Virus record (IMG/VR): IMGVR_UViG_3300048583_000100
Coordinates: 33,428-97,427 of that record
From: a virus
Length of the DNA: 64,000 bases
Strand: one strand, 5' to 3'
The notes under the pieces were generated by a model, which was given only the letters and a program-made list of their open reading frames with translations, had not been told where the DNA came from and searched no databases. Positions 1 through 64,000 of this stretch are shown here, piece by piece (positions within the stretch are counted from its first letter, which is position 1; every line of letters begins with the position of its first letter). Made by a program: the position numbers and the translations under genes.

Positions 1-44
1 ATCAGTGACCTCGTACAGCGGCGGCTTAATTTTCATGTTTGTCC

Positions 45-986
45 TTAGACTGCCATTGGGGCTTTGATTGCCGGGTGAGAGTGATAGCCGACGATCTCGA
101 TATCAGCCATCGTGAATGAATCAATGTTGGTGATATCGGGGTTTAGACGAATGTCTGGAAGCGGGAATGGTTCACGCGTCAATTGCTCATTCACCTGATC
201 GAAATGGTTCTTGTAGATGTGCGCATCACCAATCGTGATGATGAGCTCGCCTACTTCGTAGCCAGTTACCTGGGCTAGCATGTGAGTGAGAAGCGCGTAA
301 GACGCAATGTTAAACGGCAGACCGAGGAACAGATCGTTCGAGCGAATGTAGACTTGGCAGCTTAGTTCATTGTGCTTCTGGTTAACGAAGAACTGACAGA
401 ACATGTGGCATGGCGGCAACGCCATCTGATCAATTTCGCCGACGTTGTAAGCAGTCAACAGCATTCTGCGATCGGTGGGATTGGTCTTGAGCGACTTGAC
501 GATATTGGCAAGCTGGTCTGTCGTAGAGACACCAACCTTGGCATCGAAGAGCGTCATGCCCTGTCCTTCGCCATGACTGACCGCATCCTTCACGCTCTTG
601 ATGGTGTGCGTACGCCAGTGTCTCCACTGAACGCCGTAGACTCGTCCAAGATCGCCTTCGAATTTGGCCTTCGGCTTCCAGTACGGAGCCTCTGCGTTTG
701 CAGTCCAGATGGTGGTGCGAGAGGGGTCTCGAGTGCCGTACGTAATCTCGGCGAGACGACGTTCATCTCCACTACCTTCTACGAACCAGAGCAATTCGCC
801 AGCGATGGGCGTGAAGAACGTTTTCTTCGTAGTGAGAAGAGGAAACCCGTCCTTAAGATGATGGCGAAGCTGACGACCAAAGAGAGCTACCGTACCTACG
901 CCAGTGCGATCAACTCGTTCGTCGCCGTCGGTCATGACGTCTTTCATTAGCTCAAGATACTGTACGTCGATATTTCCTGCGTCCAT
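45..986 (-). CDS. thyA: Thymidylate synthase
   Basis: DRTGVGT, GFPLLTTKK, MALPPCH (catalytic Cys), RSNDLFLGLPFNIASY, GDAHIYKNH, HPAIKAPMAV. Start taken at MDAGN (986); the ORF track extends to 1019. Confidence 0.97.
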   Translation of the reverse strand: MDAGNIDVQYLELMKDVMTDGDERVDRTGVGTVALFGRQLRHHLKDGFPLLTTKKTFFTPIAGELLWFVEGSGDERRLAEITYGTRDPSRTTIWTANAEAPYWKPKAKFEGDLGRVYGVQWRHWRTHTIKSVKDAVSHGEGQGMTLFDAKVGVSTTDQLANIVKSLKTNPTDRRMLLTAYNVGEIDQMALPPCHMFCQFFVNQKHNELSCQVYIRSNDLFLGLPFNIASYALLTHMLAQVTGYEVGELIITIGDAHIYKNHFDQVNEQLTREPFPLPDIRLNPDITNIDSFTMADIEIVGYHSHPAIKAPMAV

Positions 987-1039
987 GTTTGCTCTTCGTG
1001 ATGTGATGGGGAGATTCATGTGATGAATCTTACCGGTAT

Positions 1040-1591
1040 TTATTCGAGCTCGTTGTTCAGAAGTTTGGCACTTCGTAGCTCTTTCAGGATGGCCGTTACT
1101 GCTTCGACGGTTGACGTAAGATGAAAGTTGGGTTCATGACCTGATCCCGTATCACGATTTCCAGCAACGTTCAAGACCTCTACGCAGTTGTCTTTGATGA
1201 ATGCGACTGCAACTTCAACCTCTCGTTCGATGTCCTTAACAGGAAGACGAATGAGATGAACCGGCTTTGAGTGCTTTCTGCACAGCCGAATTGTCAGTGC
1301 AGTACCACCCGAGTTTGGGTTCGATGCTAGCACGAGCGTAGCATCCGAATCGCAGATGTTCTTCTCAGTGCGAGGTGGATACATCGGGCTGAAATGTTCT
1401 ACCAATCCGAATGTCGCGAGTTCTGGCGCTGGACCATACCAAGTCCTCCATCCCTTAGGAGCAGTTCCGCCGGTGGGGATGCCGCACGCTTTTGCTGCTT
1501 CCAGACCACCTCGATCAACGCCGCACTGACCACCGCTTATTACCTTGCGAAGGCCTGGGTAATCCATGATGAGGAAGTTAGGTGGCGTCAT
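1040..1591 (-). CDS. SLOG-family protein (putative molybdenum carrier / YpsA-like)
   Basis: KVISGGQCGVDRGGLEAA, RTEKNICDSDATL, GGTALT and VLNVAGNR motifs. Confidence 0.8.
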   Translation of the reverse strand: MTPPNFLIMDYPGLRKVISGGQCGVDRGGLEAAKACGIPTGGTAPKGWRTWYGPAPELATFGLVEHFSPMYPPRTEKNICDSDATLVLASNPNSGGTALTIRLCRKHSKPVHLIRLPVKDIEREVEVAVAFIKDNCVEVLNVAGNRDTGSGHEPNFHLTSTVEAVTAILKELRSAKLLNNELE

Positions 1592-2579
1592 TCTCGGGTT
1601 CTGCTTCTGAGTCGGGCTTTGCAAAGTCTTCGGGTTTCAGAGTGATGCCAAATGCGGCAGTTAGCTCCTTAATCAGAACAGTCAGCAGCATCTGTGCATC
1701 TTTGGCTGGCAGGTGCTCTGCCCAGTTTTTGTGAACAGCTTCTTGGAAATCCAGGATGCTCTTGAGATCGTATTCGGCGATGCGCTTGATCTCGGGGATG
1801 ACCCGAAGCAAGCAGTGACCGCGCATAAAGCGCGTTGCATCTTTCCAGTATCCCTTATCCTTGACCTTGAGCAGCGTATTCGCTTTAGTGCCGGGCGGGA
1901 TGTAGACCTTGACAGTCGTTCCATCGACCATCTGCGCTTCGGCATACCCGCCGGTAATCAAAAGGAAAGGAGACACGTTAAACTGCATCGTAAGATTGCC
2001 GATGTCAGACGGAGTAGTCTTGCCCCAATCGACCACCATTCCCTCTGGCGCCACGATCCGAACGTGAATCATGTACGTGAAGCCGTTCTCTTTGATGATC
2101 TCAACGACTTGATTGTCGAGAGCCCCCGAAGGTACCTTTACATTGCGAACACCGAGCCCGTCAATGTTGATCTTCTTACGGATACCACCAAAGGCTTCGT
2201 CGATCGCACAGTTAAACTGGACGACTCGAGGCTGCGGAGTTTCGTAGGATTTGTAATACGCGTTCTCTTTGTCTTTCTTGGCCTTAGCTTCGGCTCGTGC
2301 CCAAGCATCGTCCCCATACCCGCTTTTGAAGGCGTTCTTAAAGACGTCATTGAACGCATCTTCAAAGCCACCGTAGCTGGAGCCGGTTCGGGCGTATGGA
2401 CTGACTTTCTCTGGCGACTGAAGAGTTTCATATGCTTCGCCGACTCGCTTGAAGTCTTCTTCCTTGCCGCCTCTGTCGGGGTGAGTCTGCATTGCCTTGC
2501 GACGATAAGCAGCCTTGATGGCGTCCTTATCTGCTCCGGCTTCGAGGCCTAGAATCCTACGTGCTTCAGCGTGATTCAT
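1578..2579 (-). CDS. DnaJ/CbpA-like co-chaperone
   Basis: N-terminal J domain (AYRRKAMQTHPDRGG, HPD motif) and DnaJ C-terminal-like repeats (VKVPSGA, VYIPPGT, LKVKDKG); no zinc finger. Confidence 0.9.
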   Translation of the reverse strand: MNHAEARRILGLEAGADKDAIKAAYRRKAMQTHPDRGGKEEDFKRVGEAYETLQSPEKVSPYARTGSSYGGFEDAFNDVFKNAFKSGYGDDAWARAEAKAKKDKENAYYKSYETPQPRVVQFNCAIDEAFGGIRKKINIDGLGVRNVKVPSGALDNQVVEIIKENGFTYMIHVRIVAPEGMVVDWGKTTPSDIGNLTMQFNVSPFLLITGGYAEAQMVDGTTVKVYIPPGTKANTLLKVKDKGYWKDATRFMRGHCLLRVIPEIKRIAEYDLKSILDFQEAVHKNWAEHLPAKDAQMLLTVLIKELTAAFGITLKPEDFAKPDSEAEPENDAT

Positions 2580-2580
2580 T

Positions 2581-3081
2581 TCAGTTGATCAGTGAGTAGG
2601 TGTTTAGGAAGAGAGCACGACGGACAATCCACTGGTCGCTGTGATCGTCGATCTGGCGGCAGATGTAGTCGCCGAGGTCGCCATGTTGTATGCACTTGCC
2701 GAGACCAACGTCTTCGCCCCAACGAGCATAGATGGCAATGGAGTCACCGAATGGAACGCTGAAGAGCTCAGACGAAATCTCAAGGCTCTCAACAGAATTC
2801 TCCTGCTTCGGGAAGCAGATCATCCAGCCATCCGGATCAAAGCCAATCACGTCGTACTTATTCAGTAGACGTGCTGGCGTCTGTGGCCACACGTCGTCAG
2901 CTTCACCAATGCAGAACATCATGTCAGGAGACACGGCTTCTCGAGCCTCGAGAGTATCAAGCAGGAACTTGTGCATGACGGTCTGATCTGCGAAAATGCT
3001 GCTCATTGGCTTGGCGCGAATAGGCTTGATCTTCTTGGCAAGCTTCCACGGGCCAAGCGTTTCGGTGTTGACCATGATCAT
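2581..3081 (-). CDS. Hypothetical protein (PGDYG-like motif GDLGDYIC)
   Basis: 166-aa ORF abutting its neighbours. Confidence 0.6.
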   Translation of the reverse strand: MIMVNTETLGPWKLAKKIKPIRAKPMSSIFADQTVMHKFLLDTLEAREAVSPDMMFCIGEADDVWPQTPARLLNKYDVIGFDPDGWMICFPKQENSVESLEISSELFSVPFGDSIAIYARWGEDVGLGKCIQHGDLGDYICRQIDDHSDQWIVRRALFLNTYSLIN

Positions 3082-3617
3082 CGCGACTTCTCCCGGAGGC
3101 GTTCGATCTGAAGATCACGTAGCAGCTTCTGCGCATCTGTCATGCCAGCAGTTTCGAGCTTTTCCTGCTTGAGCTTGTCGATCAGTTCCCTAACAGTCAT
3201 GTTCTCTTCGAGCGCGAACTTCTCGATCTGCTTAGCGATAGACTCCAGGAACGACGCGATGACGAGTGTCACAACGATCTGCACGAGATAAAGTGCGAGC
3301 GTTACGAATGCTCCCCAGTAGGCGAGCGCACTGATAATGCCGAGCCATGTGGTATAGATGAAGGCCTTTCTCCAGAACGGCTGCGTCTTGTAGCGATAGA
3401 TTGCTTCAATTATCCCGATGTCTGATGTCAGATCACCGCTGCCCTTCTTTGCAATCACCAAGGCAACCACAACCATGGCGAGACCTACGACAACGGTAAT
3501 GAAGACGCTGAGCGCACCGATGAAGAACAGAAAAGCTGTGTGCTGCGTCAGATAGTAGCCGAGAGTCAGCCCAGGAAACAGAACATAGCCGAGTACATTT
3601 TGCCAAAGCTTGCTCAT
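3078..3617 (-). CDS. Predicted membrane protein
   Basis: About four hydrophobic segments; 4-bp overlaps with both neighbours. Confidence 0.7.
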   Translation of the reverse strand: MSKLWQNVLGYVLFPGLTLGYYLTQHTAFLFFIGALSVFITVVVGLAMVVVALVIAKKGSGDLTSDIGIIEAIYRYKTQPFWRKAFIYTTWLGIISALAYWGAFVTLALYLVQIVVTLVIASFLESIAKQIEKFALEENMTVRELIDKLKQEKLETAGMTDAQKLLRDLQIERLREKSR

Positions 3618-3913
3618 CGCTCGTCATCCTTTAGAGAAGTTGCCATCCAAGAGAATCCATGGCCGAACGTAAGGCCAAAGATAGTTACCGAGCTTACCGT
3701 ATGCCAGTCATACTCGGTGCAGCAGTAATCGAAAAGCTTTTTCGTGCGGCCAACCGCAATGAACGCGAACCATTCATCAACGGATTCCCATGGGGCATTG
3801 TCGAAATGCTCATTCTCGTATGCGCAGTACTTGGTCTTATAGGTGAAGTACACCCCACGATTGTACGTGTAGAGCCGCTTAGGCCTGTCGAGTTTTACGG
3901 GGGTGAAATTCAT
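3614..3913 (-). CDS. Hypothetical protein
   Basis: Tightly packed minus-strand ORF. Confidence 0.55.
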   Translation of the reverse strand: MNFTPVKLDRPKRLYTYNRGVYFTYKTKYCAYENEHFDNAPWESVDEWFAFIAVGRTKKLFDYCCTEYDWHTVSSVTIFGLTFGHGFSWMATSLKDDER

Positions 3914-3914
3914 G

Positions 3915-4100
3915 TTAGTCCTGGTAGAGCTTCAGTGCTGAGAAGGTGCCGAATGGTGGCTTGAATTTGTAAAGCTTATCGAATGCGACATCTGCATGAG
4001 CTCGCGTTTTAAACTCCAGGGTCTTCATTGTCGCCGCCCGGCCACCACCATCTTCATTGGCGTAGCCACCAAAGGTAAGCACTATCAGAATCTGGTACAT
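3915..4100 (-). CDS. Hypothetical protein
   Basis: Small packed ORF with GGAG upstream. Confidence 0.55.
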   Translation of the reverse strand: MYQILIVLTFGGYANEDGGGRAATMKTLEFKTRAHADVAFDKLYKFKPPFGTFSALKLYQD

Positions 4101-4120
4101 GCGTGTTCTCCGAACTTGGG

Positions 4121-5515
4121 TTAGGCGGTGAAGGTGAAGGCCTTCAGCTCACGGCGGTACATCTCATTCGCAGTGTCAGCCTTGAGGACAGCAAGCGCCT
4201 TCTTGTCCTCGGCGATCTCGGCCTTGAGCTCTTCGATCTTGTCCTTGGTCAGATTCCAAATCGGCATCTGCAGCAGGCGGTCGTAGTCGACGAAGTCGTT
4301 CTTGAGAAGCAGAGTGACGAGGTCGTCCTTCTTCTTGTTCTTGAACGCATCGACATTGGCCAGATAGAACAGGATGAAGCGAAGCTTCTCACTCAGCCAG
4401 CGGATGCGTTCACTGACATCTGCGATCATCTTCTGACGGCGATCTTCGTAGCGAGCCAGACGCCAGGCGGTGAATCGTTCGATGACAGCTTCGGCCGACG
4501 TAAAGCGCTTGATGATGCCGTCGGTATCCCAGAGCGTGAAGTTCTCGGTATCGCGCGAGATGAGCTTAAACTTCTTGTAGAGCTCGTCAGTGTCAAGAGC
4601 CGAAGTCGAGCGAGGCACCTTGACGATGAACTCAAAGCTGTGCTCCGTCGGGTTGCCTTCGTAATCGGAGATGACGCCGGCGTCCTCGAGCTTATTGAGC
4701 GTCTTCTTGTAGTCGTCGAGATACGTACCGATAGGGAACTCGGTGATCTTGATGGTGGTCGAGTTAACAACCTCGAGCTTGCCAGTGATGACAACCTGTC
4801 CAGTCTCAGCATTGCGCTCAATGGTACCGGCGAAGTTGTTGTACCAGGGAATCAGCGCGCCTTCCTTGAGCTTCTTGCCATCGAGGACCTTGATGATCGT
4901 GTCGCGAATCTGAGTAGGATGATAGGCCATGATGTTGCAAGCGTGGCCCGTACCGGTACCCTGAGCGCCATTGATGAGCATCAGCGGGAGGATCGGCATG
5001 TAGGTGCGAGGCTCGATCTTGTCGCCATCGTTTTCCAGATGATCGAGGATGTCGTCATCAGCCTTCGGGAAGAGGGCTCGGAAATACGGAGAGAGCTTCG
5101 TCTCGATGTATCGAGCAGCAGCGGGGTCGGCCGACAGACGAGAACCGAACTGACCTTCCGGCAGGAAGACGTTCATGTTGTTGGAGCCTGCGTAGTTGTT
5201 CGCAAGACCAACAATGGTCGACTGCATGGAGCCGATACCGTGGTGGTAGTCGGTCTCAGATGCGACGAAAGCTGCGAGACGTTCGACAGAGAGAAGGCCA
5301 CCATTTTCACCGCGACGAAGCGTGCCACAGATTGCCTTACGCTGTGAAGGCTTGAGGCCGTCAGTCAGCAGAGGAATCGAGCGGACGTTGTCGTAAAGGG
5401 AGAATTCCTTGAACGCCGAGCCGATGAAATGGCGGGTTCGAATGACACGAATGGATTTGGAAGCCGTCTTCGTAGGAGTCATCTTGGGTTCTGCTTTCTT
5501 GATAATGCGAGACAT
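4121..5515 (-). CDS. Type II DNA topoisomerase, cleavage subunit (T4 gp52 / GyrA-like)
   Basis: DGLKPSQRK, YHHG, GQFGSR, AAARYI (catalytic Tyr), LINGAQGTGTG; no C-terminal pinwheel domain. Confidence 0.96.
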   Translation of the reverse strand: MSRIIKKAEPKMTPTKTASKSIRVIRTRHFIGSAFKEFSLYDNVRSIPLLTDGLKPSQRKAICGTLRRGENGGLLSVERLAAFVASETDYHHGIGSMQSTIVGLANNYAGSNNMNVFLPEGQFGSRLSADPAAARYIETKLSPYFRALFPKADDDILDHLENDGDKIEPRTYMPILPLMLINGAQGTGTGHACNIMAYHPTQIRDTIIKVLDGKKLKEGALIPWYNNFAGTIERNAETGQVVITGKLEVVNSTTIKITEFPIGTYLDDYKKTLNKLEDAGVISDYEGNPTEHSFEFIVKVPRSTSALDTDELYKKFKLISRDTENFTLWDTDGIIKRFTSAEAVIERFTAWRLARYEDRRQKMIADVSERIRWLSEKLRFILFYLANVDAFKNKKKDDLVTLLLKNDFVDYDRLLQMPIWNLTKDKIEELKAEIAEDKKALAVLKADTANEMYRRELKAFTFTA

Positions 5516-5520
5516 GTAGT

Positions 5521-5550
5521 ATTGTATCCTGTTTTTGATTGGACGTAAAC
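5521..5550 (-). promoter_or_regulatory. T4-early-like promoter GTTTAC-N18-TACAAT
   Basis: Same consensus recurs at 11 sites in the window. Confidence 0.75.
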
Positions 5551-5554
5551 TGAA

Positions 5555-5761
5555 TCAGATTTTGATCAGGTTACTCTGCCTGACGGCGTAAGTTTTGTTC
5601 TCGTCAGAGCACAGCATGACGAGAATCTTACCGCCTCTGGTCCTCTTGATTATCTGGCACTCCGCGCCGATGAATGGACGAGAGTCGGCGTCAAAGTACA
5701 AATCGCCGCGGCTGTCGACAGTCACCCGGTCACCGGGCTCGAACTCTCCCGTCCTCATCAA
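5555..5761 (-). CDS. Small SH3/KOW-like hypothetical protein
   Basis: FEPGDRVTV start; lies between the two topoisomerase genes. Confidence 0.55.
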   Translation of the reverse strand: MMRTGEFEPGDRVTVDSRGDLYFDADSRPFIGAECQIIKRTRGGKILVMLCSDENKTYAVRQSNLIKI

Positions 5762-7743
5762 GCGGCCTCAACGATGAAGTCTTCGAAGTTATCTGCCGGA
5801 GTTTCCAACCAGACCTTACGGTCATCGGCACGTTCGCCATTGAATGCGAGGTCGAGGGCATTCTTGTCATCGCCATCTTCCATCGATACATTGAACAGGT
5901 AAGTGTCGAGGTTCTGCAGGTACGGCTTGAAGTCAGGAGTCTTGGTCGTGCCGAGACCCTTGAAGTAGCGGTGATTCCAACCACGCAGCTTCTTACCGTC
6001 GCTGTTAGCCCACAGCTTGAACTCGCGCTCAGTAAAGAACTCGTGAACGATCTTGTCCTTCACAAACACCTTGACGACCGGAGTGCGGAGGATATGGATG
6101 AAGCCAAGCTGGAACAGCTCAGGCCAGAAGTGGTCGAAGAGGTTCATGAGCAGGCCGGCAATGTGTGCGCCGTCAACGTCAGCGTCAGTTGCGAAAGCAA
6201 CCTTGCCGAAACGCAGCTCCTTGAGCGACTTAACAGGCACACCAATCTGCAGGCCGATGATCGTCAGAATCTTCTGGATTTCGTTCGGCTCAGTTTTCTT
6301 GCCGTCCTTCTCGCGATCCTTCTTCTTATCGAGGCCGAGAACTCGTGCGATTTCCTTCTCGCGGACATTTAGCGGCTTGCCCTTCAGAGGGAAGGTGCCG
6401 ATAAACTGGCGATCAGTCGCAGCTGCGAAGAGACTCTTGGAAGCGGAGTCACCCTCAGCCAGGAAGAGAACGCACTTGTGGCGATCGACCTTCTCAGTTG
6501 CGTCGTTGAACTTCTCAACACGCTTCGGGTTCGCCTTGTCAACGTCCTTGTTGAGCTTACGAACATCCTTCATCTGCTCCTGGAGAGCCTTGGCTTCCGC
6601 CCAGTCCAGAATCGACTGGATGATAGACGACTTGATGATCTTGTTGATCATCTTGTCAGGCACGGCCCACGAAGTCTTGTAGTCCTTGACTTCAGTGATG
6701 AGGTCTTCCTTGGTCTGCGAGGAGTAGCGAGGGTTGACGATCTGTGCGTCAATGAAGAGCGTCATGTGCTGACGCAGCTCCGACGGCTTGATCTCGACCT
6801 TGTGCTTCTTCTTGATGTGGGCGCGAACAGCTTCCCAAATCTGCATGCCTGCATAGAGGATATGCGTGCCACCGGTCTTCGTGTGGGTACCGTTGACGAA
6901 GGAGATGTGCTGGAAGCCGTCTTCGCTGTGAGCGATACCGACCTTCCAGTGTTCCGTCTCGTCATAGGCGTAGTCACCTTCACCAACGAACATCTCGATG
7001 TAGTCCTTGAACGAACGCGTCATCACGCGAACTCCGTTGAAGTAGACCTTGAGGTGCGTGTTGACGGCAGCTACCTGATAGACACGCGCGAGCAGCATCG
7101 CCATGTTGTCATCGTCGATGCCCTTCAGGCCAAGCTTCTCGAAGTCTGGGTAGTACGTGATTCGAGTGTAGCCCTTCGCGCCTTCTGCCGGAGTAACCTT
7201 GGCAGGCTTGCGGTCTTGCGAATGATCTTCGAAGACCATCTTGAACTTGTTCTTCGTGTCGCACGTCTCGATGACGAACTTGTGCGAGAAGATGTTGGTC
7301 AGAGCTGCACCTTCACCGTTCTGGCCAGTGAGCATTGCCTGATCATCGTCGTCGAAGTTTGAGCCAGCGCGGAGCTCGAAGATCATCTCCGGAATCCACT
7401 GATTGTATTCCTTGTGCTTGATGACCGGAATACCGCCGTTGTCGAAGACGCTGATTTCACCCTTCGCCTGGTCGATCTCAACACGAATGGTATCGAGGCC
7501 CTTACCTTCAGGACGCTTCGAATGGTCAGACGAGTTGGAGATGACTTCGTCGAACAGCTTGAGGAAGCCGGGGTTGTACGTAATTGGACGGCGGACCATC
7601 TTGACGTCAGTCGCAGACTTCACGTCAGGGATAAACTCGTCAGAGGTGTGAGGAGTAATGGAGCCAATGTATCGGCCTGGACGAAGGAGGACGTGCTCGA
7701 CCTCGTTAAGCTTCTTGTATTTCTGTTCGATCGACTTTGACAT
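5758..7743 (-). CDS. Type II DNA topoisomerase, ATPase/TOPRIM subunit (gp39+gp60-like, single ORF)
   Basis: EHVLLRPGRYIGS, EVISNSSD, DNGGIP, GQNGEGA, AEGDSA, PLKGKPLN, TDADVDGAHI, YFKGLGT. Confidence 0.96.
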   Translation of the reverse strand: MSKSIEQKYKKLNEVEHVLLRPGRYIGSITPHTSDEFIPDVKSATDVKMVRRPITYNPGFLKLFDEVISNSSDHSKRPEGKGLDTIRVEIDQAKGEISVFDNGGIPVIKHKEYNQWIPEMIFELRAGSNFDDDDQAMLTGQNGEGAALTNIFSHKFVIETCDTKNKFKMVFEDHSQDRKPAKVTPAEGAKGYTRITYYPDFEKLGLKGIDDDNMAMLLARVYQVAAVNTHLKVYFNGVRVMTRSFKDYIEMFVGEGDYAYDETEHWKVGIAHSEDGFQHISFVNGTHTKTGGTHILYAGMQIWEAVRAHIKKKHKVEIKPSELRQHMTLFIDAQIVNPRYSSQTKEDLITEVKDYKTSWAVPDKMINKIIKSSIIQSILDWAEAKALQEQMKDVRKLNKDVDKANPKRVEKFNDATEKVDRHKCVLFLAEGDSASKSLFAAATDRQFIGTFPLKGKPLNVREKEIARVLGLDKKKDREKDGKKTEPNEIQKILTIIGLQIGVPVKSLKELRFGKVAFATDADVDGAHIAGLLMNLFDHFWPELFQLGFIHILRTPVVKVFVKDKIVHEFFTEREFKLWANSDGKKLRGWNHRYFKGLGTTKTPDFKPYLQNLDTYLFNVSMEDGDDKNALDLAFNGERADDRKVWLETPADNFEDFIVEAA

Positions 7744-7782
7744 GAATGGGTTCCGATAGGAGTTGTGCTGCGTAGTGAGTCT

Positions 7783-7812
7783 ATTGTATCATGCCGTGAA
7801 CCTGGCGTAAAC
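7783..7812 (-). promoter_or_regulatory. T4-early-like promoter GTTTAC-N18-TACAAT
   Basis: Consensus match just upstream of the topoisomerase ATPase subunit. Confidence 0.75.
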
Positions 7813-7814
7813 TG

Positions 7815-8288
7815 TCAGAACGCCAGGACACCGCTCTGCTCGTCCTTTAGCTGCTTTCGCAGTTTCATCAGACGGCTGCAGAATTCTGTTTTGGTGAGAA
7901 CGGTCTCTGATTGCTTCGAGCGGCCAATCGAATGCTGAAGAACCGCATCGCCAGTGGCTAGCAACGCTTTCCTGAAGCCCTCGTTCCCGTCGCACATTGC
8001 CTTGTAAGCCCGATCAAGAAGTTCCTGATAGGCTTCAGACTTGCGTGGGTACTCGACACCGTTCCAGTGAAGGACCTGTCGCTCCTGCCAGTTCTTCATC
8101 TTGCCACGCTTCTTGGCATTGAAGCCGACGAGCTTGCATACTTCGACTTGGATGTGTACCTTTTCGAACTTGAAAGATTGTAGAAGGCCCTCAAAACTGG
8201 CACACTGCACCCCATCGAAAATAAATGGGTGCGGTGCGAAATTCGAGAGAGCTGCTGCGGGGTAACCACAGCCAGATTTGATGTCCAT
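7815..8288 (-). CDS. T4 gp30.3-like / NADAR-family protein
   Basis: YPAAALSNFAPHPFIFDG, SFEGLLQSFKF, FRKALLATGDAVLQHSIG. Confidence 0.8.
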   Translation of the reverse strand: MDIKSGCGYPAAALSNFAPHPFIFDGVQCASFEGLLQSFKFEKVHIQVEVCKLVGFNAKKRGKMKNWQERQVLHWNGVEYPRKSEAYQELLDRAYKAMCDGNEGFRKALLATGDAVLQHSIGRSKQSETVLTKTEFCSRLMKLRKQLKDEQSGVLAF

Positions 8289-8639
8289 GTTCAGTCCTTT
8301 AGCATCAAGAATTGATCAGGCATGTTCCAAGAAACCGGCCAATCGTCACCATCTTCAAGAGAGACGCCCGTAGGGTCTCGCCCGGTTTCTGGCATTTGGA
8401 TTTCCATGTCGCCATAATTCTCTTTAGCGGATTCCAGCATCGCAATCAGTAGGGAGATTTTCACGTCGGGTCCTTCGCGTTTCGGTATTCGATCATCTGC
8501 TCTTCAGTAAAGAGCGGTTGGATTTCAGCTGCGTTGTAACCCTTCTCCCACGACAACTCTTGTAGATAGCTGTCTCCGCGTCGACCTAGATCAGCGACGT
8601 AGACGTTGATGAACGCTCTTGGCTTAGGAAGGTCGCTCA

Positions 8640-9146
8640 TCAGATGCTACTCACAAGTTTAAGCGGCTCAACACTGAATTCCGTATCCGAGCTGTAACCA
8701 TACCCGAAGGTGTTTGGGTTTTCGCTGAAACCGAGAAGCTCTAGCTCTTCTTCAGTGGCGCCAGCAGCAATAGCATTTTGACGAGCATGCGCCACCGCCG
8801 CGTACAACATAGCAGTCTGTCGAGTGCGGTTGCGCTCGCTAATCGGCACCATCTTCTTTCGCCATTCTTCCATGCGTCGCTGATAGTCAGCGTTGAGTTC
8901 CTTAGTTGGCTTGGCTGGACCTTTTGGAGCTGGCTCCACTTGCTCCAAGCCAGATACTTCGGTACGAAGGAATGCCCAGCGAGCCTCACTTGCCTGCTTG
9001 TCCAGTTCAGAGAGACGGACATGCATCTCGCTTCGACGGATGACTTCGAGGTCAGCTTCTTCCCGAGTAGCGAATGCACAAACGTTGCTGCGCCACGCAT
9101 CATCGTACGAGCCACCACTTGCTACAACGATAAAGATGTCAGACAC
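8640..9146 (-). CDS. Hypothetical protein
   Basis: Part of ORF 8640..9221; likely GTG start overlapping the upstream gene. Confidence 0.55.
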   Translation of the reverse strand: MSDIFIVVASGGSYDDAWRSNVCAFATREEADLEVIRRSEMHVRLSELDKQASEARWAFLRTEVSGLEQVEPAPKGPAKPTKELNADYQRRMEEWRKKMVPISERNRTRQTAMLYAAVAHARQNAIAAGATEEELELLGFSENPNTFGYGYSSDTEFSVEPLKLVSSI

Positions 9147-9387
9147 GCGCCTTCTCCGGAATGATCTTCTCGTACACGTGAACCGTGCTGGAGACGTTGA
9201 TCTTGTTTGAGTCTTCGCCATGACGACCCTGTTCCCAGTTGGCAGTTACCTGATCTCTCCAGGTATGACGATAGCCAGGCCGGATGCTGATGGCGATGCT
9301 GTTGAATTCATACTTTTTAGCCAGCTCTGCACACTCTCGAGCATAGGCAATGAAGTCTTCTGGGATGTTGTGCTTGATGTCGCTCAC
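9139..9387 (-). CDS. Hypothetical protein
   Basis: Packed ORF with SD GAGGAG. Confidence 0.6.
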   Translation of the reverse strand: MSDIKHNIPEDFIAYARECAELAKKYEFNSIAISIRPGYRHTWRDQVTANWEQGRHGEDSNKINVSSTVHVYEKIIPEKARV

Positions 9388-9932
9388 GAAATCTCTCCTC
9401 GAGTTCCGTTGATCACGGCGTCGACCATGATGTCAGCTTCGTCACCGATGAGAGTGCGGTTACCGACATACTTGCCGCCTTCGTACAGGGTAATGCTTAC
9501 GGCGGGCCGACCATCGCTCATGAGACCGCCAGTGCGAACGCAATTCCAGCGACGCTGATCCTTAAGCAGTGCGGGAATTTGACCAGCAAGAATCTCCGCG
9601 TTGGTGGAAAGCTTATTGGCCGTCTCAATAAGCAGAGCGCAACTGGCAGATGCAGCTTCCAGTTCTGCTTTGAGTCGGGTAATCTCGTGGTTAAGCGTCG
9701 TCGCTGCATTGTTCCAGTGCGCGTTGACATCTCGCGCCATCTTGGTCAGCTCTTCATGGAGATACGGGCTGTCGGGAATAGCAAGACGATCGCCAGTCGG
9801 ATCGCAGATTCGGAAGGTGCTTCCACCGCCCTTAGTCTGTACTTCCCAACCGCCGGGTAGCGGAATGTATTCGCGAAGCATGTGCTTGTCCACGTCGATC
9901 GGTTCTACCTTGAGAGCCTTATCCAGTTCCAT
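9384..9932 (-). CDS. Hypothetical protein with central coiled coil
   Basis: 182-aa packed ORF. Confidence 0.65.
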   Translation of the reverse strand: MELDKALKVEPIDVDKHMLREYIPLPGGWEVQTKGGGSTFRICDPTGDRLAIPDSPYLHEELTKMARDVNAHWNNAATTLNHEITRLKAELEAASASCALLIETANKLSTNAEILAGQIPALLKDQRRWNCVRTGGLMSDGRPAVSITLYEGGKYVGNRTLIGDEADIMVDAVINGTRGEIS

Positions 9933-9934
9933 GT

Positions 9935-10312
9935 TTAGAGTTCCTCATCTGATGCGTATTTGGTAACTTCTGCTGCCATCCTTTTGACATATCCGTTCGC
10001 GCGGACCACTCTTTCCTCAGCATACTCATAAGCCTTTAGCACTACTTTGGCCGGAGGAGTCACACCACGGTGAATGGTAAGGTTTGCGGATTCAGCGAAC
10101 TGCATCCACGACTCGAAGCGATCGACGATCCAATCGCGAAGCTCTTCCTGATTGGTCATGTCAGGAGCAAAGTGATAGTGCGGAGTGTACATGCCACCGC
10201 CACCCCTGCCCCAGGAATAGTACGCGATCCATCCGGTTGCATTGGTTTCTTCGTCCGCAGTAGGACGTTTGGCGTCGTCGTAATCGACACCTTCTCGTTC
10301 AGACCAGCCCAT
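9935..10312 (-). CDS. Hypothetical protein
   Basis: Packed ORF. Confidence 0.6.
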   Translation of the reverse strand: MGWSEREGVDYDDAKRPTADEETNATGWIAYYSWGRGGGGMYTPHYHFAPDMTNQEELRDWIVDRFESWMQFAESANLTIHRGVTPPAKVVLKAYEYAEERVVRANGYVKRMAAEVTKYASDEEL

Positions 10313-10315
10313 AAA

Positions 10316-10771
10316 TCACCTGCTATACGGAGAGTTATCGTCCAGCATATCCTGCTGGCGCTTGTTCATGAGGAACTTACGGATGCCGTGAGCATCAGCA
10401 AGTGCATTGTGCGGCTGTTCAGAAGGAGCATCGTCACGCACGATTTCGAAAGTGATCGGCGGCGTATCGATGCGCGCACCTGGACCGATGATTAGCGACT
10501 GGCAGAAGTACGCAACATCATCCGGCCAATCAGCGATGATGTGAACACTGTTGAACTGCGCGAGATACATTTGCAGCTTGGAGCAAAACGCATTGCGACC
10601 GATCGGGCTCTTACCCAGAATAGGAAGAACGTTGTCAGCGACCCAAGGGTCAATTGCCATGTGGCTGAACGGAAGGACTTCGTAGAATTCCTTGCCGTCT
10701 TCGGACACGCACGCAAGAGAGATGAGCTCGCCCTGATAGCTGTTGAATTCACAGTCGAGGTAAATGTTCAT
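10316..10771 (-). CDS. DEDDh 3'-5' exonuclease/exoribonuclease-like protein
   Basis: IYLDCEF, ELISLA, PHNALADA motifs. Confidence 0.85.
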   Translation of the reverse strand: MNIYLDCEFNSYQGELISLACVSEDGKEFYEVLPFSHMAIDPWVADNVLPILGKSPIGRNAFCSKLQMYLAQFNSVHIIADWPDDVAYFCQSLIIGPGARIDTPPITFEIVRDDAPSEQPHNALADAHGIRKFLMNKRQQDMLDDNSPYSR

Positions 10772-10937
10772 TCTACGATCTCCCAGAAATGCAGCTCACC
10801 AAAGAACAGCATTGCACTACCATGATCTGCCGAATAAATCCAGCCGTTTCGATCCTGCTTGAGGGTGAATGTTCCCCAATCGGGGTTGTTCCGATTCCTG
10901 ATCTTCAGCCCGACCTTGGCATTGTCCTTAGACAGAA

Positions 10938-11411
10938 TCATGTCGTTTCCTTCGGAGTAATGAGAGCGGTCAGCTCCATGTAGAACTGGAAGTAACGCTG
11001 CATTCGGATGTTGTCTTTGTCGGACAAACCCTTGAGGCGGCGGATGTCCGTGTTGTGGCGAAGGTCAGCGATCTTGACGCGGATGGAATCGCGGTTCGAC
11101 TTGACTCGGTCCTTGTACTCTTCGTACGTCTCACCAGGTACCTTCGTCATGCAGCGGATGCCTTCGATGATTCGCTCGGTGAAGCCCGCCTCGCGGAGCT
11201 CCTTGTACGTGACGTTGCAGTCCTCGATGATGTCATGGCCGAGAGCGATACAGCGGAGCTCTTCATCGGCATTCTCGAGGAGGTACATCACTGCGATCGG
11301 ATGCAGAATGTACGGGCTGCCACCCTTGTCGAACTGGTGGGCGTGCTTGTTCGTGGCAAGCAGCAGCATCTTGTTGAGCAGCTCGCCTTTCTTGAAAGTC
11401 TGGGTAGTCAT
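10938..11411 (-). CDS. HD-domain (p)ppGpp hydrolase-like protein (small alarmone hydrolase / Mesh1-like)
   Basis: HAHQFDKGGSPYILHP, ALGHDIIED, VKIADLRHN. Confidence 0.85.
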   Translation of the reverse strand: MTTQTFKKGELLNKMLLLATNKHAHQFDKGGSPYILHPIAVMYLLENADEELRCIALGHDIIEDCNVTYKELREAGFTERIIEGIRCMTKVPGETYEEYKDRVKSNRDSIRVKIADLRHNTDIRRLKGLSDKDNIRMQRYFQFYMELTALITPKETT

Positions 11412-11434
11412 ATCGGTTCTCCGAAAGTCAATTT

Positions 11435-11464
11435 ATTGTATCACAGGGCAGGTCTTCCGTAAAC
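11435..11464 (-). promoter_or_regulatory. T4-early-like promoter GTTTAC-N18-TACAAT
   Basis: Consensus match. Confidence 0.75.
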
Positions 11465-11471
11465 TGAAGCC

Positions 11472-11478
11472 ATAAATA
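11472..11478 (+). promoter_or_regulatory. T4-late-like promoter element ATAAATA
   Basis: About 25 bp upstream of the plus-strand gene at 11501; the same element precedes the tail-fibre genes. Confidence 0.6.
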
Positions 11479-11500
11479 TCGTAGACCCAGGAGGAACACC

Positions 11501-11899
11501 ATGACCATTCTTCAAGATTTGCTGACTCTTCGCGAAGCAGAAGACCTCAACCCAGACGTGCCAAAGGCAGTTAACGCTATCAAGCGCAAACTGAAGGAAC
11601 CGTTCGGTAGAGAGCAGGTTAAGATTACGCTGACTCCGTCAGGTAACAAGATTGTCATCCTCCTCGAATTCAACCGCACGCTGACTGAAAAGGAATTCGA
11701 CTACGCTGTCGATGACCTCAAGGACGCAATCGAAAAGGCCGACGAGTCTGGTCGATGGGAATTCAAGGACACTGGATCGTACTTCGCTGATCCAGCTGCT
11801 CTCATGCCCAAGCGTGGCGTGATGATGGATCAAGGTGCGTTGCTTTGCGATATCGAATACACCGTTACCGTCCCAAATACGATTCGCAAGAAGCGCTAA
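11501..11899 (+). CDS. Late protein, putative internal head protein
   Basis: SD GGAGGA; N-terminus MTILQDLLTLREA. Confidence 0.7.
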   Translation: MTILQDLLTLREAEDLNPDVPKAVNAIKRKLKEPFGREQVKITLTPSGNKIVILLEFNRTLTEKEFDYAVDDLKDAIEKADESGRWEFKDTGSYFADPAALMPKRGVMMDQGALLCDIEYTVTVPNTIRKKR

Positions 11900-11935
11900 C
11901 GCGCAGCTATAGTCCTTCAAACTTCGGCGCCCAAA

Positions 11936-12949
11936 ATGTTTACCTTCAAACAGTTCATCAGCGAGTCTACACTCCACGTGTTTGACATCGACGACACCCT
12001 ATTCAAGACGTCTGCTAAGGTAGTCGTTAAGAAGGGCGGCAAAATCGTTCGCTCGCTGTCTTCGTCTGAATACAACAAGGACAAGCTGAAGGACGGAGAA
12101 GTCTACGACTTCGATGAGTTCCGTTCTGCTAGGAAGTTCAAGGACGAGTCAGAGCCAATGCAGGACATGCTCGATACCGTCAATCGTATCCACAACAAGA
12201 TCAAGATGAACCTTACTCCTGGTTCCAAGATCATCATGAACACCGCTCGTAGCGATTTCGATGAGCGTGATACGTTCCTTGGTAAGTTCAGAGATCACAA
12301 AGTGGACATCGACGATATCCACGTTCATCGTGCTGGCAATGTCAAGGGCGATCAACCTACTGCAGCCAAGAAGCTCGTATTCATCCGTGGCTACTTGAAG
12401 TCTGGCAAGTACAGCAACGTCATGATGTACGATGACAGCGAAAAGAATCTAGACCATTTCCTCGGTCTTCGCGAAGAGTTCCCAGACGTAAAATTCCACG
12501 CCTACCTTGTCAAGCACACCGGTAAGCTAGTGCAGTACAACTCAGCTGAGAAGGTTACCGAGGATGATGCCGAGCTGAAAGAAAAGTATCAGCGTTGGAA
12601 GAAGCTCGTCAACATGCCATCGCCTACACTCCAGAAGTTCATTGACTCGGACACTGGCAAAGATGCCGGCCTGTCTAGACAGGAAGCTTCGTCTTTGGGG
12701 ATTAAGAGTGGGCGCGATTCAGCCCGTGCTATCCTAAGAATGCGCGCAAAGCCATTCTCCGAGTGGACAGCAGATGACATCAAGTGGATGAATCGCCAAA
12801 TCTCATTCGTAAGTCGAATGACTGGCAACCAAGGCCCGATGTTCCAGATGAAAGATGGAAAGAAGGTTCCTACTCGTAAGCTTACGAGTCTCTGGATTTG
12901 GGGTAACGTGCCAGCGGGTCATTCACCTGGCACGTACCGCATCTTTTAA
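11936..12949 (+). CDS. HAD-family phosphatase (RNA-repair/PNKP-like HAD) fused to a DUF3140-like domain; capsid-targeting-like N-terminus
   Basis: MFTFKQFISE; FDIDDTL, NTAR, K, YDDSEKNL HAD motifs; C-terminal LVNM...SGRDSARAIL...SLWIWG. Confidence 0.8.
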   Translation: MFTFKQFISESTLHVFDIDDTLFKTSAKVVVKKGGKIVRSLSSSEYNKDKLKDGEVYDFDEFRSARKFKDESEPMQDMLDTVNRIHNKIKMNLTPGSKIIMNTARSDFDERDTFLGKFRDHKVDIDDIHVHRAGNVKGDQPTAAKKLVFIRGYLKSGKYSNVMMYDDSEKNLDHFLGLREEFPDVKFHAYLVKHTGKLVQYNSAEKVTEDDAELKEKYQRWKKLVNMPSPTLQKFIDSDTGKDAGLSRQEASSLGIKSGRDSARAILRMRAKPFSEWTADDIKWMNRQISFVSRMTGNQGPMFQMKDGKKVPTRKLTSLWIWGNVPAGHSPGTYRIF

Positions 12950-13494
12950 CGCTCTCGATCCCGCGCGTCATACGGCGGGACTGCGTTCAACTTCGACTTG
13001 ATACTTTCCCAGCTGACTGGGGTGTATCCATGTGCGTCGACACCAACGTCATATCGACGATTGGTACCGTCATTGGCGATCTTCCCGTGAACATGGCCGT
13101 GAAGCATCATCGAACCGTGAAAGGCCTTCTCCCAGCTCAGCAGCGGGTAGTGGCACATGTTGACCAGATGCCCATCAAAGGTTTCGCGATGAAGGTCTGG
13201 CACCAAGCGATGGAACTTCCGCTGCATGGCTTCCGAGTATCGAATGCGCTTGTCATGGTTGCCGAGAAGCAGAATGATCTTGCCCTGAAGTCGGCGCAGA
13301 ATCTGAATTGCTCGCTGCTCGGGGCAGAAGAAGATGTCGCCAAGCACCCACACTTCGTCTCCGTCTTGAACGACAGAATTCCAGTTGGCGATCAGCGTCT
13401 CATCCATCTCTTCGGCATTTGCGAAGGGACGAGAGCAGTACTTGATGATGTTTTCGTGCCCGAAATGCGGGTCACTTGTAAAGAACCTGTTCAT
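12946..13494 (-). CDS. Calcineurin-like metallophosphoesterase
   Basis: FTSDPHFGH, LGD, GNHD, CHYP, LHGHVH, DVGVD. Confidence 0.92.
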   Translation of the reverse strand: MNRFFTSDPHFGHENIIKYCSRPFANAEEMDETLIANWNSVVQDGDEVWVLGDIFFCPEQRAIQILRRLQGKIILLLGNHDKRIRYSEAMQRKFHRLVPDLHRETFDGHLVNMCHYPLLSWEKAFHGSMMLHGHVHGKIANDGTNRRYDVGVDAHGYTPVSWESIKSKLNAVPPYDARDRER

Positions 13495-13662
13495 CAGCTA
13501 TTCCTGAACCACGCTCGGACGTTGCTGAACAGATTGTACTTGACGATGTCGTGCCAGGCAACTACGCCAATGCAAACGACGATCGAGAACAGCCCATACC
13601 CAACGATGGCGTACATTGCAGCTTCTTCATTACTCATCTGATTTCTCCTAATCACTTAGGTC

Positions 13663-13692
13663 ATTATACACCACGGTGAATCAGACGTACAC
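13663..13692 (-). promoter_or_regulatory. Early-type promoter GTGTAC-N18-TATAAT
   Basis: Consensus match. Confidence 0.7.
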
Positions 13693-13694
13693 TG

Positions 13695-14189
13695 TCAACC
13701 TGCGAGTCGCTCCATGTCTCCGAGTTCAAGAAGCTGCTTGATGTAGAGACAGGCGTCCATCACTGCGCCCTCACCACCCTTGTTAGGTGTCACGAAATTT
13801 GCAGCCTTGATAGCTTCAATTCGCGCATTCGCGGGTGCGATACCAATTGCGCAAGTCTTGATGCATGGCGCATCGTAGTAGCCGTCGCCCATGAAAATGG
13901 TTTCGCGTGGATTCATCTGATGAATGAATTCAAGTCTGTCTTCTTCGGGTATAAACGTCAGCTCATATCCCATGTCTGCACAAATTCTGCGATGTGTAAT
14001 CTCGTAGCCTCTCTTATCGGCAGAGATAAACTGAATTCGAAGACGATTGCGAAGCATCTTCAATCCATCTGCATCATGCGGGCCAAACACCTTCGCTAGC
14101 TTGCCAGCAGCAGTGTAAATGAACTGCCCGTTAGTCATGACACCATCGACATCAAGGATGAAGTTTTTCAGATCTGCGGTTCTAAACAT
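13695..14189 (-). CDS. KdsC-like HAD sugar-phosphate phosphatase
   Basis: ILDVDGVMTNG, DADGLKML, FMGDGYYD, GGEGAV; start at MFRTAD. Confidence 0.85.
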   Translation of the reverse strand: MFRTADLKNFILDVDGVMTNGQFIYTAAGKLAKVFGPHDADGLKMLRNRLRIQFISADKRGYEITHRRICADMGYELTFIPEEDRLEFIHQMNPRETIFMGDGYYDAPCIKTCAIGIAPANARIEAIKAANFVTPNKGGEGAVMDACLYIKQLLELGDMERLAG

Positions 14190-15699
14190 TGGTGTTGACC
14201 TTGTGGTTGAGTCGTTCGAGAGCCAGACAGAATAGTAGCTTATCGAGTGGAGCATTGTGGAGAGGAGCCATGTTCAGGAAAATCAGCGTGACCATATCGT
14301 CAATGATCGGGCTTGGGAGCATGTGCTTGAATTTTTCGCGGAAGGCAATGAACTCTGGACGGCTTTCGAATCCAAACGAGCACGAGTCTCCGTCTTCAGA
14401 CACCCAGAATTTGTGTTCGCGAATGTAATCGTAGTTGACTATCATGCCACCTACCAGCTTCGCAGCATCATAATAGAGATCGCCGACTTTGATCTGCCCA
14501 CCGAAATCCTGTCTCCAGTCGATGAGCGTAAACTTCTCACCATCGTAGATGACGTTGTCGAACTGAAGATCACCATGGAAGAACACCGAACGAGTCTTCA
14601 GATCGGTGTTGAGCATTGCATTCCAATCGATGTGATGCTGAATGCCATTGTCGATGTCGACTTTTAGCACTCGCCCGTTGATGATCTTTGGATTGAATGT
14701 CGGGTACTTGTCTCGGAAAACCTGTAGACGACGCATCGTCTTGTCGTAGTAGAATTTGCGGCACAGCTCAGGAGTAAGCGTCTTGCTCTCATCCATCTGC
14801 CATACTTCGAATGCCATCCACTCCAAGAATTTCGTAAAGGTTTCGGCAGTTAGCGACTTGTAGAGCACATCACCTGGCACAAAGTGATACGAGTACCATG
14901 GCCCACGGTGTTCAATGATCTTTGGAAAGAGATGCTCTCTGCCTTCGATTCGAGCAAGACGATTCATCGTGTTAGCTGGATTGCGGAACCACTTGATGAC
15001 TCGATTGTTGACGATGTAGAGGAACTCGTCTGACTTGCTGTTGTCAAATGGTGAAGTCTCCTTAGAAAACTTCTCATAGCGCTCGTAGGTGCCAAGATCA
15101 ACCCAAGGAAGCTCGATTGAATGTACCTCATTAGCAGTCCAACCGCTGGCGAGCTCGATACCGTTCAGACCGTTCCAAAAATGCTTTGTGTCCTTGATGT
15201 AGAAAACACCAGAGACAGCAATTCCAGAATCGAAATGCTGCTTGTCAACCACCGTGTCGATGCGCGTACCGTCTAGAGCTACGTTGCAGTACGCAGGAGA
15301 ATCCATTGGATCAATGCGAGCAGTCGCTACATAGTTCTTATCTTCGGGAATGTCATTGAGCCCCTCGTAGTATCCATCACAAGCGATCAGATAGAAGGGC
15401 CCGTCGATATGCGCACCTGCGGCGAGCAATGATTGGGCTGGACCAGCACCCGGCCCATCAAAGTTTTCGACGTACGAGTAAAGGAAATTCCGTTCTGGGT
15501 GGGCGAGCGATAGATAGTCGCGAACTTGGTCGTGCTTGTACCCCACAGCAACCACGAACTTCGTGTCTTGGGGAAATTGCTCGATGATGTGCGAAATGAT
15601 TGCCTTGCCTCGAATGGGAAGCAGCGTCTTGTTGATGACGGTACTGTACTTTCCCATTCGCGATCCCGTTCCTGCTGTGAGGAGGACCACTGTTTTCAT
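14182..15699 (-). CDS. NTP-transferase (sugar/choline-phosphate nucleotidyltransferase) fused to an APH/choline-kinase-like phosphotransferase
   Basis: LLTAGTGSRMG...KTLLPI, WVDLGT; C-terminal FHGDLQFDNV, LIDWR, GDLYYDAAK. Confidence 0.85.
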   Translation of the reverse strand: MKTVVLLTAGTGSRMGKYSTVINKTLLPIRGKAIISHIIEQFPQDTKFVVAVGYKHDQVRDYLSLAHPERNFLYSYVENFDGPGAGPAQSLLAAGAHIDGPFYLIACDGYYEGLNDIPEDKNYVATARIDPMDSPAYCNVALDGTRIDTVVDKQHFDSGIAVSGVFYIKDTKHFWNGLNGIELASGWTANEVHSIELPWVDLGTYERYEKFSKETSPFDNSKSDEFLYIVNNRVIKWFRNPANTMNRLARIEGREHLFPKIIEHRGPWYSYHFVPGDVLYKSLTAETFTKFLEWMAFEVWQMDESKTLTPELCRKFYYDKTMRRLQVFRDKYPTFNPKIINGRVLKVDIDNGIQHHIDWNAMLNTDLKTRSVFFHGDLQFDNVIYDGEKFTLIDWRQDFGGQIKVGDLYYDAAKLVGGMIVNYDYIREHKFWVSEDGDSCSFGFESRPEFIAFREKFKHMLPSPIIDDMVTLIFLNMAPLHNAPLDKLLFCLALERLNHKVNTNV

Positions 15700-15766
15700 T
15701 TGATGACCTGATAAGATGCCCATGGTATGCAAGTATTTACCTCAAGCTCTACCAGACCCCGCGCAC

Positions 15767-15795
15767 AAAAAAGCCTGAGCTTCGGACTCAGGCTT
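15767..15795 (-). terminator. Rho-independent terminator
   Basis: AAGCCTGAG...CTCAGGCTT stem followed by a T-run on the minus strand. Confidence 0.75.
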
Positions 15796-15831
15796 CCTCG
15801 TGATGGTGCCTACTCCATCTAGCGCAGAGGG

Positions 15832-16212
15832 TTACAGGGCTTCAGCGATCTTGGCAGCCAGCTTGGCCTGGTCCTTGAAGTTGGAAGCACCCGGGATGCC
15901 GTAGGCTTCGCCAGTCAGCACCAGCTTCGGCAGGTTGCGCGGGGACAGGGCGGGACCGTTGCCGGCCTTCACGCTCGCCAGCCAGACCGGACCGAACTTG
16001 AAGCCACGGGGACCAGCAGTGCGGACGGCGCCAGCCTTGCGGACGCGGAGAGCGGCAGCCGACTTCGGCTTGGACTTCGCCTTGGTGCCGAGATCGGCAG
16101 CCTTGATCGCAGCTTCCGCTTTGGCCTTGTTGTCGAAGCCCTTGCGGAGCGGCAGACCAGCCAGCTTGGCGAGGACGTTGTAACGGGTGACCAGATCATT
16201 CATCGTGCTCAT
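15832..16212 (-). CDS. Basic Ala/Lys-rich protein (paralogue of 17171..17641)
   Basis: Start MSTMND after SD AAGGAG; FKFGPVWLASV motif. Confidence 0.75.
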   Translation of the reverse strand: MSTMNDLVTRYNVLAKLAGLPLRKGFDNKAKAEAAIKAADLGTKAKSKPKSAAALRVRKAGAVRTAGPRGFKFGPVWLASVKAGNGPALSPRNLPKLVLTGEAYGIPGASNFKDQAKLAAKIAEAL

Positions 16213-16240
16213 TTGAAACTCCTTCATCAGTGGGATTGGT

Positions 16241-16492
16241 TTATGAGAGAACAGTACCGCAACATCTGCAGACACGTGGAGCGGGTATTACGACGGGACG
16301 GACAGCATGATTGAGGCTGGTGATTCGGAACCAGCGGGTTCCAAGATGTTTCTGGCGCTTTTTGACTTCCACCATCGCCACGGCCTTGAGGTTGTCAACC
16401 ATGACGACTTCGCCGGTGTGACCCATCAGACCTTCACCTTGGCTGACAATCTGGACGAAGTCACCGATTCGAATGGGCTCTTGTGCGTTCAT
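16241..16492 (-). CDS. KOW-like hypothetical protein
   Basis: IRIGDFVQIV...GHTGEV; C-terminal CRCC. Confidence 0.6.
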   Translation of the reverse strand: MNAQEPIRIGDFVQIVSQGEGLMGHTGEVVMVDNLKAVAMVEVKKRQKHLGTRWFRITSLNHAVRPVVIPAPRVCRCCGTVLS

Positions 16493-16818
16493 TCCAGCCC
16501 CAGCAACTTCCGATCTTCAGCAGTCAGCTTGGCAAGGGCAGCTCGACGGGCTTGACTCTCTATGCCATTCCAGAACTGCTCCGCGGTCTGGTAGATGTGG
16601 AGGTTGATCTCTGCGACGGCGCTGTGCTCGCTGCCGGGGCGGTGGATACCTTGGACGCAGTAGCGTGCGAATCGCGGATCATCAACGACCTTGAGCGCCT
16701 CTTCCTTGGAGTTCATGTATGCCATGGTCACCATCGGCCCACGACCTTCATTGGTGTCAGCGTTGCGATTGATGGAGAACACTTTGATCGGATTGGTCAT
16801 GTCAGTAGCCTCGTTCAT
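16489..16818 (-). CDS. Hypothetical protein
   Basis: Probable start MNEAT; ends ALAKLTAEDRKLLGL. Confidence 0.6.
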   Translation of the reverse strand: MNEATDMTNPIKVFSINRNADTNEGRGPMVTMAYMNSKEEALKVVDDPRFARYCVQGIHRPGSEHSAVAEINLHIYQTAEQFWNGIESQARRAALAKLTAEDRKLLGLE

Positions 16819-17105
16819 GCGTAGAGCCAGCCATCTTTCTGTGCACCTTCGATGGCGTCCTTGATGTTCTTGCCGTAGCTCGACCAGAAACCGAGACCGT
16901 TGGCATACCAAACCACGATCTGGTTGGGAGCTTGTCGGTGGCCCTTGCCGAGATACATGAACGTCTTGCCTTCTTCGCCGAAGTTCTTGACCACGTAGAA
17001 CGTTTCGAAGTCAGCCACGTGGTCCATTCCCTTGGGAAGGTCCGACTTGTAGATGCTTCGTACGAAGAGGGTGTGGCCCGAAGCTACGCTGATGGTCTTT
17101 TTCAC
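16815..17105 (-). CDS. Hypothetical protein
   Basis: Probable GTG start after AAGGAG. Confidence 0.6.
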   Translation of the reverse strand: MKKTISVASGHTLFVRSIYKSDLPKGMDHVADFETFYVVKNFGEEGKTFMYLGKGHRQAPNQIVVWYANGLGFWSSYGKNIKDAIEGAQKDGWLYA

Positions 17106-17170
17106 GAGAGGCTCCTTAAAGATGTCCAGGCCGGTCTTTCGACCTGGACACAATCGCTGCGGGGAGAAGA

Positions 17171-17641
17171 TCAGAAGGTGGCAGCGATCTTGCTGCAGAG
17201 GTCCTTGATGTCCAGCTTCTCAGGAGCCTTGATGCCGGCCAGGAGGGCCTGGTGGTTGAGCTTCTCGCGGTTGGCTTCGGCGGTAGCGATGCCCTTACCC
17301 TTGGTCACCGAGGCGTTCCAGATGGGACCGAAGGAGAAGCGGACGCCGTTGGCGGCAGCAACCTTGATGCGGACACCCTTGGGGCTGGACTTGATCTTGA
17401 GCTTCTTCTCGGCGGCAGGAGCGGCCATGTCGGCGACCAGCGCGGTGAGGGGAGCATCACCTTCAGCTTCGACCATCGCAGCAGCTTCCTTGACCATGCG
17501 GACGAACTGCATGTTGTCCAGGGAGACCACGAAGTTGTTCACGAGCGGGAACTTCTGGGCAATCCGACGGAGCTTGTCCATCGCGATCGGATTGGATTCG
17601 TCCAGGGCAAGACCGGTGATTTTCGAGATTTCCTTGATCAT
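17171..17641 (-). CDS. Basic Ala/Lys-rich early protein (paralogue of 15832..16212)
   Basis: FSFGPIWNASV motif; first gene after the promoter at 17704. Confidence 0.8.
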   Translation of the reverse strand: MIKEISKITGLALDESNPIAMDKLRRIAQKFPLVNNFVVSLDNMQFVRMVKEAAAMVEAEGDAPLTALVADMAAPAAEKKLKIKSSPKGVRIKVAAANGVRFSFGPIWNASVTKGKGIATAEANREKLNHQALLAGIKAPEKLDIKDLCSKIAATF

Positions 17642-17703
17642 CTGAGTATTTCCTTCGTCAGTAGTAGGGTTGATCAGATTTCGTTTCGTCCGATCATGTA
17701 GCT

Positions 17704-17732
17704 ATTATACACTAACCTGCGGAGATGTACAC
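17704..17732 (-). promoter_or_regulatory. Early-type promoter GTGTAC-N17-TATAAT
   Basis: Consensus match, immediately downstream of repeat array 1. Confidence 0.75.
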
Positions 17733-17756
17733 AGTTTTGTTCGGTTATTTTCACTT

Positions 17757-17911
17757 CTAAGTGATTGATCCGTATAGGCTTTCTGGAGCGTATCCCTAAG
17801 TGATTGATCCGTAAAGGAAACTATTTTCAGTTAGTTTCACTCCCTAAGTGATTGATCCGTATAGGCTTTCTGGAGTGCTTCCCTAAGTGATTGATCCGTA
17901 TAGGCTTTCTG
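17757..17911 (+). repeat. Repeat array 1: 4 x CTAAGTGATTGATCCGTA(T/A)AGG
   Basis: Copies start at 17757, 17796, 17844 and 17883. Confidence 0.95.
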
Positions 17912-17983
17912 TAGGCTAGAAACCGTGACCCCAGAGGTCCCCTGGGTCTGGGTGCACCCAGAGAACCTATGTGATAGTCTATC

Positions 17984-18358
17984 TTAGGGTTCTACAACCG
18001 TGCACCCAGAGGGGAGTCCGAGACCGAAGCTGTCAGGTCCTAGGATTTCGTATCCGCGGACAGGAGCCGCAGCGGTCCTGAGCAGCTGGTATCCAAGGAT
18101 GAGCTCGGCGTCTAGAAGACCCTGCCCAATCTGCTCGAGGTATTTCTGGTTGCCCTCGCGAGCAACGATGATCTTGTTGCTGTGAGCATGGTCGCTCTTG
18201 GCAATCTGGATGTCGCCACCTTGGTGCTCGATCATCAGAATGTAGAGCTCTTCAACGTGTACGGTCATGTCGGGTCCTTTCATCATTGCGCCACAGTTAG
18301 CACAGGGGCCGCGGTGACGGATTATGTTTCCACAGCCAGGGCATCCAGGCTCGCTCAT
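17984..18358 (-). CDS. Hypothetical protein with N-terminal CxxC...CxxC
   Basis: Probable start MSEPGCPGC. Confidence 0.55.
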   Translation of the reverse strand: MSEPGCPGCGNIIRHRGPCANCGAMMKGPDMTVHVEELYILMIEHQGGDIQIAKSDHAHSNKIIVAREGNQKYLEQIGQGLLDAELILGYQLLRTAAAPVRGYEILGPDSFGLGLPSGCTVVEP

Positions 18359-18702
18359 ATAGATAGCTCGTAGTTGGGGTTGCCGAGGTTTTCCAGAGCA
18401 GCCTTCCGTTCCTTCTTGGTCCACCTTCTGCCCCAGGCATTCCAGTACGTGCCGAAATGCGGGTTGTACTTTGCAGCCCACCGCTTAAGGACGCGTAGGG
18501 AGTCCATTCGAACGTATCGACCCTTTCGAATGGTGCCCTTGTAGTCAGAGAGCACGAGCTCATCCGGCTGGTAGACACTCACGTGAGAGCCGCCACAGAC
18601 AACAACGAGGCGACCATCAGGAAGGATGCGCCAGATTCGGCCGTAAAGAATCCAGCCGTCAGCTTGCTCCTTCTTGGAGAAGACGATGTCGTTACGCTTC
18701 AT
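18355..18702 (-). CDS. Hypothetical protein
   Basis: Packed ORF. Confidence 0.6.
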   Translation of the reverse strand: MKRNDIVFSKKEQADGWILYGRIWRILPDGRLVVVCGGSHVSVYQPDELVLSDYKGTIRKGRYVRMDSLRVLKRWAAKYNPHFGTYWNAWGRRWTKKERKAALENLGNPNYELSI

Positions 18703-18803
18703 CTTGCTCCTCCATGATGCGTTCGATGTCGAGCTTGAGAATCACGAACTCGCCACCCAGAATGGGGTCTGGAACCAGCTTGACTGGGATGCCGTTGACT
18801 GTC

Positions 18804-19064
18804 TCAAACTGCTTCATCGGCCCGCTCGCCCTTGACATGCCATGAGATATAGAAGCGATCCAGTTGATAGCTGCCCGGCTTCTTTCTGAATTTGAAATTG
18901 CCCTTGACGAGGACTTGCTCGATGGCATCGGCGAAATACTTCTCAACGTCGAATACCAGGCTGAGCTTGCCGTCCTCTGCTAGCCTCTTGATAGCCTTTA
19001 CCAGACTATTCGTCTTCGCCTGTACGGCTATTGCATGTGCGGTTGCGGAGTCGATGGTGCCCAT
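18804..19064 (-). CDS. Hypothetical protein
   Basis: Packed ORF; weakly similar to 19067..19324 (AI...A..G). Confidence 0.55.
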   Translation of the reverse strand: MGTIDSATAHAIAVQAKTNSLVKAIKRLAEDGKLSLVFDVEKYFADAIEQVLVKGNFKFRKKPGSYQLDRFYISWHVKGERADEAV

Positions 19065-19066
19065 GT

Positions 19067-19324
19067 TTATTCCTTTTCACTGAAGGAGAAGTCGATGGTA
19101 TATTCCACGACCCTTGGAGCCTTTTCTGCTACCGTGTACTTGTAGCCGTTTTGACTTAAAGTTTGCGAGATGATTTCCCGGAATGCTTCGGTTGTTTCAA
19201 ACACTGCATAGAGGAAACCTTTCTGCGCACTTTCGTCAATTGCCGTCTTTAATCGTTCGATGTGTGACCACTGGGCCATAGCGTATGCATCTCTTGCCTG
19301 GCGAAATGCTTGGTTCATGTTCAT
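19067..19324 (-). CDS. Hypothetical protein
   Basis: Packed ORF. Confidence 0.55.
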   Translation of the reverse strand: MNMNQAFRQARDAYAMAQWSHIERLKTAIDESAQKGFLYAVFETTEAFREIISQTLSQNGYKYTVAEKAPRVVEYTIDFSFSEKE

Positions 19325-19327
19325 TCC

Positions 19328-19747
19328 TTATGGCGCGAGGTTGTCGTTCCTGAAGCGGGCCTTCTCGACGAACTCGGACGGTACTTCGAGGACCGCATTT
19401 TCGTACTTGTAGACCCGCAGATGTTCCGGCGGTCCGCCAAAGCCCCAGCCCATGTCGTCATCGGAGCTCTGGATGGTGTCGTACTGATTCGTGCGACGCT
19501 TGAGCGTCACGTTCAGCACCCAGACTTCACTGTCGCCAGTGCTGCGAATCGGGGTAACCTTCTCGAGCTCCCAGCCGTCCTTGCGAAGGTACTTGCCAGT
19601 CAGCTCTTGCGTCTGGCTCCACCACGCGGTGCCGAGAACGTAGACTTGTGAGCCGAAGCGCAGCTTGAGCTCTTCGATCAGCATCTGGTAGCTTCCCCAG
19701 TTGGTGCTGAGAGCGCATGCGTACATCTTACCACGCGACATATTCAT
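19328..19747 (-). CDS. Hypothetical protein
   Basis: Packed ORF. Confidence 0.6.
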   Translation of the reverse strand: MNMSRGKMYACALSTNWGSYQMLIEELKLRFGSQVYVLGTAWWSQTQELTGKYLRKDGWELEKVTPIRSTGDSEVWVLNVTLKRRTNQYDTIQSSDDDMGWGFGGPPEHLRVYKYENAVLEVPSEFVEKARFRNDNLAP

Positions 19748-19904
19748 GACTGCGACTCCTGCTCCAGTTCGCGCTGGTGAATCATGGCGGCCATCTTGAG
19801 GACGGTCTGCTCAGTGATGTAGAGCTCCTTGCCATTGGGAGCCTTGAGAAGGAAAGCGCCGCCGATGTCAGTGATCTTCAGCTGGTCGGGAACTCGTTCA
19901 GTGT

Positions 19905-20159
19905 TCATGCGACCTCCAACTTCAGGGGCGGCATCGCTGCAGCCTGGACATTCAGTGCGTGAGCGAGAGCATTGGCCCGCTCACGCTGCTTGTCTTGCGA
20001 GTACAGACCCACCGGGAATGCGGCGACCATGCGATCCTTCGGAACGGTGTCGCCGTCATGGTCACATCGACGAGCAACGGAGAACTCGACGGGTGCTCTG
20101 GCACTGCTCCAACCGGTGTAGCCAGTGCGAGTATACACGATGTACTCTTCCATGTTCAT
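19905..20159 (-). CDS. Hypothetical protein
   Basis: SD AAGGAG. Confidence 0.55.
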   Translation of the reverse strand: MNMEEYIVYTRTGYTGWSSARAPVEFSVARRCDHDGDTVPKDRMVAAFPVGLYSQDKQRERANALAHALNVQAAAMPPLKLEVA

Positions 20160-20182
20160 TGTCCGAACTCCTTGAGGTTGGG

Positions 20183-21157
20183 TCAGATGGCCGTCAGCAG
20201 GTATTCGGCTCGGCGCTTCCAGTCACCGCCTCGGGCAGAGACCTTGGTGACCGCGATGAGGGTGCGGAGGCTGAGCTCCTTGGCCTGGTCCTTGAGCTCC
20301 TCGAGGAAGGTCAGAGCTTCACGCTTCACCTTCGGCTCGTACTCGGGCAGGAAGTCGTCCTGCAGGATGATCGCTTCCATGCGCTCGATCTTCTGAGCAG
20401 TGTTCATGGAGAGGTCGACGCAGATGGCGCGGGACCGGACGGCCTGGTCGATCTTGAAGATGGGGAGGTTCGAGATGAAGATCACGCCGCCTTCGAACTG
20501 GAAGGAGCGGGGCAGATCGTCGTCACCGAAACCTTCGGCGTTCCAGGAGATGATGCGCTTGTCGTAGGAATCGAGGGCGCCCTTGAGAAGGTTCAGAGCA
20601 ACCGGATCGCGGAGGATCGAGTCACAGTCGTCGAAGACGATCGTGCGGTAGCGATTCTCGAAGAGGGTGCGGTAGAGACCCTTGGCCGTCGAGTAGCCCT
20701 TGACGACGCTGTAGAGATTGCGCTGCTTCGAGCGGGGCAGTTCCTCGCCGATGCCGGCGGATTCCATGAACTCCGACATGTCCTTCATGCCTGCGCTGCG
20801 GAGCGCCTTGTTCACGGTGTGGGTCTTGCCGAGGCCGCCTTCACCAGTCACGAGGAGGGAAGCACTCGTGCGATCAGCGACCATGTTCACGAAGTCGGTC
20901 AGGAAGTCGAAGCGTTCGTTGATGCCGAAGCGTTCGACCTTTTCGAGCTTTCCGGTGGAGACGTCGAGCTGAGTCTCGCCGACTTCCTTCACCTTGGTAA
21001 CGCCAGCATCTGCAGCTTTGCGGCACCGGCCGCTCGTGATCATGTTGATCACGTAGTCTTTGTTCGGAGAAGCTGCGAGGACCTTGCCTGCGTACATGGC
21101 GGTCCACTTGTTCGACCGCGTGTCCAGGGAGAGGAGGGCAACATTCGACATATTCAT
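20183..21157 (-). CDS. AAA+ ATPase (early; paralogue of the C-terminal domain of 26209..27696)
   Basis: Walker A GEGGLGKT, Walker B IVFDDCD, IFISNL, AVRSR arginine finger. Confidence 0.88.
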   Translation of the reverse strand: MNMSNVALLSLDTRSNKWTAMYAGKVLAASPNKDYVINMITSGRCRKAADAGVTKVKEVGETQLDVSTGKLEKVERFGINERFDFLTDFVNMVADRTSASLLVTGEGGLGKTHTVNKALRSAGMKDMSEFMESAGIGEELPRSKQRNLYSVVKGYSTAKGLYRTLFENRYRTIVFDDCDSILRDPVALNLLKGALDSYDKRIISWNAEGFGDDDLPRSFQFEGGVIFISNLPIFKIDQAVRSRAICVDLSMNTAQKIERMEAIILQDDFLPEYEPKVKREALTFLEELKDQAKELSLRTLIAVTKVSARGGDWKRRAEYLLTAI

Positions 21158-21197
21158 CGTGCTCCAGAAAGGAATTCGTTATTCAATCTACTGGACT

Positions 21198-21227
21198 ATT
21201 CTATCAAGTCCTGAGGAGAATGTACAC
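21198..21227 (-). promoter_or_regulatory. Early-type promoter GTGTAC-N18-TAGAAT
   Basis: Consensus match, immediately downstream of repeat array 2. Confidence 0.75.
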
Positions 21228-21247
21228 AGTTCCGGAGATTTATTTAA

Positions 21248-21403
21248 CCTATACGGATCAATCACTTAGGGACTGTCTCCGGAGATACCTATACGGATCA
21301 ATCACTTAGAGCCTGAAATCTTATTCCTTTACGGATCAATCACTTAGGGACTGTCTCCAGAAAAGGTAACGGAATCAATCACTTAGGGCATGATTGATTC
21401 CGT
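21248..21403 (-). repeat. Repeat array 2: 4 x ACGGATCAATCACTTAG plus one inverted partial copy
   Basis: ATCAATCACTTAG cores at 21257, 21297, 21335 and 21374; inverted TGATTGATTCCGT at 21391..21403. Confidence 0.95.
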
Positions 21404-21424
21404 CTATTCCTTATCTATAGGGGC

Positions 21425-21750
21425 TTACGGACTGACGGGTTTCGATTCCTCGAAATCGCGAACCACGGACTTGGCATCGAACTCAATGCTCTCAACCCGG
21501 ATCGTTCCCTCTTTAGCATAGCGAACCATTTTTCCGCTCTTGTCCCAGACGACCGTAAAGCGTGGGTCATTGTCAGTAGCGAACCAGCATCCCGTCTCCA
21601 CGGTCTTTGCGTCAGCAACCAAATCAGGAACATCTACGACCAGCTCGGCGTAGTATCCCTCTTGGCATTCGCCAACGGTGTCGTGAAGCCGAACTTCACC
21701 ACCCTGGGCTGCCTTTGACATAATTACTGCAGCGAGCATCAGGCTCAACA
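21425..21750 (-). CDS. Hypothetical exported protein
   Basis: Start MLSLMLAAVI after GAGGAG; signal-like N-terminus. Confidence 0.5.
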
Positions 21751-21764
21751 TTTTGAATCTCCTC

Positions 21765-22202
21765 TTATTTTTGGGGCGGTATGTATGCCAGTGGTTTGTC
21801 GTCGTACTCATCTCCGAGAGACGCATTTTCCCAGTGCACGCAGATTAGACCCTGTCGTTCAAGTGAAGCGGTCGCGACGAGCGACATGAATTTTGAAAGG
21901 TACCGATTCAGCTCCTCATGACTCGAGCAGACGCAGCCTTCGGCTCGCGTAAGCATCTCAGTCAGCAGGACCATCTGATAGGCAGCTTTATGCTTGTCCT
22001 CACTGCCTACATTGACAGTATTTACATAATCGCAGAGCTGGGCTAGATCAGCGTTTGACAGCATCTCGAAGAAGCCCTTCATCGTGATGTACTGCTGGTC
22101 CTTCAGCTTCAGAGCCAAAATGCGAGTCAGTGGCAGCAGGTCCTTGTTGGCAGCGATCTTGTCGTACTGTATGACGAGCCCTTTCGGGTAAACACGATCC
22201 AT
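21765..22202 (-). CDS. Hypothetical protein
   Basis: 145-aa ORF with SD AAGGAG. Confidence 0.65.
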   Translation of the reverse strand: MDRVYPKGLVIQYDKIAANKDLLPLTRILALKLKDQQYITMKGFFEMLSNADLAQLCDYVNTVNVGSEDKHKAAYQMVLLTEMLTRAEGCVCSSHEELNRYLSKFMSLVATASLERQGLICVHWENASLGDEYDDKPLAYIPPQK

Positions 22203-22212
22203 GAAAGCTCCT

Positions 22213-22521
22213 TTAGTTGTCGATTTCGAGGAACTGCTCCGCAGCTTCGAAAGTAAAGTGGCGCACGCGTCGTTCAGTCACCCTTTCATTTCCACCATTG
22301 AAGAACACGGTGCGTCGAACGGTACCACGAATCTTGCGGGCGGACCAGTCGACGCAAATCTTTTCCAGGGGACCAGCATGGTACATGATGCCGAAGCCTG
22401 TGGTGGCAGCAAGGTCTTCCTTCGTAGGATTGAAGATGTAACGTCGCTCTCCACCATCCAAGCAAAGCTCCAGATGCTGAACGACGGTGAATCGCGGACA
22501 AAGCGGCTCTTGGAACTTCAT
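22213..22521 (-). CDS. Hypothetical protein
   Basis: Packed ORF. Confidence 0.55.
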   Translation of the reverse strand: MKFQEPLCPRFTVVQHLELCLDGGERRYIFNPTKEDLAATTGFGIMYHAGPLEKICVDWSARKIRGTVRRTVFFNGGNERVTERRVRHFTFEAAEQFLEIDN

Positions 22522-22522
22522 C

Positions 22523-22747
22523 TTACACCTCGTACTCGCGGAACTTCATCCACCAGAACTTGTTGGTGTTGAAGAAGTCGATGGCTTCATGGTGCTGATT
22601 CTTGATCTTGATCAGCATCGTGCCCTTCGTCAGGGAGAATCGACGAGCATTGGACGCATGTATCGCTGCGGACTGCAGCGCCTCGTCTAGCGACTGAAGA
22701 CGCTGAATAAATTTGGTCGAAGAGAGCCAGCGCTGAAAAATGTTCAT
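22523..22747 (-). CDS. Hypothetical protein
   Basis: Packed ORF. Confidence 0.5.
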   Translation of the reverse strand: MNIFQRWLSSTKFIQRLQSLDEALQSAAIHASNARRFSLTKGTMLIKIKNQHHEAIDFFNTNKFWWMKFREYEV

Positions 22748-22955
22748 GCTTTATCTCCGCGTACCCACTTCAGCATCTTGCTGCTGTACGGCTTGATGGC
22801 TCGCTCGGCCCATTCATCGCCCAGCAGAATGATCTCAGCGAAATTCTTGAGCAACCACAGAATGCCCGCAAAGATCAACATGAGTAGTGCGACGGGCAGC
22901 AAAACCCACCAACGCCAGTTAAGGATGGTAAGCTGAAGAATGGATTTTTGGGTGC

Positions 22956-23198
22956 TCATGCGAAGATTTCCTCTTGGGCCAGTACACATTGACCGCACTC
23001 GACGATCGAGTCGTCTTCCTCGAAAGTAAAGGCGAGGTGACCGGGCAGATGCGGATGACCGACGATGCTGTACGTGGTGTTGATTCGAAGACCAGACTTG
23101 AACGGCTTCGGAGCCTTGCCACCAGTGCGACGCTTGACCACTCGCTTTCCGAGCATGTCGATGAGGGTGTCTACGTCGTACTGTTGAAGAGTGTCCAT
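22956..23198 (-). CDS. Hypothetical protein
   Basis: KPFKSGLRINT motif, seen in conserved small phage proteins. Confidence 0.6.
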   Translation of the reverse strand: MDTLQQYDVDTLIDMLGKRVVKRRTGGKAPKPFKSGLRINTTYSIVGHPHLPGHLAFTFEEDDSIVECGQCVLAQEEIFA

Positions 23199-23783
23199 GT
23201 CCTGCCTCAGTCGTCGTTATCGTTGGACCAGCGAGACGGCTTCTGACGCTTGCGGTCAGTCTCTTCAACGGGTGGCGCGTGCTTTTCGCGGCGCTTGTCT
23301 CGCAGCTCTTTGTCTTTCGACTTCTTGCTGCGGAACTCGTTGTAGTCTTCGTCATCGAAATCGCGGAAGCGGGTGCCCATTTTCTTGTCCTTGGTGCGGG
23401 TTGGTGTTACTCGGAAATTTGAATCCAGCCCCACTCAGTTGCTTTGGGGTCTGGGTTGCAGTTGAAGTCCTTGAACATCTTACGGGCCGTAGCTCGGTCC
23501 AATCCTTGGACTTCACGCCGAGGTTCACTTTCGAACTCAACGTAGAACGTATACTTGGCGGTGTGCATAGGTGGTGATCGCCATCTGCTTGTTGTGGGCA
23601 CGAGCGTAGCCAGGCATTGCCTTCTCGACCTTCTTGAAGTACTTGCGGTCGAAAACGTAACGCTGACCGTGGAAGGTATTGAACACGAACTCAGCGATGA
23701 AGGGAACGCCGAGTTCCTTCAGAACGGCCGGGACGTCGTAGCGCTTGGGAAGAGAGAAGCCGAATTCGTTCATCATGAGATAT

Positions 23784-24116
23784 TTACACCGAGTTGAGGG
23801 TGAACTGACCAGACTTGCGGAGAGCCGTTTCGGCGGCGTGGGCATCAGCCTTACCACGAACGAACTGCAGAATTTCTGGAACGAAGGCATCGGGACCGTG
23901 CTTGCGAATGGACTTGCAGAGGTTCCACTGCTTACCCTGGTTCTTGGCTCGACCGACGTGGCGGCTGAAGCGAGCTGCGAGGGTTTCCTTTCCGCTGCGA
24001 TCCACACAGACCGCGATGCCGACATACTGCTCGTCGGTCTTGATGTTCGTGATCACGTACACGATGTGCTTGCGGTCTGAACGACGCTTGCGCTTGGTAA
24101 GTTTGTTCTTGATCAT
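23784..24116 (-). CDS. Small GIY-YIG-like nuclease-domain protein
   Basis: HIVYVITNIKTDEQYVGI...RFSRH...SIRKHGPDAF...ET. Confidence 0.7.
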   Translation of the reverse strand: MIKNKLTKRKRRSDRKHIVYVITNIKTDEQYVGIAVCVDRSGKETLAARFSRHVGRAKNQGKQWNLCKSIRKHGPDAFVPEILQFVRGKADAHAAETALRKSGQFTLNSV

Positions 24117-24122
24117 GTGACT

Positions 24123-24151
24123 ATTCTATCACAACCTGAGCAAATGTACAC
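24123..24151 (-). promoter_or_regulatory. Early-type promoter GTGTAC-N17-TAGAAT
   Basis: Consensus match, immediately downstream of repeat array 3. Confidence 0.75.
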
Positions 24152-24172
24152 AGTCCCGTGAAAATAGTTTTG

Positions 24173-24303
24173 CTATACGGATCAATCACTTAGGGATCAT
24201 CAAACCGAAAGCCTTTAGAAATCAATCACTTAGATAGCGAAAATAGTTTTCGTATACGGATCAATCACTTAGGGACTTATCTATACGGATCAATCACTTA
24301 GGG
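24173..24303 (-). repeat. Repeat array 3: 4 x (TATACGG)ATCAATCACTTAG
   Basis: Cores at 24181, 24221, 24260 and 24289. Confidence 0.95.
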
Positions 24304-24318
24304 CAGTGCTATTCCTTA

Positions 24319-25341
24319 TTATAGCAGCTTGGCGATCTCGGCTGACTTAGCTCGTAGCATGTCCTGGGTCTCGGCTGCTTTCTGCTTGGCTCGGTCGGTC
24401 TGGGCCTTGTCAAATTTGCTGCTCTTGGCCAAGTCCTCATTCTTCTTGATGTACGTTTCGCGGACCTTGGAAAGGAAATCCTCTTGCGAAGAGATGTGCT
24501 TGAGCAGTCCCTTACTGTACATGTCGTTGAGTGCGAAGGATTCTCCAAGACCCTTGATTGCTGATGCGAGATCGGCAATCTTGATTTCGGATTTCGTAAT
24601 ACCCGGGTGCGCTGCTAGACCCTTGCTGATCTTGACCTTACCTTCTCCATCTCTTTCGTGGAAAGCTTTCAGGATATCAGTTGCGAAGGTGTCGATGCTT
24701 GTAGACAGGGTGCGAAGTTTGTCGGCCTTTAAGGTGCGGAAGCTCACCACTTCACCGCCCTTCTCTTTCATCTGTACACCCGAGTCGCCAATGCTGAGAT
24801 TGAGAACTTCTGCGAGTGATGAGTAAAGGAAGCCGATGAGTGCACCCTTGACACCGTGTTCAGGAGTCATGCGATGCGAAGTCCAATCTTCGAGGTCAGT
24901 GAATGACTTGACGAGATCGATCTGAACAGCCTGATCACCGACCTGGAATACAAGAGCCGCACCCTTGAAGGATGTGCCAGCAGCCAGATATGAAAGATCG
25001 TTGTCGTCTATGTACTCGTCAAGCTCTTCACGATAGAGACGCCAGTTGTCTGAGCCTTTCATTCCCTCAATACGAGGAACGATGAACATCACATCGATGT
25101 CACCGTACTCTTTGTCTGGGTTAGACTTGAGATCGCGTTCGATGTATGCAGAGGAACCGACTGGCTTACCAAATGCGACAGGCGCAAGGTTCTTCTTTGC
25201 AAGATGAGCATTGAAGTCCTTCTCGAATCTAGGAAGCAGTGCGAGTGCCTTCTTAGCAAGAGCCGGAGTCAGAATAACGTCTTGCGTAAGGGTGCTAGAC
25301 CAGCCACCCTCAGCTAGGAACTCTTTGAATGATCGCTTCAC
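24319..25341 (-). CDS. Pol-beta-superfamily nucleotidyltransferase with capsid-targeting-like N-terminus
   Basis: MKRSFKEFLAEGG; VGSS...YGDIDV...VQIDLV catalytic pattern. Confidence 0.75.
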   Translation of the reverse strand: MKRSFKEFLAEGGWSSTLTQDVILTPALAKKALALLPRFEKDFNAHLAKKNLAPVAFGKPVGSSAYIERDLKSNPDKEYGDIDVMFIVPRIEGMKGSDNWRLYREELDEYIDDNDLSYLAAGTSFKGAALVFQVGDQAVQIDLVKSFTDLEDWTSHRMTPEHGVKGALIGFLYSSLAEVLNLSIGDSGVQMKEKGGEVVSFRTLKADKLRTLSTSIDTFATDILKAFHERDGEGKVKISKGLAAHPGITKSEIKIADLASAIKGLGESFALNDMYSKGLLKHISSQEDFLSKVRETYIKKNEDLAKSSKFDKAQTDRAKQKAAETQDMLRAKSAEIAKLL

Positions 25342-26156
25342 GTTACATACCTAAAATTCGGAGAGCGAGAACCATTCCTGCCCGTACCTAAACTATTTAC
25401 GAGGTGCTTTACCGATTCGAAGATAGTGACACCGTCTACAGTGCAAGCCCTTTTGTTCTTTGACATATCCTTTGACTTGCGCATGTTCTGCTTTGCTTCT
25501 TCAGAATGCTTCTTACCAAGTCGGACCTGTCGAATTGATTCTTTGTGAGCCGTAGAAAATGTCGGTAAGACTTTCGACTTTCCTTTTGTGGCTTTTGAAA
25601 TATTGTGACGTGTTTCGGGAGTTCTGGTTTGTCCAGTGCCACCCTCAGAAATCTTCTTCTTGTGTTCTTCAGTTAGCACTTTACCCGTCAGCGCATTTCG
25701 AATTTTTTCACGAGCTTCAGGGGTATGCGTAGTCCAGGTTTTTGCTCTAGAAGCGGCTATCTTGTCGTACCACTCTTTTGTGCGAACATATTTCTTGGAC
25801 GCTGCTGAAAGCTTTGCACTTGTTTCTGCTTTTGTCGGTGGGCGATCATAGTAGCCTTCTCCACCGGGCCCACAATTCATGCAAGCGGGATCTTTTCTAA
25901 GCTCAACAGTAATGAGCTCTTTTTCTTTATCTGATGCTTCTTGTCGAGAAGAAAATTCGAATAGCACCTGAGATACATGCCTGTCTTTACCGTATTTTCT
26001 GATGGACTTTCTCAGTCGCATACCGCTGCCCAAATAACCATCATTCAAGTTATCAGTGCTGTGCATCCCGATATAAAAGGCACCTGTTTCAATGCAAACT
26101 GTCTTATAGACAATATGGTGCTTTCTATTTGACGCTCTAACGTACTTCTTTTCCAT
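25338..26156 (-). mobile_element. Free-standing GIY-YIG (Seg-like) homing endonuclease with NUMOD3-like repeats
   Basis: IVYKTVCIETGAFYIGMHST...YLGSG; HTPEAREKI, LTEEHKKKIS, HSEEAKQNM; AT-richer than flanks; own TATAAATA at 26183..26190. Confidence 0.88.
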
Positions 26157-26208
26157 TTGATACTCTCAAGGCTAGCTGAGAATATTTATAGAAATCGGCA
26201 AAATCAGG

Positions 26209-27696
26209 TCATGCATACAACTCCACGAGTTTTTCCCAATTTGGAGCTCCTGATGCAGCAAGGTTAAGAGCACGTACGAGCTTACGAAGGGATACGTCAC
26301 CCTTACGCTTAGAGGTCTTGACGACCTTCAGAACATTCTCACGCTCATCCTTCGAAAGGGTCATGTCGCCTTCGAGACGGATGTCATGCAGGATTCTTTC
26401 CATGTGCTCGAACATTTCGTCGTCGGTTGGATCGACGTTGATGACGAATGCACGGGTACGAAGAGCTCCGTCTGGGTCAAGCTTCGAAAGCGGAAGGTTC
26501 GAGATGAAGATGATGCGACCCTTAAAGTCGAAGTACTTAGGAGCCATGGTGGCATCGTCTTCGTACTGCTCTGGGTCTTCACTCTCTGGGTCGAAGATGA
26601 ACGAGGAGCGCTTGTTCCAAACCATTTTACGGCTCTTCTTAGTGTCGGTGGCAGCCTTGATGAGGTTGCGAGCGTCGACGTCAGCAAGAGCTCCGTCCGA
26701 GTCATCGAACAGAATGATGTCGTTGCGGTGGTGATAGAGCAGCGTGTAGACACCTGCAGCAGAAGCCGAACCGGTGTTCTTGAAGTAGCCATCGCCGTCA
26801 GTAAGACCATTAGCCTCGAGCACACGCTCAACAGTCTGAGTCTTACCAGTACCACCCTTACCAGCTACGAAGAGAGCGTTAAACGATCCCTTGATGACAG
26901 CTTGGACAAGACCCGCAAGGTGATCTAGGGTCTCGAGATATGGAGTGCGCTCGGCACCAGCCTTATCCTTACCTTCGATCTCCTCTTCCTGAGAAGACTT
27001 GAAGTAGGTTTCCTTTGTGCCACCAGCAGTCACCTCGACAACGCCAGCCTTAGAAAGGATAGAGTCCTTGAGTGACTCGATCTTTGCATCAGGGTCCAGC
27101 GTGACTCGCTTACCGTTGATGCCGAACTGTTCCTTGAACTTGTCGTAGATGGTATCGAAGACACCGGCATGGACGATGTGGTAACGACCGATGAAGTCAG
27201 AACGAGTCATCGACTTGCCGCTCTTCAGCTGGCCGAGGAAGTCAACGAGTGCAGTTTCAGCTGTAAAGTCGTCGCGCTTTGCTTCAGTGACGATCGACTC
27301 ATTCATGGCCTCTGTAGCAGAGACTGGGAATGCGAACTCCTTACCAACAGATGGGTTCTCAAGCTTCGAAACTACGAGTGGTAGAATCTGTACGAGGGAG
27401 ACGCCCTTAGAACGAATGGAGTAGTTTGGATCGTGCGACTTACCGGTGAAAATGTCGATCGATGCAAGCGAACCTGGTTTTCCGACTGCACCTTCGCTCG
27501 CCCAATTGAATCGAACGCAGCGAGTTGAACCCGACTGAACGTAGCGAACACCGTAGCCGCTACCTTCAGAGTTCTTGAAGTGTTCGATGCCTGGGATTCG
27601 GATGAACTTGACACCCAACTTCTTCTCAATGTACGAGATCATGGTTGGAAGAGCTAGACCGGTGGCCTTAGCTTCGTGCAGCTGACTTAGTTTCAT
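26209..27696 (-). CDS. Late protein: N-terminal domain plus AAA+ ATPase; MKLSQLHEA N-terminus
   Basis: GKGGTGKT, ILFDDSD, IFISNL, ALRTR; ATAAATA at 27732..27738. Confidence 0.85.
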   Translation of the reverse strand: MKLSQLHEAKATGLALPTMISYIEKKLGVKFIRIPGIEHFKNSEGSGYGVRYVQSGSTRCVRFNWASEGAVGKPGSLASIDIFTGKSHDPNYSIRSKGVSLVQILPLVVSKLENPSVGKEFAFPVSATEAMNESIVTEAKRDDFTAETALVDFLGQLKSGKSMTRSDFIGRYHIVHAGVFDTIYDKFKEQFGINGKRVTLDPDAKIESLKDSILSKAGVVEVTAGGTKETYFKSSQEEEIEGKDKAGAERTPYLETLDHLAGLVQAVIKGSFNALFVAGKGGTGKTQTVERVLEANGLTDGDGYFKNTGSASAAGVYTLLYHHRNDIILFDDSDGALADVDARNLIKAATDTKKSRKMVWNKRSSFIFDPESEDPEQYEDDATMAPKYFDFKGRIIFISNLPLSKLDPDGALRTRAFVINVDPTDDEMFEHMERILHDIRLEGDMTLSKDERENVLKVVKTSKRKGDVSLRKLVRALNLAASGAPNWEKLVELYA

Positions 27697-27751
27697 TTGG
27701 GAGCCTAGTTAAAGTGGTGAATACTCGAGTCTATTTATCGTTCCACCAACA

Positions 27752-27780
27752 GAAAAGGGAGCCGAAGCTCCCTTTTCTTT
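27752..27780. terminator. Rho-independent terminator (bidirectional-type)
   Basis: GAAAAGGGAGC-CGAA-GCTCCCTTTTC. Confidence 0.8.
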
Positions 27781-27796
27781 CTTGCTGCTTCCTGGC

Positions 27797-28096
27797 TTAA
27801 GCAGCGCGACGCTTCTCAAAGAGCTCTGCGACGGCGTTCAGGCCTTCACGGTACGTCTGGTTAGGGGTTTCACCCTCAACGCGACGAGCAACGAATTCGT
27901 TGCTGAGCACTGCACCCGTAGCAGTCACTGCGTAGGTAGGAGTGATGGTCTTGCGACCTGCGCGAATCTTGCCTGCGAAGGCGAGGGTGCCGTTCGAAAG
28001 CTGACGATCAGTCGAAACCATCTTGAGGCCCGAGTTGATGAGGTTCTGGAACTGCTTGCTGCGCTGAACTGCTGCGAGGGTCTTGGCGATTGACAT
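27797..28096 (-). CDS. Hypothetical protein
   Basis: Start MSIAK after AGGAG. Confidence 0.65.
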   Translation of the reverse strand: MSIAKTLAAVQRSKQFQNLINSGLKMVSTDRQLSNGTLAFAGKIRAGRKTITPTYAVTATGAVLSNEFVARRVEGETPNQTYREGLNAVAELFEKRRAA

Positions 28097-28172
28097 TGGT
28101 GATTCTCCTATGGTCTTATACATCAAAATTCAGGAAGACGGTGCTTCCCGTCTGAGACATCGTTGCCTCAAA

Positions 28173-28673
28173 TTAGTTTTCGCTTTCCTTGAAGGTCAGC
28201 TGTGGACAAATCTTTTCATGCTTGGCCTTGAACCATTCTGTGATGATGTTCGGTTCTTTCTTTGGCTTCTCGCCGTACCGATACATGTCCCATGCTTCTA
28301 TGCCATGTTCGGCAATGTACTTGTCCCTGAATCGCTGCTGTAGCTTTTCTTTAGCGGCAAAGTAACCCGCGCACACAGCAAGGATAGCCACCGCTGCGGT
28401 AACACTAGTTGGGATGATGACCCAAAGAGCAAGACCAGGCATACCCGCTTGTCCAATATGGAACATCGCATCAAACCCAAGTGTCCACCAAATCGCAGCG
28501 GCCAAGATAAGACCTGTGGTGTAAAAGGCTAGTGCCATAAACAGCGCTACAAATTTGAATAGTCCCCAGATAATCTGGCGAACGTAGGGGCAGAGATTCG
28601 TGCTGACATCATGTCGGTTAATGCCGAATTTAGCAAATCGATAGTGCCACGACTTGGTCGATAGCGTAATCAT
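28173..28673 (-). CDS. Predicted membrane protein
   Basis: Two to three hydrophobic segments. Confidence 0.65.
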   Translation of the reverse strand: MITLSTKSWHYRFAKFGINRHDVSTNLCPYVRQIIWGLFKFVALFMALAFYTTGLILAAAIWWTLGFDAMFHIGQAGMPGLALWVIIPTSVTAAVAILAVCAGYFAAKEKLQQRFRDKYIAEHGIEAWDMYRYGEKPKKEPNIITEWFKAKHEKICPQLTFKESEN

Positions 28674-29134
28674 CAGAGCTTCCTAAGTAGCCCAATGTTG
28701 TCAAGGTGAGATGGTGCTGTCCAGCCTTCCGGCTTGATGAGGTCTGGGAGACCGAGTGGGTTAGGACGCGAAGCCTTGATACCCGGTTCCTTCTGCATGT
28801 TGGCATCCAGTACGCGAGTCCAAGCCTTGTGGGCGTCTACCTTGAATGCATCGAGAGTACCGATGGCAACAACACAGAGGTCAATCATTGCATCGACGAT
28901 TTCGTCTGCGTATTCGATCTTGGCATTTTCCTGGAGAGCACCTTCATCAGCCTCGAGCGCTTCGAAAGCAGAGCGAGCTTCGTTCAGTTCTTCCTGAAGG
29001 AAGTCGAGACGGAATTTTAGGAAGGTGAGCAACTTGTCGCGCGGTAGGGTTTCGATTACTTCGCGCACCTTGAACTTGGTGTGCATGGTGTGGATGTCGT
29101 TGTCCCAATGGGACTTGTTCACTTCAAGATTCAT
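28673..29134 (-). CDS. MazG-like / all-alpha NTP pyrophosphohydrolase (candidate dCTPase)
   Basis: FLQEELNE, EIVDAMIDLCVVAIG, DANMQK, KPEGW. Confidence 0.85.
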   Translation of the reverse strand: MNLEVNKSHWDNDIHTMHTKFKVREVIETLPRDKLLTFLKFRLDFLQEELNEARSAFEALEADEGALQENAKIEYADEIVDAMIDLCVVAIGTLDAFKVDAHKAWTRVLDANMQKEPGIKASRPNPLGLPDLIKPEGWTAPSHLDNIGLLRKL

Positions 29135-29186
29135 TATGGTCTCTGATTGGTTGATGTTGCTACGGTAGTATTTACGCTTGGAAGAA

Positions 29187-29840
29187 TCACGAATGGTTCA
29201 GTTGTGAATCACGGGCTAGCTTGCCAACTGCTTCCATGATCAGGAAGACGTTGCGTTCGGGATGATCAGTACCGTCGAGCACCAGGTTCCAATTGTGAAG
29301 AGTCTTCCAATCGCGTTCGGTGGTCAGCATTGTGATCAGGCGTGTCACGTGGGTGTTCATGGCCTTGAGCAAGTCTTCTTCATTCAGAGGCCCAACTCGG
29401 TCGCAAATAACCATGACATCGTCCGTCAGCCTCTTACGCATCCTCTGAATGCGAAGCTCTTCAGGCGCATCGACGTAACAGTTCAGATGCAGCGCACCAA
29501 CTTCAAGAGCAGGTGCTACGTAGTGATTGATGCCGCTTGGTTCGACGATCAAGAATGCAACGCCTTTTGCGAGCTTACCATGGAACTCTTCTTTGGAAAC
29601 GCCGTAGCGATAACCATTGTAGGTCATGAGCTCAGCGAATCCATCGCGAGCTTCGATTGCGCGAGACTCTTCTTCTGTGATGAAGAAGTAATCGACACCT
29701 TCTACTTCGCCTTTACGGGCTGGGCGAGTCGTAGTTGAGATGAGGCAAGGTAGACGCTCAATATCTCTGATGTGGTTCAGTAGATAGCTCTTTCCCGAAT
29801 TGGACGGAGCTGTAAGTGTTACGAGGATTGGCTTAGCCAT
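29187..29840 (-). CDS. Guanylate-kinase-like NMP kinase
   Basis: APSNSGKS P-loop; STTTRPARKGEVEGVDYFF; YNGYRYG. Confidence 0.88.
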   Translation of the reverse strand: MAKPILVTLTAPSNSGKSYLLNHIRDIERLPCLISTTTRPARKGEVEGVDYFFITEEESRAIEARDGFAELMTYNGYRYGVSKEEFHGKLAKGVAFLIVEPSGINHYVAPALEVGALHLNCYVDAPEELRIQRMRKRLTDDVMVICDRVGPLNEEDLLKAMNTHVTRLITMLTTERDWKTLHNWNLVLDGTDHPERNVFLIMEAVGKLARDSQLNHS

Positions 29841-30610
29841 TTCTGCTTTAGCTCCATTTGAATGTGAGCAACTTCCTCGGGAGTGTTGAAGGAGAGAGTT
29901 GGGTAATCGGTCTGATACACCGTCACAGGCTGATCAGTGTTGTAGAGATGATGGAACACGTAGAGCATTGAGAGCTCTCCGCCTTGCGTGATGTAGCGAC
30001 CATTCTTCCAGAACGCATTGTGAAGATCATAAAGAGCTTCATGCAGTATGGACTTCTTGAATCGGAATACTGACTGATCATGCAGGCCGCTAGAATGATT
30101 CTCACCATACTTTGAAAAATCGGCAGACATACATTCCATATCTTCGTCAACCAAAAGAGTCACATACGGGTTCGGTTTAAGAACTGCCGGCACTACACCC
30201 GAATGCCAATACATGGGATGCGACAGCAGTTCATCGATGATTTCGGGATTAGAGAAGAACACATCACCCCAAGCAATCACGATGTCATCGCTGACTTCGA
30301 TTTTCTGAGCGTGGGCATCAACAAGTCCCCAAAGAACCGCATGACCATCGCCGAGCCCAGAAGAGATTGGCACGTTATGAACGTTGTTCAGAAGCTCTGG
30401 ATACTTCGCCTTGGTCTCTGCGAAGTATGCTGACCACTGGTCCTGAATGTCTTTGTTAGTGACGATGACAACCTTGTCGAATTTGGAACCAAGCTGTTGA
30501 AGAGTCGTAGTAAGGCAGGGCTCGTCCGTGATTGGTACGAGCGCCTTAGGAACGTTGACCTTCATTCGCGACCCTTTACCAGCCGCGATGATGAAGAGAT
30601 CACTTGCCAT
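29819..30610 (-). CDS. Sugar-1-phosphate nucleotidyltransferase (GlmU/MobA-like fold)
   Basis: IIAAGKGSRMK...PKALV, GLGDGHAV, IAWGDV, SFNTPEE. Confidence 0.85.
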   Translation of the reverse strand: MASDLFIIAAGKGSRMKVNVPKALVPITDEPCLTTTLQQLGSKFDKVVIVTNKDIQDQWSAYFAETKAKYPELLNNVHNVPISSGLGDGHAVLWGLVDAHAQKIEVSDDIVIAWGDVFFSNPEIIDELLSHPMYWHSGVVPAVLKPNPYVTLLVDEDMECMSADFSKYGENHSSGLHDQSVFRFKKSILHEALYDLHNAFWKNGRYITQGGELSMLYVFHHLYNTDQPVTVYQTDYPTLSFNTPEEVAHIQMELKQKWLSQSS

Positions 30611-32507
30611 TGTTGGATGCCTTATGACGTACTGCTACTTGAGTGAAGAATGCCGTGTGGGCTGGGTTCTTTACGTGCAGACACTTGACACCTGGGAGAC
30701 CGCGAACGACGGCATCGTTGCCGACATCGAGCTCATCGCCGACATACGTGATGTTAGCTGGATTCAGGCTCTTCTTGATGTCCACGATAGCGTCTACCTT
30801 CGAAAGATTATGTCGCGCAATCTCGATAGTGGTTCGGCCAGAAGCACGAACAACAATCTCCGGGTCCTTGATGATCGTCTTGACAAGCTCCAATACAATT
30901 CCGCGATACTCCTGATCGATAGGTTTGATCGTGATCATTGCATTACCACGATTCTCAATCTTCGACAGCGGGATGTGGTGCTTACGAAGTGTTTCGATGA
31001 TGCGCTCTGCCTGAGTAGCATCGAAGATGGCAGAAGTGTTTACGCACTCGATGAACTCCTGCTTCTTGTCGTCATCGCTGTTGTGGTCGCGCTCGGTCAT
31101 TGAGGTGTAGCGGTACTTGTTGACACCGCCATCCGCGTAAATCGTGACATAGGCCGGGAGTTCCGCGAAAGTGCTTTCGTCTGTATCGACGAAATTCTTC
31201 AGATTGATGGCCTTGATAGAATTGCCAGTGCAGATTGCGACCTTCGAAACTCGATTCAGCGCGGCAAGGTTTGCCGTGTTGATTGAGGATGCCTTCGGGA
31301 AGATGTTACCGCGGCCAACGAGAGTGTCATCGTAATCGAAGACGAAGCAATCGCTCTCAATGAACTCCCTGAAATACGACTGACCAACGGCAAGCGCGAG
31401 CTTGTACGGGTCATGCGTCTTGGCTACATGGTCGGTTGGAACCGGACCAGACATATCGTAGTAGTCGAACGAGAGTACACGACTATGCGCGTCATCATCG
31501 AGTACCTTCATGATGCCTTCAGCAGCGCTATCAAGCACAAGGCGAATACGATCCTTCGGGAAGTAACGATCAGTCAGAATACGGATGATGTCGGATGCGC
31601 CCTGGCCCGGAGAGTCTTTGTCTGGCTGACGATTCATGACCATGACAATCTGAGCTTGCGAGCTGTCAATTGCTTCCTTGAAGCCACGGGATTCGTAAGT
31701 AGGAATCAACGAGGACCACTGTGTACCGCTAGAAAGAATGATGAGGTCAGCTTCCTTGATGGCAGTGAAAGCTTCACTACAGAGATAAGGATACGCGTCG
31801 TTGCCTTCTGCATCCGTGAAGAAGACATCTACGAATGGGTCAGTCATGCTGCCCCAAGATACGATGTCACCTTCATCTGTGATGCGCTTGCCGCTCTGAG
31901 TAATTGCACCGAGGAAGAGCGAGGTGTCATCGTTCAGAAGAACGTTGTCCTTGATTCCCATGAGCGATGCCATAATCTTTGCGGATGCACGAAGAGAGTT
32001 GCCGTTCGCTGATGCGAAACCGGCATACACAATGTTGGCAATCGAGAAGTCGTTGTAGTCGATCTTCGAAGCGATTGGAGAACGGAAGTATGCGTCGATT
32101 GCTTCACGAACGAACTGAGTAGCAGAGATGCGCTCCAGTGGTTCAGTGCCAAAATGCGGAACACCCTTGAACTGCTGCACCAACTCAGACTCGAGCTTAG
32201 CTACTTCAGCGTAGCAGAAGGCCTTGACAGAATCTGAGGGCTGCGTGAAGCGGACGTTCAGGAATTTCAGCCATGGCGACTTCGGATTCTCAAGCTCAAG
32301 ACGAGTAGTCTGATTCTTGCGAACATCTGAAGGACCGAGAATCTTGCCGTTCATTACCTGTCGGACTGCACCCGTGGACAGTCCATTATCGTACGCATTG
32401 ACGATAACTTTCGTATCGATACCGTCAATCTGCTTGTCTAGCAGATCGTAAAGACCCCGCTGAAGTGCGATCGAACCAGTACCACCAGCCAAAATTACGA
32501 TTTTCAT
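30600..32507 (-). CDS. CofD/YvcK (UPF0052)-like transferase fused to a HAD-IIB phosphomannomutase-like domain
   Basis: ILAGGTGS, YDNGLSTG, GPSDVR, EADLIILSSG, HDPYKLA; C-terminal FDYDDTL, CTGN, IENRG, SGRTTIEI, YVGDE...GND. Confidence 0.82.
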   Translation of the reverse strand: MKIVILAGGTGSIALQRGLYDLLDKQIDGIDTKVIVNAYDNGLSTGAVRQVMNGKILGPSDVRKNQTTRLELENPKSPWLKFLNVRFTQPSDSVKAFCYAEVAKLESELVQQFKGVPHFGTEPLERISATQFVREAIDAYFRSPIASKIDYNDFSIANIVYAGFASANGNSLRASAKIMASLMGIKDNVLLNDDTSLFLGAITQSGKRITDEGDIVSWGSMTDPFVDVFFTDAEGNDAYPYLCSEAFTAIKEADLIILSSGTQWSSLIPTYESRGFKEAIDSSQAQIVMVMNRQPDKDSPGQGASDIIRILTDRYFPKDRIRLVLDSAAEGIMKVLDDDAHSRVLSFDYYDMSGPVPTDHVAKTHDPYKLALAVGQSYFREFIESDCFVFDYDDTLVGRGNIFPKASSINTANLAALNRVSKVAICTGNSIKAINLKNFVDTDESTFAELPAYVTIYADGGVNKYRYTSMTERDHNSDDDKKQEFIECVNTSAIFDATQAERIIETLRKHHIPLSKIENRGNAMITIKPIDQEYRGIVLELVKTIIKDPEIVVRASGRTTIEIARHNLSKVDAIVDIKKSLNPANITYVGDELDVGNDAVVRGLPGVKCLHVKNPAHTAFFTQVAVRHKASNNGK

Positions 32508-32568
32508 GTAGTTCTCCATTCACTCCCGTATTCCGGGCACGCATTATTTACGGGAAAGTCAATCTGAA

Positions 32569-33186
32569 TTAGTTCGAATACGAAATCTCGGCGTGAGAAT
32601 AACTGAAGTTGACCTTGAACTGGCTGGCACCGTTTGGAGCAGCGAAAGCTTCAGGACTGTGAACATCAACAGTGGTACTGTTTACGAGCTCGTAGACCGA
32701 ATAAAGCAGAGGATTGGTTTCCTTCAAATCCTCCAGGTCGCCGCGATTAAGCTTAGGAGTTTTCAGACGAATTCTGATGTCTGGCCCAAAGCCAGCATTG
32801 TACTGCAGCTTTGGAAAATCGATGGATTGCACTTGCGCAGAAATATAGCTTATGCTGCGGAGAACGCCATTGTCACCATCCAGCTGTTCGACGACAATGT
32901 CAAACTTCTGTTCGCCTGGTCGCTGCATAAGGTTCTGCAGAGATTTGCATGCTACATTCGTAACATCATCTTCGAAAATTGCACTTACGTTAAGTACCTG
33001 GCCGAGGTTTCTACGGTAAGTAGTGGTGCTGTCGAAGCTTACAAGCTGTACGCTTAGCCCCTGGCTTTCCGGTACTTCAAGCTTGATGTCTGAATCCACA
33101 AAACGTACGCGAAAACGATTGATGAGATTCGGCATCTTGATACCAGCGCCAATTGCGATGTCTGATGTTGGTGAGAGTGTGGCCAT
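32569..33186 (-). CDS. Possible tail-tube-like (gp19-fold) protein
   Basis: MPNLINRFRVRF, FEDD, IVVEQLDG pattern reminiscent of jumbo-phage tube paralogues. Confidence 0.4.
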   Translation of the reverse strand: MATLSPTSDIAIGAGIKMPNLINRFRVRFVDSDIKLEVPESQGLSVQLVSFDSTTTYRRNLGQVLNVSAIFEDDVTNVACKSLQNLMQRPGEQKFDIVVEQLDGDNGVLRSISYISAQVQSIDFPKLQYNAGFGPDIRIRLKTPKLNRGDLEDLKETNPLLYSVYELVNSTTVDVHSPEAFAAPNGASQFKVNFSYSHAEISYSN

Positions 33187-33188
33187 GA

Positions 33189-34388
33189 TTATCCTTTTAG
33201 GAGATTGACGAAGCTAGTGCAGTAAAGCTTGGCGTCAAAGTTGATTGCTGCTAGCTGCGCTTCGACGATATGCCTGCGCAGTTCGATGTCAGTCTTGAGC
33301 AGCTGAATCTTTTCAGACAGCTCTTGGCGAGTGGAGACGTACAGGAAATCTGCGAGCTGTGGGTCAGCTCCGTATACACGACGAAGCTGATCGAGGTCGA
33401 TGTCGATGAAGGTAACGACGTTAGACCAGATAGACTCGTACGCGCGCTGTGCCATGTCATTGATGTCTTCGTACCACGGGTCACCGATGACACAGTGAGC
33501 CATAGCTTCGTTCATCTTAGGCAGCATCTCGTCGTAACGAACTGCGCCAGTGAAAGTCGGCTCGCGAGTACCAGGCGGAAGACCTGGAGTGCCCTTGAGC
33601 TTGTCGAAGTCTTCGCTGTCGATTTTACCGAACATCTCAACGGAGATATCCGAAGGATGACCGAAGTAGAACTTCACCATCTTTTTGATGCGCTTACCAC
33701 CTCGCATCGTGCCACCATACGAAAGGTCGACCTTAGGAGTCGGGTTGAATGGAAGCTGTTCGTTGAGGCAGGGGAACTTCTCGAATGGGAAGTGGATGAT
33801 GTTCTTCGGCCCGACTTCATTCTTACCGAAGTCAGCAAGCACCTTCTCAACATCATGGGGCTGACTGAGGTACGTGATGTCGGTACGCGTGATGTTGAGC
33901 TGCTTCTCAGTCCACTTGCTGCCCCATTCTTTCTTCTTGACAGAAGGCCACACCTGTTTGAGGGTGAGTTCAGGATCGCAGAAGATGTAGTAAACAGGAC
34001 CATCGAATGCATTGATGATCTGGTAGTTGAGCAATTGTTCAGGGTCTTCGGCACCACCAAAGAAGTTGACATTGCCGTTTAGAACGACGAGAGCATCGTA
34101 CGGGAAGATGGTAGGACCATCAGTCTGAAGCGGCAGATGCGTACCCGGCAGACCACTAAAAGTTGGCCCATGCCAACTCGTGTATCCCTTCTCAAGGATG
34201 TCTGTAAGATTGTGCCACTTGTAATCCTCGACAAGGTTGTCCTTTTTGAGAATCTTCGTGTAGATGTGAACGTCAGCTCCGCCTTCCTTGAGCATCTTGA
34301 TGATCGACCGCGCCTCACCATTACCACCCGACGTATCGTTGGCATTGAAGGAGATGCGGGAGCCTAGCTTGATGACGGCTACTTTCAT
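33189..34388 (-). CDS. bgt: DNA beta-glucosyltransferase homologue (T4 BGT-like, GT-B fold)
   Basis: YDALVVLNGNVNFFGG, DLSYGGTMRGGKR.KKM, PTFTG and VIGDPWY are colinear with T4 BGT motifs (VNSSINFFGG, YGGSFRSGQR, PVFTG, IIGDKNY). Confidence 0.88.
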   Translation of the reverse strand: MKVAVIKLGSRISFNANDTSGGNGEARSIIKMLKEGGADVHIYTKILKKDNLVEDYKWHNLTDILEKGYTSWHGPTFSGLPGTHLPLQTDGPTIFPYDALVVLNGNVNFFGGAEDPEQLLNYQIINAFDGPVYYIFCDPELTLKQVWPSVKKKEWGSKWTEKQLNITRTDITYLSQPHDVEKVLADFGKNEVGPKNIIHFPFEKFPCLNEQLPFNPTPKVDLSYGGTMRGGKRIKKMVKFYFGHPSDISVEMFGKIDSEDFDKLKGTPGLPPGTREPTFTGAVRYDEMLPKMNEAMAHCVIGDPWYEDINDMAQRAYESIWSNVVTFIDIDLDQLRRVYGADPQLADFLYVSTRQELSEKIQLLKTDIELRRHIVEAQLAAINFDAKLYCTSFVNLLKG

Positions 34389-34563
34389 GGTGTGATGTCG
34401 TCCTGCTCTTTTGTCTTGATGTGGTTGTCAGAAGCGAATTCGCGGATGTCTGAATAGTGGTCCATCGAAACACCGAGCTTCGACAGAGCATCCTTGAACG
34501 TGTAAGACGATTGTATCACACGTCGAATCAGTTCGTCATCTTTGATGATGCGCTGAAGGTCAT

Positions 34564-35067
34564 TCATGGGTTGAACAACAGATTGATTGCGTGCATCGCT
34601 TCATCGACAGTCGTGAAGCGGTACCAGATAGCTTCATTCAGCATCGAGTGCTCGTGAATGTTGCCGCCTTCTGATACATCGAAACCCGTCTTCTGATCGA
34701 AGGAGCCTTCCATGATCGCGATGACTGGGATTTTGTGGGTGTAGGCCCAAGCAACTTCCATAACCGTTCCGATACTTACTCGCTTTGCGCCAGTGAGGTT
34801 GACGAGAACGGCATCAGAGGTCATGACGTCGTGGTGATCACGAAGCATGATTGCCTTTGAGGTGGAGAACTGCAGTGTCGGGTAGGAGTCCTTGATCTCA
34901 GGATGGTCCTTGAGATATTCCTTGCCGCGAAGTGGGCTGAAGAACTCGATGTTGCCGAATCGTTCGGGATCGCGAGAGGCATCAAGCTTGACTTGATCGC
35001 GCCAATCTTCACTCTCGTTCCAGCTTGCGCCAGTGATTGGACCAGCCAGATAAACTTTCTTAGTCAT
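34564..35067 (-). CDS. Nucleoside 2-deoxyribosyltransferase / nucleotide N-glycosidase family protein
   Basis: VYLAGPI, FFSP, D...V..SDAVLV, SIGTVMEVAWA. Confidence 0.85.
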   Translation of the reverse strand: MTKKVYLAGPITGASWNESEDWRDQVKLDASRDPERFGNIEFFSPLRGKEYLKDHPEIKDSYPTLQFSTSKAIMLRDHHDVMTSDAVLVNLTGAKRVSIGTVMEVAWAYTHKIPVIAIMEGSFDQKTGFDVSEGGNIHEHSMLNEAIWYRFTTVDEAMHAINLLFNP

Positions 35068-35344
35068 GAGCTTGTTCCTCGTCTTCGTCAACGATTTTGG
35101 GGTTTTCCAGAATCACAAATCGTGCAGCCTTAGGCTCCACATTCTTCATGAACACGCGATCGAACCAGCGCGAGAACGTTCCCGGTACGGCAAGCACAAT
35201 GCTATACCGCTTACTGAATTCTTCTGGGTCAGAGATGATTCCATCCTCATAGGCCTTATGCTGGATAAGCTCCATGATCTGATTTGCCTGCTTCATCATG
35301 CCATCGGCATCGAGCGAGTAATAGTTGTAGCTGACTCCGGACAT
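35060..35344 (-). CDS. Hypothetical protein
   Basis: Packed ORF. Confidence 0.55.
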   Translation of the reverse strand: MSGVSYNYYSLDADGMMKQANQIMELIQHKAYEDGIISDPEEFSKRYSIVLAVPGTFSRWFDRVFMKNVEPKAARFVILENPKIVDEDEEQAHD

Positions 35345-35922
35345 TAGTAGATCGCCTCTTTCAGAATGTCGTCTCTGTGGCGGAAGCCACCAGTCGCTCT
35401 GTCGGTAACGCAGATGATTCGCTTGTCTTTGATGTTGGAGCGAGTAAATGCTTCGATGAAGCGAGCCTGTTCTTCTGCGCGCTTGCTAGCTGGACCGAGG
35501 GATTCACCATCATCAACGAAGTGGCTAGCCGCTTCGAAGTCTTCAGTCAGAAGAATCAGACGGAGATTGCAGTTACGATGAAGGCCTGCAGCAATTTCCT
35601 GCTCATAGACGTAGTCGCCGCTATAGTCACGGTACATTGGCGAATAGACAACCTCGCCAAGATGCCAACGATCGAAGATCACTCGAGCTCCAGAGTTGGC
35701 GAGCAACATCGAGTTGCGAAAGCCCTCTGACTGATAGTGATATGCAGATTGTCTACCATCGGGCACGCCATGAACTGGAGCGGACTTTTCGTAGATGTTC
35801 AGCTTCTGGGGCTTACTGAAGTGAATCACTTCGAAGTAGCCGAGCTGATTCCTGATGCCTTCGATCAGGGTAGACTTGCCGAGTCGATCGAGACCTTCGA
35901 TCGCGAAAACGTTGGGTGTCAT
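35344..35922 (-). CDS. Thymidylate-kinase-like dNMP kinase
   Basis: IEGLDRLGKST, IFDRWHLGE.VY. Confidence 0.85.
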   Translation of the reverse strand: MTPNVFAIEGLDRLGKSTLIEGIRNQLGYFEVIHFSKPQKLNIYEKSAPVHGVPDGRQSAYHYQSEGFRNSMLLANSGARVIFDRWHLGEVVYSPMYRDYSGDYVYEQEIAAGLHRNCNLRLILLTEDFEAASHFVDDGESLGPASKRAEEQARFIEAFTRSNIKDKRIICVTDRATGGFRHRDDILKEAIY

Positions 35923-35978
35923 GGTGTGCCTTCTGTTTCTTTCATTGTAAACTGGTTGCGCTATCATGTAAAGCCCAA

Positions 35979-37718
35979 TCAGAGGAATTTGGTGAAGCGG
36001 GTATTGAATTCATTTTTCCACACGTTGAGCGGGCTGCTCCAAAGCCTTGCTAGATTCTGATCAAGACAGTATGTGACAGCATGATCCGAAGAAGATCTAA
36101 CCGATCTACCTGCGCCTTGCACGGCCTTCATGATAGTGATCGTGTTGTACAGATCAGGATGGTGATCGAGGATGAACTTGATTCGCTTGTCTCCGAGAGA
36201 TGGGAAGGGAGCCTTCACCATAACCTGGAACCGCGACATGTCACCCGGCAAGTCAACACCTTCGAAGATAGATGGTGAGATGAGCAGAGCTGGTCCACCC
36301 TTGTAAGCCTTGAACGCAGTCAAAGTATGCTCAAGCTTCTCGCCTTGGCGTTGTTCGAACAGCTTGTAGCTCTTAGCCCATGATGCCGAAGTAAGCTCAG
36401 CAACGATCTCGTTCTGTAGCTTGAACGACGGCGTGAGCACGATACCGCGTTCACCCTGATCGATGTGGTGTTTGACGATCTTGGCGACGTTCTTACGAAG
36501 CTGCTTGACAACTTCGGGCTGTTGCAATGACTGATAGCCAAGCGACATCGTATCGAAGAATACGATCTCTTTGTTCTCTTTAGGGAACGTTGGATCGAGC
36601 TTGATGAACTTCGTCTTCTCTTTATCGAGTGTCATCGTCTTGGTGATGAACGCTTCCGAGACAGTAGCCGACATGAAGAGGTTGTGCGATGCGGCCTGCA
36701 GAGCTTCGATCATCGTGCCTACGAATACTGGCTTGACGCTGACAGCCTGCTCTTCTTCCTTGTACTCGAACACGTGGGGATAGTCGTACTTGTAGAGGTC
36801 GTCAATCTTGCAGAGCAGCCCTTCGAATTTCTTCGTGAAGCGGGAAAGCTTCGAGTACTGACTCATGTGACCCGAGCGTAGAGCACGGTCAGAAAGAATG
36901 GTACCCTGCTCTTTGGCATACGAGTAGACCGCAACCAGAGCATTGAGGTACGTCTTGTAGTTCTTCTCGTTGATCTTACCGACCTTCGCGCAGTCAGCTG
37001 CAATCGCGCTGATGGTCTTTGCGACTTCAACGTCTGTAAGATGAACGGTTTCTGCGATCTCTTTCTGAATTGCGAGCATGCGCTTCTGTGAGAAGAAGAT
37101 TGCATTGTGCTCGGAGAAAAGATCGTTGATGAGATGGGCTTCGTCCCAGATCAGAAGGTCACGATCTTCGAATTTGCCGGTGTACATGCGATCAATGAAG
37201 AAGTACGAATAGTTTGTCGTGAGATGACGAGTCAGATTCTTCTTGCGCTTTATGTCCAGGAACTCGCACTTGTTGCAGTGCTTAGCCATGATGTCTTCGA
37301 ACTCAGAGCCCGACTGAACCATCGTCCACCAGGCGCACGCATCTGCAGCAACCTCTTCAGATGGAGTTGAGAGAGCAGAACAGCCGTAGTTGCCCGCACC
37401 CTTCAGCATGATGTACTTACCACGGTCACCGAGACCATGGAAGGTGGTGTCGTATTGCTTGGCGAGTACGTTGGTTGCCGTCAGCGAGATGCTGGACTTG
37501 ATAGCTCCATCATGACCGCCTCTAAGAGCAGTCAGCGCTTCTGCTGTGGCAGCTCCGATAATCGACTTACCGGTACCAGTCGAAGCGTTGAGGATGACGT
37601 TGACCATCTTCTCATCAACGAAAGCCAGAAGGATTTGGTTGACCGCATCCATTTGACCTTCACGAGGCTTAAACCCGAGGCGCTTAAAGGCGTCGGCAAT
37701 TTGCTGTTCATACTTCAT
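35979..37718 (-). CDS. DinG/XPD-family SF2 helicase
   Basis: Q motif PREGQ, ASTGTGKS, Cys residues in the Fe-S region, DEAH, SAT, EGVDLPG, QGAGRSVR. Confidence 0.9.
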   Translation of the reverse strand: MKYEQQIADAFKRLGFKPREGQMDAVNQILLAFVDEKMVNVILNASTGTGKSIIGAATAEALTALRGGHDGAIKSSISLTATNVLAKQYDTTFHGLGDRGKYIMLKGAGNYGCSALSTPSEEVAADACAWWTMVQSGSEFEDIMAKHCNKCEFLDIKRKKNLTRHLTTNYSYFFIDRMYTGKFEDRDLLIWDEAHLINDLFSEHNAIFFSQKRMLAIQKEIAETVHLTDVEVAKTISAIAADCAKVGKINEKNYKTYLNALVAVYSYAKEQGTILSDRALRSGHMSQYSKLSRFTKKFEGLLCKIDDLYKYDYPHVFEYKEEEQAVSVKPVFVGTMIEALQAASHNLFMSATVSEAFITKTMTLDKEKTKFIKLDPTFPKENKEIVFFDTMSLGYQSLQQPEVVKQLRKNVAKIVKHHIDQGERGIVLTPSFKLQNEIVAELTSASWAKSYKLFEQRQGEKLEHTLTAFKAYKGGPALLISPSIFEGVDLPGDMSRFQVMVKAPFPSLGDKRIKFILDHHPDLYNTITIMKAVQGAGRSVRSSSDHAVTYCLDQNLARLWSSPLNVWKNEFNTRFTKFL

Positions 37719-37958
37719 TTACTTCTCTTCTTCGAATTTCGTCAGAACGTAAATGTCATACGTGTCTGATTTGGGCGAGCTAGAAACTTCTTTGTCGCGG
37801 GGTGCCTCAGCTGCGCGAACACGATCTCGCAGAACAATCGCTTGCTCCTTGGAGCCGGTGTGCACCTCACTGCCCCATGAATAAACACAGAGCGAATCTG
37901 GGCTAAGAGGCCAAGGTGCGGCGATAACGAAGCTGAAAGTCTTGATGACCCTTTTCAT
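37719..37958 (-). CDS. Hypothetical protein
   Basis: Packed ORF. Confidence 0.5.
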   Translation of the reverse strand: MKRVIKTFSFVIAAPWPLSPDSLCVYSWGSEVHTGSKEQAIVLRDRVRAAEAPRDKEVSSSPKSDTYDIYVLTKFEEEK

Positions 37959-38335
37959 TAGAGGTTTACCTCATCAACAGGAACCATTGGCCCTGGCTCT
38001 CGATCGGCATAGTACTCGAGGTCGTTGACGGCGAATACTTCGGTCGTGTAAGCGGCATCCAGATCACGCGTTTCAACTGCCGTGATAGACGTGGCCATGC
38101 TGCAAGGGAAGCGCTTGTGGCTCGTATCCTGCTTGACGATCGTGCAGTAGGTTGCTTCACCATTTGCCGCACGATCGAGCTTGGAAAGCAAGGCCTTCAC
38201 GTTTCGCTCAGACAGATAAACGATCTGCGCCCGACCTGCGGTCTTACCAGCCATCAGGATAGGAGAGATGATGTTGGTTGGAATCTTTTCCAGGAGCTGA
38301 TTGAGTTCTGCTCGGGTTACGTAGACGTTGTTCAC
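37958..38335 (-). CDS. Hypothetical protein
   Basis: Packed ORF. Confidence 0.55.
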   Translation of the reverse strand: MNNVYVTRAELNQLLEKIPTNIISPILMAGKTAGRAQIVYLSERNVKALLSKLDRAANGEATYCTIVKQDTSHKRFPCSMATSITAVETRDLDAAYTTEVFAVNDLEYYADREPGPMVPVDEVNL

Positions 38336-38393
38336 GACAATTACTCTCCATATGTAGATGCTATCTTATCACGTAACTGAACAGATTGTAACT

Positions 38394-38903
38394 TCAATCA
38401 GGCGCGCAGTGACAAGCGCCACAGGTTTCGTAGCTGGGGGTGCAGCCGTAGAAATCCAGACCTTCGACCAACTTTGTATCACCACAGACCCTGCATTCGC
38501 TGATCTGCTTTTTTCTGAAGCGAGGCATGCTCATATGCCGATCACCATCTCCACCTCGCAGATATTCTAACTGCTCAAGCTCGGCCAGTTCAGATTCCCA
38601 TATGACTCTGACTTCCAAGTCGACATTGTGGGCACCTGGTAGATCGGGATTAGTGCCAGGCTTCACCGTCTCCAGCATATAGTACAGCTGGTATTCACCC
38701 GCGTGTTCCTTGCGCTCTTGAATTTTGTCGGTGATCATCTTCTGCGCCTGGGCTTCAGTCAAAGAAGCTCCCGGCACGTGCGTTGGATATGCCGTCATCA
38801 GCTCGATCACTGCACGATCGAAGGTTCTATCCCCAAGAAAGTTACCATCGTTGGGTACACCATTTGCCAATTGGTACGAGAAGTACTTCTTCATGTCTGT
38901 CAC
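38394..38903 (-). CDS. Hypothetical protein with C-terminal CxxC motifs
   Basis: ECRVC...TCGAC. Confidence 0.55.
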   Translation of the reverse strand: MTDMKKYFSYQLANGVPNDGNFLGDRTFDRAVIELMTAYPTHVPGASLTEAQAQKMITDKIQERKEHAGEYQLYYMLETVKPGTNPDLPGAHNVDLEVRVIWESELAELEQLEYLRGGDGDRHMSMPRFRKKQISECRVCGDTKLVEGLDFYGCTPSYETCGACHCAPD

Positions 38904-39661
38904 GACGTTGCCTTCTTACCGTAGGTAGTTGGATCGACGAGGTTGTAATGGCGCTCGTACACATGGAGTGAGCCAACGTTCCAGTAGAGGTTGCCTGTTG
39001 GCACATTTAGCTCGATTGCAAGCTTGTCAAGTACGTGCTTCTGCCATGCGCGATCGTTCTTGTAGCCGAAGACTGCGTCGTTAGAGCGCATCTGAACCAC
39101 TGCGTGGAGGGCGCCATCACGAATGAGATACTGGACCGCGTTGGTGCACATGAAGTCAGAACGACCATCTACATTGTACTCCATCCACATTGAAGGGCGA
39201 GTGTAGATCATTATTGCTCGACGAGACTCTGGGTTTTTCTTGAGCTCGTTAAGGGTGCGCTCGTATTGACAATCGGTCGGTGAGTAGGGCTGATGATCAG
39301 AAAGGCCTAGATTAGAAAGGCCATTCTCGAAGGAGTAGATGCACCAACCGTAATTCGAGTTGATGAAGCCTTTCGAATCGGCTACGGCCGACCAAATCGC
39401 CGGTGGACCGCCTGGGATGTCGTTGACGTTGCGCGACATCGAGTTGTACCATTCTTCTTCGCGATGAACGTAATCCCAGTTCACCTTACCGAAGATTGAT
39501 TCTTCGTCTGCGATGAAGGACGCACCAATCAGTTCGATGGTGGTGTTGCCAGTGAGAGCAGTCATTGACGCTTCACGGTTGATCGACGTGAACTTCTTGT
39601 TGGCTAGAAGAACTTTGAAGGCTTCACGGATGTCTTTGGTTCTTAGAGGTACTGGGAGCAC
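38900..39661 (-). CDS. dCMP hydroxymethyltransferase (T4 gp42-like)
   Basis: TIELIGASFIADE, INSNYGW, SRRAIMIYTRPSM, SDFMCTNAVQYLIR, MRSND..FGYKND, WNVGSLHVY. Confidence 0.95.
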   Translation of the reverse strand: MLPVPLRTKDIREAFKVLLANKKFTSINREASMTALTGNTTIELIGASFIADEESIFGKVNWDYVHREEEWYNSMSRNVNDIPGGPPAIWSAVADSKGFINSNYGWCIYSFENGLSNLGLSDHQPYSPTDCQYERTLNELKKNPESRRAIMIYTRPSMWMEYNVDGRSDFMCTNAVQYLIRDGALHAVVQMRSNDAVFGYKNDRAWQKHVLDKLAIELNVPTGNLYWNVGSLHVYERHYNLVDPTTYGKKATS

Positions 39662-39727
39662 TGGTATTCCTTATGCGATTGGCTGTCATCATATTTACCG
39701 CTCGGTCAACCTAGTTGGGATCAAAAG

Positions 39728-39752
39728 AAAAGGGACCTGATCAGGTCCCTTT
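39728..39752. terminator. Hairpin terminator
   Basis: AAAAGGGACCTG-AT-CAGGTCCCTTT. Confidence 0.65.
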
Positions 39753-39787
39753 GGAAAGCTTGGCGTGGGATCATCACCGTATAGATG

Positions 39788-39817
39788 ATTGTACTTCATC
39801 GCTCTTAAATTGTAAAC
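39788..39817 (-). promoter_or_regulatory. Early-type promoter GTTTAC-N18-TACAAT
   Basis: Consensus match upstream of the DNA-modification cluster. Confidence 0.7.
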
Positions 39818-39822
39818 TACGA

Positions 39823-40932
39823 TCAGACGTGTAGCATCTCTTTTGCAGTGTTGATCAGCATCTTAGGATCGCTTGAGCCCATGAGCATCAGGTAAGGACC
39901 TTCGAACCATATTTCAGCATTTTCGAATCCTGAGTCTGATTTGGAGGGAACGTTCTTCGCGACATCTGCATAAGAGCCAATCTGGATTCCCATATTCTTT
40001 GGGTCGAGCATGTCATGAAGAGCATCTGATAGCTTAGGATGCTTGCGAACGATCTGATCCATACGGATGATCAGCGTTTTCAGATAGACGTGACTACCCA
40101 TTTCAATAACGCGCTTAAACAATGCTGCGTGTTTCCCGCCCAGAGATTCTTTGAATGCGGCATAAAGCGTGTCAACATTCCGTAGAGATTCAGCATCCCA
40201 CGTAAGATCTGTTTTCTGTCTATCGTAATCTGCTGAAAAGATGTCTGGGGAAATGTCCAAAGCTTTAACGAAGTCATCTTTCTTGGTCAGCTTCATGAAA
40301 GGAATATCGTAGATGTCGCTGACGATCTGCGATTTAGAAGGCTTTTTGGCGCTGTCATCTTGCATCAACAACTCATCGGTAAACGTTCCGTCATGCGAGA
40401 AGTGGCGAGCATGTTTGCTGAGCTTTTTGAGTAGCAAGATGAGGTCTTTCACAGCACCGCCAGCGTCGTAATACGACATCTTGGTATCCGGCACGTGCAG
40501 ATAGTTGAAGTCTTTTGTCGTCCACGCAAAGCGCTTAACCGAATTCAAAGGTAGAACCATACCCAGCGTACCAAATTCCTTGGCACCACCTGCACTCAAG
40601 GATGTAAAGGTCGACATGGAACGATCTGGAATACCTTCTTTCTTCCAACGAGGATCGGTCTTCGACATGCGAAGCAACATCGAGTTGCCAGTTAGAGACT
40701 TGCGCTCTGTAGTTCTGCCGCCGAAATACAGCAACTTGAAACCATCGCCAAGGCGGTAAACCGCAGTCGCGTGGTTCTCAGCGCTATTGACACCACGCCA
40801 TAGAACACCAGGGTTCTTGATGGCTTCGCTAGTAGCGGCTATGACACGCTTGGCCTCAGACAAATCTTGACTTTCATCGCCATCATCCGCGTAACCGTCG
40901 TCGTAAGATTCAAATAGTTCGCGAAGTTTCAT
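39823..40932 (-). CDS. Late protein (MKLRELFES), possible ADP-ribosyltransferase-fold enzyme
   Basis: VLWRGV, STFTSLS...AKEFG and AEIWF resemble the R-S-E ART motif. Confidence 0.5.
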   Translation of the reverse strand: MKLRELFESYDDGYADDGDESQDLSEAKRVIAATSEAIKNPGVLWRGVNSAENHATAVYRLGDGFKLLYFGGRTTERKSLTGNSMLLRMSKTDPRWKKEGIPDRSMSTFTSLSAGGAKEFGTLGMVLPLNSVKRFAWTTKDFNYLHVPDTKMSYYDAGGAVKDLILLLKKLSKHARHFSHDGTFTDELLMQDDSAKKPSKSQIVSDIYDIPFMKLTKKDDFVKALDISPDIFSADYDRQKTDLTWDAESLRNVDTLYAAFKESLGGKHAALFKRVIEMGSHVYLKTLIIRMDQIVRKHPKLSDALHDMLDPKNMGIQIGSYADVAKNVPSKSDSGFENAEIWFEGPYLMLMGSSDPKMLINTAKEMLHV

Positions 40933-41126
40933 TTGGCGTACTCATTCTTGTGGTAGTCGAATTCACGATTAGCGGTGTCGTAGAGACGAAGGTCTACGTA
41001 ATCGTCAGACGCTTTGTCAAATCCGCCTATGAAGCGAATGCATTCGTCCTTGCTACCGTGGAACACTTTTTTCTTGTTCTTCTGAGTGGCGACATACCAA
41101 CGGCCGCTGACTTCTGACAGCTTCAT
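40929..41126 (-). CDS. Small late protein (MKLSEV)
   Basis: Coupled to both neighbours. Confidence 0.6.
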   Translation of the reverse strand: MKLSEVSGRWYVATQKNKKKVFHGSKDECIRFIGGFDKASDDYVDLRLYDTANREFDYHKNEYAK

Positions 41127-42008
41127 TTAGAGCTCCTCAGGAACCGGAAGCTTGAGTCGTTCAAGCTCAGACTTGCTAGCCTTGATGACTTCGGCTGCAT
41201 TGGGAAGCTTCTTAACAAGAGCAATGACACCTTCAGCAGTCATGACGTCTGCGGGCTTAGCACCCTTACCGAAGATGTACTTGACGATCTCATTTGGATC
41301 ATTCGTAGCTTCAAGCTCCTTCGAGAACTTGATTGACTTGCCCATCTTCTTGAGGATGGCTTCGAGCTCTTCAGGAGTTACGGTGTCTACAGACTTGTTG
41401 AGCTTGCCAGTCTTCTCATTGAATTTGGCAGCCTTGAAGAGACGCTTCATGCCAGAATCCATGGTGATGGATTTGGAAGCACGAGCATAAGGCTTTCCAT
41501 TCTCATCACGGAGAACGAAGTCCTTGTCCTTCTCTTGCTTGTGAGCCAGTGCCGTGAACATAATGATGTTGCGAACTGCACCGGGATACTTGGAGCCAGC
41601 TCCCTGAGCAGAGTGGTACATAAAGCGAGCCCAGTCCTTGTCGTTGACGAACATCAGGTCGACTTGAACCTTCTTGCCGTTTACTGGGACTGCGTAAGAG
41701 CCAACCTTGGTACCTGCGTTGTAGCCACCCTCACCATTGGTTGCCTTCAGCATCTTGGCGTCGATGTCTTTGACATCAGAATCTTCCAAGGAGAATGCAA
41801 TATCGATGTCACCGCTGTCCTTCTTCTTTCCAAGAAGAGTAAGAGCCGTAGAGCCGAGGAGGTCCGCTTTCAGAGTTTCTACTGAGACACCAGTAGCCTT
41901 TGACACGAATTCGAGCGCAGCCTTGACATCTGCTGTGGTCGCGCGATCTGTTCCGTACTTAGAAGTAGCTCCGCCACCTTCAGCGAGGAACTGTTTGAAC
42001 GTAATCAT
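41127..42008 (-). CDS. Pol-beta-superfamily nucleotidyltransferase with capsid-targeting-like N-terminus
   Basis: MITFKQFLAEGG; LGST...SGDIDI...VQVDLMF. Confidence 0.78.
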   Translation of the reverse strand: MITFKQFLAEGGGATSKYGTDRATTADVKAALEFVSKATGVSVETLKADLLGSTALTLLGKKKDSGDIDIAFSLEDSDVKDIDAKMLKATNGEGGYNAGTKVGSYAVPVNGKKVQVDLMFVNDKDWARFMYHSAQGAGSKYPGAVRNIIMFTALAHKQEKDKDFVLRDENGKPYARASKSITMDSGMKRLFKAAKFNEKTGKLNKSVDTVTPEELEAILKKMGKSIKFSKELEATNDPNEIVKYIFGKGAKPADVMTAEGVIALVKKLPNAAEVIKASKSELERLKLPVPEEL

Positions 42009-42037
42009 TGCTGTGCCTTAAGGGTTGCTTGACTTTC

Positions 42038-42071
42038 TATTTATCCCCCAATGACCATTAGGCGATAAATA
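42038..42071. promoter_or_regulatory. Divergent pair of late-type ATAAATA elements
   Basis: TATTTAT at 42038..42044 and ATAAATA at 42065..42071, between divergent genes. Confidence 0.65.
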
Positions 42072-42127
42072 GCTTCAGAATTGTTCGGTCCTAGATTTGG
42101 GTCCGGCCGCTTAGGAGATTTTCTGAA

Positions 42128-44677
42128 ATGCGTATTGACGGCGTTACCCTCGTACAAGGTTCTGATGCAGAGAACCTGGTAGTTGCGCAGGGTGCAGCGT
42201 TCCCAGCTTCACCTGACCCAGGCGAACTGTTCTACCGTAACGACGGTGGTAACGTAGGACTGTACTTCTATGATGCGGGTTCTTGGAAGAGAATTATCTC
42301 CGCAGCCGAATCCATTTCGACACTTCTACCTGACATCATCACCCCTGGCACCTACAAGTCCCTAACGATCAATGCGAAGGGACTAGCAACTGATGGCACC
42401 AATCCGACGACTCTTGCTGGTTACGGCATCACCGATGCGCAGCCAATTGATGGTGACCTAACAGCAATTGCTGCTTTGGTGGGTACATCGGGATTGCTTC
42501 GCAAGACAGCTGTGAACACCTGGTCGCTCGACACTGCTGCGTATTTGACCGCGAACCAATCAATCACTCTGTCGGGTGATGTCACTGGTACGGGTACGAC
42601 TGCAATTACGACCACACTTGCGAATACTGCTGTGACGCTAGGTTCGTACGGCTCTGCAACACAGGTTGGAACATTCACAGTCGACTCAAAGGGCAGACTG
42701 ACAGCCGCAGCAAACGTTGCGATTGCGATTGCGACTTCCGCTGTCACGTCGGGCACATTCATCGATGCGCGTATCGCACAGTCGAACGTAACACAACACC
42801 AAGCAGCTCTATCACTTACGCTCAGCCAGCTCAGCAACGCAACGACAGTCGGCAGAAACTTTGCTTCGCTTGTCAACCCTTCTGCAATTACGTTCCCTCG
42901 AATCAACGCGGACAACACTGTCACTGCGCTAGATGCAGCAGCGTTTAGAACCGCAATTGGTGCCGCAACTGGAACAGTAACTTCGGTATCTGCTGGCAAT
43001 GGAATGACCTTCACCACGATCACCACTACCGGTGCCGTGACAATGGGTACTCCATCAAGCATCACTCTTGTTTCTACCAACAGCGTAGCAGCAGGAACGC
43101 ACTCGCATGCCTTTGAACCCGGTGGAACTACAGCCCAGTATCTTCGTGGTGATGGTTCGCTTGCTACGTTCCCAACGGTACCAACAAATCTAGATTCTCT
43201 CACTGACGTTACGATCACAGCTAACTCCGCTGGAGAGATTCTAAAGTGGGATGGCGCAGCATGGGTAAACAACACGCTAGCTGAGGCTGGAATCGCTGCT
43301 GCGGGCCACGTGCATTCTGCTGCTGACATCACGTCTGGCACGTTTGCGAACGCACGCATTGCGCAGTCGAACGTAACACAGCACCAGGCTTCTCTGTCTA
43401 TCGATTGGTCACAGCTCACAGGTACTCAGCCGCCGCTGGTTCTAACAGATGTCTTCACCGTAGCATCTCAAGTTGCCCAGCTAGCCCTTACTGCACAAGA
43501 AGGCGATATTGCTATTCGTACAGACGAAAGCAAAACCTACGTGCACAATGGTGGTGTTGCTGGCACCATGGCAGATTGGTCTGAGCTTATTTCTCCGACT
43601 GACGGCGTCATCACATTCAACACTCGTACGGGTGCAGTCACGCTAACATCGCTCGACGTTACTACTGCTCTTGGATATACTCCTTGGCATGTAGGAAATG
43701 ACGGAGCTACGTCTGGTCTAGATGCCGATCTCTTGGATGGTCAGCATGGTGCATTCTATCAGGATGCTGGTAACCTAAATGCTGGCACACTCGCTAACGC
43801 CAGAGTATCGGCGTCAAACGTAACGCAGCACCAAGCATCCCTGTCGCTGACGTTGAGCCAAATAAGCAACGCGACTACTGTTGGACGTAACATTGCCGGA
43901 CTAACGAACCCGTCTGCCATCACGTTCCTTCGAATGAATGCAGACAACACGGTCACTGCATTGGACGCAGCGGCATTTAGAACGGCAATTGGCGCTGGGT
44001 CGGGAGCAGGTACCGTAACGTCTGTAGATTTGGTCAGCACGACTGGCCTAACTGCATCTGGTGGTCCAGTAACTGGAAGCGGATCGCTGACGTATACGCT
44101 AAGCGCAAATCTCCAGAGCTGGTCAGCCATTGCACCAGCAACAAAGTTGGATGCTAGCGCATACACCGCCGCAGATGTTCTTGCTAAGCTGCTAACTGTT
44201 GACGGCGCTTCGTCGGGGCTAGATGCTGATCTGTTGGATGGTCAGAGTGGCGCGTACTATCTAAGCTTGACCAACGCCACGGGTGTTCTGTCAGAAACCA
44301 ATGGTGGTACCGGATTGTCGAGCGTTGCCGACGGTAACTATGTCCGTGGTACTGCTGGCACAGCAATGGAAGAACGCACGCCTACGCAGGTTCGCGGTGA
44401 CATCAATGCTAAGACTTTCACGATGTCTCCAACACCGCCTGGGTCTCCTAACGAGGGCGATGAATGGCTAGACACTATTACCACCATCAAGTACAAGTGG
44501 ATCGTTGGCACGACTTCTAGCACATGGGTCGAGCTAGAGCAGACGAAAGTATCGGGGCCAGCAGTCCAGACGTACATCCAGAACACGCAGCCAGCAGAAG
44601 ATATTCCGTACATCTGGTACCAGACGGGACTAGGTGACACTGGAGAAGACATCTCCGTATGGCTGAACGTAGTATAA
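42128..44677 (+). CDS. Tail fibre protein
   Basis: Thr/Gly/Ala-rich; NPTTLAGYGITDA, TVDSKGR, GLDADLLDG repeats; internal duplications. Confidence 0.85.
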   Translation: MRIDGVTLVQGSDAENLVVAQGAAFPASPDPGELFYRNDGGNVGLYFYDAGSWKRIISAAESISTLLPDIITPGTYKSLTINAKGLATDGTNPTTLAGYGITDAQPIDGDLTAIAALVGTSGLLRKTAVNTWSLDTAAYLTANQSITLSGDVTGTGTTAITTTLANTAVTLGSYGSATQVGTFTVDSKGRLTAAANVAIAIATSAVTSGTFIDARIAQSNVTQHQAALSLTLSQLSNATTVGRNFASLVNPSAITFPRINADNTVTALDAAAFRTAIGAATGTVTSVSAGNGMTFTTITTTGAVTMGTPSSITLVSTNSVAAGTHSHAFEPGGTTAQYLRGDGSLATFPTVPTNLDSLTDVTITANSAGEILKWDGAAWVNNTLAEAGIAAAGHVHSAADITSGTFANARIAQSNVTQHQASLSIDWSQLTGTQPPLVLTDVFTVASQVAQLALTAQEGDIAIRTDESKTYVHNGGVAGTMADWSELISPTDGVITFNTRTGAVTLTSLDVTTALGYTPWHVGNDGATSGLDADLLDGQHGAFYQDAGNLNAGTLANARVSASNVTQHQASLSLTLSQISNATTVGRNIAGLTNPSAITFLRMNADNTVTALDAAAFRTAIGAGSGAGTVTSVDLVSTTGLTASGGPVTGSGSLTYTLSANLQSWSAIAPATKLDASAYTAADVLAKLLTVDGASSGLDADLLDGQSGAYYLSLTNATGVLSETNGGTGLSSVADGNYVRGTAGTAMEERTPTQVRGDINAKTFTMSPTPPGSPNEGDEWLDTITTIKYKWIVGTTSSTWVELEQTKVSGPAVQTYIQNTQPAEDIPYIWYQTGLGDTGEDISVWLNVV

Positions 44678-44704
44678 ATACTCCCTGAAGACGGAGAAAC
44701 ACTC

Positions 44705-44995
44705 ATGGCACTAGTAAACGTATTCGGCAAGCTTGGGCTTGACGGAACAATGCAGAAGATCGCTCAATACCTACAGCAGATTGCTGCCAACATTGGGCGT
44801 ATGTACCCCGATACGTCAGGTCGTATGAGAGTTAACGTCGAAGCCGGTACGATAAACACCGTGACTTCCGTAACCTCAATGACTACGCTGAATAACCAAC
44901 AGCAACAGAGCGGCTACTTCACTAACTACGACCAATACGCGCAGCTTCAAATGTGCGCAAATGGTATTCGTTCCCAAATTAAGGTAACTCCATGA
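44705..44995 (+). CDS. Tail-fibre-associated small protein
   Basis: TATAAATA at 44673..44680; coupled to the next gene. Confidence 0.65.
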   Translation: MALVNVFGKLGLDGTMQKIAQYLQQIAANIGRMYPDTSGRMRVNVEAGTINTVTSVTSMTTLNNQQQQSGYFTNYDQYAQLQMCANGIRSQIKVTP

Positions 44996-46395
44996 CTACT
45001 GAAGTCACCCTACGCCCTATTCTTGATCGCAAGCAATGGGAAATGTGCAACTATGCGCCGGTCCTTTCGGCGATTGGTTCATTTGTTGTGTCCAGCAACT
45101 TGCACGATCAGTATCAGTACTACATCACAGCAGCAACGGTCATGAACATCTACGACCCAAATGAGGATGCGTGGATGGCAGGTCCATCACCTGCTCTTGC
45201 CGGCACATTTGGTGCTGGTTCTTGCGGCGTTCGCCACCCACATGGGCCACGTGGTTTCCCGACTGCTGGCACTACAACCACCATCACGACAAACCTTAAC
45301 ATTCAGCGCAGTCTGAAAAACTACACCATCAGAATTATTGCTGGGCCAAACGCTGGTACTAACGCTGTCATTGCATCCAACACTGTTGGCGCTAACGCCG
45401 TAATTACGGTAGTAACTCCATTTGGAACTGCCATCACGACTGCATCGGAATTCATCATACTGTCGGGTCGTATGTGGGTCGTCAATGCTGGTACTCAGGC
45501 AGCTGGTTCATTCAAGTACTATGACAACGCCCTGAACGTCTGGACAAACGCCAACCAAGCTGGCTTGCCGGCCACTATTGGTACGGATGCTCGTCTTGTA
45601 AGTACGCCTGGATATTTGGCGGACTTTAGCACCGGTACGGCTACTGCTGGCGGCGCTTCAACGCTGACTAACTCCGCAAAGGCCTGGGGTACAAACACCT
45701 GGGCAAACTACCAGGTGAAGATCATTGCTGGTACTGGTGCTGGTCAGTGGAGAACTATCGCTTCTAACACCGCCACAGTCCTAACTACTTCTGCGGCTTG
45801 GACAATTCAGCCAGATGCTACGAGCCAGTATGTCATTGAAGGTAATGACGACTTCCTTTACTTCCTAGGTAATAACGCCGTCACAATGTATCGATACAGC
45901 ATCTCCGGCAACACATGGACTACTCTTGCTCCAGGTGTTGCCCGTGCTGGTGCACCGGTTGCTGGTATGAGTGCTGCTTGGATTCATCAGGTAGAAGATG
46001 CAACGTTCAATGATGAAAGCAACTACCTAAACGGTAAGTTCATTTATTCGTTCCGTGGCACTACTGCAATTTTGGATCGCTACAACATTTCGTCCAATGC
46101 ATGGGAAAACGACATCGCGTATACCCCTAAGGTCGATACATTCCCGACAGGTACGAGCTGGGCATATGGCGCCAACAACATCTATGCAATGCAGCCAACT
46201 ACTGGTCGCCTACTCAAATACAATATCGCGCAGAATCGACTAGAGCCGTGCTCTCAGCTTTGGTACACGCAGGGCACTGCACATATCGGGGATAGGATGT
46301 TTGACGTAGTCTACACAGATGGAGCTACTAAATTGCGCTGGCTCTATTACCTAACAAGCAACCAGAACACCCTGTTCCGCATGCTACTCTTCTAA
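44992..46395 (+). CDS. Virion structural protein, Kelch-like beta-propeller with inserted beta domains (candidate receptor-binding protein)
   Basis: Repeated Y(D/N/S)...N.W blade motifs; duplicated I.IIAG..AG..R.IASNT module. Confidence 0.65.
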   Translation: MTTEVTLRPILDRKQWEMCNYAPVLSAIGSFVVSSNLHDQYQYYITAATVMNIYDPNEDAWMAGPSPALAGTFGAGSCGVRHPHGPRGFPTAGTTTTITTNLNIQRSLKNYTIRIIAGPNAGTNAVIASNTVGANAVITVVTPFGTAITTASEFIILSGRMWVVNAGTQAAGSFKYYDNALNVWTNANQAGLPATIGTDARLVSTPGYLADFSTGTATAGGASTLTNSAKAWGTNTWANYQVKIIAGTGAGQWRTIASNTATVLTTSAAWTIQPDATSQYVIEGNDDFLYFLGNNAVTMYRYSISGNTWTTLAPGVARAGAPVAGMSAAWIHQVEDATFNDESNYLNGKFIYSFRGTTAILDRYNISSNAWENDIAYTPKVDTFPTGTSWAYGANNIYAMQPTTGRLLKYNIAQNRLEPCSQLWYTQGTAHIGDRMFDVVYTDGATKLRWLYYLTSNQNTLFRMLLF

Positions 46396-46413
46396 TCAAG
46401 GCTTGAACACAAA

Positions 46414-49400
46414 ATGGATTTTCCTGCCAGCCCGTCCATCAATGACCTACACACCATAAATGGTAAGACGTGGAAGTGGAACGGTGAGGGATGGGAATCA
46501 GTAGTAACCGACCCGCTATCCGGATATACAGCTGCCGATGTTCTTGCAAAGCTGTTGACTGTCGATGGATCGGGATCGGGTCTCGATGCTGATTTCCTTG
46601 ATGGCCAAAGTGGTGCGTACTATCTCGATCTAGCAAATGCTACTGGCACTGTCACAAGTGCCATGATGCCTGCTTACACGGGAGATGTCACGTCTTCTGC
46701 GGGTGCAACGGTAAATACGATCGCGGCAAACGCGGTAACCTTCGCAAAGTTCCAGCAGATTGCAACTGCATCTTTCATTGGTAGAGATACTGCGGGCACT
46801 GGAAATGCTGAAGTGCTTTCGGTTGCAGCAGCCAAGACGCTGCTGAATCTAACGGGTACCAATTCTGGTGATCAAACGATTACTCTGACAGGTAACGTGA
46901 CGGGCTCTGGTACGGGTTCATTTGCTACAACTATTGCTGCTGGCGCTGTAACGCTTGCCAACATGGCGAACGTTGCTACAGGTACGGTATTCTACCGCAA
47001 AACTGCGGCTTCTGGTGCACCTGAAGTTCAGACACTTGCCACTCTTAAAACCGATCTCGGTCTTACAGGTACCAATTCGGGCGATCAGACTATCACGCTC
47101 ACTGGGCACGTAACTGGTTCCGGTACCGGCTCATTCGCTACAACCATTGGTTCTGGCGTTATCACCAATGCGATGCAAGCCAACATGGCCGCTAATACTC
47201 TGAGCGGAAACAATACTGGCTCGGCGGCAGCTCCGGCAGATTTGACAGTCGCCCAGGTAAAGACGCTTCTAAACTACACCAAATCTGATGTTGGTCTAGC
47301 AAACGTTGAAAACACTGCTCTGTCTACTTGGGCGGGTAGCTCAAACATTACGACTGTTGGTACTGGCGTTATCACGCTTGCTAACATGGCCAACATCGCA
47401 ACGGCATCCTTCATTGGTAGAACGACAGCAGCGACTGGTGTTCCAGAAGCGCTGACCGTTACTCAGGCAACTGCGATGCTGAACGTCTTCACGTCAGCTC
47501 TCAAGGGATTGGCCCCTGCTTCTGGTGGCGGTACAACAAACTTCCTACGTGCTGATGGTACGTGGGCCGCTCCACCAGCGAGCGGCACCGTAACTTCTGT
47601 GTCCGTGACAACTGCTGCTGGCGTATCTGGTTCTGTTGCCACTGCGACAACTACACCCGCAATCACCATCACGCTGGGCGCGATTACGCCAACGTCTGTG
47701 GCTGCATCCGGTACGGTGACAGGATCAAACCTTAGTGGAACGCATACGGGCACGAGCTCCGGTACCAACACCGGCGACCAAACGATTACTCTAACGGGTG
47801 ATGTCACTGGCACTGGCACTGGGTCATTTGCTGCTACGATAGCTGCGGCATCCGTCACGCTTGCTAAGATGGCCAACATCGCAACAAACAGTTTGATCGG
47901 ACGATCAACTGCACTGTCCGGTGTTCCTGAAGTAATCACTGTTGGATCAGGACTAACTCTTTCTGCTGGCGTACTTTCGGCGAGCGGTGGAACTGGTACG
48001 GTCACCACAGTGTCTGTCACAACTGCTAACGGTGTATCCGGTTCAGTAGCTACAGCCACAACAACGCCAGCAATTACGATTACCCTTGGCGCGATTACGC
48101 CTACTTCTGTCGCTGCTTCGGGAACCGTAACTGGTTCAAACTTGAGCGGTACGAATACTGGCGATCAGACGACGATTACGGGTAATGCCGGATCCGCTAC
48201 TGTCCTACAGACAGGCAGAACGATCGCAATCTCTGGTGCAGTAACGGGTACAGCAACATCGTTCAATGGTTCCGCCAACATTACGATTCCTATTACGGCG
48301 CTGGACGTCGGCTCTGCTACTGCGGGTACACTTGCAGTTGCTCGTGGCGGTACCGGCATTGCATCGTATACCGTAGGCAACTACATCTATGCGTCGGGTA
48401 CAACCACACTAGCCCAGAGAACTCCAGCTCAGGTACGTTCAGACATCGGCGCAGGCACTGGCAACGGAACAGTTACGTCTGTCTCTGTCACCACCGCCAA
48501 TGGTGTATCTGGTTCAGTCGCCACGTCGACAACTACTCCCGCCATTACGATTACTCTAGGCGCAATTACACCTACTAGCATAGTTGCCTCGGGCGCTATA
48601 ACTGCTGGCGATGCAATTATGTCTAAGGGTAGCAATGCGGGTCTGTTCTTTGAAAATCGCGCAAACGCTACACAGACGGCCGGCTGGTACAGGAACGGCG
48701 CCGAAGTAATACTGAACTATTCAGCGATCGGCGATGTTGCAACAATTAGCTCTGCCGGCAATGCGGGCTTTAACGGAAGCATTATTGCTGGCGGCAGCAT
48801 TACATGTGCGTCGGGTAACATCACGACCCCACAGAACTTTATATCAAGCACGGCGAACATTGTATTGGCGACGACGGGTGCTGGCGGGGTTTATCTAAGA
48901 CCATCCGGTGCAGGATCTACTACTGGGCAGCTTGTTATCGGCTCTACGGGAGATGTAAGCATTTCAGGAGGCGTGACAGCTACAGGCTCATATTTTGCAT
49001 CTGCGGGTTCATTGGCTATTTTGGGAACTACTGGCGCCGGTACGGTATCCCTCCGTCCTCAGGGCGCCGGGTCAGCTACTAACGAAGTCAGCATTTCCTC
49101 GGCTGGCGCAATGACAGTTAATAACCAGCTTCGTGTGCAGGGAACAGTACGAGCACAATCAGAAACAACCTCTCTGTCTGGTGAAGGTATTGAGATGTAC
49201 TACTCGGCAAGCCGAGGGTATGTCATTGTATATGATAGAACTACCAATGGTTGGAAAACTCTTAGACACTACGGGCTTAACGTTGAAACGTATGCATCAA
49301 ATACGCTCATCATGGATACTACGACATCCGGCATTGCAGTTACTGGTGCAATTACAGCAACAGGTAACATCACGGCCTACTCTTCGGATAGCAGACTAAA

Positions 49401-49710
49401 GACGAACGTTCGAGACATCGCGAGCGCTACCAAGAAGTTGATGTCTATTGGTGGTTACGTGTTCGACTGGGATAAGGAAGCTTGCTTGATCGCGGGCTTC
49501 AAACCAGATCATGACACTGAACATGGTGTGCTTGCTCAGGAAATTGAACAGGTTATGCCCGATGCAACTGCTCCAGCACCATTCAACAATGATTACCTCA
49601 CCGTTAAATACGAGAGACTGACGGCACTTCTTATTGCGGGCTTCAAGGAGCAACAGAAGGTCATTGAAGATTTGAAGTGGGAAATTGAAAAGCTTAAGGG
49701 GAACTTCTAA
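46414..49710 (+). CDS. Long tail fibre with C-terminal intramolecular chaperone (peptidase S74-like)
   Basis: GTN(S/T)GDQTITL and TVTSVSVTTANGVSGSVAT repeats; AYSSDSRLKTNV, GVLAQEIE, terminal coiled coil. Confidence 0.9.
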   Translation: MDFPASPSINDLHTINGKTWKWNGEGWESVVTDPLSGYTAADVLAKLLTVDGSGSGLDADFLDGQSGAYYLDLANATGTVTSAMMPAYTGDVTSSAGATVNTIAANAVTFAKFQQIATASFIGRDTAGTGNAEVLSVAAAKTLLNLTGTNSGDQTITLTGNVTGSGTGSFATTIAAGAVTLANMANVATGTVFYRKTAASGAPEVQTLATLKTDLGLTGTNSGDQTITLTGHVTGSGTGSFATTIGSGVITNAMQANMAANTLSGNNTGSAAAPADLTVAQVKTLLNYTKSDVGLANVENTALSTWAGSSNITTVGTGVITLANMANIATASFIGRTTAATGVPEALTVTQATAMLNVFTSALKGLAPASGGGTTNFLRADGTWAAPPASGTVTSVSVTTAAGVSGSVATATTTPAITITLGAITPTSVAASGTVTGSNLSGTHTGTSSGTNTGDQTITLTGDVTGTGTGSFAATIAAASVTLAKMANIATNSLIGRSTALSGVPEVITVGSGLTLSAGVLSASGGTGTVTTVSVTTANGVSGSVATATTTPAITITLGAITPTSVAASGTVTGSNLSGTNTGDQTTITGNAGSATVLQTGRTIAISGAVTGTATSFNGSANITIPITALDVGSATAGTLAVARGGTGIASYTVGNYIYASGTTTLAQRTPAQVRSDIGAGTGNGTVTSVSVTTANGVSGSVATSTTTPAITITLGAITPTSIVASGAITAGDAIMSKGSNAGLFFENRANATQTAGWYRNGAEVILNYSAIGDVATISSAGNAGFNGSIIAGGSITCASGNITTPQNFISSTANIVLATTGAGGVYLRPSGAGSTTGQLVIGSTGDVSISGGVTATGSYFASAGSLAILGTTGAGTVSLRPQGAGSATNEVSISSAGAMTVNNQLRVQGTVRAQSETTSLSGEGIEMYYSASRGYVIVYDRTTNGWKTLRHYGLNVETYASNTLIMDTTTSGIAVTGAITATGNITAYSSDSRLKTNVRDIASATKKLMSIGGYVFDWDKEACLIAGFKPDHDTEHGVLAQEIEQVMPDATAPAPFNNDYLTVKYERLTALLIAGFKEQQKVIEDLKWEIEKLKGNF

Positions 49711-50354
49711 TGCCGCTGCCAGGGTCAGGAGCAATTTCGCTGGGTCAAATTCAGACTGAGTATGGCGGCGCTAATCCAATCTCAATATCAGAGTACTACA
49801 GAGGCGGTGGCCTTGTTCCCAACGCTGCGCCCAATCTAAGCGTGCCTACCTCTCCTGGCGCTATTAGTTTCTCAAATTTCTATGGGGGTGCGAGTGGCCC
49901 TTCTGTTAGTCTTGCTGGATTGGATTCAATGTTCTTTGGGGCATCGGCGGCTGACGTTTCTATTCCTTATCAAGCAGACGCAACTTCAGAAGTTGCGTTT
50001 ATGACAGATGGCAGGTTTGGTTCATATAGATACAATGTTCCCGGTTTTGGGTCGGGGACAACCTATTATCCAGCGACATGGTTAACGACAAGCGGACATC
50101 CAACCAGCGTGTCAGACGATTACGAGATCAGAGCAACATTGACATCTGGTAATACCCCCACTACTAATGCCGGATTGAACACATGGTTAAATCTTGGTAC
50201 CGAAAGAGTCTGGGGTAATAGCGCATTTAGAACAACTTTGGGCATCACAAACTACGGGTCTGCAATACTCTTCGAAATTAGACCTGCTGGTGGTGGAGCA
50301 GTATTGGCATCTGCCAATATGACGATAGCATGTAGCGCAGAATGTAGCATGTAA
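49710..50354 (+). CDS. Tail fibre tip/adhesin-associated protein
   Basis: MPLPGSGAISLGQIQTEYGGANPISISEYYRGG...ISFSNFYG N-terminus, typical of genes following S74 fibres. Confidence 0.75.
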   Translation: MPLPGSGAISLGQIQTEYGGANPISISEYYRGGGLVPNAAPNLSVPTSPGAISFSNFYGGASGPSVSLAGLDSMFFGASAADVSIPYQADATSEVAFMTDGRFGSYRYNVPGFGSGTTYYPATWLTTSGHPTSVSDDYEIRATLTSGNTPTTNAGLNTWLNLGTERVWGNSAFRTTLGITNYGSAILFEIRPAGGGAVLASANMTIACSAECSM

Positions 50355-50371
50355 CTAATAGGAGAACACAG

Positions 50372-50614
50372 ATGAAAATCGAGCGTAAGAGATGGATGGT
50401 GAGCTACAATGCTCGCAATAAGAAGTGGTACGCTCAGCTGAAAGGTGAAGCGAACATTGAGTACCCTACACAGGGTGCCGCAATCAAAGAGACAGTTGTA
50501 AAATGCCGCGATGGTTGGGCCAATGGTGTGCCGCATGAGCTGATCATAAAGGCTAAGAATGGAAAGATTCGAGATAATCGCACCTATGGAAATGATCCGC
50601 GGGGTGGCGGTTAA
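50372..50614 (+). CDS. DUF2188-like small protein
   Basis: TQGAAI...ELIIKAKNGKIRDNRTYGNDP. Confidence 0.75.
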   Translation: MKIERKRWMVSYNARNKKWYAQLKGEANIEYPTQGAAIKETVVKCRDGWANGVPHELIIKAKNGKIRDNRTYGNDPRGGG

Positions 50615-50670
50615 CTCGTTAGGGGATCGCAGTCGCGATCATGTTGTAAACTCTCAAAGGAGGAGTGTCG

Positions 50671-50901
50671 ATGTTTAAGGTAGAGTTCCAGGTGTCACCA
50701 ACTAAGTCGCATGACGTAAACACGGAAGAAGCATTTCCGATTTTCGTTGGTGGCTTCTTCAAGCAGCTAGACAAGCGCGGAGGTAAAGTTCTTTTCCACG
50801 TGCAAGTTACAGGCGAACCTACGGTTGAATTCGTTCAGCCAAAAGGAACTCCGGGGCAAGCAGTAATCGTCGTACCTAGCGTAGACGTAGTGGGCTCCTG
50901 A
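50671..50901 (+). CDS. Hypothetical protein
   Basis: SD AGGAGG. Confidence 0.55.
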   Translation: MFKVEFQVSPTKSHDVNTEEAFPIFVGGFFKQLDKRGGKVLFHVQVTGEPTVEFVQPKGTPGQAVIVVPSVDVVGS

Positions 50902-50921
50902 AGTAACTTCCAAATCTCAGC

Positions 50922-50952
50922 AGAAAGGGCAGCGTAAGCTGCCCTTTCTTTT
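50922..50952. terminator. Rho-independent terminator between convergent units
   Basis: AGAAAGGGCAGC-GTAA-GCTGCCCTTTCTTTT. Confidence 0.85.
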
Positions 50953-50984
50953 ATCCGGATGCGAAGTTTGAAGGACTTAAGCTG

Positions 50985-51560
50985 TTAGTAACCCGAATAG
51001 TCTCTTACTTCCACTAGCATCGGTACTGACATACCGAGATATGGTCTACGATTCATTTGACCATGAGCTCTGATTCCGCGATATTCGGCGATGTAGTTGT
51101 ATCCTACGATGCGACGATCGTACTGCATTTCGCAGTCTCTACCGCGATGACGTCCGCGTGGCTCTTCGTATCTATCACGATTGCGACGATTCATGTCGTT
51201 GCCAACTGTCGCGCCGATAGCTCCACCAGCGATCATAGCAAGGTCTCTTCCAGAGCCATCGCCTACTTGGCTACCGACAGCACCACCAACGATTGCACCT
51301 AGAACGGTGCCACCATTTAGCGAGCTGTGGTTTCGACGCTGTTCGTAACCACCGTCATAGCGATCATACCGGTCATATCGACCACGGCAGTGTCGGCCAA
51401 TTGGCACGATGTCAATGATTGGACGTCCAATCGAGACTACGCGGCCAAAGACCTGCCGAGTGTTTGCATCTCTCTGGTACTGGTAGTCATAGCCCTGAGC
51501 GGATACGGAACCCGCGAACGCCATCAGACCAACAGCGATGAATGAAAGAATCTTGTTCAT
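50985..51560 (-). CDS. Exported glycine-zipper 2TM protein (YcfJ/SlyB-like)
   Basis: Signal peptide MNKILSFIAVGLMAFAGSVSA; GTVLGAIVGGAVGSQVGDGSGRDLAMIAGGAIGA. Confidence 0.85.
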   Translation of the reverse strand: MNKILSFIAVGLMAFAGSVSAQGYDYQYQRDANTRQVFGRVVSIGRPIIDIVPIGRHCRGRYDRYDRYDGGYEQRRNHSSLNGGTVLGAIVGGAVGSQVGDGSGRDLAMIAGGAIGATVGNDMNRRNRDRYEEPRGRHRGRDCEMQYDRRIVGYNYIAEYRGIRAHGQMNRRPYLGMSVPMLVEVRDYSGY

Positions 51561-52169
51561 GATAGAACCTCTTTGTGTGGGTGACTCAATACTATTTAAC
51601 ACTGTGTGGCTCGTGAAGTACACGGATAACACAAAACAGAGCGAAATACCCTCGCTCTGTTTACCGTGCATTTACTCTGGGACTATCGATTCAGCTTTTC
51701 GGCTAGTTCGTCAGCGAAAGCAATTTTGTCGTCGCGGGTTGCGAAGTCGCCGCTTAGCACAAGAGCTGCATCATGGTCGAAATTGTTGCTCATGATGACG
51801 ATGCGCTCAACTGCTGCACCTTTAGCTGGCCAGATTTCTACGTACCATTCCTTGCTCATCGCTGTTCCTTGTACGAGGTCACTTGCTTGTAGATTCCGAA
51901 GATGATGCGGCGGTAAATTCCGAACTCGTCATCCATGCCGCTGAAGATGTCTCTGTTCCAGACGTACTTACGCCCAAGCAGCCGAACTGGCTCCCACTTC
52001 ATTTCACGCTTCGATTGACCCTTCACCTGAGATTTCCGATTTGATGTTCTCGAGAACTTCTGCTAGCTTCTCTGGTTCAAAATCGCCTACTTCTACGTAG
52101 AAGACTTTGCGATCACCCTTGAGGTCCATTCGTACTTCTTGTTCTGTTTTGCCCGTCATGTGGTTCTCC

Positions 52170-52643
52170 TTACGGCTTTAGTTCGATTCCATCTGCGCGG
52201 GCAGGGTAACCGGTCCACGGCTCCGGCAGAACTTCGACAGCTTCACCGTCAATGTTCTTGAGGATGCAGTCGTGGATGTTGGCGCCTGGTTCGATCTCGA
52301 GACGGCGATAGTACAGCGTGGCACCGAAGACTTTCGCAGTAGAGCTGATGCGCAGAGTATCTTCCGCCCAAATCTTCTTCGAAGTCACTTCGCCAGCGAT
52401 GACGATGCAGTTGGCGCTAAGTAGGGCCGAGCTGACATTTCCAGTCTTGGTGACGTGAATGACGTCACTGTTGTTCTTTGACTTTGCGCCTGGCTCTACC
52501 GCATTGCGAAGGATATCGCCCTTGACAGTACCTTCCACCTGGATAACACCGGTGAAGTTTACTGCTCCATTGATCTCAGTGCCAGCGGCAATAAGGTTGG
52601 TGAACGAATCAGTCGACAGCGTACGCTTGAAGAATTTCATCAT
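52170..52643 (-). CDS. Bactofilin (polymer-forming cytoskeletal protein)
   Basis: LIAAGTEINGAVNFTGVIQVEGTVKGDI...IAGEV...LRISSTAKV.G...LEIEPGA. Confidence 0.82.
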   Translation of the reverse strand: MMKFFKRTLSTDSFTNLIAAGTEINGAVNFTGVIQVEGTVKGDILRNAVEPGAKSKNNSDVIHVTKTGNVSSALLSANCIVIAGEVTSKKIWAEDTLRISSTAKVFGATLYYRRLEIEPGANIHDCILKNIDGEAVEVLPEPWTGYPARADGIELKP

Positions 52644-52655
52644 GTGGCTCCTAGT

Positions 52656-53234
52656 TTAGTTGGGTATTGCAAAGTCTTGCTTCAAAGCATCCCAAGCTAC
52701 TCGATTAGATCGAGCGTCGGAAAGGGCGTGGTGCGGTATCTCTTTCGTCTTGAGGAAATAGTTCATGACGTGGTCTGAGAACTTCTGTCTGATGGTCGTG
52801 TGAATGACTCGGCACGCCTCATCTGGATTTGGATCGTTGAACGTAGTACCGTAAATCCACTTCGAAATCGTCAGCCACTGGTTCTCAATGACGAGCATCT
52901 TGGGATGCTTCTCACCAAGAAGATTGAGAAGTAGATCGAAGTCAGTCTGATAGTCCGCAGAGATGACAACGAATTCGAAAGGTAGCTCATCAAACCAAGT
53001 CCACAGCCGAGCAGACAGTTCCGTTTCCTTCATTCCAAACTGCTCGGGCTTAAGCAGAGGATAGACCACCTTCTGAACAAAGTCTGATGCGTTCTTCCGG
53101 TTGAAGCTGAGATTCTCTCCGTAGAATTCATGCGCGTCGTTAATCGACAGTCCAATAGAGATGAGCTCGGGGTGAACGAACTCCGTGAACTCGGTGTCGA
53201 TGTGAACTCGAGCTATTTTGCCGATGTCAATCAC
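52656..53234 (-). CDS. DEDDh 3'-5' exonuclease-like protein (paralogue of 10316..10771)
   Basis: HIDTEF, ELISIG, PHHALSDA; probable GTG start. Confidence 0.82.
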   Translation of the reverse strand: MIDIGKIARVHIDTEFTEFVHPELISIGLSINDAHEFYGENLSFNRKNASDFVQKVVYPLLKPEQFGMKETELSARLWTWFDELPFEFVVISADYQTDFDLLLNLLGEKHPKMLVIENQWLTISKWIYGTTFNDPNPDEACRVIHTTIRQKFSDHVMNYFLKTKEIPHHALSDARSNRVAWDALKQDFAIPN

Positions 53235-53814
53235 GGTCAAACCTCGTGAACTGGAACTGCACGTCATTGTGCTCATGCCATTCCGAACGATAGGCGCAGA
53301 CATAGCGGGTGCCGTTGGGAGCAATGACCACGTCATCGTGGAAATGATCGCCGCCGATGGGGAACTTAACGTCGCCCTCTACGTTGCGATTGACGATGGT
53401 GATGAAGAGCTTTGCTGGATTCAGATTGAGCGATGCTTCGTAGATCGCCTGACCGCCGATGACGAACGTGTTGGCGTCGTCTTCCTTGTCCAGCGCATTG
53501 ATGAAGCTGCCGTTGGTCTCGTCTACACCCTCGGCACAGTAGCGAATGGCCTTGATGATGTCGCGCGTGATGACAACATTGCGTCGCTTAGGTAGCGGCC
53601 TACCAATGGACTCGAAAGTGTGCGATCCCATGATCACTGTCTTGCCAGCAGTACACTCCTTGAACCACTTGAAGTCCTTCGGCAAATGCCAAGGAATGGT
53701 ATTCGAAGTGGAATCGCCGATGGTGCCATTGAGAGCAACTGCAGCAATGACACTGAATTGCCTCTGCTTACCAGAAGGCTTCTTTGGCGATGGAAGCTGT
53801 ACGACGTTTGACAT
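53227..53814 (-). CDS. folA: Dihydrofolate reductase
   Basis: IAAVALNGTIG, IPWHLPKDFKWFK, VIMGSHTFESIGRPLPKRRNVVIT, VIGGQAIY. Confidence 0.95.
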   Translation of the reverse strand: MSNVVQLPSPKKPSGKQRQFSVIAAVALNGTIGDSTSNTIPWHLPKDFKWFKECTAGKTVIMGSHTFESIGRPLPKRRNVVITRDIIKAIRYCAEGVDETNGSFINALDKEDDANTFVIGGQAIYEASLNLNPAKLFITIVNRNVEGDVKFPIGGDHFHDDVVIAPNGTRYVCAYRSEWHEHNDVQFQFTRFDRD

Positions 53815-53851
53815 AGTCGAGGTCTCGAAAAAGAAAGAGGGCTACAAAGAC

Positions 53852-53881
53852 ATTATATCCTGGTAGCCCTCAAAAGTAAAC
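53852..53881 (-). promoter_or_regulatory. Early-type promoter GTTTAC-N18-TATAAT
   Basis: Consensus match. Confidence 0.75.
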
Positions 53882-53893
53882 TTGACGCTTTTC

Positions 53894-54082
53894 TTATCGC
53901 TTAGGCTTCACAGCCTGATTGACGCATTCGCCAGCGTTCTTCAACAGCTTGGCTGTTCTATCGAACGGACCTCTGTTGACAGAGTCAGCAGATGCTGGAA
54001 GGGTGACGATGTCTGCTACCAAAGCAACAGGCGTGAGCGCTGCCGAAATGGTCGCCTTCAAAAGATTTGTGAACACTTGCAC
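53894..54082 (-). CDS. Small hypothetical protein
   Basis: SD AGGAGG; downstream of Ro60. Confidence 0.55.
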   Translation of the reverse strand: MQVFTNLLKATISAALTPVALVADIVTLPASADSVNRGPFDRTAKLLKNAGECVNQAVKPKR

Positions 54083-54231
54083 CTCCTAGTCTTGACGTTT
54101 AAGATCAGCGATTACTTGGTCTATCTCGTAATCGCTGTACCCATCGACCCACATTGCGGATCGAATAGCAGCCTCTTCTTGTTCCTGGCTAGGTTTGAAC
54201 CACGCCAGGAACTTTAGAAAGAGCCGAGCCA

Positions 54232-55860
54232 TCAGAACTGCTGAATCAGCTGAGGAGCTGCCGAGTCAAAGCCGACGATGTCGAGCATACCAGGGTCCTT
54301 CGGGTCGGCGATCGTGAAGCTAGTCGTCGAAGTACCGCAGACGATCAGCTTCGCATCGCGGTTGTACTGCTTGCGGTAGCGCGCGAGCGCTTCTACCGGC
54401 TGCATACGACCCGCGTAGGTCTCGTTGTCCGTGATGACGATGAACTTGTCAACAGCAGACATGTTCTTCTCGATGGCCGTGAGCATTGGCAGCGAGCAGT
54501 CAGTCGAGCCCCAGCTGAAGTTGCGAATCACGTTGAGCACGTTGTCGAGACGCATTGCTGGCGTGATCTTGAGCTCGCTCATCTTCGAGTTGAAACCACC
54601 AACCCAAGAGTTCGACTCACGCTTCACGACTGCCATTGCGAGAACACCGGCAACTTCTGCAGCGGTGAGGTTAGGAGCACCGATGGCGCGTGCACCGAAC
54701 ATCGAGCCCGAGCAGTCAACGCCGATGAAGTGGCCCTGACCAGTGCTTTCGATGTACTGGAACGAATCATAGAACGCATCGTTCAGCGCATCGAGGACCG
54801 CCTGTACAGGCTGCCAGGTGAGAGTACCGCGATCACCATGGCCCTGGCGGTACTGGTTGAAAGCGTTCAAGATGGTGATCGGGTGAACTCGACCGTTCTT
54901 GATTGCCTCTGCATCAGTCAGCTTGGCGATGACAGTCTTCAGATCGCTCGAGAGCGGCTTGATGACGCCAATGTTGGTGAGCTGACCCAGCTTACGGATC
55001 AGCGCAGTCATGCCCATGTTCTGGACCAGTGCGCCCATTACATCAGCGTCACGGTGCAGTTCAGTTGGCAGCATTTCCCAGCTGATATCGCGGTAGTCTG
55101 CGATCACGCGGAGAGCGTTCTTCTTGTTCTGTGGCTCACGCTTCAGCGACTCGACAGCCGTGTACAGGCCTGGCAGAGCAACATTGGCTTCAGTGAAGGT
55201 CTCCGCACCCTTGACGGTGTAGCGGAACATGTTCGACTGGACGTCAGACTTCGGCTTCACGTGTGCGAGGCGGAGGACGTCGCGGTGCGACCAACCATCA
55301 CGAGACTGGTACTTGAGCAGCTGGACGGCGAGCTTGTCTTCGCCACGCTTGGTGTACCATGCAGCAACACCGCGCTTCGCAGCAGCGTTCCACTTGCCAA
55401 GCTCGTCAAGTGCAGAGACGAACTGGAAGAGATGCGTACCGATACGAGCCACACGAGGCAGAGCCTCGTAAGCAGCAGCGACAGTTGCTTCGTTGCCATG
55501 GATGGCGCAAAGAGCCAGCGCGAACACAGCTGGGTCGTTCTTTGGCGCGCGACCTTCGGTTGAGAACTCGACGATGCGATTCACGACACGGATGCCGTCT
55601 TCGTGGATGCACTTGATGACGTTCTTACCGGCATCCTTCGTCAGCTTCTGGGCAGAAGCGTAGTACGACGGCTTGTCGGAACCGAGGATGAGGAAGCGGT
55701 CGAGGTAGCCCCAGTTGTCTAGGACGAACGTGAAACCACCGGCATAGTTCTTGGCCATTTCGGTCTCACGACCAGCAATTGGCGAAGTCTGGCGGGTCTG
55801 CGTGGTAGCAGGGTTCGTCGACAGCGTCGAGGCGTAGAAGTTCTTGAGGTTCTTTGACAT
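54232..55860 (-). CDS. rsr: Ro60/Rsr TROVE + vWA domain RNA-binding protein
   Basis: NYAGGFTF, RFLILGS, RIGTHLFQF, KYQSRDGWSHRDVLRLAHVKP, MTALIRKLG, RVHP, DCSGSM (MIDAS), TDCSLPM, TDNET, GFDS. Confidence 0.96.
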   Translation of the reverse strand: MSKNLKNFYASTLSTNPATTQTRQTSPIAGRETEMAKNYAGGFTFVLDNWGYLDRFLILGSDKPSYYASAQKLTKDAGKNVIKCIHEDGIRVVNRIVEFSTEGRAPKNDPAVFALALCAIHGNEATVAAAYEALPRVARIGTHLFQFVSALDELGKWNAAAKRGVAAWYTKRGEDKLAVQLLKYQSRDGWSHRDVLRLAHVKPKSDVQSNMFRYTVKGAETFTEANVALPGLYTAVESLKREPQNKKNALRVIADYRDISWEMLPTELHRDADVMGALVQNMGMTALIRKLGQLTNIGVIKPLSSDLKTVIAKLTDAEAIKNGRVHPITILNAFNQYRQGHGDRGTLTWQPVQAVLDALNDAFYDSFQYIESTGQGHFIGVDCSGSMFGARAIGAPNLTAAEVAGVLAMAVVKRESNSWVGGFNSKMSELKITPAMRLDNVLNVIRNFSWGSTDCSLPMLTAIEKNMSAVDKFIVITDNETYAGRMQPVEALARYRKQYNRDAKLIVCGTSTTSFTIADPKDPGMLDIVGFDSAAPQLIQQF

Positions 55861-55906
55861 TTTGATGCTCCTTGGATACGGCTGTTTGGCATAAACAGCA
55901 AATGTA

Positions 55907-56250
55907 CATCACTCGATTCTGTTATCTCCTCCACAAAATTTGGAGTCGGAGACTTCAGTTGACGACCCGAAGGTATAGCCGAAGCTACTTGCCAACCTAG
56001 CCCATGATTTTCAGTCATGTGCGGCCAATCTGGTTATTTCTAACCAGCAACTCAGACACTTTCGAGTGTCAAAATATCGCCATTTCTACAGCGAGAATAG
56101 CTTCCTGTTTGGGGGTTAAATCAGGCCAGGAAACGGCCTACCTATTTTGCTTGACGCTCGGAATAGGCACCTAGTCCTTGCGGACGCCACCACTTCAGTA
56201 TAGGATAACCAACATCCGCCGGTGGAAGAGCTAACAGAATCGAGTGAGTG
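55907..56250 (-). ncRNA. Large Y-RNA-like structured RNA (about 340 nt)
   Basis: Perfect 16-bp terminal inverted repeat (55909..55924 with 56232..56247) continuing into a Y-like stem-bulge and TTATC; interior filled with hairpins; sits directly upstream of Ro60. Confidence 0.72.
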
Positions 56251-56266
56251 TTTGGGGAACGTTGAG

Positions 56267-56346
56267 GGTTCGAAAGAAGGAAACTAAGTAGTGACGATTG
56301 GAGGTGATCTGCAAGATAACCAATCGTCTCCGGTTTCATTCGAACC
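56267..56346 (-). ncRNA. Small Y-RNA-like stem-bulge RNA (about 80 nt)
   Basis: GGTTCGAA/TTCGAACC, GAAAC/GTTTC and GACGATTGG/CCAATCGTC stems; loop begins TTATC. Confidence 0.72.
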
Positions 56347-56365
56347 GTTATTCAGCATGTAGGTA

Positions 56366-56395
56366 ATTATACACTCGATGAGACGGAATGTAAAC
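56366..56395 (-). promoter_or_regulatory. Early-type promoter GTTTAC-N18-TATAAT driving the Y-like RNAs and Ro60
   Basis: Consensus match about 20 bp upstream of the small RNA. Confidence 0.78.
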
Positions 56396-56414
56396 TGTGC
56401 TGAAGGTATTTTAT

Positions 56415-56993
56415 TTATGAAGCGTCAACCTGACTTTCGTCAAGCTTGTAGATGATGCCAGGGCCAAGTACGAAACTGTTCTGCGGGAGAATCAGCTTCT
56501 TTGTCGGGTCACCATCGAGGTTTACGACACCATCGAAAACGAATTTGCGGATATTGCCGTCAATCCACTTGACCATAACCCAGTCGTAGATTGGGAAATC
56601 CTTGTACTTGGAATTGCTCTTCTCCGCCTTCTCTACAATGTCAATCGAGAATTCGCGAGTGCCTGCAATCTTGCCTGGCTTTCCAGGTAGATCGACATTG
56701 CCATTCTTGGAAGCTTCTTCCAGATCAACGGCGTGTTGAAGGTCTTTGACGTACTCGTCAATGTTGTTGCCGTAGATTTTGATTTGCTGGTACTGCGCGT
56801 AGATGAGCAGAATGATTCTGCCGCCAATGAATGAAGTGATGAAGCTCACACTCCCCGAAAGAAGTGTGAGCTCACCGAACCAAAACAGAACAAGCGGGAC
56901 GAAGATGATGTTAGCTATCCAGGGCATCTTCCTCGCCAACTTTCGCTGGCGAGTTAGAGCGAGGGTCATCTTTTCAGACAGACCCGCCGTCAC
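56415..56993 (-). CDS. Predicted membrane protein
   Basis: Two N-terminal hydrophobic segments. Confidence 0.65.
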   Translation of the reverse strand: MTAGLSEKMTLALTRQRKLARKMPWIANIIFVPLVLFWFGELTLLSGSVSFITSFIGGRIILLIYAQYQQIKIYGNNIDEYVKDLQHAVDLEEASKNGNVDLPGKPGKIAGTREFSIDIVEKAEKSNSKYKDFPIYDWVMVKWIDGNIRKFVFDGVVNLDGDPTKKLILPQNSFVLGPGIIYKLDESQVDAS

Positions 56994-57568
56994 GCAGCTA
57001 CTGCCTGAAGGTCTTCACGGACGCGAGACTTCTCGTCAACGAAGGCCAGCAGGAATTCCATCTGATCAGCGAGGATGTTGCGGTTCTCGAGGATGAGATG
57101 CTCTGCACGGGTAGGAATGTAAGGCAGGTAATGCAGCTGCATGCCAGCTTCCTCAGGCGTACGTGCGTCCTTCTTCTGGTTGCACTTGGCGCAAGCCGTA
57201 ACAACGTTCATCCAGATGTCCTTACCACCACGCGAACGTGGGATAACGTGGTCGCGCGTCAGCTTCGAGTCGCCGTACGTGCTTACGCAGTAGGCGCACA
57301 GATGACGGTCACGACGGAACAGCTGACGGTTGCTGAGCGAAGGCGCGCGGAACTTACGCTTGCCTGCCTCGCCCTTGACTGCGATGATTGAAGAAGTGAT
57401 GATGCGGGAACGATCGCCTGTGAACCGATTGTCACCACCCAAAATCACGCGGTCAGTCTTGCCCACTTCCCAAGAGACAAGTCCCTTAGCGTGGTAGCAA
57501 GCAGCTTCCTGCCAAGTGATCCACTTGGAAGGCTGGCCCTGAGAGTCGAGTTGTAGGATGAGTGCCAT
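56990..57568 (-). CDS. HNH endonuclease (McrA-like)
   Basis: LFRRDRHLCAYC, TRDHVIPRSRGG, NVVTACAKCNQKK. Confidence 0.92.
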   Translation of the reverse strand: MALILQLDSQGQPSKWITWQEAACYHAKGLVSWEVGKTDRVILGGDNRFTGDRSRIITSSIIAVKGEAGKRKFRAPSLSNRQLFRRDRHLCAYCVSTYGDSKLTRDHVIPRSRGGKDIWMNVVTACAKCNQKKDARTPEEAGMQLHYLPYIPTRAEHLILENRNILADQMEFLLAFVDEKSRVREDLQAVAA

Positions 57569-57768
57569 TGGTGTAGTCCTTGTTGTTTTGAAACGTTTGT
57601 GTTATGCCCTTATTTCCACTGTAGCATCATTCGAACGATCAGTAGATCGACGATGAGTGTGTTGTCCACGTCCTCATCAGCTTCGACGTATTCGAAGCCA
57701 ACAGAAACGCCCATGATGGTGTCAAAGATAATATCCAAGAAGCCTCCAACCAGACTTCCATCTGGTTT

Positions 57769-57798
57769 ATTATATCAAAGGAACCTGCCAAAGTAAAC
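57769..57798 (-). promoter_or_regulatory. Early-type promoter GTTTAC-N18-TATAAT
   Basis: Consensus match. Confidence 0.72.
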
Positions 57799-57885
57799 TG
57801 CAGGTGCAGATTTTCAGCTAATCAGAAGCTCTGATTTTGGTAATCATCTGCTCTTATTTATCTCCGCCAGCCGAGCTCGAGAAAA

Positions 57886-57916
57886 GAAAAAGGGACTCTT
57901 CGGAGTCCCTTTCTTT
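57886..57916. terminator. Rho-independent terminator
   Basis: AAAAGGGACTC-TTCG-GAGTCCCTTTCTTT. Confidence 0.85.
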
Positions 57917-58070
57917 AGCATCCAATTTGAGAAGATTTACTGCTGCGAACCATCTGCAGACTTATACTTTTCAATGAAGCTCTTTACTCGGGACCAAATT
58001 GCTTTTCCTAGTACCATCCAGAAGGGTGCAAAGGCGGCTCCGACTACAACACCGAGAATGAAGTCAATCA

Positions 58071-58604
58071 TTACACGGCTCTCGTGGACTTACTGCCCAT
58101 CTTAGCTTTTGCCTTGTCCCACTTCTTCAAAACTTCCTCTAGCGAGGTCGACCAAATTCCTACGAGTGAACCAACCGGATCACCGGCCTTCATGCGAGGC
58201 TTTGGTGAGTTGAGTCGTGTCTGTGCTTCTTGACCCCAGCCACCATTGGTTGAATAACGGATCTGACCATTTGCGAAAATCTTGTACTGCGCGTTGAACT
58301 TCTTGCCGCTTGGATACACGCGATTTGTTTCAAACGAGAGTGTGCCCTTCTTTTCAGAAGCCGGCAGCTCCACATACTTCATGCCATCAGCGCCAGTAGC
58401 CTTCTTGAAAATTGCCGTGTCCTTGAACTTCTTCAAAGCTTCAGCAATATCGTCCTTGGTAATGTCCATCGTATCAAGCCAATCGAGAACAGATCCAAGA
58501 AGCTGCTTCTTGTCATCGTCGTAGCGTGGCGAGTAGTAAGCGCCAGCGCTTAGGTTGCGCTTCGGCGAGCTCTGTACTGCTTCAAAGAGGTCAGATACTT
58601 TCAT
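58071..58604 (-). CDS. Late protein (MKVSDLFEA), putative internal head protein
   Basis: ATAAATA at 58639..58645 upstream. Confidence 0.7.
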   Translation of the reverse strand: MKVSDLFEAVQSSPKRNLSAGAYYSPRYDDDKKQLLGSVLDWLDTMDITKDDIAEALKKFKDTAIFKKATGADGMKYVELPASEKKGTLSFETNRVYPSGKKFNAQYKIFANGQIRYSTNGGWGQEAQTRLNSPKPRMKAGDPVGSLVGIWSTSLEEVLKKWDKAKAKMGSKSTRAV

Positions 58605-58674
58605 GATTGCATTTCCAGGAGGTGGTTGTTCATGCTCTTATTTATCCAGATGTCACGATGGTGACACCGAAAGA

Positions 58675-58750
<76 letters not shown>

Positions 58751-58759
58751 ACATTGTGT

Positions 58760-59215
58760 TTATTTATCACCAGCAAGAAGCTTGGCAGCCTTCCTGACGA
58801 TTGAAGCCTGTGACTTTCTGCCCTGAGCAATGAACTGCTTCTCGGTTAGCCAGTGAGTCGACTTGGTTTCGTAGTGGGGTTTCTTGAAGTCGTCTTTGTC
58901 CTTGACCTCGCCCATGTAAATCGTCATCTTGTAAGACTCTTTCTTACCACGGACCTTGCTAGAGAAGACTACTTGAATGGTTTCCTTGATGAGATTGCCA
59001 CGCTTAAGACCGAGTTCCTCTCGACCTTCACGAAGCGCAGCTTCATATACGCCCTCACCAGTGTCAATTCCGCCCTTAGCTAGCTGGGGTTCTGCACCAC
59101 CATACTGCGCTTTAGAAGGCGTCATGAAGTAAAAGAGCGGCTCACCATTCTCATAGACATAGGGGATGAATCCGGCACGCTCTCTCACGTCAGGTAGAAT
59201 CTCGTCTAGCTTCAT
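58760..59215 (-). CDS. Nudix hydrolase (MKLDEIL N-terminus)
   Basis: KGGIDTGEGVYEAALREGREELGL Nudix box. Confidence 0.92.
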   Translation of the reverse strand: MKLDEILPDVRERAGFIPYVYENGEPLFYFMTPSKAQYGGAEPQLAKGGIDTGEGVYEAALREGREELGLKRGNLIKETIQVVFSSKVRGKKESYKMTIYMGEVKDKDDFKKPHYETKSTHWLTEKQFIAQGRKSQASIVRKAAKLLAGDK

Positions 59216-59220
59216 GAACC

Positions 59221-59667
59221 TTACTTTACAGCCTTAGGCTTCTTGATCTGTAGGTCCATGTTTACGAAGTTGTTACCCTGCATACCCTGCTCGGAGTAAC
59301 CGACGCTCTTCACGTACTGTGTGAGCTTCTTCTTGTCAAGGAGTTCCTTGAAGGACTTGAGGAAGTTCGAGTCAGTGTAGATGAGGTCATGCTTCGATGC
59401 CTTGTAGCCGTCAAGCACGATGTCGATGACGCCGTCAGCGGTCTTGCTACCATCATTTTCTTCGTCGAAGTAGTGAGGACGAATTGCCTTGATGACGAAG
59501 GTCATCTCTTCATCGTTCTTACCCCATAGACCACGGCTCTTCTTGCCATAGGCCTTGACCTTTGAGCCGACTAGAGCTGCGCTCATAGCCTTCAGAATTT
59601 CCTTGGTCGTTGTAGGAACTGGAGCAGCCTCGTTTACAACCTGCTTGATTAGTTCGAATGTCTTCAT
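59221..59667 (-). CDS. Late protein (MKTFELIKQVVNEA), putative internal head protein
   Basis: ATAAATA at 59708..59714; IYTD..F and YSEQGMQG motifs. Confidence 0.7.
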   Translation of the reverse strand: MKTFELIKQVVNEAAPVPTTTKEILKAMSAALVGSKVKAYGKKSRGLWGKNDEEMTFVIKAIRPHYFDEENDGSKTADGVIDIVLDGYKASKHDLIYTDSNFLKSFKELLDKKKLTQYVKSVGYSEQGMQGNNFVNMDLQIKKPKAVK

Positions 59668-59719
59668 GTTGATTCCTTAGAATGGATGGAGCACTTGGTT
59701 CGCAGGGTATTTATTGCTC

Positions 59720-60391
59720 TTACCACATTAGATCGAAGAACCCGCCGAGAACTTTGTCACACTTTACAGTGCAGCCGCTCGCATGATCCTTTACGACATT
59801 GTCTTGGAAGCGGTACGTTCTCATCTTGTCACCTCTCATACCTGAGCCGACCTGCTGCTTACGCGTAGAAGACAGCTCTGCTCCAGCGATCATAGACTGT
59901 CGACGGTTGACTCTTTCGAGGATTGCTGTCTTAGCTTCGTCAAGGGAATTCTCTCGACTACGACATGATGCTGTGGCTGTGGTTGAGGTCGGGATATGGA
60001 TGATGCGACAGGAGTTCTGGGTCTTGTTACGATGCTGCCCACCAGGTCCAGTTCCGGAGTACCACTCTATGCGGAAGTCGCGATCGTTAAATTCGATTCG
60101 CTTTACTTCCTTTGGGTCTATGATTGCGACAGTGACGGTAGACGAATGAACACGTCCACGTTTTTCATTCGGTGGGATTCGCTGAACGCGATGGCCACCG
60201 GACTCTTTCTGAAGCTCTGATAGATCGTCGCCCGTTACTTCAATTGAAAGTTCACCGGGCCTATCGTCTATCAGGCGGTGAGTTCAACCGAAGCGAACGA
60301 ACATTTTGGTGTAAGCCTTCGCCAGATCACGTGCGAACAGCTTAGCATCTTCTCCGCCTTCGGCGGCTCTTAGTTCGATAATGCGCTTCAT
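59720..60391 (-). CDS. Class I peptide chain release factor homologue lacking domain 1, with in-frame TGA at codon 36 (not in the ORF track)
   Basis: Manual translation: MKRIIELRAAEGGEDAKLFARDLAKAYTKMFVRFG*THRL...KESGGHRVQRIPPNEKRGRVHSSTVTVA...SGTGPGGQHRNKT...GSGMRGDKMRTYRF...MW; SD AAGGAG; 224 codons, same frame on both sides of the TGA. Confidence 0.9.
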
Positions 60392-60402
60392 TGAATTACT
60401 CC

Positions 60403-60606
60403 TTAGATTGGATCACACTCTCCGCGTTCGATCATTATTGCTCGAACTGCGTCATTTACTTCTTGCTTCTCTTCTTCGCTAAGCTCCCACCAAAGGGTGT
60501 CTAGCTTATCTAGAATTTCATCTTCTACGCTATCGTCGGCATTGCCATCTCGCGCAGCCAGAAGATACCGAGTTTCTTCCATGTACTTTTCGACTTTCGT
60601 TGTCAT
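60403..60606 (-). CDS. Small acidic hypothetical protein
   Basis: Coupled to def. Confidence 0.6.
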   Translation of the reverse strand: MTTKVEKYMEETRYLLAARDGNADDSVEDEILDKLDTLWWELSEEEKQEVNDAVRAIMIERGECDPI

Positions 60607-61091
60607 GCTACATTCCTTTCTTCTGGGTCGGCATACTTATCGAAGGTGATGCCATTGAGATGGTCGAGTTCGTGCTGGAAGCAAATAGCGTCAATGCCAT
60701 CCAGATCAAGAGTGAACTCCTCAAAGTTCTCGTCGACGGCCTGGACTTGAATGCTGTTTGGACGAGCAACAGTCATTGCGACACCAGGAAAACTGAGACA
60801 CCCTTCCTTGAAGGGTTCGCGCTTTCGACTGACGGATAGAATTTCTGGATTGATGAACACTCTACGACCAACACTCTTGGGGTATCCAGTTTTGCTGGTG
60901 TCCATCACGAAGATGCGGGCGGCACAGTCCACCTGAATAGCAGCAAGCCCGATCGCCCCGTGATAGTACATGGTTTCAAACATGTCAGGTACGAAATGAT
61001 TTATCAGGAAGTTGCCAGCTTCGTCGTCGCGTACAGCAATGCTATGACAGTGAAGTCTCAGGTCTGGACTTTTGAGAAGCGGCAGAATCAT
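60603..61091 (-). CDS. def: Peptide deformylase
   Basis: AIGLAAIQV, EGCLS, QHELDHLNG. Confidence 0.96.
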   Translation of the reverse strand: MILPLLKSPDLRLHCHSIAVRDDEAGNFLINHFVPDMFETMYYHGAIGLAAIQVDCAARIFVMDTSKTGYPKSVGRRVFINPEILSVSRKREPFKEGCLSFPGVAMTVARPNSIQVQAVDENFEEFTLDLDGIDAICFQHELDHLNGITFDKYADPEERNVA

Positions 61092-61107
61092 GGGTACGCT
61101 CTAGAAT

Positions 61108-61181
61108 TGGTCTCGCTGGTGGGATTCGAACCCTACAAACTCAACCTTCGGAGGGTCGAGACCGATCCATCGGCAGCGAGA
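61108..61181 (-). tRNA. Atypical tRNA-Arg(CCG)
   Basis: Acceptor CTCGCTG/CAGCGAG + A-CCA; anticodon loop CTCCGAA; T-loop TTCGAAT; D-arm reduced. Confidence 0.65.
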
Positions 61182-61217
61182 TATTGGTGGGTCGCAATCT
61201 ATTTAAGCGACCGTATG

Positions 61218-61457
61218 TCAGTGGGTAATCAGCCCCAGCATCTCTGCTAGATGACTGAAACCTGGGACCTTAGTCCAGAGAAAATGTTCAAGCGGGAAGA
61301 GCAGAGTCTGCGCTGCCCAGAAGGACGGCATCTTCACGAAGCTCTTACAGTGGTGATAGCACTTGACTAGAAAACCCCGCTCGTCTGCATGAAAATGTGG
61401 AGGGCAGTTGTGGTGATCGTCAAGATTGATATGAGGGTGTTCGTGGTCATGCGCCAT
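61218..61457 (-). CDS. His-rich small protein
   Basis: Probable start MAHDHEHPH. Confidence 0.5.
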   Translation of the reverse strand: MAHDHEHPHINLDDHHNCPPHFHADERGFLVKCYHHCKSFVKMPSFWAAQTLLFPLEHFLWTKVPGFSHLAEMLGLITH

Positions 61458-61492
61458 GTTTTCATTCTCTAAAGTAGGGTGGAACAAACGGG

Positions 61493-61891
61493 TTACTTCT
61501 TTGCGTTTAGAATTTCCTCAATGGCGGATGCACTGCCACGAATGTAAATCTCAGCCTTAGGCTTTCTGTCTCTAAAGCTTGAGCTGACGGAAACTTCAAC
61601 TCCAGATGGGTGCTTGAATTTTGCACCGTAAGTATCGCTAGAGAAGTCTCCGCGAGACGAGCCACCATCGGCTCTCATGTCAGCCTTATCGAACCCCAAT
61701 GTTCTGAGGTATTCGTTAGCGCCATGATCTTTTGCGGTATGATTGAGATTAGAAGAATACGAAAGACTTGAGCCAGTGCTCGACGTGTTCTTTACAGTCG
61801 GCTTTGCGTAACCGCAATGCTTGGCTATTTCAGTAGCCAGCGTAAGTGCGGGGTCCTTGCTGACAGCTTCGAGCAGGTCATTGAGTTTCAT
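61493..61891 (-). CDS. Late protein (MKLNDLLEA), putative internal head protein
   Basis: ATAAATA at 61914..61920. Confidence 0.7.
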   Translation of the reverse strand: MKLNDLLEAVSKDPALTLATEIAKHCGYAKPTVKNTSSTGSSLSYSSNLNHTAKDHGANEYLRTLGFDKADMRADGGSSRGDFSSDTYGAKFKHPSGVEVSVSSSFRDRKPKAEIYIRGSASAIEEILNAKK

Positions 61892-61924
61892 TAGAGTCTT
61901 CCGTTGAAAATTCTATTTATGCAA

Positions 61925-62001
61925 TGGTGCGCCCAGAGGGACTCGAACCCCCGGCCACAGACTTAGAAGGTCCGTGCTCTATCCAGCTGAGCTATGGGCG
62001 C
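61925..62001 (-). tRNA. tRNA-Arg(TCT)
   Basis: Canonical cloverleaf; loop CTTCTAA; CCA. Confidence 0.95.
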
Positions 62002-62010
62002 AGAATTTAA

Positions 62011-62163
62011 TCACGTGAGCTGGGTTCGAAACCAGCTGCTTCCTTGGTTGATAGCTATCGGGGCCAGATCGGCAGACCTCCCCGCTTCACTTCAACCCAG
62101 ATCCCACTCCGCCGATAACGGAAGCATAGGGGTTAATGCGTGTCCTTCCACGCCGTTACGCGA
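62011..62163 (-). ncRNA. tRNA-like RNA with a roughly 100-nt domain in place of the anticodon arm
   Basis: Terminal stem, D-like hairpin GCGTG-GAAGGA-CACGC, T-like hairpin AGCTGG-TTTCGAAC-CCAGCT, internal TGCTTCC/GGAAGCA stem. Confidence 0.55.
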
Positions 62164-62170
62164 TATCGAT

Positions 62171-62479
62171 TTAGTTCTGTAGCGCTTGCTTGTAAGACTT
62201 CATGTCGTAGTAGCGAGTACCGTTGACGTGCATTGAGGCGTAGGAATTGATCGTGTCAACTCCATTCTTCTCAACGTTCCATACAAAGGTTTCTGAATTG
62301 CCGCGATTGTCTTCCCACTTGGACGTAAACGTTGAGTGCTCGATAGAGCCGCTCTTGTTTCGGTATGGGCAGTAGTCGTGAGTTTCAATGCAGCGATAGT
62401 CATGCGCTTCGGTATAACGGGTGAGGATGTACCTCTTCAAGATTCCGTTTTCGTAGAAGTCTTCGCGTGTAGTGATCAT
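62171..62479 (-). CDS. Hypothetical protein
   Basis: ORF within the tRNA region. Confidence 0.55.
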   Translation of the reverse strand: MITTREDFYENGILKRYILTRYTEAHDYRCIETHDYCPYRNKSGSIEHSTFTSKWEDNRGNSETFVWNVEKNGVDTINSYASMHVNGTRYYDMKSYKQALQN

Positions 62480-62709
62480 CGCATTGCCTCGTATCGAGCC
62501 ATCTCTAAATCGTAATGGCTGGGCAAACCAGCATCAATCAAATCGGCATCATCAATGATTGCCTCGATGAGACTGCATTCTTCTGCGGTGTGGAATTGAC
62601 AGTGAGACCGTCCCCAAAATGCTTTAGCGATTGCTTCATTCGAGGGAGGATTGTTGCGGAGCTTCGCTAGCGGATGCAGGTCCTCACTCACGGCATGTAC
62701 CTCAAAAAT

Positions 62710-62784
62710 TGGTGCTTCCTGTCGGTTTCGAACCAACGACCTCTTCGATGTCAACGAAGCGCTCTACCACTGAGCTAAGGAAGC
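62710..62784 (-). tRNA. tRNA-Val(GAC)
   Basis: Cloverleaf; CTTCG-TTGACAT-CGAAG; CCA. Confidence 0.95.
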
Positions 62785-62793
62785 ATTTGAATT

Positions 62794-62867
62794 TGGTGCT
62801 CCCACCTGGTAGTGACCCAGGGTTTCCGCTTTACCAAAGCGGTGTAATGCCTTTATACTATAGGAGC
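62794..62867 (-). tRNA. tRNA-Thr(GGT), second copy with non-canonical T-loop
   Basis: CCGCT-TTGGTAA-AGCGG; T-arm CCTGG-GTCACTA-CCAGG; CCA. Confidence 0.8.
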
Positions 62868-63541
62868 GTCTTTATCTGTGACCATTCGAGCTGCTGTTCT
62901 CCAAGAACGATCACTCGAATTGCGTTGCGCTGTTGTGCTTGTGATATTTTGTTCGCATCTTTAGTCTGCAGATAGCTATTCTTTGGGTCGAGATAAACAT
63001 CAAAATCAGGTAGGTAAAAATCGGGGTAATATTTGTTTCCCAAATCAGTCCAAACAAATCCGATTTTTGGTCTTTGCCACTGTATACTATTCTCATCCAA
63101 AGATTCAGCCACCCGCACTTCCCATTTTGAATCGAACCATGTGTCGCGATACCATTGACCCCTGTTGGGATGCGGTCTGTAGCCGCCTAGGTTGCGAGCT
63201 TTGGCTGAGTCTGATAATTTTTTCCTACCAGCCTCAGTGTATTGCTTAACGACAATTTTATTGGCCTCGGCAACTGTTCTCGTTTTCATGAATGGCGTGA
63301 GAGCGCTTACCGCAACATTCATTTTCTTAGCCACGTCTCTAAGACTTAATCCTGAGTCATAGAGTTCCTGCGCTTTATATTTGTCAATTGCCGTCTTTGC
63401 GGGATCGCGTAATAGACCACGCTTTTTGAATCTAGAAATCTGACTCGCATGTAAATGATATTTCGTGCACACTGCCTTCCAGGTGCCTATCTTGTCGGCT
63501 TCAGATTGAAGCCAATCGAAATCATATTCGATTCTGCCCAT
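62858..63541 (-). CDS. HTH + PD-(D/E)XK endonuclease (homing-endonuclease-like) inserted in the tRNA cluster
   Basis: SGLSLRDVAKKM HTH; FDSKWE, YYPDFYLPDFDVYLDPK; AT-rich; own TATAAATA at 63569..63576. Confidence 0.75.
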   Translation of the reverse strand: MGRIEYDFDWLQSEADKIGTWKAVCTKYHLHASQISRFKKRGLLRDPAKTAIDKYKAQELYDSGLSLRDVAKKMNVAVSALTPFMKTRTVAEANKIVVKQYTEAGRKKLSDSAKARNLGGYRPHPNRGQWYRDTWFDSKWEVRVAESLDENSIQWQRPKIGFVWTDLGNKYYPDFYLPDFDVYLDPKNSYLQTKDANKISQAQQRNAIRVIVLGEQQLEWSQIKTLL

Positions 63542-63610
63542 AGCATTTATCCTTGAAAAAGCTAAGAATATTTATAGGAAGGACGTGTGCCATCATTGTA
63601 CGTGAATATC

Positions 63611-63687
63611 TGGCGGGGCGGACGGGACTTGAACCCGCGACCTCCGGCGTGACAGGCCAGCATTCTAACCAGCTGAACTACCGCCCC
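63611..63687 (-). tRNA. tRNA-Asp(GTC)
   Basis: Canonical cloverleaf; loop CTGTCAC; CCA. Confidence 0.96.
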
Positions 63688-63693
63688 TAAATT

Positions 63694-63787
63694 TGGCCCA
63701 CTGCCCAGTTTCCGAGACTGGTTTTCCTTAAGGGAATCGAACCCCTCACCAACCGCGCGCGTCGTTGGTCGCCAAAGTGCAGTGGAT
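63694..63787 (-). ncRNA. Rearranged tRNA-like RNA ending in CCA
   Basis: CCACTGC/GCAGTGG terminal stem + GCCA; canonical T-arm in an internal position. Confidence 0.5.
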
Positions 63788-63795
63788 AAATCATT

Positions 63796-63869
63796 TGGAG
63801 GCGTGGCCCAGAATCTAACTGGGGTACCAAGGGTTGCAGCCTCGTGCATAAACACTCTGCCACCACGCC
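63796..63869 (-). tRNA. tRNA-Cys(GCA)
   Basis: CGAGG-CTGCAAC-CCTTG; U73 discriminator; CCA. Confidence 0.92.
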
Positions 63870-63877
63870 AAATTTTG

Positions 63878-64000
63878 TTACTCGATCTTTTTACCTGCGG
63901 TACCGAGGGCCATCTTCGTATGAAGCTCGCCGCCGATTTCACGCTGGTAGAAATACTTCTTGAGCTCTGGATGTAGCTTAAGCTCGTTGTCATTTTCTGG
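63878..64000 (-). CDS. 3' end of a gene running off the window
   Basis: Open frame ...PENDNELKLHPELKKYFYQREIGGELHTKMALGTAGKKIE*. Confidence 0.5.
   Translation of the reverse strand, partial: PENDNELKLHPELKKYFYQREIGGELHTKMALGTAGKKIE

What the first reader, a model, noticed from the sequence alone, without database searches (positions are those of the whole stretch)
56267..56346. Second, minimal Y-like RNA with a metazoan-style TTATC motif shared with the large RNA
Seen: GGTTCGAA-T-GAAAC-CGGA-GACGATTGG-TTATC-loop-CCAATCGTC-ACTACTTA-GTTTC-CTTCT-TTCGAACC. The motif ACCGG...TTGGTTATC occurs at the same structural position in both RNAs (56315..56334 and 56204..56223). That duplication is the best internal evidence that both are ligands of one protein. 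The layout resembles vertebrate Y / sbRNA (lower stem, bulge, upper stem, UUAUC) more than the tRNA-mimicking YrlA (inference).
Basis: partly seen in the sequence, partly recalled or inferred. Interest (0 to 1): 0.8.

Follow-up and report, generated by a model that had tools for sequence, protein, structure and literature searches.

The report
Minimal phage Y RNA beside Ro60
An uncultured giant phage encodes, just upstream of its Ro60 gene, an 80-base hairpin RNA that is a genuine, conserved "minimal" Y RNA (a Ro60 partner RNA); this is a known kind of RNA, but it shows clearly that the UUAUC motif of animal Y RNAs is also kept in phage and bacterial Y RNAs.

Summary
The 20-nt pattern shared with the large RNA occurs exactly twice in the window, against 0 expected.

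The RNA is real. Syntenic copies in related jumbo-phage contigs keep every helix through compensatory changes. A covariance model built from it finds 66 copies beside 42 of 80 phage Ro60 genes and 214 copies beside at least 67 of 80 bacterial Ro60 genes. Every copy lies on the Ro60 strand.

The conserved module has four parts:
- a 5-bp helix;
- CCG(G/A)A with a bulged or mismatched C and G·U pairs (Chen 2014's GNCGAA motif);
- a 9-bp covarying stem;
- UUAUC exactly 11 nt after CCG.

In cultured actinophages the same module also carries the tRNA-like body of YrlA-type RNAs. The motif is therefore a general feature of prokaryotic Y RNAs, not special to this RNA.

The window RNA scores 37.0 bits on the Rfam nematode sbRNA family RF01656 (cut-off 38). 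Two relatives pass the cut-off.

Verdict: this is a new member of a known kind, a simple YrlB- or phiLo-Yrl2-like Y RNA and most likely a Ro60 ligand. Binding is untested. This scan has already reported the same class on other DNA.

The parts
56366..56394 (-). Sigma-70-like promoter TTTACA-17 nt-TATAAT. Its -10 element ends about 19 nt before the first base of the small RNA's outer stem.
   Evidence: 11 of 12 consensus positions. Similar TTTAC..-N17-TAnAAT elements sit at the same distance in relatives L002-L006 (read directly).
56267..56346 (-). Small (minimal) Y RNA, 80 nt from outer stem to outer stem.
   Evidence: (R2 57.4 bits, E 1.6e-12).
56339..56346 (-). Outer stem P1, 5' strand GGUUCGAA. 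It pairs with 56267-56274.
   Evidence: P1 is replaced by other complementary pairs in relatives: ACGGCU/AGCCGU, AAGAGUUC/GAACUCUU, GCUACGU/ACGUAGC, UAUAGAUUUA/UAAAUCUAUA, AACGAAUUAGA/UCUGAUUCGUU.
56329..56337 (-). Ro60-docking 5' strand: P2 GAAAC (56337-56333) followed by C-GG-A, read as CCGGA. This is a variant of the bacterial GNCGAAN0-1G motif and of the animal GGUCCGA motif.
   Evidence: C-C-G is invariant or nearly so in 150 bacterial copies. The G forms a conserved G·U pair in 45 of 48 sequences.
56320..56328 (-). Upper stem, 5' strand GACGAUUGG. It pairs with 56293-56301.
   Evidence: All 9 pairs show changes on both sides.
56315..56319 (-). UUAUC at the 5' end of the loop, 11 nt after CCG.
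56302..56314 (-). Variable part of the loop (UUGCAGAUCACCU). It is not conserved in relatives.
56293..56301 (-). Upper stem, 3' strand CCAAUCGUC.
56280..56292 (-). 3' strand of the docking region: internal loop ACUAC, then UU (pairs with GG), A (opposite the C), then P2 3' strand GUUUC.
   Evidence: The U-U-G of the 3' strand is conserved in 127-144 of 150 copies.
56267..56274 (-). Outer stem P1, 3' strand UUCGAACC. No U-tract or terminator follows it.
56204..56223 (-). The same ACCGG-N6-UUGGUUAUC motif at the 5' side of the neighbouring large (about 340 nt) Y-like RNA (about 56250..55907). Given as context only.
54232..55860 (-). Ro60 gene (542 aa), the presumed protein partner.
   Evidence: vWA_Ro60 2.3e-53, TROVE 1.7e-32. 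(X. laevis Ro60 1yvp E 2e-102; D. radiodurans Rsr 2nvo E 9e-102).

Best explanation
This is a small trans-acting Y RNA of the simple, YrlB-like type. It is transcribed from the sigma-70-like promoter at 56394..56366 as the first element of a small-RNA / large-RNA / Ro60 transcript and is cut out by processing. It then docks on the outer surface of the phage Ro60 ring through its bulged helix: GAAAC-C-GG-A on the 5' strand and UU-A-GUUUC on the 3' strand. The 9-bp upper stem holds the invariant UUAUC at a fixed distance and angle from the docking site. There UUAUC most likely acts as a hinge or kink, or as a second protein contact. With only an 18-nt loop, the RNA is a bare Ro60 handle. It would gate Ro60's RNA-binding surface and/or recruit a host single-strand RNA-binding nuclease such as PNPase. 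The neighbouring large RNA gives the same Ro60 a different effector module. Shown here: the RNA is real, conserved, structured and tied by strand and position to Ro60 genes, and it carries the family's docking motif. Inferred: transcription start, processing, Ro60 binding, and the gate or tether role.
For: A full-length Ro60 gene lies 406 nt downstream on the same strand. A promoter-like site lies just upstream, and no terminator sits between the RNA and Ro60. Syntenic copies occur in 10 related contigs with compensatory changes in P1, P2 and the upper stem. RNAalifold on a MAFFT alignment recovers the same structure, with 10 of 17 pairs compensated. On 48 sequences, 93.4% of cells are paired against 65.7% in shuffles and 35-51% when partners are slid. 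There are 235 double-change cells against 75 expected. Model hits total 66 beside phage Ro60 genes, 214 beside bacterial ones and 14 in cultured actinophages; all are on the Ro60 strand and within about 1-2 kb. Only one hit is found in the whole 97-kb phage record. The CCG-to-UUAYC spacing is fixed at 11 nt. A motif-blind hairpin scan finds UUAYC after the upper strand 73 times on the Ro60 strand and 0 times on the other strand in phage loci, and 144 against 2 in bacterial loci. Literature precedents: (a) Rsr-bound YrlA/YrlB are processed from one precursor upstream of rsr in M. smegmatis (PMC4201824). (b) Thermus phage phiLo has two Yrl RNAs upstream of its Ro60; binding is at the stem-bulge with CGAA, and ternary complexes form with host PNPase (PMC12135203). 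(c) The conserved UA in S. Typhimurium YrlA makes a ~30 degree kink between the Rsr stem and the effector module (bioRxiv 10.1101/312249).
Against: There are no expression, end-mapping or binding data. The docking motif here is ACCGGAG, which departs from GNCGAAN0-1G at two positions, although G at the second of them occurs in 51 of 150 bacterial copies. The C is opposed by an A, a mismatch rather than a clean bulge. Only about 12 of 26 close relatives with intact upstream DNA keep the small RNA, while nearly all keep the large one, so it is dispensable. The alignments used for pair counts were fitted to the model. The record holds no PNPase or RtcB partner (the record is about 27% complete).
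Confidence: 0.8

Rival explanations
1. It is a cis-acting leader element of the Ro60 operon transcript, such as an RNase III or RNase E processing site, a 5' stabiliser hairpin or an autoregulatory Ro60 operator. On this reading it is not a stable trans-acting RNA.
For: It lies between the promoter and the Ro60 ORF with no terminator of its own. The long perfect outer stem P1 would suit RNase III. An operator bound by Ro60 would also carry the docking motif.
Against: In other loci the same module occurs in arrays of 3-8 copies, and also downstream of Ro60. It is also the handle of YrlA-type RNAs, whose S. Typhimurium and M. smegmatis counterparts are stable, Rsr-bound RNAs (PMC4201824). A leader role does not explain the invariant UUAUC at a fixed distance.
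Confidence: 0.08
2. It acts independently of Ro60, through its upper stem and UUAUC, in initiation of DNA replication. This is the role reported for vertebrate Y RNAs and nematode sbRNAs.
For: It matches the sbRNA family RF01656 nearly at the cut-off. UUAUC and the upper stem are the elements needed for sbRNA activity in a cell-free replication assay (PMC4450293, PMC4726728).
Against: The upper stem covaries freely, with 4-6 pair types at most of its 9 pairs, and shows no fixed GUG/CAC-type sequence. The module is linked to Ro60 genes by strand and distance in every locus examined. Bacteria and phages lack the eukaryotic replication machinery on which that assay depends.
Confidence: 0.03
3. 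It is a decoy. The minimal handle titrates a host Ro60 (Rsr) or a host nuclease away from its normal substrates, rather than serving the phage's own Ro60.
For: It has no effector module beyond UUAUC. In phiLo, the phage Ro60-Yrl complexes attenuate host PNPase (PMC12135203). Bacterial Ro60 loci carry the same module, so cross-binding is plausible.
Against: It is co-transcribed with the phage's own Ro60. The host is unknown and most bacteria lack Rsr. The RNA is lost in about half of close relatives that keep Ro60.
Confidence: 0.07

Closest known systems
Simple bacterial and phage Y RNAs: S. Typhimurium and M. smegmatis YrlB, D. radiodurans Yrn2, Thermus phage phiLo Yrl2 (PMC4201824, PMC12135203)
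   Same: It is encoded within 0.5 kb of Ro60 on the same strand, next to a larger Y RNA. It is a single long hairpin formed by 5'/3' pairing. It has a CG(A/G)A docking motif on the 5' strand of a bulged helix, a small pyrimidine-rich loop and no tRNA-like module. It is probably processed from a common precursor.
   Different: Its sequence is unrelated to any record in the phage collection. It has an A/U-rich P2 (GAAAC, where the consensus is GGGCC) and CCGGA instead of CCGAA. It has an extra 8-bp outer stem. Its partner RNA is a ~340-nt non-tRNA-like RNA instead of YrlA. I could not obtain the published YrlB, Yrn2 or Yrl2 sequences, so no direct alignment was made.
YrlA (Rfam RF02553), the tRNA-mimicking Y RNA
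   Same: It shares the whole stem module. In cultured actinophages the R2 module encloses the YrlA tRNA-like core, which starts right after GGUUAUC. Chen 2014 noted a conserved YUAY at this point.
   Different: There is no T- or D-arm and no match to RF02553 or tRNA even at E<=10. The loop is only 18 nt.
Nematode stem-bulge RNAs (Rfam RF01656 ceN72-3_ceN74-2) and vertebrate Y RNAs (RF00019)
   Same: The layout is the same: lower helix, C bulge, G·U pairs, asymmetric internal loop, 9-bp upper stem and UUAUC at the loop start, with the same 11-nt CCG-to-UUAUC spacing. The R2 consensus and the RF01656 consensus are identical at 38 of 46 stem-module positions without gaps (read). Scores on RF01656 are 37.0 bits here and 38.4 and 38.1 bits in two relatives, against a cut-off of 38.
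   Different: The score is below the family cut-off. There is no match to RF00019 at E<=10. There is no 3' oligo-U tail or Pol III signals. The loop is far shorter: the RF01656 alignment skips 66 model positions. The C is mismatched with A rather than bulged. The upper stem has no fixed GUG/CAC sequence.

Membership tests
Bacterial/phage Y RNAs (Yrl; simple YrlB-like type) | Encoded within a few kb of a Ro60/Rsr gene, on the same strand | tested here: met
   The RNA's 3' end at 56267 is 406 nt upstream of the Ro60 start at 55860, on the same strand. All 294 relatives found are also co-oriented with Ro60.
Bacterial/phage Y RNAs (Yrl; simple YrlB-like type) | The 5' and 3' ends pair into a long stem that holds a GNCGAAN0-1G-type docking motif on the 5' strand | tested here: inconclusive
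   The stem is present and covaries. The motif reads ACCGGAG, two departures from the strict consensus. However, CCG is invariant and G at the variable position occurs in 51 of 150 bacterial copies.
Bacterial/phage Y RNAs (Yrl; simple YrlB-like type) | Bound by Ro60/Rsr and dependent on it for accumulation | not testable with these tools
   This needs co-immunoprecipitation or EMSA, and a Ro60 deletion.
Bacterial/phage Y RNAs (Yrl; simple YrlB-like type) | A simple hairpin without a tRNA-like effector module | tested here: met
   The loop is 18 nt. There is no tRNA or YrlA match at E<=10.
YrlA (RF02553) | tRNA-like T and D arms; score at or above the gathering cut-off of 69 bits | tested here: not met
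   No match at E<=10.
Nematode sbRNA family RF01656 | Score at or above the gathering cut-off of 38 bits | tested here: not met
   The score is 37.0 bits. Relatives L065 and L051 reach 38.4 and 38.1 bits.
Nematode sbRNA family RF01656 | A Pol III gene with a 3' oligo-U tail | tested here: not met
   The sequence after the outer stem is CUCAACGUUCC, with no U run. A bacterial-type promoter lies upstream.
Vertebrate Y RNA (RF00019) | A match to the family model; a conserved helix with a single bulged C; an oligo-U tail that binds La | tested here: not met
   There is no RF00019 match at E<=10 in the window region or in L065. The C is opposed by A. There is no U tail.

The most novel reading that the evidence does not exclude
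The whole stem module is one ancient Ro60-docking-plus-hinge unit shared, by descent or by transfer together with Ro60, among phage, bacterial, nematode and vertebrate Y/sbRNAs. The module is a helix, C bulge, G·U pairs, a 9-bp stem and UUAUC exactly 11 nt after CCG, plus UUG on the 3' strand. On this reading UUAUC, so far discussed as a DNA-replication motif of animal Y/sbRNAs, is primarily a Ro60-RNP structural element. The review statement that bacterial Y RNAs are 'not homologous' to animal ones (PMC4726728) would need revision. This minimal phage RNA would be the simplest natural substrate on which to test the idea.
Probability: 0.45. Interest if true: 0.7.

Novelty: new member of a known kind. 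Interest (0 to 1): 0.45.

Why it matters
The RNA adds an unannotated small RNA gene to a jumbo-phage Ro60 locus. It shows that one phage Ro60 can be paired with two very different partner RNAs: a bare handle and a ~340-nt body.

Because the handle here carries no effector domain, its conservation separates what belongs to Ro60 docking from what belongs to effector modules. The docking part is CCG(G/A)A, the G·U pairs, the 9-bp spacer and UUAUC.

UUAUC sits at the same spacing in about 280 phage and bacterial Y RNAs and in the nematode sbRNA consensus. The function of UUAUC is unknown in animals. In a two-component phage system it could be tested by EMSA or structure determination with motif mutants.

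Tried and rejected
- blastn of the RNA region against 50,697 phage records found no match.
- Rfam at gathering thresholds found only tRNAs in the window.
- The single-sequence MFE register for the inner lower helix was rejected in favour of the covariation-supported register.
- L007, one of four exact pattern matches in viral contigs, has no hairpin, no model hit and no nearby Ro60-sized ORF. I treated it as a chance match.
- R1 and R2 do not detect the large RNA, because its two strands are about 300 nt apart. Its handle was read by eye only.
- RtcB is absent from the 97-kb record.
- RF01656 finds nothing in 14 control genomes, including D. radiodurans. The sbRNA-like score is therefore not a general property of bacterial genomes, nor of the Deinococcus Y RNAs.
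- The loop holds a 10-nt string equal to the 16S rRNA 3' end. It is not conserved in any relative, so I dropped it as a functional lead.
- The first version of the motif-blind scan timed out and was rewritten. Its background is high, about 400-950 chance hairpins per strand, so only the 5-mer enrichment is usable, not the totals.
- Two reviews (PMC10870794, PMC6542706) were not available. I cannot exclude that the UUAUC link has been stated there.

Full report
**What is there.** The window is the 3' 64 kb of a 97-kb IMG/VR virus record, estimated 27% complete, so it is a jumbo phage. On the minus strand, 56346..56267 reads GGUUCGAA-U-GAAAC-C-GG-A-GACGAUUGG-UUAUC-UUGCAGAUCACCU-CCAAUCGUC-ACUAC-UU-A-GUUUC-CUUCU-UUCGAACC.
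- A sigma-70-like promoter, TTTACA-17-TATAAT with 11 of 12 consensus positions, lies at 56394..56366. No terminator-like site follows the hairpin.
- Downstream on the same strand come a ~340-nt highly structured RNA (z = -6.2) and a 542-aa ORF at 55860..54232.
- That ORF carries the TROVE and vWA_Ro60 domains. It matches Xenopus Ro60 and Deinococcus Rsr over its full length, with E about 1e-102.
- The pattern ACCGG-N6-TTGGTTATC occurs at 56334..56315 and 56223..56204 and nowhere else. Shuffles expect 0 matches.

**Is the RNA real?**
- The 80-mer folds better than all 200 shuffles (z = -4.2).
- Five viral contigs whose Ro60 is 66-76% identical have the same order upstream of Ro60: promoter, small hairpin, large RNA.
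- Their small hairpins differ in sequence but keep each helix. The upper stem becomes UCAAGUUGG/CCGACUUGA, ACAAGUUGG/CGACUUGU or CGUUAAUUG/CGAUUAACA.
- The outer stem takes at least five unrelated self-complementary forms.
- Model R1, built from five copies, found the three held-out syntenic copies at 36, 28 and 24 bits.

**How widespread is it?**
- A Ro60 profile fetched 80 viral loci with 40-76% identity. R1 found 66 matches at E<=1 in 42 of them. All are on the Ro60 strand, mostly within 1 kb upstream or just downstream, and up to 5 per locus.
- On the 48 best matches, 93.4% of cells pair, against 65.7% in shuffles and 35-51% when partners are slid. There are 235 double changes against 75 expected, and all nine upper-stem pairs are compensated. 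This alignment was fitted to the model, so the counts lean towards the structure.
- Model R2, built from these matches, found 214 matches at E<=0.1 in 80 bacterial Ro60 loci. Again all are co-oriented with Ro60. The 150 best-scoring matches alone cover 67 loci.
- R2 found only the small RNA itself in the whole 97-kb phage record.
- In cultured actinophages (Tonenili, Sparky, Blueeyedbeauty, Cashline, Big4) R2 finds both ~60-70-nt hairpins and ~120-140-nt RNAs. In the longer ones the loop, starting right after GGUUAUC, holds the tRNA-like core recognised by Rfam YrlA at sub-threshold scores of 31-42 bits.
- The handle is therefore common to simple and YrlA-type Y RNAs.

**Conserved anatomy.** The positions below are from the 150 bacterial copies.
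- C-C-G is invariant or nearly so (144, 150 and 150 of 150).
- The next base is A or G. In the 48 phage copies, the G of CCG pairs with a U in 45 of 48.
- The upper stem is 9 bp.
- U-U-A-(U/C)-C follows it (149, 149, 142, 119+29 and 146 of 150).
- On the 3' strand, U-U-G precedes the closing helix (134, 127 and 144 of 150).
- The distance from CCG to UUAYC is 11 nt in about 80% of copies as counted. The counts at 16 nt are most likely a regex artefact, which would put the true share near 90%.
- These numbers come from model hits and are therefore circular for the motif. As a control I scanned all loci for bulged hairpins without specifying the loop. UUAYC directly after the 9-nt strand occurred 73 times on the Ro60 strand and 0 times on the opposite strand in phage loci, and 144 against 2 in bacterial loci. 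No other 5-mer was enriched.

**Comparison with known families.**
- CCG(G/A)A-G is the GNCGAAN0-1G motif of Chen et al. 2014 (PMC4201824). They relate it to the GGUCCGA contacted by Xenopus Ro60.
- The same paper notes a conserved YUAY that 'begins the V loop' of YrlA. The YrlA crystal-structure preprint (10.1101/312249) reports that the conserved UA makes a ~30 degree kink between the Rsr-binding stem and the effector module.
- UUAUC is thus partly known in YrlA. Its conservation in hairpins that have no tRNA-like module shows that it belongs to the handle, not to tRNA mimicry.
- Simple hairpin Y RNAs are known from other systems: YrlB, Yrn2 and phiLo Yrl2. For phiLo, binding to phage Ro60 at the stem-bulge and ternary complexes with host PNPase have been shown (PMC12135203).

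**Resemblance to animal RNAs.**
- The only Rfam match to the small RNA is the nematode sbRNA family RF01656: 37.0 bits against a cut-off of 38, E 7.8e-6 in an 801-nt search and 2.1e-7 per genome.
- Two relatives chosen only through Ro60 homology pass the cut-off (L065 38.4 bits, L051 38.1 bits). Seven others score 25-34 bits.
- Read from the tool outputs, the R2 consensus and the RF01656 consensus are identical at 21 of 24 positions on the 5' side and 17 of 22 on the 3' side. There are no gaps and the CCG-N11-UUAUC spacing is the same.
- No match to vertebrate Y_RNA (RF00019) appears at E<=10. RF01656 hits none of 14 control genomes.
- From memory only, and not tested here, human Y1 and Y4 also have CCG-N11-UUAUC.
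- Kowalski & Krude (PMC4726728) describe bacterial Y RNAs as highly divergent and not homologous to vertebrate ones. They describe UUAUC as a loop motif needed for sbRNA activity in a replication assay.
- In the papers I could search, none links UUAUC to bacterial Y RNAs.

**Mechanism.** The best reading (0.8) has four steps, all inferred.
- The RNA is the promoter-proximal part of a polycistronic small-RNA / large-RNA / Ro60 transcript.
- It is excised by processing, as shown for M. smegmatis YrlA and YrlB.
- It docks on Ro60 through the bulged helix.
- It presents UUAUC and a short variable loop.

Because it is a bare handle, it most plausibly gates Ro60's RNA-binding surface or recruits a host nuclease. 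The large RNA supplies a different module to the same protein. Only about 12 of 26 close relatives keep both RNAs, while nearly all keep the large one. The small RNA is therefore an accessory. The rivals are less likely because the module occurs in multi-copy arrays on either side of Ro60, because the upper stem covaries freely, and because it is co-transcribed with the phage's own Ro60. The rivals are a cis leader element, a Ro60-independent replication role and a decoy for host factors.

**Verdict.** The RNA is a new member of a known kind. Other agents of this scan reported the same class beside Ro60 genes on other DNA and reached the same classification. Those notes were not used as evidence. 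The most interesting residue is the general point that the animal UUAUC motif and its spacing are a conserved part of the prokaryotic and phage Ro60 handle. This minimal RNA makes that easy to test.

Noticed in passing
window 56300-56309 (minus strand): The loop and the first two bases of the 3' upper-stem strand read GAUCACCUCC. From my own knowledge this is identical to the 3' end of bacterial 16S rRNA (the anti-Shine-Dalgarno region). It is not conserved in any relative's loop, so it is probably chance.
   Followed up: partly
L137, L141, L149, L138, L130 (Chloroflexota MAG contigs), about 4200-5560: These loci hold arrays of 5 to more than 8 co-oriented Y-handle modules directly downstream of the bacterial Ro60 gene. 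They alternate ~60-nt and ~120-150-nt forms. Such arrays are far larger than the two Y RNAs described per species.
   Followed up: no
L053:798-913: A wcaG RNA motif (RF01761, 56.2 bits, cut-off 42) sits in a phage contig between Y-RNA copies (636-793) and the Ro60 gene.
   Followed up: no
L060:4409-4543, L071:2163-2291, L082:1808-1931 and 2269-2366: These tRNA-model hits are 98-135 nt long and lie beside phage Ro60 genes. They may be YrlA-like tRNA mimics or intron-containing tRNAs. I did not resolve which.
   Followed up: no
L008:2526-3054: One phage contig carries, after a tRNA array, a YrlA-like RNA (38.5 bits) and then two small handle hairpins. One of the hairpins has GGUUCUC instead of GGUUAUC. 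A TROVE ORF follows immediately.
   Followed up: partly
This is a GUUAUC without the CCG-N11 spacing, and model R2 does not hit it. A YrlA-like RNA in L065 likewise has GUCCUUUGGUUAUCGG.
   Followed up: no
L010-L039 (close relatives): The CCG-N11-UUAUC start of the large RNA is kept in nearly all close relatives. The small RNA is present in only about 12 of 26, so it has been lost or replaced repeatedly.
   Followed up: partly

Follow-up and report, generated by a model that had tools for sequence, protein, structure and literature searches.

The window, a stretch of 64,000 nucleotides taken from a viral contig, encodes a shortened RF1-type release factor that is likely made through programmed in-frame readthrough of a UGA at codon 36, although neither expression nor protein data are available. 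The gene (59720..60391, minus strand) encodes a 223-residue factor comprising domains 2-4 and lacking domain 1, and its frame, which runs from 60391 down to 59720, contains 224 codons counting the terminator and one internal TGA. The ATG start codon (60391) is preceded, at a distance of 7 nt, by a Shine-Dalgarno sequence, AAGGAG (60399..60404, minus strand; read from the sequence), which overlaps the TAA stop of an upstream 67-codon ORF. Codons 1-35 (60287..60391), i.e., those translated ahead of the stop, encode the conserved EGGED tip of the codon-reading domain, with which class I factors read the first base of the stop codon. The TGA follows as codon 36 (60284..60286) in the context TTC GGT TGA ACT, having a GGT glycine codon before it and an A after it. 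All the catalytic and decoding motifs are carried by codons 37-223 (59723..60283), among them the recognition tripeptide PPN (residues 73-75; 60167..60175), located at the place of the PxT of RF1, and the GGQ catalytic motif (residues 117-119; 60035..60043). The true terminator is a TAA (59720-59722), on the minus strand like all the preceding features. The motifs IELRAAEGG, ESGGHRVQRIP, GRVHSS, GPGGQHRNKT, and RTYRF lie in one frame across the TGA. The gene anatomy is shown; by this anatomy, a single protein is possible only if codon 36 is decoded.

The read-through protein matches the Pfam domains PCRF (E 2e-21) and RF-1 (E 5e-16), covering the C-terminal half of the former and the whole of the latter, and it meets the definition of an RF1-type class I factor, i.e., PCRF and RF-1 domains with GGQ. 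Its NCBIfam scores are 178 bits for RF1, 96 bits for RF2, and 44 bits for PrfH. The RF1 score falls below the cut-off of that model (400 bits), and the alignment extends over positions 107-332 of 347. The protein is not equivalent to a full-length prfA product carrying the N-terminal domain 1; the ORF begins at the first strand of domain 2. The best sequence matches are solved RF1 chains (141 bits versus 75 for RF2), and the structure closest to the AlphaFold model (mean pLDDT 80) is ribosome-bound RF1 (TM 0.65), the solved PrfH ranking only 50th by fold. Using the solved structures, the codon-36 TGA aligns with the Trp of the Thermotoga RF1 (..RKGW..), a residue of domain 2 located where a helix and a strand meet. 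Fold and motifs thus show that the protein is an RF1-like class I release factor without domain 1, and its activity is predicted from motifs only. The same holds for UAA/UAG release by a product that has neither domain 1 nor the contact with RF3. RF1 from which domain 1 has been deleted is known to retain codon-dependent release in vitro and to lose its response to RF3.

The recognition loop of the window gene reads RVQRIP-PN-E...VHSS, i.e., it has PPN and a Ser replacing Thr, and it is RF1-like rather than of the SPF type. Most relatives have PPT and VHTS (HTS), including a 93%-identical database protein (P0003). The presence of PPN instead of PPT makes the codon specificity of the window copy uncertain, and it is possible that PPN marks an altered specificity. 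PPN was also observed in one further homologue (L004), and the frameshift clade described below has it in several Myxococcota genes. An earlier reading of the window, made without any database search, had claimed the frame, the Shine-Dalgarno sequence, the motifs, and the TGA at codon 36, all of which held in the sequence, as well as the coincidence of the stop with a Trp of RF1, which held in the alignment with Thermotoga RF1. This sequence-only reading had missed that the factor lacks domain 1 and that its recognition loop is PPN and not PxT.

The conservation of the stop is strict. After removal of duplicates from viral, metagenome, and bacterial-genome collections, we obtained 141 distinct homologues, down to 43% identity, and codon 36 is TGA in all of them and never TGG, TAG, or TAA. 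By collection, TGA was found at this codon in 79/79 IMG/VR loci with a recognisable gene, in 81/81 assessable metagenome loci, and in all seven copies from bacterial assemblies (Thalassospira, Jiella, Gemmobacter, Sphingomonas, Sphingobium, a Rhodospirillales MAG, and a Marinacidobacterium MAG). The synonymous sites of the family are saturated (pS ~0.77), and dN/dS is ~0.10 for the 35 codons ahead of the stop as well as for the 187 that follow it, which shows purifying selection on both parts. Because TGA persists in 141/141 sequences despite saturated synonymous sites and with such a low dN/dS, sequencing error, recent decay, and chance are excluded, and the stop is a feature under selection rather than a defect of the gene. 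The segment that follows the TGA is kept as protein, and its indels occur in multiples of three. In the window gene the first in-frame ATG, GTG, or TTG is found 130 codons past the TGA, and thus, the C-terminal part cannot start on its own; the family median for this distance is 50 codons. The criteria for readthrough, i.e., a continuing frame, a conserved stop, and purifying selection downstream, are therefore met. In a tree of the C-terminal part, all the genes with TGA at codon 36 form one clade (support 100/99), separate from canonical RF1.

The context of the stop carries signals as well. The codon before the TGA encodes Gly (GGN) in 138/141 genes, and as the base after it A occurs 95 times, C 26 times, G 20 times, and T never. 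Each of the 26 Leu codons found at the +1 position is a CTN codon, while TTR (TTA, TTG) makes up 41% of the Leu codons of the family. The genes themselves terminate with TAA in 131 of the 141 cases (93%). In E. coli, a U after the stop codon gives the strongest termination, and an A after UGA favours its reading by tRNA-Trp. In the window gene, a long stem-loop (60225..60300, minus strand; -31.1 kcal/mol) contains GGU-UGA-A in its 5' arm, and its inner stem begins 6 nt past the U of the UGA. No other 78-nt stretch of the gene is as stable, and its z is -4.1 against dinucleotide shuffles and -3.9 against synonymous-codon shuffles. Over 70 distinct relatives the structure has a mean z of -1.75, with 24 of them below -2, and the shapes differ; RNAalifold yielded no consensus structure on 69 sequences. 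A hand-drawn hairpin was paired in 70% of cells compared with 25-42% in slid controls, with the caveat that its drawing was based on the consensus. No such structure follows the UGA in the subclade whose release-factor gene neighbours a tmRNA gene. The structure is thus likely to be a local stimulator in the window gene and represents a tendency of the family rather than a defining element, its stimulating role being inferred.

The contig from which the window derives (97,427 bp, 51% G+C) is a fragment of a T4-like phage, as indicated by markers such as the T4-type topoisomerase II large subunit (5758-7743, minus strand), the long tail fibre (46414-49710, plus strand), and baseplate genes. Its best cultured relatives are the Xanthomonas phages X1 and BUDD, with a topoisomerase protein identity of 58%. 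In a crude set of 143 ORFs of the contig, TGA is the stop codon of 67, TAA of 61, and TAG of 15. A scan for in-frame TGA codons with coding signal on both sides, on the true coding strand, returned the release-factor gene only. The anticodon TCA occurs in none of the seven tRNA genes on the contig, a 97 kb fragment that ends inside a tRNA array, and is also absent among the 1,092 tRNA and tmRNA genes that flank 160 loci of the family. Since the contig is fragmentary and ends inside the array, the phage could still have a suppressor tRNA in another part of its genome. A genome-wide reassignment of TGA, as in code 4, was considered and rejected on the grounds that TGA is the commonest stop, that there is no second in-frame TGA, and that no TCA tRNA was found. 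We conclude that the recoding is specific to the release-factor gene in a genome that uses the standard code.

These results bear on several claims of the sequence-only reading. It had stated that the genome as a whole is not recoded, which held, and that the A following the UGA creates a leaky context, which also held and extends to the whole family in that T never occupies this position. Its preference for readthrough over frameshifting is strongly supported by the comparative data, i.e., the frame is unchanged, a Trp is expected, and restart is impossible. The situation that it named as refuting, in which the homologues would all have TGG and the TGA would be unique to this assembly, is contradicted (TGG in 0/141). 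The absence of a tRNA with the anticodon TCA, on which it had left the matter undecided, holds for the 97 kb and for the flanks of the relatives, the full genome not being covered.

The release-factor gene belongs to a block of genes related to translation and transcribed from one strand. The block contains, in this order, tRNAs (Cys, Asp, Thr, Val, Arg, Arg), a peptide deformylase (60603..61091, minus strand; two genes upstream), the 67-codon ORF, and the release factor, and it continues with a 148-codon ORF, a NUDIX hydrolase, and a tRNA-Thr. The NUDIX hydrolase and an HNH endonuclease lie among the tRNA genes (58760-59215 and 56990-57568, in that order; minus strand). The nearest upstream member of the phage tRNA array is tRNA-Arg(CCG) (61108..61180, minus strand), and the upstream array (Arg, Val, Thr, Asp, Cys) reaches the end of the window. 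As tRNA-Thr(GGT) (58675..58750, minus strand) is found downstream, the release-factor gene is located inside the tRNA array. This arrangement is common among the relatives, where the gene is embedded in tRNA arrays in 117/160 loci. It adjoins tRNA-Trp(CCA) in 25/160 loci, often placed immediately upstream (L002, L006, L015, L029, and L133, among others), and a phage tmRNA gene in 27/160. Among 21 distinct phage tRNA-Trp genes, many show T-A pairing at positions 11:24 of the D-stem, which is the change of the Hirsh UGA suppressor, but no conclusion is possible without a host baseline. In a jumbo-phage subclade (L007, L013, L017, L020, L027, L030, L031, and L033), the tmRNA gene is directly 3' of the release-factor gene, and tRNAs with the anticodon CTA (amber) are found a few kb away, together with one with TTA (ochre) in L030. 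The copy of Gemmobacter caeni lies in an array of 12 tRNAs with Sir2-family and Thg1-family genes. The presence of RF-1 genes in tRNA arrays had been noted earlier, with no mention of the stop (PMC5966550).

We propose the following mechanism. The strong ribosome-binding site would load ribosomes that translate 35 codons and then meet GGU-UGA-A. Most of them would be terminated at the UGA by the host RF2, freeing a 35-residue peptide, and a fraction would decode the UGA by a near-cognate tRNA, most likely tRNA-Trp (CCA), either from the host or from the phage. The insertion of Trp would restore the ordinary RF1 residue, and translation would proceed to the TAA. The weak context, in which the next base is never U and mostly A, and the stable local RNA structure likely raise the fraction of readthrough. 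The contest between termination and readthrough at the UGA would therefore set the yield of full-length protein. The factor would be low in amount and would rise under limiting or slow RF2 or with abundant tRNA-Trp. The identity of the inserted residue, the stimulation by RNA structure, and any sensing role are all inferred, and there are no data on the efficiency of readthrough. The gate cannot be a direct self-feedback as in prfB, because RF1-type motifs are not expected to read UGA, and why UGA-termination capacity should control an RF1-type factor is unexplained.

The best available argument concerning what the device responds to comes from a second group of short RF1-like genes without domain 1, characterised by the motif GGHRWQRVPPTE and found in Myxococcota, Thiobacillus denitrificans, a Hydrogenophilales MAG, a Chloroflexota MAG, and the huge phage LR745208. 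In this sister clade, the first ~45 codons are in one frame and the remainder is in the +1 frame. The junction consists of an SD-like GGGGG or GGAGG, a short spacer, and CTT TGA followed by C or G, and it is located ~16-30 codons ahead of the GGHRWQR motif (cassette loci L133 (3960-4260), L096, L152, L140, L136, L160, and L241, the last being LR745208). The cassette is of the prfB type, in which frameshifting is established to compete with RF2 (PMC12421855). In Thiobacillus denitrificans DSM 12475, the gene is found in a 30-tRNA array, directly after tRNA-Trp. The window gene itself does not meet the description of a prfB-type +1 frameshift, as both parts of TTC GGT TGA ACT are read in the same frame. 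Homologous short factors therefore use differing recoding devices, all of them acting on a UGA within the first 50 codons, which argues that the point of the device is the capacity for UGA termination. The sequence-only reading had gone further and proposed a sensor or feedback switch on RF2, i.e., on UGA-termination capacity; this is not shown and has only the indirect support that the cassette of the sister clade lends to a UGA/RF2-gated logic, so that the sensor role stays an inference. Some AT-rich huge phages (L242, L243, and L244; LR756504, LR745206, and LR756502) have one or two in-frame TGAs at other codons, and so does a Wolfebacteria bin (L095), with examples such as ..KPIE(TGA)RDG.. 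and ..VSI(TGA)LTG... In the tree, the AT-rich huge-phage copies nest within the sister clade, and a genome-wide use of TGA as a sense codon has not been established there.

The most serious rival to programmed and responsive readthrough is a constitutive attenuation, in which a fixed, low readthrough keeps a potentially toxic factor scarce and nothing is sensed. Its anatomy would be identical to that of our preferred explanation, and the placing of an early stop behind a strong Shine-Dalgarno sequence agrees with a design of high initiation and low yield. However, a weak ribosome-binding site would be a simpler solution, yet the TGA is invariant in 141 genes, and the sister clade relies on the prfB cassette, whose response to RF2 is established (PMC12421855); we consider attenuation unlikely. 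A dedicated suppression, or code switch, would require that a UGA-reading phage tRNA (with anticodon UCA, or an altered tRNA-Trp) acts during infection. The incomplete contig ending inside a tRNA array leaves room for it, tRNA-Trp(CCA) is a neighbour in 25/160 loci, and TGA-recoded phages pair RF1 with a suppressor tRNA (Borges et al., bioRxiv 10.1101/2021.08.26.457843). Against it, the anticodon TCA was found in none of the 1,092 flanking tRNA and tmRNA genes, TGA is the most used stop of a genome in which no other gene has an in-frame TGA, and the RF1 gene of the recoded Jade phages is itself written in the standard code. This alternative appears very improbable.

Two further alternatives are all but ruled out. 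The insertion of selenocysteine, with the downstream hairpin as a SECIS element, could invoke the stable stem-loop that the window gene and many relatives have, starting at the UGA or directly behind it. Nevertheless, the residue in RF1 is Trp, the homologous residues are Trp, Phe, or Ala and never Cys, and the structure has no conserved shape (none by RNAalifold) and is absent from one subclade. A broken or two-piece gene could result from pseudogene formation, an assembly error, a restart of translation, or a bypass like that of gene 60 from the GGT to a later GGT. A lone nonsense codon is indeed the usual mark of a pseudogene, and the window gene has a GGT codon 10 codons downstream of the stop. 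But error and decay are already refuted by the TGA in 141 independent distinct sequences with dN/dS 0.10 on both sides, and restart by the lack of a start codon for 130 codons. A bypass is contradicted by the conservation of the post-stop segment as protein with indels in multiples of three, and by relatives such as L001 that have no matching Gly codon as landing site.

Returning to readthrough, a bolder reading, which we regard as more doubtful than probable, is that mobile translation islands (tRNA arrays, tmRNA, peptide deformylase), in phages as well as in bacteria, wire a factor without domain 1 to the capacity for UGA termination. The sister clades would have evolved two devices for this, one reading through a UGA at a Trp codon and the other shifting to the +1 frame as in prfB, and the product would be a back-up or take-over factor, switched on by failure of the host RF2 or by expression of the tRNA-Trp of the island itself. 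If true, the readthrough form would realise a design that was postulated before release-factor genes were sequenced and that has been reported as never found in bacteria.

Several known systems resemble the window gene in part. Like prfB (RF2), it is a release-factor gene cut early by a UGA in which the yield of full-length protein depends on UGA termination, but the frame stays the same and the stop is preceded by neither a CUU slippery codon nor an SD-like element, and, the factor being of the RF1 type, direct self-feedback is ruled out. In the RNA phage Q-beta, readthrough of a UGA by tRNA-Trp, which inserts Trp, extends the coat protein into the A1 protein. The likeness lies in a leaky UGA of a phage gene that is decoded in frame by normal tRNA-Trp, as proposed here. 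However, both products of Q-beta are functional, whereas the 35-residue product of the window gene has no evident function, the readthrough product is the only meaningful one, and the stop stands within a domain, in place of an ancestral Trp codon. The expression of a release factor also depends on readthrough in the case of plant eRF1 (PMC5397192) and of a factor from a giant amoeba virus, which needs frameshifting in addition (cited in PMC5009743). Those factors are omnipotent, of the eRF1 type, and form a self-feedback loop, whereas the window gene encodes a bacterial-type RF1 in a bacteriophage. The Jade phages (bioRxiv 10.1101/2021.08.26.457843) likewise have RF1 genes associated with tRNA genes, but their late genes are recoded throughout, they have suppressor tRNAs, and their RF1 is in standard code; in the window phage it is the genome that follows the standard code and only the release-factor gene that contains the TGA.

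PrfH (RF-H), which is paired with the RtcB ligase, was tried as a further candidate, as it also lacks domain 1 and is mobile, sporadic, and found in contexts of translation stress. The window protein differs in that it scores 44 bits with TIGR03072, whose cut-off is 167, PrfH ranks 50th by fold, and the decoding residues of RF1 are kept. A PrfH/RtcB rescue pair was rejected on this low score and on the lack of an adjacent RtcB, the neighbours being peptide deformylase, NUDIX hydrolase, and tRNA genes.

According to the review of Atkins et al. (2016), no RF2 gene has an early in-frame UGA past which the same frame goes on, and no RF1 counterpart was known; the sole readthrough-dependent factor that it names is the one from a giant amoeba virus (PMC5009743). 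In the literature that we searched (huge phages, recoded phages, release-factor evolution, and prfB frameshifting), the in-frame UGA of these genes is undescribed. Release-factor genes gated by recoding are already known, and what is new, as far as this literature shows, is the proposed type based on in-frame UGA readthrough in a bacterial-type RF1. While prfB is the textbook example of translational autoregulation, the window gene offers a simpler design that was reviewed as unknown for bacterial RF1 and RF2 (PMC5009743). The TGA is kept throughout a large and abundant family of phages and is also present in cultured bacteria. It bears on the question of why phages keep their own translation factors beside tRNA arrays, and the site may represent a natural, compact UGA-readthrough element of practical use.

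The cultured Alphaproteobacteria that carry the gene are tractable and provide direct test systems. Chromosomal copies with the in-frame TGA were observed in Gemmobacter caeni DSM 21823 (L087), Thalassospira xianhensis MCCC 1A02616 (L081), and Jiella sp. (L083). No near-identical DNA was found among GenBank phages, and a protein search against cultured phages gave only matches of at most 38% identity, mostly bacterial prfA on mislabelled contigs. The general protein search returned a large family of 222-225-residue proteins with Trp at the position of the stop, all on short contigs, and many proteins of 155-184 residues that start just past it; P0003, P0054, P0071, P0100, P0105, P0109, and P0119 are examples of database proteins that are either truncated or full-length with Trp. 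These two kinds of entries point to restarted gene calls and to calls made with a code in which TGA is Trp, respectively, the DNA confirming TGA. The family is thus systematically mis-annotated, since gene callers split its members, truncate them, or rescue them with the wrong genetic code. One metagenome copy (L235:440-1380) has an insertion of 20 residues directly after the TGA, and the last ~20 codons of this gene are apparently repeated downstream.
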